From IMG/VR virus record IMGVR_UViG_3300031460_000087, positions 1 to 36,708 of that record: DNA of 36,708 nt. The stretch is one strand, 5' to 3'. The notes beneath the pieces are model-generated. The model made no database searches. It was not told the origin of the DNA and was given only the letters and a program-made list of their open reading frames with translations. Positions 1 through 36,708 of this stretch are shown piece after piece. Positions within the stretch are counted from its first letter, which is position 1. Each line of letters opens with the position of its first letter. The translations under genes and the position numbers were made by a program. Origin of the DNA: a virus (lineage: Duplodnaviria > Caudoviricetes).

Positions 1-336
1 CAGACTGGCCGCGACATCGGCGGGCTCACGAAAGAGATCCAGGCCATCGCGGGCGTATCGAAGCGCCGGGCTGCGTTCATTGCTGTAGATCAGAACGCCA
101 AGGCTACCGCCAGCATGACACGGGCGCGGCAAATCGAGACCGGGATCACCACGGCCGTGTGGCGGCATTCGCACGGGGGCGTTAAGCCGCGTAAAAGTCA
201 TCAGGAAATGGACGGCAAGGAATACGACATCTCGAAAGGGATGTGGGACAAAGATGAACAGGCCTGGATCTTGCCTGGATCACTAATAAATTGCAGATGC
301 GTGGCCCTTTCCGTAGTCAAGGGCTTCTCACTTTGA
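1..336 (+). CDS. Phage head morphogenesis protein (Mu gpF / SPP1 gp7-like), C-terminal part, truncated by window edge
   Basis: Frame 1 is open from base 1 (QTGRDIGGLTKEI...KRRAAFIAVDQNAKA). It carries the W-x-H...PR-x-SH...DGK-x-Y and PG-x-LINCRC motifs typical of this family. Confidence 0.85.
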   Translation, partial: QTGRDIGGLTKEIQAIAGVSKRRAAFIAVDQNAKATASMTRARQIETGITTAVWRHSHGGVKPRKSHQEMDGKEYDISKGMWDKDEQAWILPGSLINCRCVALSVVKGFSL

Positions 337-385
337 TATACTGAGCGGGCCGCCGAGACGTTGGAGCGTCAAGGCAGCCCTAACC
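334..385 (+). promoter_or_regulatory. Extended -10 promoter (TGaTATACT) followed by a structured leader/ncRNA element, copy 1
   Basis: TGATATACT at 334-342, then CGGGCCGCC-gaGACGttggagCGTCaa-GGCAGCCCTAACC at 346-385. A related copy lies at 18082-18122. Confidence 0.55.
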
Positions 386-614
386 GCACGCCATGCCCGC
401 CGTTGCGGGTGTCGCCAGGGTCGAGGAAGACGACACCACCCTGTTCAAGGGCAGCTTGAATCTGATGGAGTGTGGTAGCTTTGATACCAGGTATGCCATC
501 CTGCTGTTCGGCACGGCTGATGGTTGCGTAGTGAACGCTGGACGTATCGGCCAGACGCTGCGAGGACCAGCCTAAGAGGGCGCGGGCTGCCCGGATTTGC
601 GATCCGGTGATCAT
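369..614 (-). CDS. XRE-family helix-turn-helix transcriptional regulator
   Basis: MITGSQIRAARALLGWS...TISRAE...IQAALEQGGVVF...GGHGVRL is the typical alphaproteobacterial XRE pattern. ATG at 614 is preferred over the ORF-track start at 701. Divergent from the RAMP-like operon. Confidence 0.9.
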   Translation of the reverse strand: MITGSQIRAARALLGWSSQRLADTSSVHYATISRAEQQDGIPGIKATTLHQIQAALEQGGVVFLDPGDTRNGGHGVRLGLP

Positions 615-650
615 GTAAGCGACTGGTTGACTATCTTGAACATGGCTTTT

Positions 651-709
651 CGTAGCACGACTGGCGAATTTGAGCATGGAAACAGGCTCCTCAAGCAGCA
701 CGTGCTACG
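651..709. promoter_or_regulatory. Inverted repeat in the divergent XRE/RAMP intergenic region (possible operator or hairpin)
   Basis: CGTAGCACG (651-659) and its exact reverse complement CGTGCTACG (701-709), with an inner TTGAG/CTCAA pair. Confidence 0.4.
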
Positions 710-767
710 TTTTATCGAAAAAATGTGTTGCAGCATAACTTGAAAGGGGATTAGATAGCAATCCTGC

Positions 768-834
768 GGTGCCGCAGCGTTTAGCTTTACGTGGCTGCAC
801 ATCGCTTAGCGGCGTATCGCCAAGCCAAGCAAGG
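768..834 (+). repeat. 5-nt-periodic [NRY-NN]n array 1 (putative guide ncRNA)
   Basis: ggt-gc cgc-ag cgt-tt agc-tt tac-gt ggc-tg cac-at cgc-tt agc-gg cgt-at cgc-ca agc-ca agc-aa gg. All 13 trimers are N-purine-pyrimidine; ends in CAAGG. Confidence 0.85.
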
Positions 835-840
835 ATCGCC

Positions 841-1428
841 ATGAAAATCGCTATCGCATCCCTCAGGAGCATCAGCCCCTACAGCCAGTCCAGATTTCAC
901 GACACGCCGCTGCTCAACGACGGCAAGGAAGGCAAAGACGATCACGAGATGAGGACCTGGGCGGAACGCCTGCACGTCACCGAGGACGGGCACGTTTTCA
1001 TTCCGCCGATGTGCTTCAAGAAGTCGATCGAGACGGCGGCCCGGTTTCTCGGGCAGCAGATCAAGGGGCGCGGCAAAGCGACCTACACCAAGCATTTCAA
1101 GGCCGGCATCCTGGTCACCGACGCCCTGGTCCTTCCGGACAAAAAGAAGGACGTGCCCGGCGAGGTCTACTTCGTCCCGGCCGACGGCAAGAGCGGCGGC
1201 AGGGTCAAGCGCAAGTTCCCGGTCATCCGTGAATGGTCCGGCAACGTCACCTTCTACATCCTGGACGAAATCATCAGCCAGGACGTGTTCACCGCACACC
1301 TCAAGGAGGCAGGAAACTTCATCGGAATTGGTCGCTTTCGCCCTGAAAACGGCGGCTTCTATGGTCGGTTCGCGGTCGATCGCGTGGACTGGCAGGAAGC
1401 TTCCGTCGATATGGCAATGGCGGCTTAG
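841..1428 (+). CDS. Solitary RAMP/Cas7-like RNA-binding protein (195 aa)
   Basis: N-terminal strand ending S-P-Y; VFIPPMCFKKSIETAA resembles the RAMP IPGSSLKGxxR motif; C-terminal glycine-rich loop GIGRFRPENGGFYGRF. ATG at 841 follows AAGGA. Confidence 0.7.
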   Translation: MKIAIASLRSISPYSQSRFHDTPLLNDGKEGKDDHEMRTWAERLHVTEDGHVFIPPMCFKKSIETAARFLGQQIKGRGKATYTKHFKAGILVTDALVLPDKKKDVPGEVYFVPADGKSGGRVKRKFPVIREWSGNVTFYILDEIISQDVFTAHLKEAGNFIGIGRFRPENGGFYGRFAVDRVDWQEASVDMAMAA

Positions 1429-1429
1429 C

Positions 1430-1511
1430 TGTCGCGCTTCGCGCTGCTTAGCGGGTTATCATTCCGCACCGCGCTGCACCGCACCTTCGCGTATTGCGCA
1501 GCAAATCAAGG
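1430..1511 (+). repeat. 5-nt-periodic array 2 (putative guide ncRNA)
   Basis: tgt-cg cgc-tt cgc-gc tgc-tt agc-gg gtt-at cat-tc cgc-ac cgc-gc tgc-ac cgc-ac ctt-cg cgt-at tgc-gc agc-aa atc-aa gg. 13 of the first 15 trimers are NRY and all end in a pyrimidine. Confidence 0.85.
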
Positions 1512-1569
1512 TTCTTTCCGATGAACAACAGTAATCCAAAGGTTCTTTCCGATGAACAACAGTAATCCA
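1508..1569 (+). repeat. Exact 31-bp tandem duplication spanning the array end, RBS and start codon
   Basis: AAGGTTCTTTCCGATGAACAACAGTAATCCA at 1508-1538 and 1539-1569. Confidence 0.95.
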
Positions 1570-2052
1570 TCCAAGCCTTCCTTCGAAATGAGCATCGACA
1601 CCCGAGCCGTTTACGACCGCTTGAAGGAAGTGGCCATCGGCGAACTCATCAGCTTTCGCAGCTTGTCAGAACTGCTCGGGCGGCCCGTCGAGGGGTCCAC
1701 GTCTAACCTTCAGACCGCCTTGCGCCGGCTGGAAGGCGAGGGTTGGGCCTTCGCCAATGTCCCTAAGAGCGGGTATTGGCGGCTGAGCGATATCGAGATC
1801 GTCCAGACTGCCGAGCAGGCCCGCGAGAGCATGCGCCGCAAGGCCAAGCGGGTTGTGAAGAAGCTGACCTGTGTTCAGGACTTCGAAAGGCTCCCCAACG
1901 ACATGAAGGTGAAGCACAACGCGGCGGTGAGTGGCTTCGGCGCCATTGCCGCGATGATGTCGCCTTCGAAGATGAAGGTCCTGGAAGCGAGCGTCGAGAA
2001 GGCGCAACAGCAGTTGCCTCTGGCAAAGACGCTGGAGGCGTTCAGGGTTTAG
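1552..2052 (+). CDS. Hypothetical protein with winged-helix-like N-terminus and basic helical C-terminus; partner of the RAMP-like gene
   Basis: GELISFRSLSELLG...LQTALRRLE...FANVPKSGYWRL fits a wHTH helix/wing pattern. It sits between arrays 2 and 3. Confidence 0.7.
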   Translation: MNNSNPSKPSFEMSIDTRAVYDRLKEVAIGELISFRSLSELLGRPVEGSTSNLQTALRRLEGEGWAFANVPKSGYWRLSDIEIVQTAEQARESMRRKAKRVVKKLTCVQDFERLPNDMKVKHNAAVSGFGAIAAMMSPSKMKVLEASVEKAQQQLPLAKTLEAFRV

Positions 2053-2074
2053 GTAACTTTCATTCCAAGGCCAA

Positions 2075-2186
2075 TGTTCCGTATCGTACCGCGTGTCAGC
2101 GCAACTCTCGTTGAAACTCCGTATCGCTTGGCTGCGCTTCTCAGCACGTCGTGGAGCTTCATAACGCTCTGCATAGCAACTCAAGG
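2075..2186 (+). repeat. 5-nt-periodic array 3 (putative guide ncRNA, possibly two sub-units)
   Basis: 21 units over 2075-2179 (17 NRY, all ending in a pyrimidine), then ctc-aa-gg. An internal cgc-aa-ctc at 2100-2107 mimics the terminus. Confidence 0.85.
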
Positions 2187-2287
2187 CATCGACTTTCTTT
2201 AGGTGGTTTCCCACCGCTTCGTAGTGCAAAGTCTAACCGTACCACGCGCCGCCCTGCCAAGTGAGCCAACTCAAGGCATAGACTTTC
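2177..2287 (+). repeat. 21-nt direct repeat pair delimiting array units, 90-nt period
   Basis: CAACTCAAGGCATCGACTTTC (2177-2197) and CAACTCAAGGCATAGACTTTC (2267-2287), one mismatch. Confidence 0.9.
2205..2276 (+). repeat. 5-nt-periodic array 4 (putative guide ncRNA)
   Basis: cgc-tt cgt-ag tgc-aa agt-ct aac-cg tac-ca cgc-gc cgc-cc tgc-ca agt-ga gcc-aa ctc-aa gg. All 10 trimers over 2215-2264 are NRY. Confidence 0.85.
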
Positions 2288-2354
2288 GCATCTCCGCTTC
2301 TCGGAGCTTCGCAGCGCGGCACTCCACTCCGCATCACATCGCAAGACTCGGCGG
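2285..2354 (+). repeat. 5-nt-periodic array 5 (putative guide ncRNA)
   Basis: ttc-gc atc-tc cgc-tt ctc-gg agc-tt cgc-ag cgc-gg cac-tc cac-tc cgc-at cac-at cgc-aa gac-tc ggc-gg. 11 of 12 trimers over 2295-2354 are NRY. Confidence 0.85.
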
Positions 2355-2409
2355 TTACAGAACACCGGCAGCGGGCGCTCGGTCCAGCTCCGCCGTGTGA
2401 GCCCGCATT

Positions 2410-2631
2410 TTAGTAGATTTCGACGGTCTTTGGCATCGGCCGCCATTCTTCGCTCGGCACGTCCAACTGCATCTGTGCGGTTGACCAGAAATCCTCGCAT
2501 GCGTTGAGGCTATGTAATGTCCATTCCCGCCATGTGCGGTCTGGATTGCTGATCGCCGCAATGCGTATAGCTTCCTTGAAAATTTTGAGGTCGGACGGTC
2601 TATCAAGTCTATGTTGATCCATCGGCTTCAT
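2410..2631 (-). CDS. Small hypothetical protein
   Basis: 73-aa ORF overlapping the upstream minus-strand ORF, with lower GC than the structural genes. Start could be 2631 or 2622. Confidence 0.55.
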   Translation of the reverse strand: MKPMDQHRLDRPSDLKIFKEAIRIAAISNPDRTWREWTLHSLNACEDFWSTAQMQLDVPSEEWRPMPKTVEIY

Positions 2632-2845
2632 CTTCTTTCCTCCAACGGTCTATCTCCTCAAGAAACTGGTCGTATAGCGCATCTTCCTTCTTGTCTGATA
2701 GTAATTCCAGCAGGTCTTCATCAGCAAGCGAGACGAGCGCCACCAGAATACCAGGATCGGATAGAAAATCCGAGAAGTTCGAAAGCACAGAAACAACGTG
2801 CTCGCGGGGGATGTCCGTGATGCTTGGCCCTTTTGAACGATCCAC
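2609..2845 (-). CDS. Small acidic hypothetical protein
   Basis: 78 aa, D/E-rich, GTG start preceded by a strong AGGAGG RBS. Confidence 0.65.
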   Translation of the reverse strand: MDRSKGPSITDIPREHVVSVLSNFSDFLSDPGILVALVSLADEDLLELLSDKKEDALYDQFLEEIDRWRKEDEADGST

Positions 2846-2899
2846 TACCGCCTCCTGAAAAGTCGAGGCCTCACGCTACCACAGAAAGCACGGTCGCGC

Positions 2900-4321
2900 A
2901 TGACCGAACTCCGCCTTGCCCTCGACCGCGCCTCTGTTCGCACCAAGGACAAGGACGGCCACCTTCACGTTAGCCTGACGCCTATCAGCAAGGCCTGCGT
3001 GAACGGCTACCTCGGACGCGAGATCCCTGGTTGGCAAAAGCTCGGGCTCGATGCCGCGAAGATCTATCGGCTCTATCGCGATCCCGAAGAGCTGGAGCAA
3101 GCCGCCGACAGCTTCAACGGAAAGCCCCTCTACTTCGGGCACCGGGCGGCATCGGCTGCGGACCACGATCACGACCGTACCGCTGGCGCTGTCCACGGTG
3201 TCGTGTGGCAACCGCCCTACCTGATGGCTGCGCTCGACGTATGGCCGTCGAAAGCCATCGACGCCATCGAGTCCGGCGAGCACGAACAACTGTCGTGCGG
3301 CTACGAATACGATCCCGACATGACCGCCGGCACCGCGTCGGATGGCGAGAAATTCGACGGCGTCATGCGGAAGATCCGCGGAAATCACGTCGCGATGGTT
3401 CCCGAAGGCCGCGCCGGCCCGGATGTCCTGGTCCACGACGCCAAACCCCGATCCCTGAAAGAGGTGTTCCCCATGCCTAAGTCGGCTGTCCTATCCCGTA
3501 CGGCCGACATGGCCCGCGGCGCCCTCATGGCCTATGTGAAGCCCCGGCTTGCGCAGGACGCCAAGATCGACTTGCTGCCCATCCTCAAGGGCGTGACGTC
3601 CAAGACCATCCTGGCCAAGGCCCCGGCCATCGCCAAGGCGTTCGATGCCGCCGTGCGGCCGAAGCTCGCCGCCGATGCCGACATGGACCAGGCCGACGTC
3701 CAGGGCATCGTCGAAGAGATCGCCGAGGTCATGAAGGACGAAAGCGACACGATCGCTGCGGCCGTCAGCGGACCGGAGACCGAAGCCGATGCAAAGGATG
3801 CCGGCGCGAATTGGTCGGACGTTGCGACCTTCCTCAAGGGGAAGATCAGCGACGAGGACTTGGCCGAGCTGAAGAAGATGTTCTCGGGCGACGACGAGGG
3901 TGCCGAGGACCGCCGCAAGCGTGGCCGGCCCGTGGTGCCCAGCGCCACCGATAAGGAACCGGTCGTCACCAAGGCCGCCATGGACGCGGCGCTGGCGAAG
4001 ACGCGAACCGATGCCGCTGCAGACGGTGCCGCTGCGGCCATGAAGACGGCCAGTGAAATCCGCGATGCCGAGCGGTTCGTCTCGCCCTGGGTTGGCGATC
4101 TGGCGGTTGCCATGGACTCGGCCGAGGCCGTGCACCGCGCCGCGCTCGACGTGCTGAAGGTCAAGCACGACGGCAAGCATCCCGACGCGCTGGCCACCAT
4201 GATCGAAGCCCAGCCGAAGCCGGGCGAACGCAACAAGCCTTCGCGACTCGCCCAGGACGCCGCTGTGCCGGGCGTCAAATATGACGCCGTCACCTTTCCG
4301 AACTCGGGAAGACTTAAATAA
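2900..4321 (+). CDS. DUF2213 prohead protease/scaffold-like protein
   Basis: D-x-DGHLHV...ISKA-x-VN-x-Y-x-G-x-EIP, LSCGY-x-Y, IRGNHVA-x-V-x-x-GRAG-x-DV motifs; helical C-terminus with repeated AxD/AMDA motifs. Confidence 0.9.
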   Translation: MTELRLALDRASVRTKDKDGHLHVSLTPISKACVNGYLGREIPGWQKLGLDAAKIYRLYRDPEELEQAADSFNGKPLYFGHRAASAADHDHDRTAGAVHGVVWQPPYLMAALDVWPSKAIDAIESGEHEQLSCGYEYDPDMTAGTASDGEKFDGVMRKIRGNHVAMVPEGRAGPDVLVHDAKPRSLKEVFPMPKSAVLSRTADMARGALMAYVKPRLAQDAKIDLLPILKGVTSKTILAKAPAIAKAFDAAVRPKLAADADMDQADVQGIVEEIAEVMKDESDTIAAAVSGPETEADAKDAGANWSDVATFLKGKISDEDLAELKKMFSGDDEGAEDRRKRGRPVVPSATDKEPVVTKAAMDAALAKTRTDAAADGAAAAMKTASEIRDAERFVSPWVGDLAVAMDSAEAVHRAALDVLKVKHDGKHPDALATMIEAQPKPGERNKPSRLAQDAAVPGVKYDAVTFPNSGRLK

Positions 4322-4552
4322 GTCGACCTTTCTCTTTTGCCCAAACGCGTCAATTGCCGCAGCATGATTAGAATAATAGTATTCTTTTCGCTTACCGGAT
4401 TTGGCCGCAGTTATGCGATCACCTTCGTGGCAATCGTAACAGGAATATCCAGAAACGTAGCGCTTGGCTATGTGACCACGTTTGCAGGATTTTCCTGTAA
4501 AATAGAAAATCAAGCCAAGTTTCTTCGCGTCTCTTCTGCTGACAGGTTCCAT
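4322..4552 (-). pseudogene. Truncated HNH-endonuclease-associated N-terminal domain (homing endonuclease remnant)
   Basis: SRRDAKKLGLIFYFTGKSCKRGHIAKRYVSGYSCYDC is a known phage HNH N-terminal zinc-binding pattern. AT-rich; no nuclease domain or nearby stop (it reads into the antisense of the DUF2213 gene). Confidence 0.65.
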
Positions 4553-4633
4553 AGGGCTTCACTCAGCGCAATCGGTAGGTTTCACTGTACCACAACAAAC
4601 CCCTGAGGGGGAGATGTAGAGAGAATAAGACCC

Positions 4634-5134
4634 ATGCTTTCGCAGTCCTCTATCCAGGTCAACCCGGCCATCGGCCTGCCCGGTGACTTCGCCTCGGTCA
4701 ACCCGCGCCATTCTGTCCTCGCACCTCCCGGTGGGTTCGTGGCGGGGTCGGCCGGCCTGACCATCGGCCTCGCGTGCTGGGCCGACACAGCCACGGGTTC
4801 GATCCTGGCCAACACCGGCACCGGTCTGCCGAGCGGAGTCTTGCACCGCAACTTCCAAGGTTTCATCACGGCCTATCTGTCCGAATACGGATACACGGTG
4901 CCGGCGGGTTTCGGGGTCGGTGAGCTGTTCGACGACGGTGACATCATCGTCAAGAACTTCGGCGCTTCGGCTTGTGCAGTGGGCATGAAGGCCTTCGCCA
5001 ATACCACCAACGGCACGTTCTCGTTCGCTGCCCCTGGCACTACCGTCGCCGGTAGTGTCGAGACGGGGTGGTACGCCAAGCTCACCTGTGCGGCCGGTGA
5101 ACTCACCTTCCTCAACAAGCTTCTGCCCGGTTGA
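4634..5134 (+). CDS. Head decoration/cement protein
   Basis: P-A-x-G-x-PGDFAS-x-NP N-terminus; position between prohead protein and capsid. Confidence 0.75.
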   Translation: MLSQSSIQVNPAIGLPGDFASVNPRHSVLAPPGGFVAGSAGLTIGLACWADTATGSILANTGTGLPSGVLHRNFQGFITAYLSEYGYTVPAGFGVGELFDDGDIIVKNFGASACAVGMKAFANTTNGTFSFAAPGTTVAGSVETGWYAKLTCAAGELTFLNKLLPG

Positions 5135-5154
5135 TCCGAAAGGCTTTTCTACTC

Positions 5155-6216
5155 ATGTCTTATCATGCTCCACTCCCGGATGACCTCAAGCGCGATTGGG
5201 GCATCGTTACCATCGGCCAGGACTTTCTGCCCGAAGAGTTCCGCCGGGACTACACCAAGTCCGAGCGGATCATGATGGCGCTCGACGCGCAGCCGACGCT
5301 GGTCACGCAGCTCAATGCCGGCATCCCCTACATGGCGACGACCTTCGTCGATCCCGAGACGATCCGCATTCTCCAAACCCCCAACAAGGGTGCGCAGATC
5401 ATTGGCGAGAAGAAGCTCGGTGACTGGAACACCACCACGGTGATGTTCGAGCGCGTCGAGAACACCGGGCGCGTCGTGGCCTACGGCGACTACAACGACG
5501 ACGGCAACACCAACGTCAATATCGACTTTCCGCAGCGTCAGGCCTTCAAGTTCCAGACGATCGTCGAGTATGGCGACGACGCGGCGGAACGTGCCAGCCT
5601 CGCCAAGCTGAACTTCATCGCCGAGATGAAGAACTCCGCCGTCATCGTGATGGAGAAGTTCCGCGACCAGAGCTACCACCTGGGCATTGCCGGACTGCAG
5701 CTCTACGGCATCCTCAACGATCCCGGCCTGTCGCCGGCCATCACGCCATCCACCAAAGCGGCCGGCGGCACGAAGTGGGTCAACAACGGTATCGTCGTGG
5801 CCTCGCCCAACGAGATCATGGTCGACACTCAGGCGCTCGTGGGGACCCTCATCACGCAGGCGCCGGGCTACATCGAGAACGATGCCGCCTTCACGCTGGT
5901 CGGACCGCCCATCCTCGGGCTGGCGATGACGAGCGTGAACTCCTTCGGTCAGATCGCCTTGAAGATGGTCAAGGAGAGCTTCCCCAACATCAAGGTTCTC
6001 ACCGATCCGCGTTACGCGACGCCGGCCGGCAATATCATTCAGCTTTGGGCCGACAAGTTCGACGGCCATGACGTGGGCTATTGCGGCTTCGGCGAGAAGC
6101 TGCGGGAGTTCCCCGTGGTTCGGGAACTGTCCGCCGCCAAGCAGAAAGTCGCCGCCACCACCCTCGGCGCCATCGTCCGCTATGGCCTGGGCGTCGCCCA
6201 GATGATCGGTGTATGA
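5155..6216 (+). CDS. Major capsid protein (DUF2184-type)
   Basis: ALDAQPTLVT-x-x-NAGIP, KKLGDW, YGDY, LYGILNDP motifs; about 350 aa; synteny. Confidence 0.88.
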   Translation: MSYHAPLPDDLKRDWGIVTIGQDFLPEEFRRDYTKSERIMMALDAQPTLVTQLNAGIPYMATTFVDPETIRILQTPNKGAQIIGEKKLGDWNTTTVMFERVENTGRVVAYGDYNDDGNTNVNIDFPQRQAFKFQTIVEYGDDAAERASLAKLNFIAEMKNSAVIVMEKFRDQSYHLGIAGLQLYGILNDPGLSPAITPSTKAAGGTKWVNNGIVVASPNEIMVDTQALVGTLITQAPGYIENDAAFTLVGPPILGLAMTSVNSFGQIALKMVKESFPNIKVLTDPRYATPAGNIIQLWADKFDGHDVGYCGFGEKLREFPVVRELSAAKQKVAATTLGAIVRYGLGVAQMIGV

Positions 6217-6674
6217 TCATGGCCGGAACCATGGTGGTTGGGTGTAAGCTGCCGCACGGCCTCGTGTTGCGGATGCAGATCAAGCATGTGCAGCCGGTCA
6301 ATGTCGGCGGCGCCGTCCACAACGTGGAGCTGTGGGGGTTCGACACCGCCGCCGACGCTGAATCCTACACGCTGAAGGGCTTCGCACGTCCAGCCGCCCA
6401 GGTGCCGGATGCCAAGATCGTCGGAGCACATCGCGCCATGGATGGCGGTACGATCGGCGGTTACGCGATCTCCTATGTCCCGAAGGATTTTTGGGACAGG
6501 TGGGCCACCCAGAACAAGGATTTCCCGCCGCTCCGCAACGGGTCAATCGTGGCCTGGGAGAAGCAGGACTCGGTCGAGGGTCATGCTCGCGAGCGTATCG
6601 ACGTCATGAGCGGTTTCGAGCCCATCAATCCGAACAAGCTTCCACGCGGCATCGAGCCCGCCAAGGTATCCTGA
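6213..6674 (+). CDS. Conserved phage hypothetical protein after the capsid gene
   Basis: V-x-CKLPHGL...GGYA...VPKDFW-x-x-W...SGFEPI-x-P pattern; coupled to the capsid stop (ATGA). Start 6213 or 6219. Confidence 0.75.
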   Translation: MIMAGTMVVGCKLPHGLVLRMQIKHVQPVNVGGAVHNVELWGFDTAADAESYTLKGFARPAAQVPDAKIVGAHRAMDGGTIGGYAISYVPKDFWDRWATQNKDFPPLRNGSIVAWEKQDSVEGHARERIDVMSGFEPINPNKLPRGIEPAKVS

Positions 6675-6684
6675 GGATCTCACC

Positions 6685-7161
6685 ATGTCCGACACCATCC
6701 GCGTCAAGTCCAACCTGCCGCTCGCGATCCGCATTTCCGAGCCGCACCCCAATCCCGAGAAGCCCGGCGACAGCCCTCCTCTGAAGCAGGGCGTCATCGA
6801 GTCCGGCGTCAACTCGTTTTCGGGTGACGACGCCAAGGTCTACAAGGCATGGGCCGAAACCAAGCCGAGCCTCATCACGGACGGCCATGTCACCGAGATG
6901 AAGGGCGACGAGCCGGACCAGCAATTTGGTTTCGAGCCGGCGCTGAAGGCCATGGTTTCAAGCGAGATGGGGAAATCCGCATCCGAGGGTTCGACCCTCA
7001 AGGACACTGGTCCGGTGAAGGCGGAAGCCATGCGGTTCGGCGAAGCCGGCCCGCAACCGTTGCCAGCCGACGCGCCTGGGCAGGAACCCCCGAAGACGGG
7101 CGCACCCGCCCTGGCAGCCACAGCGCCGATCAAGCCTCCGGTCGCTAACGGCACGAAGTGA
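6685..7161 (+). CDS. Hypothetical protein, possible distant paralogue of the preceding gene
   Basis: GAGGA RBS; V-x-SNLP...Y-x-AW...FGFEP echoes the upstream protein; Pro/Ala-rich tail. Confidence 0.65.
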   Translation: MSDTIRVKSNLPLAIRISEPHPNPEKPGDSPPLKQGVIESGVNSFSGDDAKVYKAWAETKPSLITDGHVTEMKGDEPDQQFGFEPALKAMVSSEMGKSASEGSTLKDTGPVKAEAMRFGEAGPQPLPADAPGQEPPKTGAPALAATAPIKPPVANGTK

Positions 7162-7169
7162 GGTAGGTC

Positions 7170-8015
7170 ATGGGTCTCCTCCGTATCTTCGACGTCGCGA
7201 CCGGCGAGCGCGACATGCAGATGCCAGCCCCGATCGGGGGCGGCGTACTGCAATCGGTCGGCATCGCGACTCTCACCGCCGGGTCCGATCCCGGTTCGAG
7301 CCAGGACGCGACGCAGGGTTACGTTGTCGGGTCCCTGCTGTTCAACGCGACTCCCGGCGCACTGCGCTTTTGGTTTTGCCGCGACGCAACACCCGGCAAT
7401 GCCAGATGGGTGTTCGACGGTGCCGACTACGCCAATGGCGGCACCAATCCGCCGAACGAGGTGACACAGTTCGGCGCGTCCTCCGGCTTCTTTGCCGAAG
7501 AGGGCAATATCAACCGCCAGGTCCCCGGCGGCGCCGGCATGGTGGTGCCGGCCGGCATCGGGTCTGACTACGTGGTGGCGATCTACACGCTGCCCGCCAA
7601 CGCGCTCGACGGCCTCGTTGGGACCAACCGCGGCCTCATGGTGGTGGCGAACGGCAACTACGCCGCCACCGCCAACAGCAAGCGCGTCCGCCTATGGTGG
7701 GCGCCCGCGACTGCTGTCGTCGGACAGGTGATCGGTACGGGCGGTGTCCTCATGGCCGACACTGGGGCGCAGACCACCAACGGCGGGTCCTGGCAGGTGT
7801 CAGGCAACGTGTTCAAGCGCGGCGCCGCAGGGTCGAACACTCAGACCGTGACATCGAACGGTGCGATCTCGGGTCCATCCCATGCCGGCATGACGCAATC
7901 TGTCGACTCGACGGCCGTCGAGAACGCTCCGATCCTCGTGGCCGCGACCATCAATAACACGACCGTCGCTGGCGATGCCGGGCTGTGCTTCTGGGAAGTA
8001 AACGCGATGAATTGA
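7170..8015 (+). CDS. Hypothetical virion-associated beta-rich protein
   Basis: 281 aa, Gly/Thr/Ala-rich, GAGGT RBS, located in the head-neck operon. Confidence 0.65.
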
Positions 8016-8026
8016 GGCTTGCGACT

Positions 8027-8464
8027 ATGGGCGCTGTAGCGACGTTTTCCTTCCCGACCTTCGCGGCGCGCTATCCTGAGTTCGCGACCATCGATCCCAC
8101 ATTGGCCGGGCTCTACTTCACCGAGGCAGGGCTCTATCTCGCCAACGACGGTACCGGCCCGGTACCTGACGTGCCGACGCAAACGCTGCTGAGTCTGATG
8201 CTGGTGGCGCATATTGCGAAGCTCAACGCCACGATCGCCGGCCGGGCGCCGTCCGGCCTCGTGGGGCGTATTTCCAGCGCCAGCGAGGGCAGTGTGTCGG
8301 TATCGACCGACAACGGCCCGGCAACGGCTTCGGCCGCTTGGTTTCAACAGACGCCCTACGGTTCGGCGTTCTGGGCCGCCACCGCCCGCTACAGGACCAT
8401 GCGCTACGTGGCGGGTTCAGCGCAGCCGAGCGGGTATCCCTACGGCTACGGGAGGGTGTTCTGA
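8027..8464 (+). CDS. Head-tail adaptor (DUF4054)
   Basis: F-x-ARYPEF, LVAHIA-x-[17 protein letters not shown]-x-QTPYG-x-x-FW motifs. Confidence 0.88.
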
Positions 8465-8907
8465 TGGCGTCCGTCACTGGTGGCGGCAAGCTCACTGCGG
8501 CGCTTGCCGGGATGGCCGCCAAAGCCACCAAGGCCAGCGAGGTTTCCGTCGGATTCCTCAGCGGCGCGACCTATCCCGATGGCACGTCCGTCGCGATGGT
8601 GGCTGCTCTCAACGAGTTCGGCCGGCCGGAGAAGAACCAACCGCCCCGTCCTTTCTTCAGAGATATGATCGCCGCCAAAAGTCCCGAATGGGGAACGACC
8701 GTTGCGGCCCTCATCGAGGCGAACAGCTTCGACGCGGCCAAGACCCTGTCACAGACCGGGCAGGCCGTGAAGGCGCAGTTGCAGAACTCCATTCAGACCT
8801 TCGACCGTGTTCCGCTTGCGCCATCCACCATCGCCGCCAAGGGGTTTTCGAAACCCCTGGTCGACAGCCGAGTGATGGTCAACAGCGTCGATTTCCGCAT
8901 GGATTGA
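8464..8907 (+). CDS. Neck/tail completion protein
   Basis: VGFL-x-GATYPDG, NEFG, PPRPFFR, PLAPSTI-x-x-KG-x-x-KPLVD motifs. Confidence 0.85.
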   Translation: MASVTGGGKLTAALAGMAAKATKASEVSVGFLSGATYPDGTSVAMVAALNEFGRPEKNQPPRPFFRDMIAAKSPEWGTTVAALIEANSFDAAKTLSQTGQAVKAQLQNSIQTFDRVPLAPSTIAAKGFSKPLVDSRVMVNSVDFRMD

Positions 8908-8910
8908 TCC

Positions 8911-9288
8911 ATGAATCTGCATAACGTAGTTCAAAACGCCATCGGTGCCGTAAACCCGAGCGTGCCGGTGACGGTGCAGTTCAGCGTCGGCTACGTGAAG
9001 ATGCCAGCCGGCAAGCGCACCCCGTCCTACAGCACCGCTGTCATGATGGCGCAGGTGCAGTCCCTCACCTTCGACGATCTGCAACACCTTGATGGCCAGA
9101 ATATCCAGGGCATTCGCCGTGCCATGTACCTCGACGGCGACGTCGAGAGTATCGTGCGCATGCAGGGCAAAGGCGGCGACCTCATCACCATGGCGGACGG
9201 CTCGGTCTACAAGACCGTGCTCGTCATCGAGCGCTGGGACGGCCCGACCGTGGGCTGGTGCAAGGTCGCCGTGACGCGGATTGATTAA
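8911..9288 (+). CDS. Head closure/head-tail joining protein
   Basis: MNLH...AI-x-x-VNP, QVQ, R-x-x-GKGGDL, E-x-W...WCKV motifs; synteny. Confidence 0.8.
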   Translation: MNLHNVVQNAIGAVNPSVPVTVQFSVGYVKMPAGKRTPSYSTAVMMAQVQSLTFDDLQHLDGQNIQGIRRAMYLDGDVESIVRMQGKGGDLITMADGSVYKTVLVIERWDGPTVGWCKVAVTRID

Positions 9289-9291
9289 ATC

Positions 9292-10035
9292 GTGCCCTTC
9301 GCGCCTGTCCCGTCGAAAGACGACTACTTCACCGCACTTGTGACTTTCCTGACCTCGGTGCTTCCGGCCGGCACCGAAGTCGACCAAGCCCAGGACAACC
9401 TGGTTCCATCGCCCAAGGGCTCCGACTACGTCCTCATCAACGAGATCGGCCGCGAGCGGCTGTCCCTCAACGTCACCACCTATGCGGACTGTGCGTTCGC
9501 GGGATCGGTTGCCGGCGCGGTCCTCACGATATCCTCGGTTCGCCTCGGTGCGGTGCTTCCGAGTGCTCGCCTGCTCGGAACAGGCGTCGTGGCCGGCACC
9601 ACGATCCTGGCACAGACCCTGGGGCCAACGGGCGGCCCTGGTACATACACGCTCAGCCTTGCCCAGCCCACACCCTTGTCAGGCGTCCCCCTTGCGGCCG
9701 GCACAGCGCTGATCACCCAACCGACCAGGATCACCATCCAGGTCGACGTCTACGGGCTGAACTCGGCCAACAACGTCGAAACGGTCTCCACGTTGTTTCG
9801 TGACGACTACGCGAGCCTGTGGTTTCAGCGCCAGGGCTATGCAGCAAGTGGCATCGGTCCGCTCGACATCGGCCAGCCCAGGCAGATGGCATTCGTCGAT
9901 GCCGAGCAGAACTATGAGGAGCGCTGGACGGTCGACCTTGCGTTGCAGGTCAATCAAGTCGTCTCGCCATCGCAGGACTTCGCGGACAACGCGGTCGTGT
10001 CGCCCGTGCCCGCCGATATCATTTTTCGCCCCTAA
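9292..10035 (+). CDS. Tail terminator/neck protein with inserted beta-domain
   Basis: QDN-x-VP-x-P, IQVDVYG, LFRD, Q-x-YEERW motifs; insert at about 9490-9700. Confidence 0.75.
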   Translation: MPFAPVPSKDDYFTALVTFLTSVLPAGTEVDQAQDNLVPSPKGSDYVLINEIGRERLSLNVTTYADCAFAGSVAGAVLTISSVRLGAVLPSARLLGTGVVAGTTILAQTLGPTGGPGTYTLSLAQPTPLSGVPLAAGTALITQPTRITIQVDVYGLNSANNVETVSTLFRDDYASLWFQRQGYAASGIGPLDIGQPRQMAFVDAEQNYEERWTVDLALQVNQVVSPSQDFADNAVVSPVPADIIFRP

Positions 10036-10063
10036 GGTCTTCGTGACCAAGCTAAGGGATTAA

Positions 10064-10261
10064 CTACCGAGCATACCTGCGTCGAGGCAAGCTCAATGCT
10101 CTCTTGGTGGTCCCGCGGCTGAGGCAAGCACCCCTAACCTCAGTCAGCTTTCCACAATCGCAGCGACACAGCCACATGCTTGCGGGCAGGTCGCTCTCAA
10201 CCCGGTCTAACACCAATAGACGACCGAACTTCATGCCTGTTATCTTAAGCGATGCAGTCAT
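10064..10261 (-). pseudogene. Truncated AP2/HNH-associated DNA-binding domain (homing endonuclease remnant)
   Basis: ITGMKFGRLLV...WLCRCDCGK...V...L-x-RG-x-T pattern, ending before the expected SCGC and nuclease domain. Confidence 0.75.
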
Positions 10262-10312
10262 TACAACCTCCAGAGCGCCAGTATAGCGCAGATTTGAAAA
10301 AGGATAAAGTCT

Positions 10313-12265
10313 GTGCCGACAATCCCAGCCTCAAAAGACGTCCTCGTCCTTCCCGGTGTACTCAACGCGGGCGGCAACGAACTCATTCTCAACGGGATGA
10401 TGCTGACCAACTCGATTCGCGCGCCGATCGGGCAGGTGCTGTCGTTCCCCAACGACGGTGGCGCGGGCGTGGGGGCGTTCTTCGGGCTGTCCTCGATCGA
10501 GTATAGCCGGGCGCAAACCTACTTCCTCGGCTTCGACAACTCGACGAAGAAGCCCTCGGCGCTGCTGTTCGCGCAATACCCGAGTGCGGCCGTAGCGGCC
10601 TATCTGCGGTCCGCGCCGATCGTCGGCCTCACCCTGGCACAGTTGCAAGCGCTGAACGCCTCCCTCACCGTGTCGTTCGACGGCGTGCCGCGTACCGCCA
10701 CCGTCAACCTTGCGGCGGCCACAAGCTATACTGCGGTCGCGGCGCTGATCCAGTCGGCCATCAACGGAACGCAGGTCTCGGATTCGACGTTCACGGGCGC
10801 CATCGCGCCGGTGTCGGTCACGCTCAATGGGTCCATCGCGGGCAACCTGCTGACGGTCAATTCCGTCACCGGGACCTCGCCGATCGGTATCGGCGCCGCG
10901 CTCACGGGCACGGGCGTCGCTGTGGGCACGGTCATCACGAGCCAGGAAACCGGCACCCCGGGCGGCCCCGGCACCTACGGGATCAACACCGGGCAGGTGG
11001 TCGCGACGGGGTCGCTCACCGCCGCCTACGGCCTCATGACGGTCACGGCGGTCGCCCTCGGCACGCTGTCGGTCGGCCAGACGGTCGCGGGCACGGGTGT
11101 CACGGCCGGATCACTCGTCACGGCCTATGGCACAGGGGCGGGCCTCCTCGGCACCTACATCGTCAACCTATCGCAGACGGTCGCCTCCGGCACGCTGCAG
11201 ACCGTCGCTACCGCCATGACGGCGGCGTTCGACAGCCTGTCGGGTTCGCTGGTCCTGTCCTCTGGCGACGTCGGCGCCACTTCGCTGGCCGGGTTTGCCA
11301 CGGGGCCGCTCGCCGTTTCGCTGAACCTGACCCAGCCCACGGGCGCCGTGCTGAGCACTGGTGCCGACGCCGCCATTCCCGGTCCGTTCATGGCCGGGAT
11401 CGTGGCCCAGACCCAGAACTGGGCTTTCTTCATGACGCTGTTCGATCCCGATGGCGGATCGGGCAACGGTCAGAAACTTGCTTTCGCGCAGTGGACGAAC
11501 TCGACCAACAAGCGCTTCGGCTACATCTGCCGCGACAGCGATCCGACGCCGACGCTGTCGAACGCCGCGACCACATCGCTCGGTGCGCTACTCGCCGCGT
11601 CGAGCATCAGCGGCACCCATCTCATCTGGGAACCGGCGGGCGTGTTCAACCAGACGGACGCCTTTGCGCTTTCGATCCCGGCCTGCACGGATTTCACGGC
11701 CATCAACGGCCGTGCGAACTGGAAATTCCGGACCCAGACGGGCCTCACGGCTTCCGTCACCAATGCGACGGTGGCCGGGAACCTGGAAGCCAACGGCTAC
11801 AACTACCTCGGTGCCTATGCGACCGCCAATCAGCAGTTCGTCTATTACGCGCCGGGCTCGATCTCCGGTCCGTTCCTGTGGGCCGACAGCTACACGGACG
11901 AGATCTGGCTCAATAACGCGCTGCAGCTCGCGATCCTCAACATGATGATCACGATCAAGTCGATCCCCTATAACAACGATGGCTACGCGCTCGTCATGTC
12001 GGCCTGCCTCGATCCGATCGCACAGGGGCTGCGCTTCGGCGCCATCCGCATCGGCGTGACGCTGAGCCAGGCGCAAGGCGCCGCAATCAACTACGCGGCC
12101 GGCAAGATCGTCGATCCGGTCATCGTCCAGCAAGGCTATTACCTGCAGGTACTTGATCCTCCAGTAACGACCCGCGTCGGCCGTGGTTCACCGGTGTGCA
12201 ACCTATGGTATTCAGACGGTGAGTCGATCAATAAAATTGTGCTCAACAGTGTCGTGATCCAGTGA
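10313..12265 (+). CDS. Contractile tail sheath protein (DUF3383-type)
   Basis: TIPAS...PGVL-x-AGG N-terminus, YF-x-GFDNST-x-KP, QNWA-x-F, NGYNY-x-GAY, W-x-DSY, SIPYN-x-x-G, WY-x-DG-x-SI motifs. Confidence 0.9.
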   Translation: MPTIPASKDVLVLPGVLNAGGNELILNGMMLTNSIRAPIGQVLSFPNDGGAGVGAFFGLSSIEYSRAQTYFLGFDNSTKKPSALLFAQYPSAAVAAYLRSAPIVGLTLAQLQALNASLTVSFDGVPRTATVNLAAATSYTAVAALIQSAINGTQVSDSTFTGAIAPVSVTLNGSIAGNLLTVNSVTGTSPIGIGAALTGTGVAVGTVITSQETGTPGGPGTYGINTGQVVATGSLTAAYGLMTVTAVALGTLSVGQTVAGTGVTAGSLVTAYGTGAGLLGTYIVNLSQTVASGTLQTVATAMTAAFDSLSGSLVLSSGDVGATSLAGFATGPLAVSLNLTQPTGAVLSTGADAAIPGPFMAGIVAQTQNWAFFMTLFDPDGGSGNGQKLAFAQWTNSTNKRFGYICRDSDPTPTLSNAATTSLGALLAASSISGTHLIWEPAGVFNQTDAFALSIPACTDFTAINGRANWKFRTQTGLTASVTNATVAGNLEANGYNYLGAYATANQQFVYYAPGSISGPFLWADSYTDEIWLNNALQLAILNMMITIKSIPYNNDGYALVMSACLDPIAQGLRFGAIRIGVTLSQAQGAAINYAAGKIVDPVIVQQGYYLQVLDPPVTTRVGRGSPVCNLWYSDGESINKIVLNSVVIQ

Positions 12266-12290
12266 TCGTACAGAATAGGGAATCACGTCA

Positions 12291-12719
12291 ATGACCATTT
12301 CTGCCGCTAATATCAAATTTACGCTCACGATCCCAGGCGTCTACTCGACCGCACAACTCATCCAGGGTTATGCCGAGGATGACGTCACCGAATTCGAGCA
12401 ACAGACCATCGGTCAGGCCATGATCGGCGTCGATGGTGTGTTGACAGCCGGTTACCTCAACGTGGCCTGGGTCCAGGGCTTCACGCTGATGGCCGATAGC
12501 CCGTCGAACGTCATCATGGACAATTGGGCGATGGCCGAAAAGGCGTTCCAGGACAAGTATCCGGCGAGCGGCCTCATCGTGTATCCGTCGCTCGGGCAGA
12601 AGTTCCCGATGCCGAGGGGCTTCCTGACGCAGTACCGTCCGGTCCCGCCCGGCAAGAAGGTGCTGCAACCCCGCGCCTACCAGATCACCTGGGAACGCGG
12701 CCATCCGCAGCCCGTCTGA
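12291..12719 (+). CDS. Tail tube protein
   Basis: TISAAN...QGYA-x-DD...GVDG-x-L-x-AG...L-x-ADSPS...KKVLQPR motifs; follows the sheath. Confidence 0.85.
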   Translation: MTISAANIKFTLTIPGVYSTAQLIQGYAEDDVTEFEQQTIGQAMIGVDGVLTAGYLNVAWVQGFTLMADSPSNVIMDNWAMAEKAFQDKYPASGLIVYPSLGQKFPMPRGFLTQYRPVPPGKKVLQPRAYQITWERGHPQPV

Positions 12720-12729
12720 GGCCTGAGCG

Positions 12730-13170
12730 ATGCGCAAGACGCTCGACGTCACCGTCATGGCAGGCACGTCCGAGACGAACCGCGATCACGGCAAGGTTTT
12801 CCACCTCACCGAGATGCCGGCCGCCCATGCCGAGCGATGGGCCGGGCGCGCGTTGCGGGCCTTGGCGCGATCCGGCGTGCCTCTTCCCGACGATATCGAA
12901 CAGGCTGGCATGGCCGAATTGGCGTCGGTCGGCTTCCGGGCTCTCGCGGGCGTGGACGACGCCACCTTCGACAGCCTCATGGAGGAGATCATGGGGTGTG
13001 TGTCGGTGAAGGAGCCGAAGCTCATCCGGGATCTCACGGAAGACGACATCGAGGAAGTGTCGACGCGCCTCACTCTGCGGCTGGAGGTGTTCCAACTGAT
13101 CACGGGTTTTTCGCTGGCCGCCGTCCGACAGAGGCTCGCGGCGGTCGGCACGGCAGAAGCGACAGCCTGA
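12730..13170 (+). CDS. Tail assembly chaperone (short form)
   Basis: RD-x-GKVF-x-LTEM-x-A...DIEEV-x-T-x-L-x-LR motifs; between tube and tape measure. Confidence 0.8.
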   Translation: MRKTLDVTVMAGTSETNRDHGKVFHLTEMPAAHAERWAGRALRALARSGVPLPDDIEQAGMAELASVGFRALAGVDDATFDSLMEEIMGCVSVKEPKLIRDLTEDDIEEVSTRLTLRLEVFQLITGFSLAAVRQRLAAVGTAEATA

Positions 13171-13334
13171 TCTCGACCGCCAACGTGCCCCGCACCATTG
13201 CGGCCGTGGTAGCGTCCGACAAGGCAACGCTTCACGAATTGCAGACCGTCTACGGGGTCGAGGACATGTTCGATATCCTCGAAGTGCTGGCCGTCGAGGC
13301 GCACAACACCCGCGTCATGAACGAGAAAGCGTGA
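13104..13334 (+). CDS. Tail assembly chaperone C-terminal extension, probably made by -1 frameshift
   Basis: In-frame slippery heptamer G GGT TTT at 13104-13110. The -1 frame is open to 13334 and encodes NVPRTI...ATLHELQTVYGVED. Confidence 0.7.
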   Translation, partial: GFFAGRRPTEARGGRHGRSDSLISTANVPRTIAAVVASDKATLHELQTVYGVEDMFDILEVLAVEAHNTRVMNEKA

Positions 13335-13338
13335 CCGC

Positions 13339-16300
13339 GTGACTGTCGACGAACTCATCGTCAAGATCGTCCTCGACGCATCCGGCTTCCTGTCGGGACA
13401 GAAGGCCACGACGGACGCTGCGGACGCGCTGAAGGCCAAGACTGTCGCGGCCGCCAATGCTGCCGAGAAAGGCCAGTCGGCAGCCGCCGAGAAGGCCCGC
13501 AAAGCGGCCGAGGCCGAAGCCAAGAAGATCCAGGAAGCCAACGCCAAGACGTCCGAAAGCGTGGTCGCGCTGGGACGGAGGGTGCTTGGGCTTTACGCGT
13601 TGTTCACGGCCGGGCGCGGCGTCAAGGAATTCGTGTCCGACATCACGTCGGCGGATGCCGCGCTCGGGCGGGTGGCGAAGAACGTCGATCTGAGCGGTAA
13701 GGCGCTTTCGACGTGGCAGGGCGCCGCGACCGTTGCGGGTGGTTCGGCCGAAGGTATCACGAACAGCATTGCGTCGCTGTCGAACGCCATGCAGACCGCC
13801 GCCCTGACCGGCAACAACACGCTCGCCCCCGTCTTCCGGGCGCTCGGTGTCGATCTTGCGGACACCGGCGGCAAGGCGCGGGACATCGGTGAGGTTCTAA
13901 AAGGCCTTAACCGCTCATATAACGAAAAGCACATCGATCCTGCCCGCTTCTCGACTATGATGAAGATGGTCGGAGCCGACGACGGCACCATTAACCTGTT
14001 GGAGAGGTCCACCGAGTCCTTCGACAAGCTTCTCAAAGAACAGGAAAAATACGCCGCCAACGCCGCCGATATCGAGGCTGCGCAGAAACGCCAGACCGGG
14101 TGGCGCGAGCTCCTCAATGTCTCGACCTCGCTCGGCCGCACGATCCTCACGGAACTCACGCCTGCGATCACCGGCGTGATGCGGGCCGTGATCAATTGGG
14201 CAAACGCAAATCAGGAGTGGCTGAAACACGAGATCGTCACGAAGGTCCAGGAGTTCATCGGGTGGCTGAAGTCGCTCGACTGGACGAAGATCGGCGACGA
14301 CTTCCGCGCCTTCGCCACCAGCGTCGGTGCCCTCGCCGCAGCCTTCGCGGGCGTCGTCGCGGCGGTATCGGGTCAGTCCCCGCTCGCAGTGGCGTTCGAG
14401 GCGTTCGGCGCCCTGTTGGCGCTGCGCATCCTGGCGCCGCTCACGTCCATCCTTTCGACGATGCGGTTGATCGGGGGGCTGCCGCTCACGGGGGCGCTGT
14501 CGCTGCTGACGGGTGTCGGAGGGATAGCGGCGGCTGCCGTAGTGGCCAGCACCTCGCCGCTGAATGCCGGAGAGCCGCAAGTCCGCTCCGATGGAACGAT
14601 GGCGTATCCCGACGGTCATACTGAAAAAGGCAAGGTGTGGGACGGCCATAGCACAACCCAAGCGCCGAAGGATGAGCGCAACTGGTGGCAGCGCACCATG
14701 CCGAAGATTGTCGGCGGGCAGGACGCTCCGATGGTCGCTCATGGGATGCACGGAGCGAACTTGCAGGAACGCCGTAGCGCGAGCAACAACACCGAGGTCA
14801 GCGACTACATCGCCAAAGCCGCTGCCGCCCGTGGCATCGATCCTCGCATCGCCCTTAAGGTAGCGGATAGCGAGGGGTTGCGCGGCTACAACCCGAATAA
14901 GCCTGACCATGGCGGCGATAAGGGCACATCGTTCGGGCCATTTCAGCTCCACTACAAGAGCAACATCGCCGGGTTCACCAATGCCGGGATGGGAGACGAT
15001 TTCACGAAGGCAACAGGCAAGCACGCGAGTGACCCTTCGACGTGGCGCGAGCAGGCCGACTTCGCTCTGGACCATGCCGCGAAACATGGGTGGTCGAACT
15101 GGCATGGCTGGCGTGGCCCAGCCAACGCCGGCCTCAACATGGACCCGACCGAAGCTGCGAAACTGATTCCGCAGCGCGCCCCTCAGGTGGCTTCAAGCGA
15201 TAACGCTCAACCATCACAGCCTCAGCAACCTTTCGCGACGTCAGGCGGACAAGTCTCCCGCGATATCTCGAATCAGGCGACCTACAACCATGGGCAGCTC
15301 GACAGCACACAAGGGCTGATCTTCCACCACACGGGTGGACGCGGAACCCCCGAAGGGGTCGTCCAGACCCTTAATCAGCGTGGTTATGGTGTTCAGTACG
15401 TCATGGACCGAGATGGCAGCATCGTCCGCACCCTGCCCGAGGGTGCTCGTGGTGCTCATATCCTGCGCAGCGAGATCAATGGTCTGAACAACTCCAACAG
15501 CCAAGGCGTCGAGGTCATCGCCAAGGATGACAAGGATGTCACTCCGGCCCAGGTCGCATCGGGCAAGGCCTTTGCCGAGGCCATGACGAAGCGCTATCCG
15601 GGTCTGGAGGTCTTCGGCCATGGAGAGGTCAATCCGCATCACAAGCAGGCTACCGAGGGGATGTCCATCGTCGCTGCGGTTCGACAAGACCAGGCTGCGC
15701 CCAAGGTCGATCCCAACTTCAAGCCGGCGCCGATCCCACAGGAGCAGCGCACGCTGGCCGGTTACATGGGGCGCGACTTCAGTCCGATATCGTCGGCTGA
15801 GGCCAAGGAGGCACCCTACCACCCACCAATCCAGGACGACCGCTCGACGCGGGCGCGCGGGAAACCATCACCCTTTCCGGGAGACGCCGGACAGGACTAT
15901 CGTGCTCGTGGTGGAGCCCAGTACAGCGTACCCCATGCCGAGTCAGCGGGGGATGCGCATCACCCCGAGGCTACCTCAACGCTGGGCGGTACTCGCATGC
16001 TGCCGGCCGGGCGGATGCTCACGCTCGACGATGCCGCCAACCATGTCCTGAAGACCATGAAGGGCGCCAACGACAACCAACATCCCGTCAAGGTCGACCT
16101 GACCGATGGTAGCGCCACTAAGATCGGCGTAGCGGGCAAGAGCGGCTTCGACATGCTGATGGCTCGCCACAGCGGCGCTCTCAGGACCCATGTAGGAGCG
16201 GAGCTGAAGAAGTCAGGCGCCGAAATGGACCGTGCATTCGGCAAGGCCTGGACCGGCCTCGGTCATCATGCCGGTATCGGCGCCGGAGAACGGGCCTGGC

Positions 16301-16485
16301 AAGCCGTGAACCATGCTCACCACCAAACCACGACGCACCATGTCGACAACAGCAGTGCGACGCATGTCGGCGAGATGCATGTCCATCCGCAGACCGGCGA
16401 CGGAAAGCAGTTCGCTCGGGACTTCCGGGATGGCGCGCGGCAACGCAGCAGCGTCGTGACTCAGGCGAATGCGGGGCTTGCGTGA
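13339..16485 (+). CDS. Tape measure protein with lysozyme/transglycosylase-like and Amidase_2 domains
   Basis: Ala-rich helical N-terminus; GIDP-x-IAL-x-VA-x-SEG...SFGPFQLH; LIFHHTGG...QYVMDRDG...GAH...NSNSQGVEV...PAQ...VFGHGE. Confidence 0.88.
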   Translation: MTVDELIVKIVLDASGFLSGQKATTDAADALKAKTVAAANAAEKGQSAAAEKARKAAEAEAKKIQEANAKTSESVVALGRRVLGLYALFTAGRGVKEFVSDITSADAALGRVAKNVDLSGKALSTWQGAATVAGGSAEGITNSIASLSNAMQTAALTGNNTLAPVFRALGVDLADTGGKARDIGEVLKGLNRSYNEKHIDPARFSTMMKMVGADDGTINLLERSTESFDKLLKEQEKYAANAADIEAAQKRQTGWRELLNVSTSLGRTILTELTPAITGVMRAVINWANANQEWLKHEIVTKVQEFIGWLKSLDWTKIGDDFRAFATSVGALAAAFAGVVAAVSGQSPLAVAFEAFGALLALRILAPLTSILSTMRLIGGLPLTGALSLLTGVGGIAAAAVVASTSPLNAGEPQVRSDGTMAYPDGHTEKGKVWDGHSTTQAPKDERNWWQRTMPKIVGGQDAPMVAHGMHGANLQERRSASNNTEVSDYIAKAAAARGIDPRIALKVADSEGLRGYNPNKPDHGGDKGTSFGPFQLHYKSNIAGFTNAGMGDDFTKATGKHASDPSTWREQADFALDHAAKHGWSNWHGWRGPANAGLNMDPTEAAKLIPQRAPQVASSDNAQPSQPQQPFATSGGQVSRDISNQATYNHGQLDSTQGLIFHHTGGRGTPEGVVQTLNQRGYGVQYVMDRDGSIVRTLPEGARGAHILRSEINGLNNSNSQGVEVIAKDDKDVTPAQVASGKAFAEAMTKRYPGLEVFGHGEVNPHHKQATEGMSIVAAVRQDQAAPKVDPNFKPAPIPQEQRTLAGYMGRDFSPISSAEAKEAPYHPPIQDDRSTRARGKPSPFPGDAGQDYRARGGAQYSVPHAESAGDAHHPEATSTLGGTRMLPAGRMLTLDDAANHVLKTMKGANDNQHPVKVDLTDGSATKIGVAGKSGFDMLMARHSGALRTHVGAELKKSGAEMDRAFGKAWTGLGHHAGIGAGERAWQAVNHAHHQTTTHHVDNSSATHVGEMHVHPQTGDGKQFARDFRDGARQRSSVVTQANAGLA

Positions 16486-17099
16486 TGGTCGCGGTTCCCA
16501 ACGTCCCCGGCGTTCCGAACGTCGTCTTCGATACGGTTGCGGGCCTCGCCACGGCGCTGCTCACAGCGGACGGCCCCGGCGTGCTCGCGATCTTCGGCCC
16601 GCCGCAGTGGGGCGTCTTCAGCAATGGTGTTCCGGTCGTGGTCGCCGACACGGTGCTCGACCTTAGCCATCGGGTCGAGTTTTCCATCTGCAACTATCCC
16701 GTGGAACAGGGCGCGTTCGCCTCCTACAACAAGGTGCAGATCCCCTATCAGGCCCGCATCCGCTTCGCGGCCGGAGGTAATCCTGCGGCGCGCGATGCCC
16801 TGCTGACGTCGATCGACGCGATCGTGGGGGATCTCAACCTTTACGACGTCATCACGCCGGATGCCATTTATCAGAACGCCAACCTCGTGCGGCGCGAGTA
16901 CCGCCGCGAGGCGCAGGACGGCGTCAGCCTGCTCATGGTCGACGTGATCCTGGAAGAGGTGAGGCTCGTTGGCGACGGCACCACCATAGGCGGCACGCAA
17001 GCGCCGAGCGGGGCGAGCCAGGTGAACGACGGTTCGGTGCAAGCGGTACCGGCGACGGCGGCCCAAACGTCAGGATATCTCGCGAGCAGCAACGGCTGA
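16482..17099 (+). CDS. Baseplate (Dit-like) protein
   Basis: VP-x-x-PGVP, QWG-x-F, YPVEQGAFASYNKV-x-x-P motifs; synteny. Confidence 0.8.
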   Translation: MMVAVPNVPGVPNVVFDTVAGLATALLTADGPGVLAIFGPPQWGVFSNGVPVVVADTVLDLSHRVEFSICNYPVEQGAFASYNKVQIPYQARIRFAAGGNPAARDALLTSIDAIVGDLNLYDVITPDAIYQNANLVRREYRREAQDGVSLLMVDVILEEVRLVGDGTTIGGTQAPSGASQVNDGSVQAVPATAAQTSGYLASSNG

Positions 17100-17410
17100 T
17101 GCTCATCGTGCCTCTTAAATCCGTGCCGAACCAGACCGTCACCACATCGCTTGCCGGACAGACCACACAGATCGATGTTCGGCAGAAGCTCTATGGGGTG
17201 TTTCTCGACCTTTACGTCTCGAACGTCCTCATCATCGCCGGGGCGCTGTGCCTCGATCGCAACCCGCTTGTGCGGTCGCTCTATCTCGGGTTCACGGGCG
17301 ACCTGATGTTCTTCGACACGCAAGGGACATCGGACCCGAGTTATAATGGAATCGGGTCGCGGTGGTTGTTGGCGTATCTGGCGCCGGGTGAGGTCGTGGG
17401 GCGGGTTTAG
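17099..17410 (+). CDS. Small baseplate protein
   Basis: PL-x-x-VPNQ, YLGF-x-GDL-x-F-x-DTQG-x-x-DP-x-Y-x-G-x-GSRW motifs. Confidence 0.8.
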   Translation: MLIVPLKSVPNQTVTTSLAGQTTQIDVRQKLYGVFLDLYVSNVLIIAGALCLDRNPLVRSLYLGFTGDLMFFDTQGTSDPSYNGIGSRWLLAYLAPGEVVGRV

Positions 17411-17429
17411 TTTTCCGCTCTAAATTGGC

Positions 17430-17789
17430 TTAGAAAAGTGTTAAGCGTGATGTGACAATGACGTTATCGTCTCGTCTCTCATAAGAATATTCAGACTTCA
17501 TTATTGTTGCTTGTGCGTCATCCTTTCCCTTTATTTCTAGGTCTGCATTACAAGTTCCACCGCCATTATCAAGTTTGCGGACTGTAGAGATATTATGAAC
17601 CTCGACCGAACCATCTTTGGACGGCATTCGATCAATGTAAATCTTCCTTAGAGTGTTAACAACTTTCTGGTCTGAACACGAAAGACCGGTAAAAGAAGCG
17701 ATAAAATTACTTATATCTCCAGGGTTCAGAGTTGATGATGCAACAAGAGCAACAAGCGCAAGGATTACGAATATCAGAAGCTTACGCAT
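17430..17789 (-). CDS. Low-GC moron: exported or membrane-anchored hypothetical protein
   Basis: MRKLLIFVILALVALVA signal/anchor, two Cys, GGAGG RBS, markedly AT-rich relative to the flanks. Confidence 0.7.
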   Translation of the reverse strand: MRKLLIFVILALVALVASSTLNPGDISNFIASFTGLSCSDQKVVNTLRKIYIDRMPSKDGSVEVHNISTVRKLDNGGGTCNADLEIKGKDDAQATIMKSEYSYERRDDNVIVTSRLTLF

Positions 17790-17835
17790 TCCCACCTCCT
17801 TCGATACACGAACTCCTTATCGACTATCAGGGCAG

Positions 17836-18012
17836 TCATCGGGTTTTATCTCCCGTTCCTAGATAGCCCTTGGCGCGAAGGTGCTCGGTGAGAAGCTTTT
17901 CGATCAAGGCTGAGAGCGTGCGACCATCGTCGACGGCAGCCCGAGCCGCTAATGCCTTCAGTGAGGGCTTGGTCCGGATCATCGTTACGGAGGTTCGTTT
18001 TTCGTCGGCCAT
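17836..18012 (-). CDS. Ribbon-helix-helix (Arc-like) repressor, 58 aa, absent from the ORF track
   Basis: Hand translation: MADEKRTSVTMIRTKPSLKALAARAAVDDGRTLSALIEKLLTEHLRAKGYLGTGDKTR. Confidence 0.8.
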   Translation of the reverse strand: MADEKRTSVTMIRTKPSLKALAARAAVDDGRTLSALIEKLLTEHLRAKGYLGTGDKTR

Positions 18013-18018
18013 GGAATT

Positions 18019-18078
18019 TGTCTAACACAGTGCTTGACATGCGTCTATATGGGAGTATGTCTAACAGTGCGTTTGACA
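18019..18078. promoter_or_regulatory. Two 21-bp dyad operators overlapping a TTGACA promoter
   Basis: TGTCTAACACAGTGCTTGACA (18019-18039) and TGTCTAACAGTGCGTTTGACA (18058-18078). TTGACA at 18034-18039. Confidence 0.7.
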
Positions 18079-18081
18079 AAT

Positions 18082-18122
18082 CGGGCCGCCAAGGGATCGG
18101 AAGTCCCAAGGCAGCCCTAACC
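18082..18122 (+). ncRNA. Structured leader/ncRNA element, copy 2
   Basis: CGGGCCGCC-aaGGGATcggaaGTCCCaa-GGCAGCCCTAACC. The outer arms are identical to 346-385 and the inner stem differs but still pairs. Confidence 0.55.
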
Positions 18123-18146
18123 ACCGCGAACCTCTGGAGTCTCGCA

Positions 18147-18617
18147 ATGGCTGACCATACCGCTAGCACACTCTCGCGTTTCGTTCGCGGGGGCTTCGCA
18201 GGCTCCGTCCCCGTCCCCACGCCGGACCTGACGGCCGAAACCGTCGCGATGCTCGACGCGATACCGAACAGCCGGCGCGGCTTCCTCCGCGGCCTCGCCG
18301 CGCTGCCGCTCATCGGCGGCTCGGTGGCCATTCTCGGCAAGCCTACGCAAGCAGCGGTTCCTGTCACGATCGACCTGATGCAGAGCTATCAGGCATGGCT
18401 CCACTACGAGCACCGGATGCTGTCCTACGAGATGGCCGGCTACGATGTCCGGCTGGCCCAGGGCATCGAGGGTTGCACCCACATGAACAACCCGGGCGCC
18501 GACTATCACTTCAGGCAGCCGTACACCGGCCGTCCTCTCACAGGCTGGCCTGACGCCCCGCAGCCATCGACCCGCGCGGCCGTGGTGCTGAGCGCCGTGG
18601 GGTGCCCGCTGGCCTGA
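18147..18617 (+). CDS. Hypothetical prophage accessory protein with twin-arginine-like motif
   Basis: ATG at 18147 after GGAG; SRRGFLRGLAAL followed by a hydrophobic stretch. Confidence 0.65.
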   Translation: MADHTASTLSRFVRGGFAGSVPVPTPDLTAETVAMLDAIPNSRRGFLRGLAALPLIGGSVAILGKPTQAAVPVTIDLMQSYQAWLHYEHRMLSYEMAGYDVRLAQGIEGCTHMNNPGADYHFRQPYTGRPLTGWPDAPQPSTRAAVVLSAVGCPLA

Positions 18618-18739
18618 ACGACCGAACACCGAAATTCCCCTCCGCCAAGTGGGGATTAAGCGCGACCACGAGCTTCATCAGCCCGGCGGTCGCTTGTCGG
18701 CCACCCGTACGCGCTTCGGGTCTTGGCGGGCCGGCGCTG

Positions 18740-19717
18740 ATGAGGACTATTGAAATGAAATCTCCAAAGTCAGAGACGGTCACTGTTACCCCGCGCATGG
18801 CCGAGAATTGGCTTGCGACCTCGGTTTACGAAAGGCAGCGCAAGAGGTCGGAATGGCATGTGAAGCGCCTCACGCTGGAAATCGAGAAGGACCGCTTTCT
18901 CCTCGGGACGCAAATTCACTTCGGCGTGCTCAATGGAAAACCGAAGTTGGTGAATGGCCAACACACATTGGCGGCCATCGCGCAAAGCGGGAAGGCGATC
19001 AGGTTGACGGTCCTCTCGACGCCCGTTGAGAGCGAGGATGAACTCGGGCAACTGTACGGGCGCCATGATCGGCACAAAGGGCGGACACCGAGCGACGCCT
19101 TTCTGGGTATGGCGATGGCCGATAAGCTTGAACTGCACACCCAAGAAGTGAACGCTTTTGCGCCAGGGTTGCGGTGGGTGCTGAACAACTTTCGGCACCC
19201 GAAGGCCTCCGGTGACATCGAGATCGCAACGTCGCTCGACTATCTCGCGCATGAAATGGAAGGATGGGCGCCGGTCGCCAGGCAGTATTTTGGGCTCGTG
19301 AGGGAGGCCAACACCGGCTTGAAAGGGTCCTATCGTCGGATGCCTGTCGTTGCTGTTGGGCTCGCTACTGTGAAACATCAGCCGTTAAAGGCGCGGGATT
19401 TCTGGCTTGGTGCTGCGAATGATGACTCTCTCACCAAACACGACCCTCGCCACATGCTGAACGCCTTCCTTCGAAAAAAGACGAACTCAAAAGGCGACCC
19501 GCTGACCTATATGCGGACCGTTGCCGCATGTTGGAACAGGTTCTTCGAGAACGGCGAACTTCAGGTCCTACGCCCGTCCGGTTTGGGCAAAATTGGTATC
19601 ACTTTGAAGGGGACGCCGTTCAAGACAGTCGACAGGTTCGATGGTCGAGAGGATGAGGATGAAGCGCCGACTTTTGGCACTGCCGTTCAGGGAGTGTTTA
19701 CCGAGGCGAGGCCTTGA
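18740..19717 (+). CDS. ParB-like / DGQHR-related domain protein
   Basis: TVTP-x-MA-x-x-WL...QR...LVNGQHTLAAI pattern. Start 18740 or 18755. Confidence 0.65.
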   Translation: MRTIEMKSPKSETVTVTPRMAENWLATSVYERQRKRSEWHVKRLTLEIEKDRFLLGTQIHFGVLNGKPKLVNGQHTLAAIAQSGKAIRLTVLSTPVESEDELGQLYGRHDRHKGRTPSDAFLGMAMADKLELHTQEVNAFAPGLRWVLNNFRHPKASGDIEIATSLDYLAHEMEGWAPVARQYFGLVREANTGLKGSYRRMPVVAVGLATVKHQPLKARDFWLGAANDDSLTKHDPRHMLNAFLRKKTNSKGDPLTYMRTVAACWNRFFENGELQVLRPSGLGKIGITLKGTPFKTVDRFDGREDEDEAPTFGTAVQGVFTEARP

Positions 19718-20373
19718 TCGTGGTTGCGGAGATCGTAGCGCCGTTCAGCTACTCATCCGTGGCCATTGAGGCGGCGGATGAGCTTAAGGCGGTTGCTTCC
19801 CGTATCAAGCAGCGTCATCGGACGCATGTCGAGGCGGCCATCGGGACGGGTCGTGATCTCATCCGCGCCAAGGAGCTTTTAGGTCACGGCAGCTTTCTTC
19901 CCTGGCTGGAGGCGGAGTTTAGGTGGACCGAGCGTACCGCCCGGACCTACATGGCTATATCGGAATGCTTCGACGGCAAATCGGAAATAATTGCCGATTT
20001 GGGGATTGTGACAGCATCGTTGCTGGCCGCGAAATCTACCCCAACCGAGGCGCGTGATTTAGTTGTCAGCCGTCTTGCGGCCGGCGAGCGACTCGACCCC
20101 TCCGAGATCAAGCATATCGTCCAGGATGCCAAACCTGAGCGAAAGCATGGGAAAGCTACAGGTGCGGTCTCCAACCTTCAGCGCAAGCGAATGAAGGAAT
20201 GGGAACGTGAAAACGAAGAGCGCGAGCTTCGCGTGCGAGACGGGCGCGCTCGCGCGCTCGCTAAGCAGGCGGCAGAGATCATCATAGCTATGCTTGGGGA
20301 CCGAGTGGACGATGTTGCAGCACTTTTGCGAGATGCTGACATGAACCATTTCCGATCGTTGATCGTCCAGTGA
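19714..20373 (+). CDS. DUF3102-domain protein
   Basis: G-x-x-L-x-x-AKELLGHG-x-F-x-x-WL-x-x-EF-x-W-x-x-RTA-x-x-YM motif. Confidence 0.8.
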   Translation: MIVVAEIVAPFSYSSVAIEAADELKAVASRIKQRHRTHVEAAIGTGRDLIRAKELLGHGSFLPWLEAEFRWTERTARTYMAISECFDGKSEIIADLGIVTASLLAAKSTPTEARDLVVSRLAAGERLDPSEIKHIVQDAKPERKHGKATGAVSNLQRKRMKEWERENEERELRVRDGRARALAKQAAEIIIAMLGDRVDDVAALLRDADMNHFRSLIVQ

Positions 20374-20395
20374 TCTAGGCGAGAGCAGGACGTTT

Positions 20396-21268
20396 ATGGC
20401 CTTCACGAGGAAATACATCACCTGCGACTTCTTCCTCGCGCAAGGTGTCTTCACGGGTGGCGGCAATACCTACACGGCGAAGGGCCTTCGCATCTCGGCG
20501 CAAATCCTAAAAGCGGGCGGCGCGAGCTTCGGCCAAGCGGCACTGGCGATCTACGGCTTGCCCCTCAGTGTGATGAATCAGCTCGGCACTTTCGGCCAGA
20601 CCCTGACCATCACGGGAAAGAACACAGTTACGGTCAAGGCCGGTGACGATCCAAACAACCTCACGACGGTCTATGTCGGAACAATATTCAACGCCTACAT
20701 GGACGGCCAAAGCCAACCCAACGTCCCATTCCGCGTCGAGGCATCCGTTGTGGCCTATGAGGCAAACGTTCCTGTCCCGCCGACAACGCAGCCTGGATCG
20801 CAGGACGTCGGGGACTTGCTCGGGCAGATGGCGAAAGCCGCAAATCTGCAATTCGAGAATAATGGCGTCTCGACCAAGATCGCGAACCCCTACTATTGGG
20901 GGACTGCTATCCAGCAGATCGTCGCCTTAGCTGAGCACGCCGGTCTTGAGCACATCATAGATCTCGGCACGCTGGCAATCTGGAAACCGGGCTCGGCACG
21001 GCAGGGCGGTGGCGCGACCGTGTCGCCTTCCACAGGCATGGTCGGATACCCACGCTTCAATGCTCAAGGCATTGATATCACGGCGGAATTCCAGCCGACC
21101 TTCGTCTACGGGCAGAGCATCCAGGTCCAGTCATCCATCACGCCGGCGTGCGGGACATGGGTGATCTATCGGCTTGAATACGACCTTGAGTCCGAGACGC
21201 CGAACGGTCGCTGGTTCGTCGACATCTTGGCGGCCAAACCGAACCAGATGCCAGTTTCGTCTTCCTGA
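20396..21268 (+). CDS. Baseplate hub protein
   Basis: GLR, IYGL-x-x-x-x-MN-x-L, V-x-AGD, FENNGV, TGMVGYP motifs; synteny. Confidence 0.82.
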   Translation: MAFTRKYITCDFFLAQGVFTGGGNTYTAKGLRISAQILKAGGASFGQAALAIYGLPLSVMNQLGTFGQTLTITGKNTVTVKAGDDPNNLTTVYVGTIFNAYMDGQSQPNVPFRVEASVVAYEANVPVPPTTQPGSQDVGDLLGQMAKAANLQFENNGVSTKIANPYYWGTAIQQIVALAEHAGLEHIIDLGTLAIWKPGSARQGGGATVSPSTGMVGYPRFNAQGIDITAEFQPTFVYGQSIQVQSSITPACGTWVIYRLEYDLESETPNGRWFVDILAAKPNQMPVSSS

Positions 21269-21284
21269 TCCGAGAGCCGTCATC

Positions 21285-21932
21285 ATGACAGGAACCGATG
21301 GTTATGCCGGTCAGGCTGGACTCACGTCAGCCAACTCAGACCGCAACGCTCACCATTTCCAGACGAAGCAGCAGATCGCGAACGTCCGCGGTACGCACCC
21401 CGTCAAGATCGTGGCGGTCCATGGCGGCGGCGTCGGACCTGACCCCACGGTTGACGTGCAGATGCTCGTCAACCAGGCCGACGGCCAGGGCAACCCGACG
21501 CCTCACGGCACGATCTATGGCATCGCCGCACCCCGCAATCAGTCCGGCAACGGCGCCCTCATCAACGATCCTGTCGTCGGGGACATGGGTTACATGCACG
21601 TCGCCGACCGGGACACATCCTCGTTTCGCTCGACCAATGCTCAGGCGAACCCCGGATCGAACCGCCGCCACAGCCCATCGGACGGTGTGTTTACACGAGG
21701 GCACAACGGCACCGCGACCCCGAAGCAATACGTCCAGTTCCGCTCCGATGGCGTGACCATCATGGACGTCAACGGCCATCAAATCACGACTTATCCAAAT
21801 CGCATCGAAGTTGCTCCGAAAGAGGGCAGCGGCGCCATCCTCTATCTCGGGGGCGACGGGACGCATGGCACGTTCGATTTCGTGTCGACGGCGTCCGGTC
21901 CGTCCATCAACGTGAAGGCGCGCATCTCGTGA
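21285..21932 (+). CDS. Baseplate central spike (gpV/gp138-like)
   Basis: VDVQ-x-LVNQ-x-DG-x-G, DPVVGD-x-G, ADRD-x-S, PGS-x-RRH-x-x-SDG motifs. Confidence 0.82.
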   Translation: MTGTDGYAGQAGLTSANSDRNAHHFQTKQQIANVRGTHPVKIVAVHGGGVGPDPTVDVQMLVNQADGQGNPTPHGTIYGIAAPRNQSGNGALINDPVVGDMGYMHVADRDTSSFRSTNAQANPGSNRRHSPSDGVFTRGHNGTATPKQYVQFRSDGVTIMDVNGHQITTYPNRIEVAPKEGSGAILYLGGDGTHGTFDFVSTASGPSINVKARIS

Positions 21933-22279
21933 AAACGCTTCTTCTCGACACTGCCACCTGGGATCTCTGCCTCGACCGCGCCGGCAACATCGCGGTGGCC
22001 GACGACCCCTATGCTCAGGCGCAGGACGCCGCGTCCGCGATCCGCACGTTCCAGGGCGAGGTCTATTACGACACCTCGCTCGGCGTCCCCTACTTCGCCC
22101 AGATCCTGGGCAAGTTCCCGTCGCTTGCTCTACTCAAAGCCAAATTCTCAGCCGCAGCCCTCACCGTGCCGGGCGTGGTGAAGGTACGATGCTTCATCTC
22201 GAATTTCGAGGACCGTCAAGTGAACGGACAGGTCGAGATCTTGAACAGCAAGGGCGTGCGATCGTTCGTGGGGTTCTAG
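21929..22279 (+). CDS. Baseplate wedge protein (gp25/W-like)
   Basis: TLLLD-x-x-TWDL-x-LD-x-x-GNIA, AQD-x-ASAIR-x-F-x-GE-x-YYD-x-x-x-GVPY motifs. Confidence 0.82.
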   Translation: MKTLLLDTATWDLCLDRAGNIAVADDPYAQAQDAASAIRTFQGEVYYDTSLGVPYFAQILGKFPSLALLKAKFSAAALTVPGVVKVRCFISNFEDRQVNGQVEILNSKGVRSFVGF

Positions 22280-22283
22280 CCGC

Positions 22284-23717
22284 ATGAGCATTCCCAAGCC
22301 GACGTTCGGTCCGCAAGGCTTCGTCGCGCCAGCCCAAAGCGATATCCTCACAGGGGTCACTGGCGACATCAACGCGGCCCTCGGGGGCGGGGTCAATCCG
22401 GCGCTCAACACGCCACAAGGGCAACTCTCGTCTTCCGAGACGGCAGCGATCGGTGCCGCCAACGATCTCTTCGTCTATCTCGCCAGTCAGACCGATCCAG
22501 CCTTCGCGCAGGGGCGCATGCAGGATGCCATCGGCCGCATCTATTTCCTGCAGCGCAACCCGGCGCAGCCCACCACCGTACCGGGCGTGTGTATCGGTGC
22601 GCAGGGCGTCACGATCCCGGCCGGGGCTCGGGTCAAGGGGGCCGACGGCAACTACTACGACTGCCAGCAAACCGGTACGTTCGACGCGACCGGCATGATG
22701 ACGCTGCCCTTCGCCTGCGAGACGGTGGGGCCAATCCCGTGTCCGGCCGGTACGCTTGGGCAGATCTATAGCACCATTCCCGGATGGGACAGGGTCACCA
22801 ACACGACGGCGGGCGTGCCGGGCAATTTGGTCGAAAGCCGGACCGCCTTCGAGTCCCGACGCGGATTGTCCGTAGCGCAAAACAGCTTGGGATGGCTTCC
22901 GGCGATCCGTGGCGTCGTGCTGGCCGTGCCGGGCGTGCTCGACGCCTTCGTGGCCGAAAACCCGTCTGGCGTCGCCCAGATCGTCGGCGGCGTCTCGCTG
23001 GTGGCCAACAGCCTTTATGTGTGCGTGGCGGGCGGAGCCCCGGCCGCGGTAGCGCAGGCGATATGGTCGCGGAAGGCGCCGGGCTGCGCCTATACCGGAA
23101 ACACCACCGTCCAGGTCCAGGACCAGCAACCCGGCATGGTGCCGCCCTATCCGGCCTACAACGTCACCTATCAGACGGCGGCACCACTCAGCATCCTGTT
23201 CTCGGTCGTGATCGCCAATTCGCCGCTCGTGCCGGCGAATGCCAACGTGCTCATCCAGAACGCCATCGTGGCGACCTTTGCCGGGCTTGATGGGGGCGCT
23301 CGCGCCCGCATCGGCGTCGCACAGCTCGCGTCCCGCTACTATCCGACGCTCGCGGCACTCGGGCCATGGGCGCAAGTCGTCGACATCCTGATCGGCTCCA
23401 TCAACGCGCCCGCCTCGACCTTCGTGGGCTCGATCGCCACGAACGTCCTCACCGTGACGGCCATGGGCTCGGGGTCCGGCGCTATCGCGGTCGGGCAGAC
23501 GATCGACGATGCGTCGTCGCTCATCGTCAGGGGCACGCAAGTCCTGTCGCAGACGGGTGGCACGGCCGGCGGGATCGGCACTTACATGGTGTCGTCGAAC
23601 CAGACCGTAGCGTCCGAAACCATGTATGGCGCGACCGCTGCCGCTTTCCGGGTGACGCCGACCATCGCGCAGATCCCAGTGGCATCGGCAGTGAATATCG
23701 CGGTTTCAGTCCAGTGA
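22284..23717 (+). CDS. Baseplate J-like protein
   Basis: TPQGQL, DP-x-x-A-x-GRMQDAIGRIYFL-x-R, ESR-x-x-FE-x-RR, V-x-GVLDA motifs; C-terminal inserted beta-domain. Confidence 0.88.
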   Translation: MSIPKPTFGPQGFVAPAQSDILTGVTGDINAALGGGVNPALNTPQGQLSSSETAAIGAANDLFVYLASQTDPAFAQGRMQDAIGRIYFLQRNPAQPTTVPGVCIGAQGVTIPAGARVKGADGNYYDCQQTGTFDATGMMTLPFACETVGPIPCPAGTLGQIYSTIPGWDRVTNTTAGVPGNLVESRTAFESRRGLSVAQNSLGWLPAIRGVVLAVPGVLDAFVAENPSGVAQIVGGVSLVANSLYVCVAGGAPAAVAQAIWSRKAPGCAYTGNTTVQVQDQQPGMVPPYPAYNVTYQTAAPLSILFSVVIANSPLVPANANVLIQNAIVATFAGLDGGARARIGVAQLASRYYPTLAALGPWAQVVDILIGSINAPASTFVGSIATNVLTVTAMGSGSGAIAVGQTIDDASSLIVRGTQVLSQTGGTAGGIGTYMVSSNQTVASETMYGATAAAFRVTPTIAQIPVASAVNIAVSVQ

Positions 23718-24583
23718 CTGGAACGAATTGGCCGTATCCCCGCCCGCCCGGCGCGGGGTCGAACGCCGTTGGTGTTGGGGCGATTGGCGTCGCTCCGATC
23801 GGCAGTCTTCCGGCTTTCGATTGGCGCGCTACTGTAATCAGCCAATACGCCAACAGCGACGCGCTCGTTGCGCTGATCCAAAGCTTCGCCGCGGCGGTAG
23901 ACCAGACACAAAACATAGACGCACTCTACGACAACGTCCTTAACCTGGACACCGCTGTTGGCTACGGTCTTGATCGATGGGGCCGCATCGTTGGCGTCAA
24001 TCGCGCCCTGCAGGTTGCTAATGCTCAGTTCTTCGGCTTTGCCGAGGCTGGTGACGCCCTGCCGTTCGGCGATGCCCGGTTCCTCGGCTGGACGGCGCAT
24101 TTCGGTTTCGCAGAGGCCGGTGACGCGCAACCGTTCAACCAGGCTCCGTTCGGTGCACAGAAGATATGGGCCGGTGTCGATCCGCAAGGGGGCGGTGGCC
24201 CGTTCTATGCGGGCGGGGCGATCACCTCGAACTACGCCCTATCTGACCAAGTTTACCGACAGTTGATCTATACCAAGGCGGCGGCGAACATCAGTTCGGG
24301 CTCGATCCCCGCGATCAACGGTATCCTGCTGAGCCTGTTTCCGAACCGGGGCAACTGCTTCGTCGAGGAAGGCCAATTGCCGCAATACTTCGGTTTCGCG
24401 GAAGCCGGTGACGCGCAACCGTTCGGACAGGCGCCGTTCTACCTGAGCGGAACGATCCCCCGAATGGTCATGACTTACGTTTTCAATTTCGCACTGTCGC
24501 CTGTCGAGCGGGCCATCGTGGCGCAATCCGGCGTGCTGCCGAAGCCGGTCGGCGTCGCCGCATCCGTGGTCGTCGTCCCTTAA
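23714..24583 (+). CDS. Baseplate wedge protein (DUF2612)
   Basis: TVISQYANS, DTA-x-GYGLD-x-WGRIVG, KA-x-ANI, LP-x-P-x-GV motifs; GTG start overlapping the J stop. Confidence 0.85.
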   Translation: MTGTNWPYPRPPGAGSNAVGVGAIGVAPIGSLPAFDWRATVISQYANSDALVALIQSFAAAVDQTQNIDALYDNVLNLDTAVGYGLDRWGRIVGVNRALQVANAQFFGFAEAGDALPFGDARFLGWTAHFGFAEAGDAQPFNQAPFGAQKIWAGVDPQGGGGPFYAGGAITSNYALSDQVYRQLIYTKAAANISSGSIPAINGILLSLFPNRGNCFVEEGQLPQYFGFAEAGDAQPFGQAPFYLSGTIPRMVMTYVFNFALSPVERAIVAQSGVLPKPVGVAASVVVVP

Positions 24584-24595
24584 GGAACCATCCCG

Positions 24596-25822
24596 ATGAG
24601 GGCTAATCAGATACCGGCGAAGTTCCCGATGCCGTTCGGCGCGAATGCGGGGCCGGCGCTCATCAGGGCGATTCCGACTGCATCGCAAATCGGTATCACG
24701 AACGGTGCGGCTTCGCTCAACGATGGGTTCCCGCCTCTTACCGGAACCGCGCTCGCCTCGGGTGGCGTCCCCCCTGCGATGCAGGATTTCAACGGCATTA
24801 TGCAGTTGATGTCGGCTTGGGATCAATGGACCGCCGCGGCTGGGCTGGCACCCTACGATCCCGGTTTCTCGACGCTCATCGGCGGTTATCCGCAGGGCGC
24901 CACGGTATTGTCCGCCGCGACGACCGGTCGCGTGTGGATCTCCACCCTCGACAACAACACCGTGAACCCGGACAGCGCGGGGCAGACGGCATGGCTGCCG
25001 CTGATGCTGTCCAGCGACGTCCTCGCGCTGATTTTCGCCAACGCCGTCCGCATCCTTCCCGCGGGCGCCACCTTCTACGTGTCGCCGACCGGAAACGACA
25101 ACAACGACGGCCTCACGACCGCGACCGCACTGGTCACCATCACGGCAGCGGCCCGGAAAGCAGCGGCGCTCTACGTACCGGGCGGCTCCGTCAACATCCA
25201 GCTTATCGGCTATGCCGGCACCCAGGTGCTCTTCGTGGCGCCGACGCTGCCTTCGATGTCGACGCCACTGACCATCACCGGCGACGTCGCCAACCCGAAC
25301 AACTACCGCATCTACAATCCCAGCGGCGGCGTCATCGGTGTCTCGGGACTGAACGTCAACCTGGTCGGCCTCCAACCCTATAATCAGGGCAATACCTACA
25401 ATACCCTGTCGGTATCGTCCGGCACTGTGACCCTCAACCAGGTCAACTTTAGCGGCATTGGCGGCAACAACTTCGCCCACATCGCCCTATTTGCCGGTGG
25501 CGTCCTCAACATCAACGGCAACGTGCAGTTCCAATGCAACGCACAGACCGCAATATCGATGTCGGGCGGCGTGCTCACGGCCGGTTCGGCCCCGGGCACG
25601 GTCATCTCGACCAGCGTGGCGCTGACGTTCCAGTATATCCTGCGGCTTACCAAGCTTGCGGCCGCCAGCTTCGCACCATCGACTGTGACTTGGTCGGGCT
25701 CTTTCACCGGTCAGAAGTACCTGATTGATCAGAACTCGGTGCTCGACTGCGCCGGCCAGGCCTCGACCTACGTTCCCGGCAACATCGCGGGCGCGACCGC
25801 GCTCGGTGGCGTGGCGAATTGA
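24596..25822 (+). CDS. Tail fibre/receptor-binding protein
   Basis: IP-x-x-SQI...GAAS-x-x-DGFPP...GGVPP...DFNG...GGYP-x-GA N-terminal anchor; YVSPTGND-x-NDG followed by a beta-helix-like C-terminus. Confidence 0.85.
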   Translation: MRANQIPAKFPMPFGANAGPALIRAIPTASQIGITNGAASLNDGFPPLTGTALASGGVPPAMQDFNGIMQLMSAWDQWTAAAGLAPYDPGFSTLIGGYPQGATVLSAATTGRVWISTLDNNTVNPDSAGQTAWLPLMLSSDVLALIFANAVRILPAGATFYVSPTGNDNNDGLTTATALVTITAAARKAAALYVPGGSVNIQLIGYAGTQVLFVAPTLPSMSTPLTITGDVANPNNYRIYNPSGGVIGVSGLNVNLVGLQPYNQGNTYNTLSVSSGTVTLNQVNFSGIGGNNFAHIALFAGGVLNINGNVQFQCNAQTAISMSGGVLTAGSAPGTVISTSVALTFQYILRLTKLAAASFAPSTVTWSGSFTGQKYLIDQNSVLDCAGQASTYVPGNIAGATALGGVAN

Positions 25823-25830
25823 GGACGACC

Positions 25831-26292
25831 ATGAGTGATACGGATATTGCAGCGCCCGCCGCCCCGGTCTCGCCACGTGCCGGCGACATGAGCATCTTCA
25901 TGCCGCACCGCCATTTCTGGATCGTTGGCGGCAGCGCGACGGCGGTGTGGTCGAGTGCGGCGTTCGGCGCCGTCCCGGTGACCGATCCCGACTATCTGGC
26001 CTGGCTCGATGCCGGGCATCGGCCCGATGCGGTCGGCTCGCTCACGGAAGTGGACGCTCGGCTGCGGTCCTACGGCCTGTCCACGTCCGGTCCGGTGCGC
26101 AGCGCTACGGTGAGCACGCTCCTCGACGCCCTCTCGACCTCGCAGCGCGCCACCATCGCGGCCGACCACATGAGCCGATTGGTGGCCCGCGCCCAGATCG
26201 GGCCTGTCGTGCTCGGTGACCCCAAGGTCAAGCGCGCCGCCGATGACATGCACATCACGCCAGATGCGTGGTTCACGCTGGCCGGGGCATGA
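25831..26292 (+). CDS. Tail fibre assembly/chaperone-like protein
   Basis: WIVGG...VWSS...V...D-x-x-Y-x-AWL pattern; follows the fibre gene. Confidence 0.6.
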   Translation: MSDTDIAAPAAPVSPRAGDMSIFMPHRHFWIVGGSATAVWSSAAFGAVPVTDPDYLAWLDAGHRPDAVGSLTEVDARLRSYGLSTSGPVRSATVSTLLDALSTSQRATIAADHMSRLVARAQIGPVVLGDPKVKRAADDMHITPDAWFTLAGA

Positions 26293-28178
26293 CGATGAAG
26301 CGCGCCATTATCGCGACCGTCCTGGCGCTCTCTGCATCCAGCGCGTGGGCACAGTCGAGCCCTAACTGGAGCTATGGCTTCGTCCCAACGGCCGGACAAA
26401 TCAATGGCGCGTTCGCCTCGAAACAGGACATCCTCGGCTTCGTCCCCCTAAATCGGGCCGGCGGCACCATGCTGGGCAGGCTGACCACGGCCCCGCCAAC
26501 GGTGAACGGTTCCGGCTTCAACCTGCCGCCCGGTACGACCCCTGGCCTGCCGAACAATGGCGATGTGTGGACGACCACGGCCGGCCTCTTTGCCCGCATC
26601 AACAGTTCCACGATCGGGCCTTTCGCGAGCACTGGTTCCTTCCTCGTTATCGGCAACGCCCTCTCGGAACTTGCTGCGGCGGGATTGCAGGCCGCGGCCT
26701 TGGCAAGTCTGGGGGGCGCTCCCCTGGCCTCGCCGGCCCTCACCGGTACTCCCACAGCGCCGACCGCTGCAGCGGGTACGAGCACGACGCAACTCGCCAC
26801 GACGGCTTTCGACGCCGCAGCGGTGTCGGCCGCACTGGCGACCGCCGCCAATGCCAATAACCTGACGGGCGGGACCGTGGCGGCGGCACGCATGCCGGCC
26901 TTTTCGGGCGATATCGCTACGGTAGTCGGTTCGACCATCGCTACGCTGGCGACCTCGGGCGTCACGGCAGGATCATACGTCCTGCCGACCGTAGCCTTCG
27001 ACGCCAAGGGGCGGGCCACCACGGCCAGCCAGGGAGCGCTCACCGGCGACGTCACCACCACGGCCGGTTCGCTCGCGACCACGATCTCACCCGGTGCGGT
27101 CGGCAACGCCAAGCTTGCCCAGATGCCGGCCGGCACCATCAAAGCCAATACGGGCGGCGCCCCGGCGAATGCTGCCGATGCAACGCCGTCCACCGTGCTC
27201 GACGCGGCGTTCGGTACGGCGCAAGGCTCCGTCCTCTATCGCGGTGCGGCGGCCTGGACTGCGCTCACTCCCGGCACGGCGGGGCAGTACCTTGCTACAG
27301 GTGGAGCAGGGGCCAACGCCGGATGGGCTACCCCGGCCGGTGCCGGAAACGTATCGACGTCGGGAACGCCCGTTGCCGGACAACTCGCGCAATTCGTCAA
27401 CGGCACGGCGGTGCAGGGCGATACTCCGATTCAAGGCCTGACGGCGCTCGGCCTCAACAACGCCGGGCAGGCCGGCTTCCGTAACCGGCTCATCAATGGC
27501 GGCTTCGCCATCAACCAGCGCGCCCAGGCGAGCGGCACGGCGCTGGCGGCTGCGGCCTACGGGCACGACCGCTGGAAGGCCGGAAGCGGCGGGCTGACGT
27601 ACACATTCACCCAAGCCTATCCGGCCACCACAATCACCATCACGGCCGGAAGCGCCGTGCAGGTCGTCGAGGCCGCGAATGTCGAGGGCGGCAGCTACAC
27701 GCTGTCGTGGACCGGCACCACGACATGCCGCGTGTATCAGACCGGAACGCCGCCCGCCCTCGCGGCCAGCCCCATCGTGGTTACGGGCTTCACGGCCAAC
27801 ACCGCGATACTCGTCGAGTGCGGATCTGGCCAGACCCAGACGCTCGGCACCGTACAACTCGAACCCGGCACAACGGCGAGCGCATTCGAGGCGCGACCCT
27901 ACGCGGCTGAACTGGCGCTGGCGCAGCGCTACTTTGAGCAGTTCACGGTGCCCTATCTGCAATCCCCCACCGTCGGCACGATGACGATCCCGTATTCGTT
28001 CAAGGTGCAAAAGCGGGTCGTTCCAACGGTAGTCACCGTCACGGCACCGACCTATACCAGCGCTTCCAACGCAATCCCGAACGGCGCATCGGTTGACGCC
28101 GTTGGCCTGCAATTCACGGCATCCGGGACCGGGGGCAACGTCGCCGGATGGGTTTTGTCGGCGAGCGCGGATCTCTAG
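26289..28178 (+). CDS. Second fibre-like protein with N-terminal signal-peptide-like sequence
   Basis: SPALTGTPTAPT...TQLATTAF fibre repeat, RNRLINGGF-x-INQR, DRW, QLE-x-G-x-x-A-x-x-FE-x-R...EL-x-x-x-QRYF motifs. N-terminus MKRAIIATVLALSASSAWA. Confidence 0.8.
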   Translation: MTMKRAIIATVLALSASSAWAQSSPNWSYGFVPTAGQINGAFASKQDILGFVPLNRAGGTMLGRLTTAPPTVNGSGFNLPPGTTPGLPNNGDVWTTTAGLFARINSSTIGPFASTGSFLVIGNALSELAAAGLQAAALASLGGAPLASPALTGTPTAPTAAAGTSTTQLATTAFDAAAVSAALATAANANNLTGGTVAAARMPAFSGDIATVVGSTIATLATSGVTAGSYVLPTVAFDAKGRATTASQGALTGDVTTTAGSLATTISPGAVGNAKLAQMPAGTIKANTGGAPANAADATPSTVLDAAFGTAQGSVLYRGAAAWTALTPGTAGQYLATGGAGANAGWATPAGAGNVSTSGTPVAGQLAQFVNGTAVQGDTPIQGLTALGLNNAGQAGFRNRLINGGFAINQRAQASGTALAAAAYGHDRWKAGSGGLTYTFTQAYPATTITITAGSAVQVVEAANVEGGSYTLSWTGTTTCRVYQTGTPPALAASPIVVTGFTANTAILVECGSGQTQTLGTVQLEPGTTASAFEARPYAAELALAQRYFEQFTVPYLQSPTVGTMTIPYSFKVQKRVVPTVVTVTAPTYTSASNAIPNGASVDAVGLQFTASGTGGNVAGWVLSASADL

Positions 28179-28181
28179 GCC

Positions 28182-28592
28182 ATGTACACGCTGCGCAGCG
28201 ACGGCTCGGTGACGCGCGACGCCGATGGGGCCACGATCCCGGCCGCTCCGGGCAACACGGACTGGCAGGCCTATCAGGCGTGGCGCGCGGGCGGGAATGC
28301 ACCAAATCCGGCGCCTGTCGTTCCCGTTCCCGTGCGGCGGGTCACCGGAACACAGCTCATGGCGGCGCTGGTCGATCTCGGCATCAAGGGGTTCTTCGAC
28401 CAAGCGACGACACTGACCACGAAGCCGCTCGACGCCTGGTACTATCGCGCTCTGACGCCGAACGACCTCTATCCCGAGAACAACGCCAAGCTCGGTCGGC
28501 TTTCCACCAAGGCGATTGCGCTTGGCGTAGCCGCTGTCCCGCCCGTGGTGTTCACGCTGGCGACGGTGTTCGACAAGGCCGTCACCGAGTAG
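28182..28592 (+). CDS. Tail fibre assembly protein
   Basis: V-x-R-x-x-DGA-x-IP-x-x-x-x-N-x-DW-x-x-Y-x-x-W-x-x-x-GN-x-P pattern. Confidence 0.7.
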   Translation: MYTLRSDGSVTRDADGATIPAAPGNTDWQAYQAWRAGGNAPNPAPVVPVPVRRVTGTQLMAALVDLGIKGFFDQATTLTTKPLDAWYYRALTPNDLYPENNAKLGRLSTKAIALGVAAVPPVVFTLATVFDKAVTE

Positions 28593-28613
28593 CGCGGGCC
28601 GTCTCTCCCGCAT

Positions 28614-28641
28614 CCCTTCCACCCCGTCCGGTTCCGGCCCT
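28614..28641 (+). repeat. 28-bp dispersed exact repeat, copy 1
   Basis: CCCTTCCACCCCGTCCGGTTCCGGCCCT, identical at 33268-33295. Confidence 0.9.
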
Positions 28642-28684
28642 GACGGGGGTTTCCGCACGCCGGATCACCACCAAGGATCATCCT

Positions 28685-29275
28685 ATGTCTTTCCTCCAGA
28701 CCATCCGTGACGACGTGAACAAGCTCGCCAACCACACGCTCGATCTCGGCAAGTTCACGGCCCAGATCGAGGCCAAGGTCGCGTCCGAGATGGAAGCCTT
28801 TAAGGCCGAAGTCATGGGCCGAGTCGACAAGATGCTGTCGGATCTCGAAACGAAGATCATGGGCGGCGTCGAAGCCCAGGCATCGCAGGCCGTCGCTGCC
28901 CTGGGCACCGAAGTCGCCAGCATGACCGGTGGTGCGGTTTCAGCCATGGCCGGCTCGGTGGTACAGCCGAATCCGCCCTCTACCGATCCGGTCCCGTCCA
29001 CTCCTGTCGTCACCACGGCAGGGTCCGCCACCGTGATCGTGGTGCCGGCCGCGTCGAGCACCCCTGGCATCGATCCGGCCACGGGCACCTCCGTCGCGCC
29101 GGGCACCACGGCCCACAGCGACACGTCCACGGGCGTCACCACGACGGTGCCTCACGACGGCAGCGCACCGACCGCCGTGGCGGCTTCCGGTTCTTCGGTA
29201 CAGCCCGAGATGGCCGTGGTTCAGGCTGCGGTCGCGGCGAGTGCGGCGGCAGGCGTGACGGTGGCGGCGGCGTAA
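28685..29275 (+). CDS. Hypothetical protein (coiled-coil N-terminus, Pro/Thr/Ala-rich C-terminus)
   Basis: ATG at 28685 after AAGGA; codon usage like neighbouring genes. Confidence 0.7.
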   Translation: MSFLQTIRDDVNKLANHTLDLGKFTAQIEAKVASEMEAFKAEVMGRVDKMLSDLETKIMGGVEAQASQAVAALGTEVASMTGGAVSAMAGSVVQPNPPSTDPVPSTPVVTTAGSATVIVVPAASSTPGIDPATGTSVAPGTTAHSDTSTGVTTTVPHDGSAPTAVAASGSSVQPEMAVVQAAVAASAAAGVTVAAA

Positions 29276-29279
29276 GGCG

Positions 29280-29315
29280 AATGGGCTGCCCTATCGCGAG
29301 GTGGGGCGGCTCATT
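29280..29315 (+). terminator. Long GNRA-capped hairpin, possible terminator or processing site
   Basis: AATGGGCTGCCCTATC-GCGA-GGTGGGGCGGCTCATT directly after the stop codon. Several G-U pairs and no clear U-tract. Confidence 0.5.
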
Positions 29316-29401
29316 CCGAGGCAGTAGCGTAATCCTCGGCATGCAGATGCGAAACGGAGATGGTCTATGCCTGAGATTTCCGGATCGTCGTGGGCCTTCT
29401 T

Positions 29402-29884
29402 ATGGCTACCATGACTGCCGTGATACCTCCAGCTCCCGCCTATCTCGCCGCCACATGGCGTTACGCGGGCGACGATTGGTCTGGATCGAATGCCCTCACC
29501 TATCAGGTGTGGACCACGCCGCCCGTTCCGGCGGTCTATGCTGCCGATGGCGTGACGATCGTGACCCCGGCTGTGGCGGGCGTGCCCTATAACCTCACGG
29601 GATGCGCAGTGTCGGGGACGCTGCGCTATACGCCGCGGCCGTTCGGTGCATCAGGCGCGTTCCCGTTCACCGGGTTAGCGACACCAACGGGATCCATCGT
29701 CGGTGCGCCGACCGCAGGCACCATCGCGCTGTCGGTCTTGCGAGGCACCACCGTCAGCATCCCACGCCAGGACATGAGCGGCTACGGCCAGCCTGGCACG
29801 TCGCTATTGCTGGCGCAGCCGATGATTACGGACGCGACGGGTATGCTGGTGACGGTGGGCGTGCAACCCGTGTGGGTGTTCTAG
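29402..29884 (+). CDS. Hypothetical virion protein (BppU-like Ig fold possible)
   Basis: GDDW...PYNLTG...G-x-I-x-LS pattern. Start uncertain (29390-29411). Confidence 0.55.
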   Translation: MATMTAVIPPAPAYLAATWRYAGDDWSGSNALTYQVWTTPPVPAVYAADGVTIVTPAVAGVPYNLTGCAVSGTLRYTPRPFGASGAFPFTGLATPTGSIVGAPTAGTIALSVLRGTTVSIPRQDMSGYGQPGTSLLLAQPMITDATGMLVTVGVQPVWVF

Positions 29885-29885
29885 C

Positions 29886-30365
29886 GTGGTCGCCGGTTCA
29901 GCTCTCTATCCACAGGGGATCGCGGGGGCCGCCGTTGGGCAGGCCTTGATCTCCGTGACCACCGCCGCCGAGCAAGGTCCGGCCGGGCCTCCTGGTGCTT
30001 CCGGCCCCATAGGTCCTCCAGGCACCGTTCCGGTCTACACGGCGGGTGCCGTGCTATCTGGCGACAAGGCCTTGATGTTCTCTGGCTCCGGCCTCGTGAT
30101 TCCGGCCGATCCGACCCAACCCGGCTACGTCTACGCCGGGATTGCTACGAACGCCGCGCAGTCCGGCGGCACGGTCGCGGCCGTGACGTCAGGCGACATC
30201 CAGGCGGCATTCTGGTCATGGGTCTCCGGGCTACCGGTCTTCGCCGCACCCGGCGGGAACCTGACGCAGGCGCCGCCGACGTACGGCCGCTCGCATCTCA
30301 TCGGATGGGCGATCGACTCCCACACGATCCACCTCGCCCCCGATCCCGTGATCCCGATCATCTAA
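29886..30365 (+). CDS. Hypothetical virion protein with short collagen-like G-X-Y run
   Basis: QGPAGPPGASGPIGPPG; G-x-LTQ-x-PP...IG-x-A cement-like C-terminus. Confidence 0.65.
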   Translation: MVAGSALYPQGIAGAAVGQALISVTTAAEQGPAGPPGASGPIGPPGTVPVYTAGAVLSGDKALMFSGSGLVIPADPTQPGYVYAGIATNAAQSGGTVAAVTSGDIQAAFWSWVSGLPVFAAPGGNLTQAPPTYGRSHLIGWAIDSHTIHLAPDPVIPII

Positions 30366-30375
30366 GGACATTCCC

Positions 30376-30876
30376 ATGACCATTCGCTTCGTCCAGCGCG
30401 TCGCCGGCGTGCTAACCGACTTGGCCGCCGCCGTGGTGGCGACCTCCAACTCCATCGTCGCCACCAACGCGGCCGGTACCATCGACCCGTCGTTCATGCC
30501 AGCGGGCTTCGGCGCCGACGTCGTGACCGCTACAGCGTCCGAGGCTTTGGCGGCTGGCGCCATCGTCAACCTGTGGAGCAACGCCGGCGCCGCTGCGGCT
30601 CGCAACGCCGACTCCGGCACCGGCGCTGCCGGCAAGAAGGCATCCGGTTTCGTGCAGTCCGCCGTGGCGTCCGGAGCGATCGCAAACGTCTACCGTACCG
30701 GCATGAATACAGGGCTCACTGGATTGACACCCGGATCTGACTACTACCTCGGCGCGTCCGGGGCCGTGACCATCACGCCGCCCTCCACGAGCGGTACGAC
30801 ATCGCAGTACGTTGGAACGGCAATTTCGGCGACCGTGCTCGACGTGCAGCCACAGACCCCAATCGCCATCAACTGA
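30376..30876 (+). CDS. Hypothetical virion protein (cement/fibre-like)
   Basis: ASEALAAG-x-x-VN, A-x-GFV, LTGLTPG-x-x-YYL, Q-x-VG-x-A motifs. Confidence 0.7.
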   Translation: MTIRFVQRVAGVLTDLAAAVVATSNSIVATNAAGTIDPSFMPAGFGADVVTATASEALAAGAIVNLWSNAGAAAARNADSGTGAAGKKASGFVQSAVASGAIANVYRTGMNTGLTGLTPGSDYYLGASGAVTITPPSTSGTTSQYVGTAISATVLDVQPQTPIAIN

Positions 30877-30886
30877 TCCCTGACCC

Positions 30887-31348
30887 GTGGCAAATCTTCC
30901 TGCACTCACGATCTCCTCCGGGCAGGTCCGCACCGCCACGGCGACCGACACCATCGTGGGAGCCGTCGGCTACGGGGCGATCCAGTCCCTCTCGCAGGCG
31001 CAGCAGGCGCAGGCGCTCTCAAACCTCGGCCTTGACGTCACCAGAGTCACGGCCAATCCGCAGTCCGGCGCCGCCTATACGCTCGCACTATCAGATGCGG
31101 GGGAGGTGGTCGAATGCACGTCGGCATCCGCCGTGGCGGTCACGGTGCCGCTGAACGCGACGGTCGCCTTCCCGGCAGGCACGGTGGTCGAGGTGCTGCA
31201 ATACGGCGCCGGTCAGATCACACTGAGCCCCGCCTCGGGCGTCACGCTCAGAACCCCGTCGAGCCTGACGAGCCGGGCGCAGTACTCGTCGCTGTCGCTG
31301 CGCTATCGCGGCAGCAACGAGTGGGTCGTTGGCGGGGATCTTACCTGA
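30887..31348 (+). CDS. Fibre-associated hypothetical protein
   Basis: QQAQA-x-x-NLG; YTL-x-x-x-DAG...VTVP-x-N-x-x-VAFP-x-GT...Q-x-GAGQ...W-x-x-x-GD motifs. Confidence 0.7.
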   Translation: MANLPALTISSGQVRTATATDTIVGAVGYGAIQSLSQAQQAQALSNLGLDVTRVTANPQSGAAYTLALSDAGEVVECTSASAVAVTVPLNATVAFPAGTVVEVLQYGAGQITLSPASGVTLRTPSSLTSRAQYSSLSLRYRGSNEWVVGGDLT

Positions 31349-32196
31349 TGCCCCGGCCCTTAATGTTCGGGCGTCGGAGCCTTCGCCATCGTCTTGCAGC
31401 CGTCGTTAGCTTAGAGGCGGTTCCCGGTATACTACGCGACTTCGACTTCACCACTTCCGCCATGATGTTGCCGAACCCGGTGGGAACCGGCCGCATCACT
31501 TCCGTTGCCGACACTGCAGGGTCCACGAACGCGCTCGCGCCCGACACAGGCCAAGGTCCCATCTTCGTCACGGCGTCCTCCTTTGGATCGGCCCGGGCGG
31601 CGATCCGGTCTGTCAATGGGGATGCCGCCGGCGGCAACGTTACGGGTGCCTATGCCCGGCTGTTCGGTAATATTCCGGAGTTGGTCGGCAAGCAGGATTT
31701 CGCGTTTTTCTTGACGAATAGCGTCAACAATGACCGGAACGACAATGGCCGTATCTTGTCCTTCGCTAGCGGCGGAAATCTTGATTACCAGACGGGCGGG
31801 TTCTTTATTCAGGTACCCGTCACTAACCGAGCCACGATAAGCCTCGCCTCAGGCAGCACCACTATGATAGGCGGAACCGCGCCACTGACGCACGACGTGC
31901 CCATGCTGTTGGCCGCCATCTGCACAACGGGCCAGATACAGCTTTGGCTAAATGGCGTCGCGGTCGGATCGCCAATTACTATGGGCGTAGTCGGCTCCGC
32001 CCCCATGATCGGCATCAGCCGAGCGGTCGCCCCCGACGCAAGTATCATCTTCGGGGACTACGGCGGCGCCGTTGTGTTGAACAACTCGCCGACCATGGCA
32101 AACCGCCAATACGTCGAGGGCAAGCTGGCATGGTCCGCCACCGGCGACGGCTCGCTGCTGCCTGTGGGCCATCCCTACAAATCCGTCCACCCATAA
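31348..32196 (+). CDS. Concanavalin A/LamG-like lectin domain protein
   Basis: Beta-rich, LWLNGV, R-x-x-VEG-x-LAW...LP-x-x-HPYK C-terminus; coupled start (TGATG). Confidence 0.6.
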   Translation: MPRPLMFGRRSLRHRLAAVVSLEAVPGILRDFDFTTSAMMLPNPVGTGRITSVADTAGSTNALAPDTGQGPIFVTASSFGSARAAIRSVNGDAAGGNVTGAYARLFGNIPELVGKQDFAFFLTNSVNNDRNDNGRILSFASGGNLDYQTGGFFIQVPVTNRATISLASGSTTMIGGTAPLTHDVPMLLAAICTTGQIQLWLNGVAVGSPITMGVVGSAPMIGISRAVAPDASIIFGDYGGAVVLNNSPTMANRQYVEGKLAWSATGDGSLLPVGHPYKSVHP

Positions 32197-32206
32197 GGAT
32201 CATCCC

Positions 32207-33208
32207 ATGTCGGTCCAGACCGAAGCCGACTTCCTCACTGCCGGGATCGCCTTGCTTCAACGGCGGCTCGTCCTTATCACGGCCCCGCCCGTTCCAGCGA
32301 AGAAGCGCGTCCCCATCGCCTTTCCTGGCGTCAACATCGCCAGCGCCGAATTCGCGTCCGACAAGCTGCCCGGCACGATGGGACAGACCTACCTCTATCC
32401 CGACGATTGGGTGATCACGCCCTGGGCCGCGAAGGGCATCAAGCTCATCCGCATCCCGTTCCTGATCGAGCGCGTCCAGCCTCAGAACCATGGTGAGTTT
32501 TCCGCTCCCGATATCGCGGCGCTGGATCGCATCGTGGCGACGGCGGCGAGTGCCGGGCTGACGGTCGTGCTCGACGCCCACAATTACGGGCAGCGCGCCG
32601 GGGCCAAGATGGACGTCGGGGACGCCCCCAACTTCTGGTGGCGGATGGCAACGCGCTACCGCGACGCCCCCCACGTCATGTTCGGCATTATGAACGAGCC
32701 CTCGGCCTGGTCTCCGGTCGACTGGCAGGTGACGCTGCGCAAGTGCGTCGCCGGGATCCGGGTCACGGGCGCGAAACAGACCATCATGGCGCCCGGCGCC
32801 GGCTGGAACGGGGGGCACGACTTCGTCGCGGGCGGCAATGCCGCCGCGTTCAACGGCTTCACCGATCCGAATTTCATGATCGAGGTTCACCAATACCTCG
32901 ATGGGGACAACTCCGGCTCGCACCTGCAAGAGTACGTCGCCGGCAAGGGAGCGACGGTGCTGGCCGACGTCACCACATGGGCGCGATCCAAGGGCTTCAA
33001 GCTGTTCCTGGGGGAGTTCGGCTTCGCCATGCCGGCCGGACAGATTGAAGCGACAGCGATGCTACAGTTCATGACGAACAACAGCGACGTGTGGACCGCC
33101 TATGCTGTCTGGGCGGCCGGCCAATGGTGGGGCGACTATGCGTTCAGCGTCGAGCCTGGCGTGACCGATAGGCCGCATCTGGCGGTCTTGCAGAGCTTCA
33201 TGGGCTGA
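32207..33208 (+). CDS. Glycoside hydrolase family 5 endoglucanase (cellulase-like)
   Basis: GVN-x-x-x-AEF, IRIPF-x-x-ERVQP, VLDAHNYG, FGIMNEP (acid/base Glu), EVHQYLD, FLGEFG (nucleophile Glu), WAAG-x-WW motifs. Confidence 0.93.
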   Translation: MSVQTEADFLTAGIALLQRRLVLITAPPVPAKKRVPIAFPGVNIASAEFASDKLPGTMGQTYLYPDDWVITPWAAKGIKLIRIPFLIERVQPQNHGEFSAPDIAALDRIVATAASAGLTVVLDAHNYGQRAGAKMDVGDAPNFWWRMATRYRDAPHVMFGIMNEPSAWSPVDWQVTLRKCVAGIRVTGAKQTIMAPGAGWNGGHDFVAGGNAAAFNGFTDPNFMIEVHQYLDGDNSGSHLQEYVAGKGATVLADVTTWARSKGFKLFLGEFGFAMPAGQIEATAMLQFMTNNSDVWTAYAVWAAGQWWGDYAFSVEPGVTDRPHLAVLQSFMG

Positions 33209-33264
33209 ACCGCCGGGTCTATGTGCTCATAGACGACAACCGCCGGGTCTATGCGTCCATAGAC
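33208..33264. repeat. Tandem 30-bp-period duplication, each copy with a GTCTATG/CATAGAC palindrome
   Basis: AACCGCCGGGTCTATGtgctCATAGAC gac AACCGCCGGGTCTATGcgtcCATAGAC. Confidence 0.85.
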
Positions 33265-33267
33265 CCG

Positions 33268-33295
33268 CCCTTCCACCCCGTCCGGTTCCGGCCCT
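33268..33295 (+). repeat. 28-bp dispersed exact repeat, copy 2
   Basis: Identical to 28614-28641. Confidence 0.9.
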
Positions 33296-33298
33296 CAC

Positions 33299-33499
33299 AT
33301 GCTCCAAGCCGACACATACACCTGTGCAAGCTGCTGGCGTGTGTTTCGGCTGGGCGATCCGGACCGCGCCGAAGCCGAAGCGGTGCGGACCTGTGCCGGC
33401 GTCGCGCCCGAGGATTGCTCGGTCGTGTGCGACGCATGTTTCCACGAGATCTGGCTCGACGTGTTCGGTACCAAGCCGCCGGGCGCCGTGCTGCATTAG
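33299..33499 (+). CDS. Small CxxC...CxxC zinc-binding hypothetical protein
   Basis: YTCASC...VVCDACF, 66 aa. Confidence 0.55.
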   Translation: MLQADTYTCASCWRVFRLGDPDRAEAEAVRTCAGVAPEDCSVVCDACFHEIWLDVFGTKPPGAVLH

Positions 33500-33542
33500 G
33501 CCAAAGCGGCTTCGATCTCGGCAGCCAATGCAGGAAACCCCC

Positions 33543-33752
33543 ATGACACCCGACCTCAAAGACAGCCTCGACACCGAGGCTTTCGCGACCGCGTGCGCAG
33601 CTGTTCCTGACGTCGATCCCGAGCGGTTGCGCGTCGCCATCGACAGTTATTGCGGTGATCTGCACCTCGCGATCCATCACGTCCACGCCGAAGTCGAGCT
33701 GACGCCCGAAGAAGTGCTGGACGCTTTCCGGCCGAAGACCGTGGAGTTCTGA
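33543..33752 (+). CDS. Small acidic hypothetical protein
   Basis: ATG at 33543 after AGGA; ends just before the endolysin start. Confidence 0.55.
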   Translation: MTPDLKDSLDTEAFATACAAVPDVDPERLRVAIDSYCGDLHLAIHHVHAEVELTPEEVLDAFRPKTVEF

Positions 33753-33755
33753 ACC

Positions 33756-34721
33756 ATGCCAGATTTCGCCAAGGCCCTTGCACTTGTCCTCAAATACGAG
33801 GGCGGCCGCTCCGACAATCCGAAAGACCCCGGAGGCCGCACCTGTCAAGGCGTGACGCAAACCACCTTCGATGCTTGGTGCTCGACCAATAGTGCGAAGA
33901 GCCGTGACGTTTTTGGCATCCTGCCTATCGAAGTCGAAGCAATATATCACAATCGCTACGCTTCGGCGATACACTTCGACGATCTTCCCGAAGGCGTCGG
34001 TTTCTGCGTCTTCGACGCCGCCGTGAACTCCGGGCCTCATAAGGCCGCCGAATGGCTGCAGAGGGCCGTCAACGTCCCCGTGGACGGCGTTGTCGGACCG
34101 GCCACCGTGGCGGCTGCTCAGAAGCAGGGTGCCTTCGCGACCATCAATGCCGTGTGCGACGCACGATTGGCGTTTCTACAGAGGCTGTCCACCTGGGCAA
34201 CCTTCGGCCACGGCTGGGGCTCTCGGGTGGATGATGTCCGCAAAAATGCGACCGCGATGGCTCATGCTGCGGCAACAGGAACCGCCACCCCTCAGCCGAT
34301 TGCGCTACCGTCGACATCCGCCGCCGTCACCGACGTCCGCTGGCTGCAGGAAACCCTGAGCGACCTCGACTATTACCGCGGCCCCGTGGACGCGGACTTC
34401 GGCCCATACACCGAGACGGCGGTCAAGGGCTTTCAGTTGGCTCACGGGCTCGTTGTGGATGGCGTCGTGGGTGACGCGACCAAGACGGCGATCGATGCTG
34501 CGATGGTGGTGAAAGCCGCTGCAGCGCCTCCGGCGCCATCTCCCGGCCTCGGGAGGATACCCGAGCCCCCGAGCCTTCTCCCGCCCGGCTTCATCGCCCC
34601 GAAAGCTCAGCCGGCACCCTACATCCCGCCCGCCGTGCCGGGGCCGCATCTCGTGCCGGCAGTGTCGCGACCAGGGTTCTGGGCTCGGCTCAAGGCGGCG
34701 CTGCAAGGGAAGGCCGCATAA
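33756..34721 (+). CDS. Endolysin: glycoside hydrolase family 108 with peptidoglycan-binding domains
   Basis: EGG-x-SD-x-P-x-DPGG-x-T, FDAAVNSG, WLQRA...DGVVGP-x-T, FG-x-GW-x-x-R; second PG-binding module LQ-x-x-L...D-x-DFGP-x-T-x-x-AV-x-x-FQ-x-x-HGL-x-VDG. Confidence 0.92.
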   Translation: MPDFAKALALVLKYEGGRSDNPKDPGGRTCQGVTQTTFDAWCSTNSAKSRDVFGILPIEVEAIYHNRYASAIHFDDLPEGVGFCVFDAAVNSGPHKAAEWLQRAVNVPVDGVVGPATVAAAQKQGAFATINAVCDARLAFLQRLSTWATFGHGWGSRVDDVRKNATAMAHAAATGTATPQPIALPSTSAAVTDVRWLQETLSDLDYYRGPVDADFGPYTETAVKGFQLAHGLVVDGVVGDATKTAIDAAMVVKAAAAPPAPSPGLGRIPEPPSLLPPGFIAPKAQPAPYIPPAVPGPHLVPAVSRPGFWARLKAALQGKAA

Positions 34722-35041
34722 TGACAGCACCGCTCCTCACCCTTACGCGCTACCTCGTTTCCTGGGGTTGCGTCTGGCTCGTCAATCACGGCTGGACCAT
34801 CGCCAATCTCGACGGCCCCAGCACGGACGCTGTGGCCAGCATCGTCATCGGTGTGGGCGGCTCGTTGTCCATGGCGGCCATCGGCATGTGGACGTCCACG
34901 GTCGACCGCGTCATGGCTCGCCTGCAGGCCCGCCACAAGACCGCGCTGGTAGCCGAAGCTGCGAAGGTGCCGGGCGTCCGCATCACAGCCCCCGCTGCGA
35001 TCGCCGATGCCATCCCGTCCGACAAGGTGGTGGCATCGTGA
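34721..35041 (+). CDS. Holin-like membrane protein
   Basis: Two hydrophobic segments, 106 aa, directly after the endolysin. Confidence 0.55.
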   Translation: MTAPLLTLTRYLVSWGCVWLVNHGWTIANLDGPSTDAVASIVIGVGGSLSMAAIGMWTSTVDRVMARLQARHKTALVAEAAKVPGVRITAPAAIADAIPSDKVVAS

Positions 35042-35478
35042 GCTGGCTCATCTCCCTCATCACGGGCGGCCTCGGATCGCTCGTCTCCGGTGTGCTGACG
35101 CCGTGGCTCGATTACAAGTCCAAGACCGCCGACGTGGACCTGCAGGGCTTCAAGACTGCGACCGGAGCTGACGAGGATGCCTACAAGGTGTGGCTCGCTT
35201 ATCGGGCTCAGGTCGAGAGCATCCGGGCGGGCGAAGTCTCTTGGTTCGGCCCGAAGATTTGCCTCATGATGGTGGCGCTCCCCGCCTGCCTGCATGTCGC
35301 GCTCGTCTTCCTCGACAGCAGCTTCACCTGGGGAACCGGCCATTACGGCGCGCTCGGCATTCCGCCGATCCCCGGCGTGTACGCGGACTTCGAACAGCGC
35401 GTGATCGAGTTCCTGTTCGGTGCTGCGGTGGCGGGCCCGATGGCAAGCGCGGCGAGCGCCTGGATGCACAGGCAATAG
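35038..35478 (+). CDS. Membrane protein of the lysis cassette (holin-like)
   Basis: GTG start overlapping the previous stop; amphipathic N-terminus plus two hydrophobic segments. Confidence 0.6.
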   Translation: MSWLISLITGGLGSLVSGVLTPWLDYKSKTADVDLQGFKTATGADEDAYKVWLAYRAQVESIRAGEVSWFGPKICLMMVALPACLHVALVFLDSSFTWGTGHYGALGIPPIPGVYADFEQRVIEFLFGAAVAGPMASAASAWMHRQ

Positions 35479-35480
35479 CC

Positions 35481-35924
35481 TTGATCCTCCGCCTCGTCAC
35501 GCTCCTCCTCATCCTTGTCCTCGGGCCGTCCGCCCTTGCCGATGGTGGGGTGGCACTGCCGGCCGAAGTGTCGTGGGTGAAGGTCGCAGCCGATATCATC
35601 GCGACTGTGGGGATGCCCGGTGTAGTGGCATTCCTGATCTATGTCGTCAAAGTGCAGCGGGACGAGTTGATCGAAGAACGGGCTTTTACCCGCATCCTGC
35701 AGGATGCCAGAGCCACCGCGGCGGCGAAGAGCGCGGAACTCGCCGCCACGGTGGCGGCGGCGAGTGCGGCTGCGATCTCAGCTAATACCGGCGTCACGGT
35801 CGATATGGCAAATCGGCTGCAAAGGATCCTCGACGTCGTGCAAAACGTGCCTGGGGAGCATGCCCGAATACTGGCTCAGGTGGAACGCAATTACGAGCGA
35901 ACTGGTGGAGATCGCCCGCGATGA
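35481..35924 (+). CDS. Hypothetical membrane protein with coiled coil
   Basis: Signal-like N-terminus, TM segment, helical C-terminus. Start uncertain. Confidence 0.55.
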   Translation: MILRLVTLLLILVLGPSALADGGVALPAEVSWVKVAADIIATVGMPGVVAFLIYVVKVQRDELIEERAFTRILQDARATAAAKSAELAATVAAASAAAISANTGVTVDMANRLQRILDVVQNVPGEHARILAQVERNYERTGGDRPR

Positions 35925-36244
35925 TCTTGAAGTCGCTTCTGACCCTCATCGGCATCGGCGCAATGGACCATCGGCAGAATGCTCTCGTTCATGAGCTGTC
36001 GAATAAGGAAGCGGCTGTCTATGCTGCGCATCAACTCCTGACGAAGAGGAGCATCCAGGTCGCCGAAGCCATCGTCAACGATCCGGCAAACAGACAGAAG
36101 ATCGCTAGGGGCGTGGATGACATGCTCGACGTTTTTGTGGAAGTCGTGCGGGCCGAGCGGTTATCCGACAGGATCCGAGCCACTGCGGAAAGCGCCGTAG
36201 CTCGATTAAAGGCCGCGAAAGAGGGTAAGACATGCGAAGACTAG
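35921..36244 (+). CDS. Hypothetical protein
   Basis: 107-aa ORF translationally coupled (ATGA) to the previous gene. Confidence 0.6.
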   Translation: MILKSLLTLIGIGAMDHRQNALVHELSNKEAAVYAAHQLLTKRSIQVAEAIVNDPANRQKIARGVDDMLDVFVEVVRAERLSDRIRATAESAVARLKAAKEGKTCED

Positions 36245-36708
36245 CTGGACCTGGCGCCCGCATTTTAGAAATAATATGGATCGCTTTTCTTCCTCTTGGA
36301 CTTCTACTTCCTCATATTATGCTCTTTCAGATCCTTGATTCCATGTGTATCGCCAGCGGTTTCGGTGTAGGCGTCATGTTCTGGCAAGGGGAATGGAGCA
36401 TTTTGAACCGCCGTCCATCCACGTGGAGAGCGGGAGATGTCCTGGTCATCGGCGTCGTGACCGTGGCTTTCGGCCTGTCGGGGATTTTCCTGGAATTCCT
36501 CATCAATCACGCCTCGGGTGCCTACCCAAGCGGCGATCTCTTCAATGCCTTCATGCGCTGGATCGTCGCCAGTGGGCTGACCTTGCAGCTCATAGCATCG
36601 AGATCGCGGGGCGGGAGCATTCCCTCGCGGGCCTATTACATGATGGCAATGACGTTAGCGGTCGGTATCGGCGCGGCCCTGATTCTGATGGCGCTCGGGA
36701 TTTCCTGA
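36232..36708 (+). CDS. Multi-pass membrane hypothetical protein
   Basis: About five hydrophobic segments; stop at the window end. Confidence 0.65.
   Translation: MRRLAGPGARILEIIWIAFLPLGLLLPHIMLFQILDSMCIASGFGVGVMFWQGEWSILNRRPSTWRAGDVLVIGVVTVAFGLSGIFLEFLINHASGAYPSGDLFNAFMRWIVASGLTLQLIASRSRGGSIPSRAYYMMAMTLAVGIGAALILMALGIS

What the first reader, a model, noticed from the sequence alone, without database searches (positions are those of the whole stretch)
1430..1504. Array 2 dinucleotides decode to a serine resolvase/recombinase motif (VVAVDMPNANR)
Seen in sequence: the NN series is cg,tt,gc,tt,gg,at,tc,ac,gc,ac,ac,cg,at,gc. Reverse-complemented it reads GC,AT,CG,GT,GT,GC,GT,GA,AT,CC,AA,GC,AA,CG, giving A[IM]RVVAV[DE][IM]P[NK]A[NK]R. 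Established knowledge: resolvase-family serine recombinases contain a GVxFVAxDxPxANR(L) segment just before the long helix E. Inference: the same decoding rule and orientation as array 5 gives a second conserved mobile-element gene, which independently supports a gapped code and suggests targeting of a rival integrative element or satellite. The forward reading (R[FL]A[FL]G[IM]STATTR) is less recognisable.
Basis: partly seen in the sequence, partly recalled or inferred. Interest (0 to 1): 0.88.

Follow-up and report, generated by a model that had tools for sequence, protein, structure and literature searches.

The report
Phage VIPR guide against satellite resolvase
A phage carries a five-base repeat array beside a CRISPR-like RAMP gene; ten of its fourteen variable dinucleotides spell, skipping every third base, a conserved stretch of resolvase genes of small mobile elements, so it is likely a guide RNA of the recently described VIPR system that would silence a rival element.

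Summary
In detail: 14 in-phase 5-nt units at 1433-1502 carry exactly the reported NN series. They follow the stop of a 195-aa gene predicted to fold as a Cas7/Csm3-like RAMP and homologous to SUSP1-type Vipr, so this is a VIPR locus (vipr, vap, five or six guides) with a CGY-dominated instead of GGY scaffold. Read with the published one-base-skip rule, the ten 5' units match serine resolvase genes exactly: 8 of 9 exact core hits in IMG/VR and GTDB are in frame at one homologous site, and all 8 lie in small mobile elements. The four tail-side units (A-I-R-V) do not match: the full pattern has no exact hit in three collections, and the best score is 24 of 28. Two sister guides confirm rule and orientation: array 5 hits terminase genes (11 of 11), array 1 hits the regulator gene next to vipr in rival VIPR loci (2 of 3). 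The true target element was not found and nothing was tested in cells. VIPR, non-GGY scaffolds and silencing of a satellite's serine recombinase are already in preprints. Verdict: real, correctly decoded, new member of a known kind.

The parts
1433..1482 (+). Array 2, ten 5' units whose NN match resolvase codons V-A-V-D-M-P-N-A-N-R (20 of 20 bases)
1483..1502 (+). Array 2, four tail-side units (decode A-I-R-V) that match 3-4 of 8 bases in known resolvases; unexplained
1503..1512 (+). short tail aaATCaaGG, like the ends of arrays 1, 3 and 4; no stable fold predicted
841..1428 (+). vipr gene, 195 aa RAMP-fold protein with G-rich loop
1588..2052 (+). vap-like accessory gene (154 aa); family found in 67 of 74 related loci
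1508..1569 (+). exact 31-nt tandem duplication that includes the end of the array 2 tail; single copy in a second study
766..830 (+). Array 1, upstream guide; 11 units match the HTH regulator gene beside vipr in other VIPR loci
2068..2267 (+). Arrays 3a, 3b and 4 in one 5-nt phase; targets not resolved (3a not scanned in a collection)
2288..2342 (+). Array 5, guide matching a terminase large subunit motif
369..701 (-). own HTH regulator ORF, divergent from vipr; differs at the site read by array 1 (start codon uncertain)

Best explanation
Array 2 lies in a phage VIPR locus and ten of its variable dinucleotides match, with every third base skipped, the coding strand of small serine-resolvase genes of mobile elements, so it likely encodes a guide RNA that would direct the Vipr protein to bind and silence that gene in a rival satellite-like element. 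Shown here: the array, the RAMP-fold prediction and homology to SUSP1-type Vipr, the matches, their frame and their context. Taken from the SUSP1 papers and inferred for this locus: the array is transcribed on the + strand, one Vipr subunit binds each 5-nt unit and flips out the xGY bases, the NN pair with target DNA skipping the wobble base, and the bound filament blocks transcription without cutting, helped by Vap. Inferred outcome: the rival cannot use its recombinase, and downstream packaging genes may be silenced too, during this phage's infection.
For: P0001 model pLDDT 95; best PDB matches Cas7/Csm3, Foldseek E 4e-9 and VIA Z 11.5, rmsd 2.9, 151 aligned; HHalign probability 97.4 to the Moogle protein, whose residues carry the SUSP1 Vipr numbering (K82, R138, D177, W178, R179) and which is flanked by GGY arrays. 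9-unit core in IMG/VR: 3 of 3 hits are PF00239 and all 3 extend to the unscanned next unit. 10-unit core in GTDB: 5 of 6 resolvases, 1 FtsK; about 1 chance hit expected by uniform base composition (my arithmetic). The 8 resolvases are 49-76% identical and vary at the skipped base in 9 of 10 codons. All 8 lie beside terminase (4), tyrosine integrase (4) or primase (3) genes. In the family of G003, 3 of 150 other genomes match 11 units with up to 2 mismatches, all resolvase-like, reversed control 0. Same rule and orientation: array 5, 11 of 11 hits in frame in a terminase motif, 5 extending to 22 of 22; array 1, 2 of 3 hits beside vipr and vap homologs, both extending by two unscanned units. A strain variant keeps vipr and vap but has other letters in place of array 2. 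Related resolvase pieces covering the motif occur in two other rock metagenomes. No self match in the window: 19 of 28, shuffles up to 21.
Against: No exact 28-base hit in GTDB or JGI metagenomes, none for the 11-unit pattern in IMG/VR, none at 25 of 28 or better in 401 alphaproteobacterial genomes. Best is 23 of 28 in DNA and 24 of 28 by protein among 270 resolvase-search hits. The four misses are next to the tail, where SUSP1 Vipr engages DNA first, and fit the family's columns no better than chance (14.5% of random 4-unit words do as well). With 2 mismatches on the 10-unit core, 5 hits besides the centre genome against 9 control hits in 301 genomes; 1 of the 5 is a resolvase. The core was chosen after the full pattern failed. 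No other guide among 213 further arrays reached more than the shuffle level against these resolvases. Four of the 8 elements also carry a tyrosine integrase, so the resolvase need not be the excision enzyme.
Confidence: 0.7

Rival explanations
1. It is a vrRNA derived from the resolvase gene but now chimeric or decayed: the four tail-side units come from an older guide or have drifted, and the guide binds weakly or not at all.
For: Sharp boundary: 20 of 20 then 3-4 of 8. Engagement starts at the tail side in SUSP1 structures. Several scaffold triplets are degenerate (GTT, CAT, CTT). The region is swapped in a strain variant.
Against: Array 1 also misses next to its tail while matching 11 units; SUSP1 vrRNA4 is credited with a six-unit footprint on its recombinase target; drift would scatter mismatches.
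Confidence: 0.17
2. It is a functional vrRNA whose real target is an unsampled, unrelated sequence; the resolvase match is chance.
For: The core was picked after the fact; chance hits of this length exist (FtsK; single unrelated hits for other 18-base patterns); no enrichment at 2 mismatches class-wide.
Against: 8 of 9 exact hits fall on one homologous site of one mobile-element family, whereas three other 18-base patterns gave 1, 4 and 1 hits with no convergence on a family; 3 versus 0 in the family of G003.
Confidence: 0.1
3. The tract is a degenerate simple repeat or an RNA structure element with no guide role.
For: No transcript was observed here.
Against: Such arrays flank Vipr homologs in many related loci with near-random NN; two sister arrays decode to specific targets; folding is no better than shuffles (z -0.2).
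Confidence: 0.03

Closest known systems
VIPR system of phage SUSP1 / P. fulva prophage, type II (10.64898/2026.04.26.720920; whole main text read)
   Same: Phage-borne vipr plus vap pair, one guide upstream and more downstream, 5-nt units, one-base skip on the wobble position, targets in rival mobile elements and in other VIPR loci.
   Different: Scaffold is mostly CGY and degenerate, not GGY; a guide sits between vipr and vap; tail is about 10-20 nt with no predicted stable fold; Vipr is distant (22% identity) with R165 and F126 where SUSP1 has D177 and R138.
SUSP1 vrRNA4 against the F5 satellite recombinase (10.64898/2026.10.15.759431; parts 1-3 of 8 and passages read)
   Same: A guide aimed at codon positions 1-2 of a satellite's serine recombinase gene.
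   Different: There a six-codon site near the catalytic serine of the excision enzyme, tested in cells; here ten codons before helix E of a small (about 220 aa) resolvase whose role in its element is unknown, and untested.
Non-canonical VIPR arrays (YNNNG and others in .720920; GAC, CAC, WGT, TGH in 10.64898/2026.10.21.760802, passages read)
   Same: Fixed or semi-fixed trinucleotide other than GGY beside a Vipr-like fold.
   Different: In the passages I saw no natural targets are decoded for such arrays; here three are. Supplementary target tables could not be seen.
Class 1 CRISPR Cas7/Csm3 backbone
   Same: RAMP fold.
   Different: No CRISPR array or cas genes among the 32 ORFs scanned; pairing is gapped.

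Membership tests
VIPR | Stand-alone RAMP-fold protein with G-loop, outside a CRISPR-cas context | tested here: met
VIPR | Homology to described Vipr proteins | tested here: met
   HHalign 97.4 to the Moogle protein with SUSP1 residue numbering; SUSP1 itself not fetched
VIPR | Pentanucleotide arrays, conserved trinucleotide (GGY or related consensus) alternating with variable NN, then a tail | tested here: met
   fits the YNNNG variant named in the paper's methods, not strict GGY
VIPR | One-base-skip code with skip on the wobble position | tested here: met
   three guides give in-frame hits; other skips were compared only on loci found with the one-base rule, which is circular
VIPR | vap accessory gene | tested here: met
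   family in 67 of 74 loci; its profile hits the gene after vipr in Moogle at E 6.5e-7
VIPR | vrRNA expressed and bound by Vipr; silencing of the target | not testable with these tools
   needs experiments
VIPR type II | Clade in the published Vipr tree and structured (pseudoknot) tail | tested here: inconclusive
   gene order and vap resemble type II; tail shows no stable fold; type reference set not available
Serine resolvase PF00239 (target) | Pfam match above cut-off with the site in frame | tested here: met
   3 IMG/VR hits scanned; the 5 GTDB hits judged by sequence and alignment; relatives Gin and gamma-delta resolvase
Phage satellite (target element) | Integrated element that depends on this phage for packaging | tested here: inconclusive
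   terminase, primase or integrase neighbours; element ends and helper dependence not determined

The most novel reading that the evidence does not exclude
Array 2 is a snapshot of guide acquisition in a Vipr clade that has given up reading the first scaffold base: ten new units copied from a resolvase gene were written onto four old units beside the tail, whole guides being swapped while vipr and vap stay. That would expose how vrRNAs are made, and show that tail-side pairing is dispensable in this clade.
Probability: 0.15. Interest if true: 0.7.

Novelty: new member of a known kind. Interest (0 to 1): 0.38.

Why it matters
It extends decoded natural VIPR targets beyond GGY systems: one likely alphaproteobacterial phage aims guides at a mobile-element resolvase, a terminase and a rival VIPR regulator while sparing its own copy. 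It gives a ready test of whether the one-base-skip code and tail-first engagement hold for a CGY scaffold, and a strain pair with a swapped guide for the open question of guide acquisition. The system, scaffold variants and recombinase targeting are already in preprints, so surprise is limited.

Tried and rejected
Full 14-unit pattern: 0 hits. Tail-side 9-unit pattern: 1 hit, not a resolvase. R-constrained pattern in metagenomes: 0. Idea that the variable first scaffold base pairs with the skipped base: rejected; for array 1 it is complementary in 2-3 of 10 positions. Shifted register and skips 0, 2, 3 score 13-16 of 20 against 20 of 20, but on loci chosen with the one-base rule. Arrays 3b and 4: 4 and 1 hits without convergence. 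Guides of related loci against these resolvases or the window: shuffle level. Hammerhead or other Rfam RNA in 300-2950: no match. Pfam for Vipr and Vap: none; PHROG 4652 of unknown function for Vipr. No RNA holder listed. No resolvase piece laid in the possible source run, which can be a false blank. Earlier findings: none. Papers with both 'VIPR' and 'resolvase' since 2025: 8, none of the 7 listed on this system by title or abstract. Five locus rows (L014, L027, L031, L047, L054) were dropped from alignment A1.

Full report
Setting. The window is a virus record of myophage structural genes: Mu-F head protein, DUF2213 protease, sheath DUF3383, baseplate J, lysis enzyme. Between the head gene and the protease lies a 2.5-kb insert: an HTH ORF (369-701, minus), array 1, a 195-aa gene (841-1428), array 2, a 154-aa gene (1588-2052) and arrays 3-5 in one 5-nt phase. 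The only named organism among the 120 listed relatives of the 195-aa protein is Mesorhizobium at 73%, and the runs that hold the DNA are rock metagenomes, so an alphaproteobacterial host is likely but not shown.

Observation. The tract has G at unit position 4 in 11 of 14 and a pyrimidine at position 5 in 14 of 14; 0 of 300 approximate shuffles of the window hold such a tract. It begins four bases after the stop codon and ends in a tail shared with other arrays.

The protein. Pfam knows neither gene. AlphaFold2 on 73 sequences gives pLDDT 95. Foldseek's best PDB matches are type VII Cas7 and Csm3 (E 4e-9); VIA-align agrees (Z 11.5, rmsd 2.9, 151 residues). tblastn finds weak matches in 128 phage records, mostly Escherichia and Salmonella phages. 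The Moogle protein among them aligns with probability 97.4, has GGY arrays on both sides and has K82, R138, D177, W178 and R179 at the numbers given for SUSP1 Vipr. P0001 keeps the aromatic and arginine of the G-loop (F166, R167) but has R165 for D177 and F126 for R138; the counterpart of H17 is unresolved. The second gene's family is present in 67 of 74 related viral loci, and its profile reaches the gene after vipr in Moogle. This is a VIPR locus.

Scaffold. Over 88 window units (tails included) the three scaffold positions are C 50%, G 66%, pyrimidine 97% (the finder scores the last two positions, not the first). Of 74 related loci, 41 could be scored; the commonest first scaffold base is G in 21, C in 15 and A in 5, and 40 of the 41 have arginine at the D177 position. 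That fits relaxed reading of the first base (inference). The type paper names YNNNG variants, and another preprint reports GAC, CAC, WGT and TGH repeats.

Target of array 2. The full pattern has no exact hit in GTDB or JGI metagenomes; 11 units have none in IMG/VR. Nine units give 3 hits in IMG/VR, all PF00239 resolvases in frame, all continuing into the next predicted unit. Ten units give 6 hits in GTDB: 5 resolvases and 1 FtsK, with about one chance hit expected. The 8 resolvases are 49-76% identical and differ at the skipped base in 9 of 10 codons. The site lies just before the long helix, aligned with Gin and gamma-delta resolvase (the helix E label is from my own knowledge). Neighbours are terminases in 4, tyrosine integrases in 4 and primases in 3 of the 8. 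In 150 further genomes of the family of G003 there are 3 near matches, all resolvase-like by sequence, against 0 for the reversed control. Pieces of such resolvases cover the motif in two other rock metagenomes.

Against. Every resolvase found reads G-V/I-D/E/N-F before the core, giving 23 of 28; the best among 270 protein hits is 24 of 28, and F stands in 138 of 144 representatives where the guide spells V. These scores pass the 80% cut the VIPR paper uses, narrowly. No site reaches 25 of 28 in 401 alphaproteobacterial genomes. At 2 mismatches the core is no commoner than its control, 5 against 9. The four tail-side units fit the family no better than chance (p about 0.15), and SUSP1 structures show engagement from the tail side. 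The actual target element was not found.

Independent checks of the rule. Array 5: 11 of 11 exact hits in IMG/VR are in frame in the same motif, 5 extend to an eleventh unit, and 5 of the 11 are close kin; the two scanned are terminase large subunits. Array 1: 2 of 3 hits are in an HTH gene divergent from vipr in other VIPR loci, 22 of 26 with 11 units perfect; the window's own homolog differs there. Arrays 3b and 4 gave scattered hits. A strain variant about 93% alike keeps both genes but has 99 other letters for 1428-1570 and 62 for 2054-2174, as expected of exchangeable guides.

Mechanism. By the SUSP1 model, Vipr coats the RNA one subunit per unit, the NN pair with one DNA strand skipping a base, and transcription is blocked. 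Here the paired strand is the coding strand and the skip is the wobble base, so synonymous change would not free the target. Expression, binding and silencing are inferred. The resolvase's job in its element is open, since half of the elements also have a tyrosine integrase; in L076 and L078 a terminase lies downstream on the same strand and could be silenced as well.

What is known. Read: 10.64898/2026.04.26.720920 whole main text.720927 parts 1-2 of 6; 10.64898/2026.10.15.759431 parts 1-3 of 8 and passages; 10.64898/2026.10.21.760802 passages. The third shows SUSP1 VIPR silencing a satellite's serine recombinase and guides aimed at other VIPR loci. Searches listed no paper on this locus or on resolvase-directed guides with a CGY scaffold.

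Verdict. Real, correctly decoded for ten of fourteen units, and a new member of a known kind. Interest 0.38.

Noticed in passing
window 766-830; L109 2907-3263 and L111 2907-3260 (minus): Array 1 matches the HTH regulator next to vipr in two other VIPR loci (22 of 26) and L001 less well (19 of 26), sparing the window's own copy: a likely anti-rival-VIPR guide.
   Followed up: yes
window 2288-2342; L086-L096: Array 5 matches a terminase large subunit motif in 11 of 11 exact hits; the phage's own terminase is outside the contig, so self-targeting is unchecked.
   Followed up: partly
window 1428-1570 and 2054-2174, run X3: A close strain carries different letters in place of arrays 2 and 3 while vipr, vap and array 1 are kept.
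   Followed up: partly
window 1508-1569: 31-nt duplication, supported by doubled depth in run X1, single copy in run X2.
   Followed up: partly
L020, L027; L066, L072: In some AT-rich relatives the variable dinucleotide is shifted by one base, giving a GTY scaffold rather than xGY.
   Followed up: no
L059, L065: Very long arrays (L065 up to 39 units in one tract; L059 217 units in four tracts, with a CAC scaffold and Q at the D177 position).
   Followed up: no
L085 (OQ594955.1, 4403-5475): Pseudomonas prophage LESphi2 carries a vipr-like and vap-like pair annotated as hypothetical proteins.
   Followed up: partly
window 19714-20373: A DUF3102 gene sits among the tail genes.
   Followed up: no
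window 32207-33208: Glycosyl hydrolase family 5 gene near the lysis genes.
   Followed up: no
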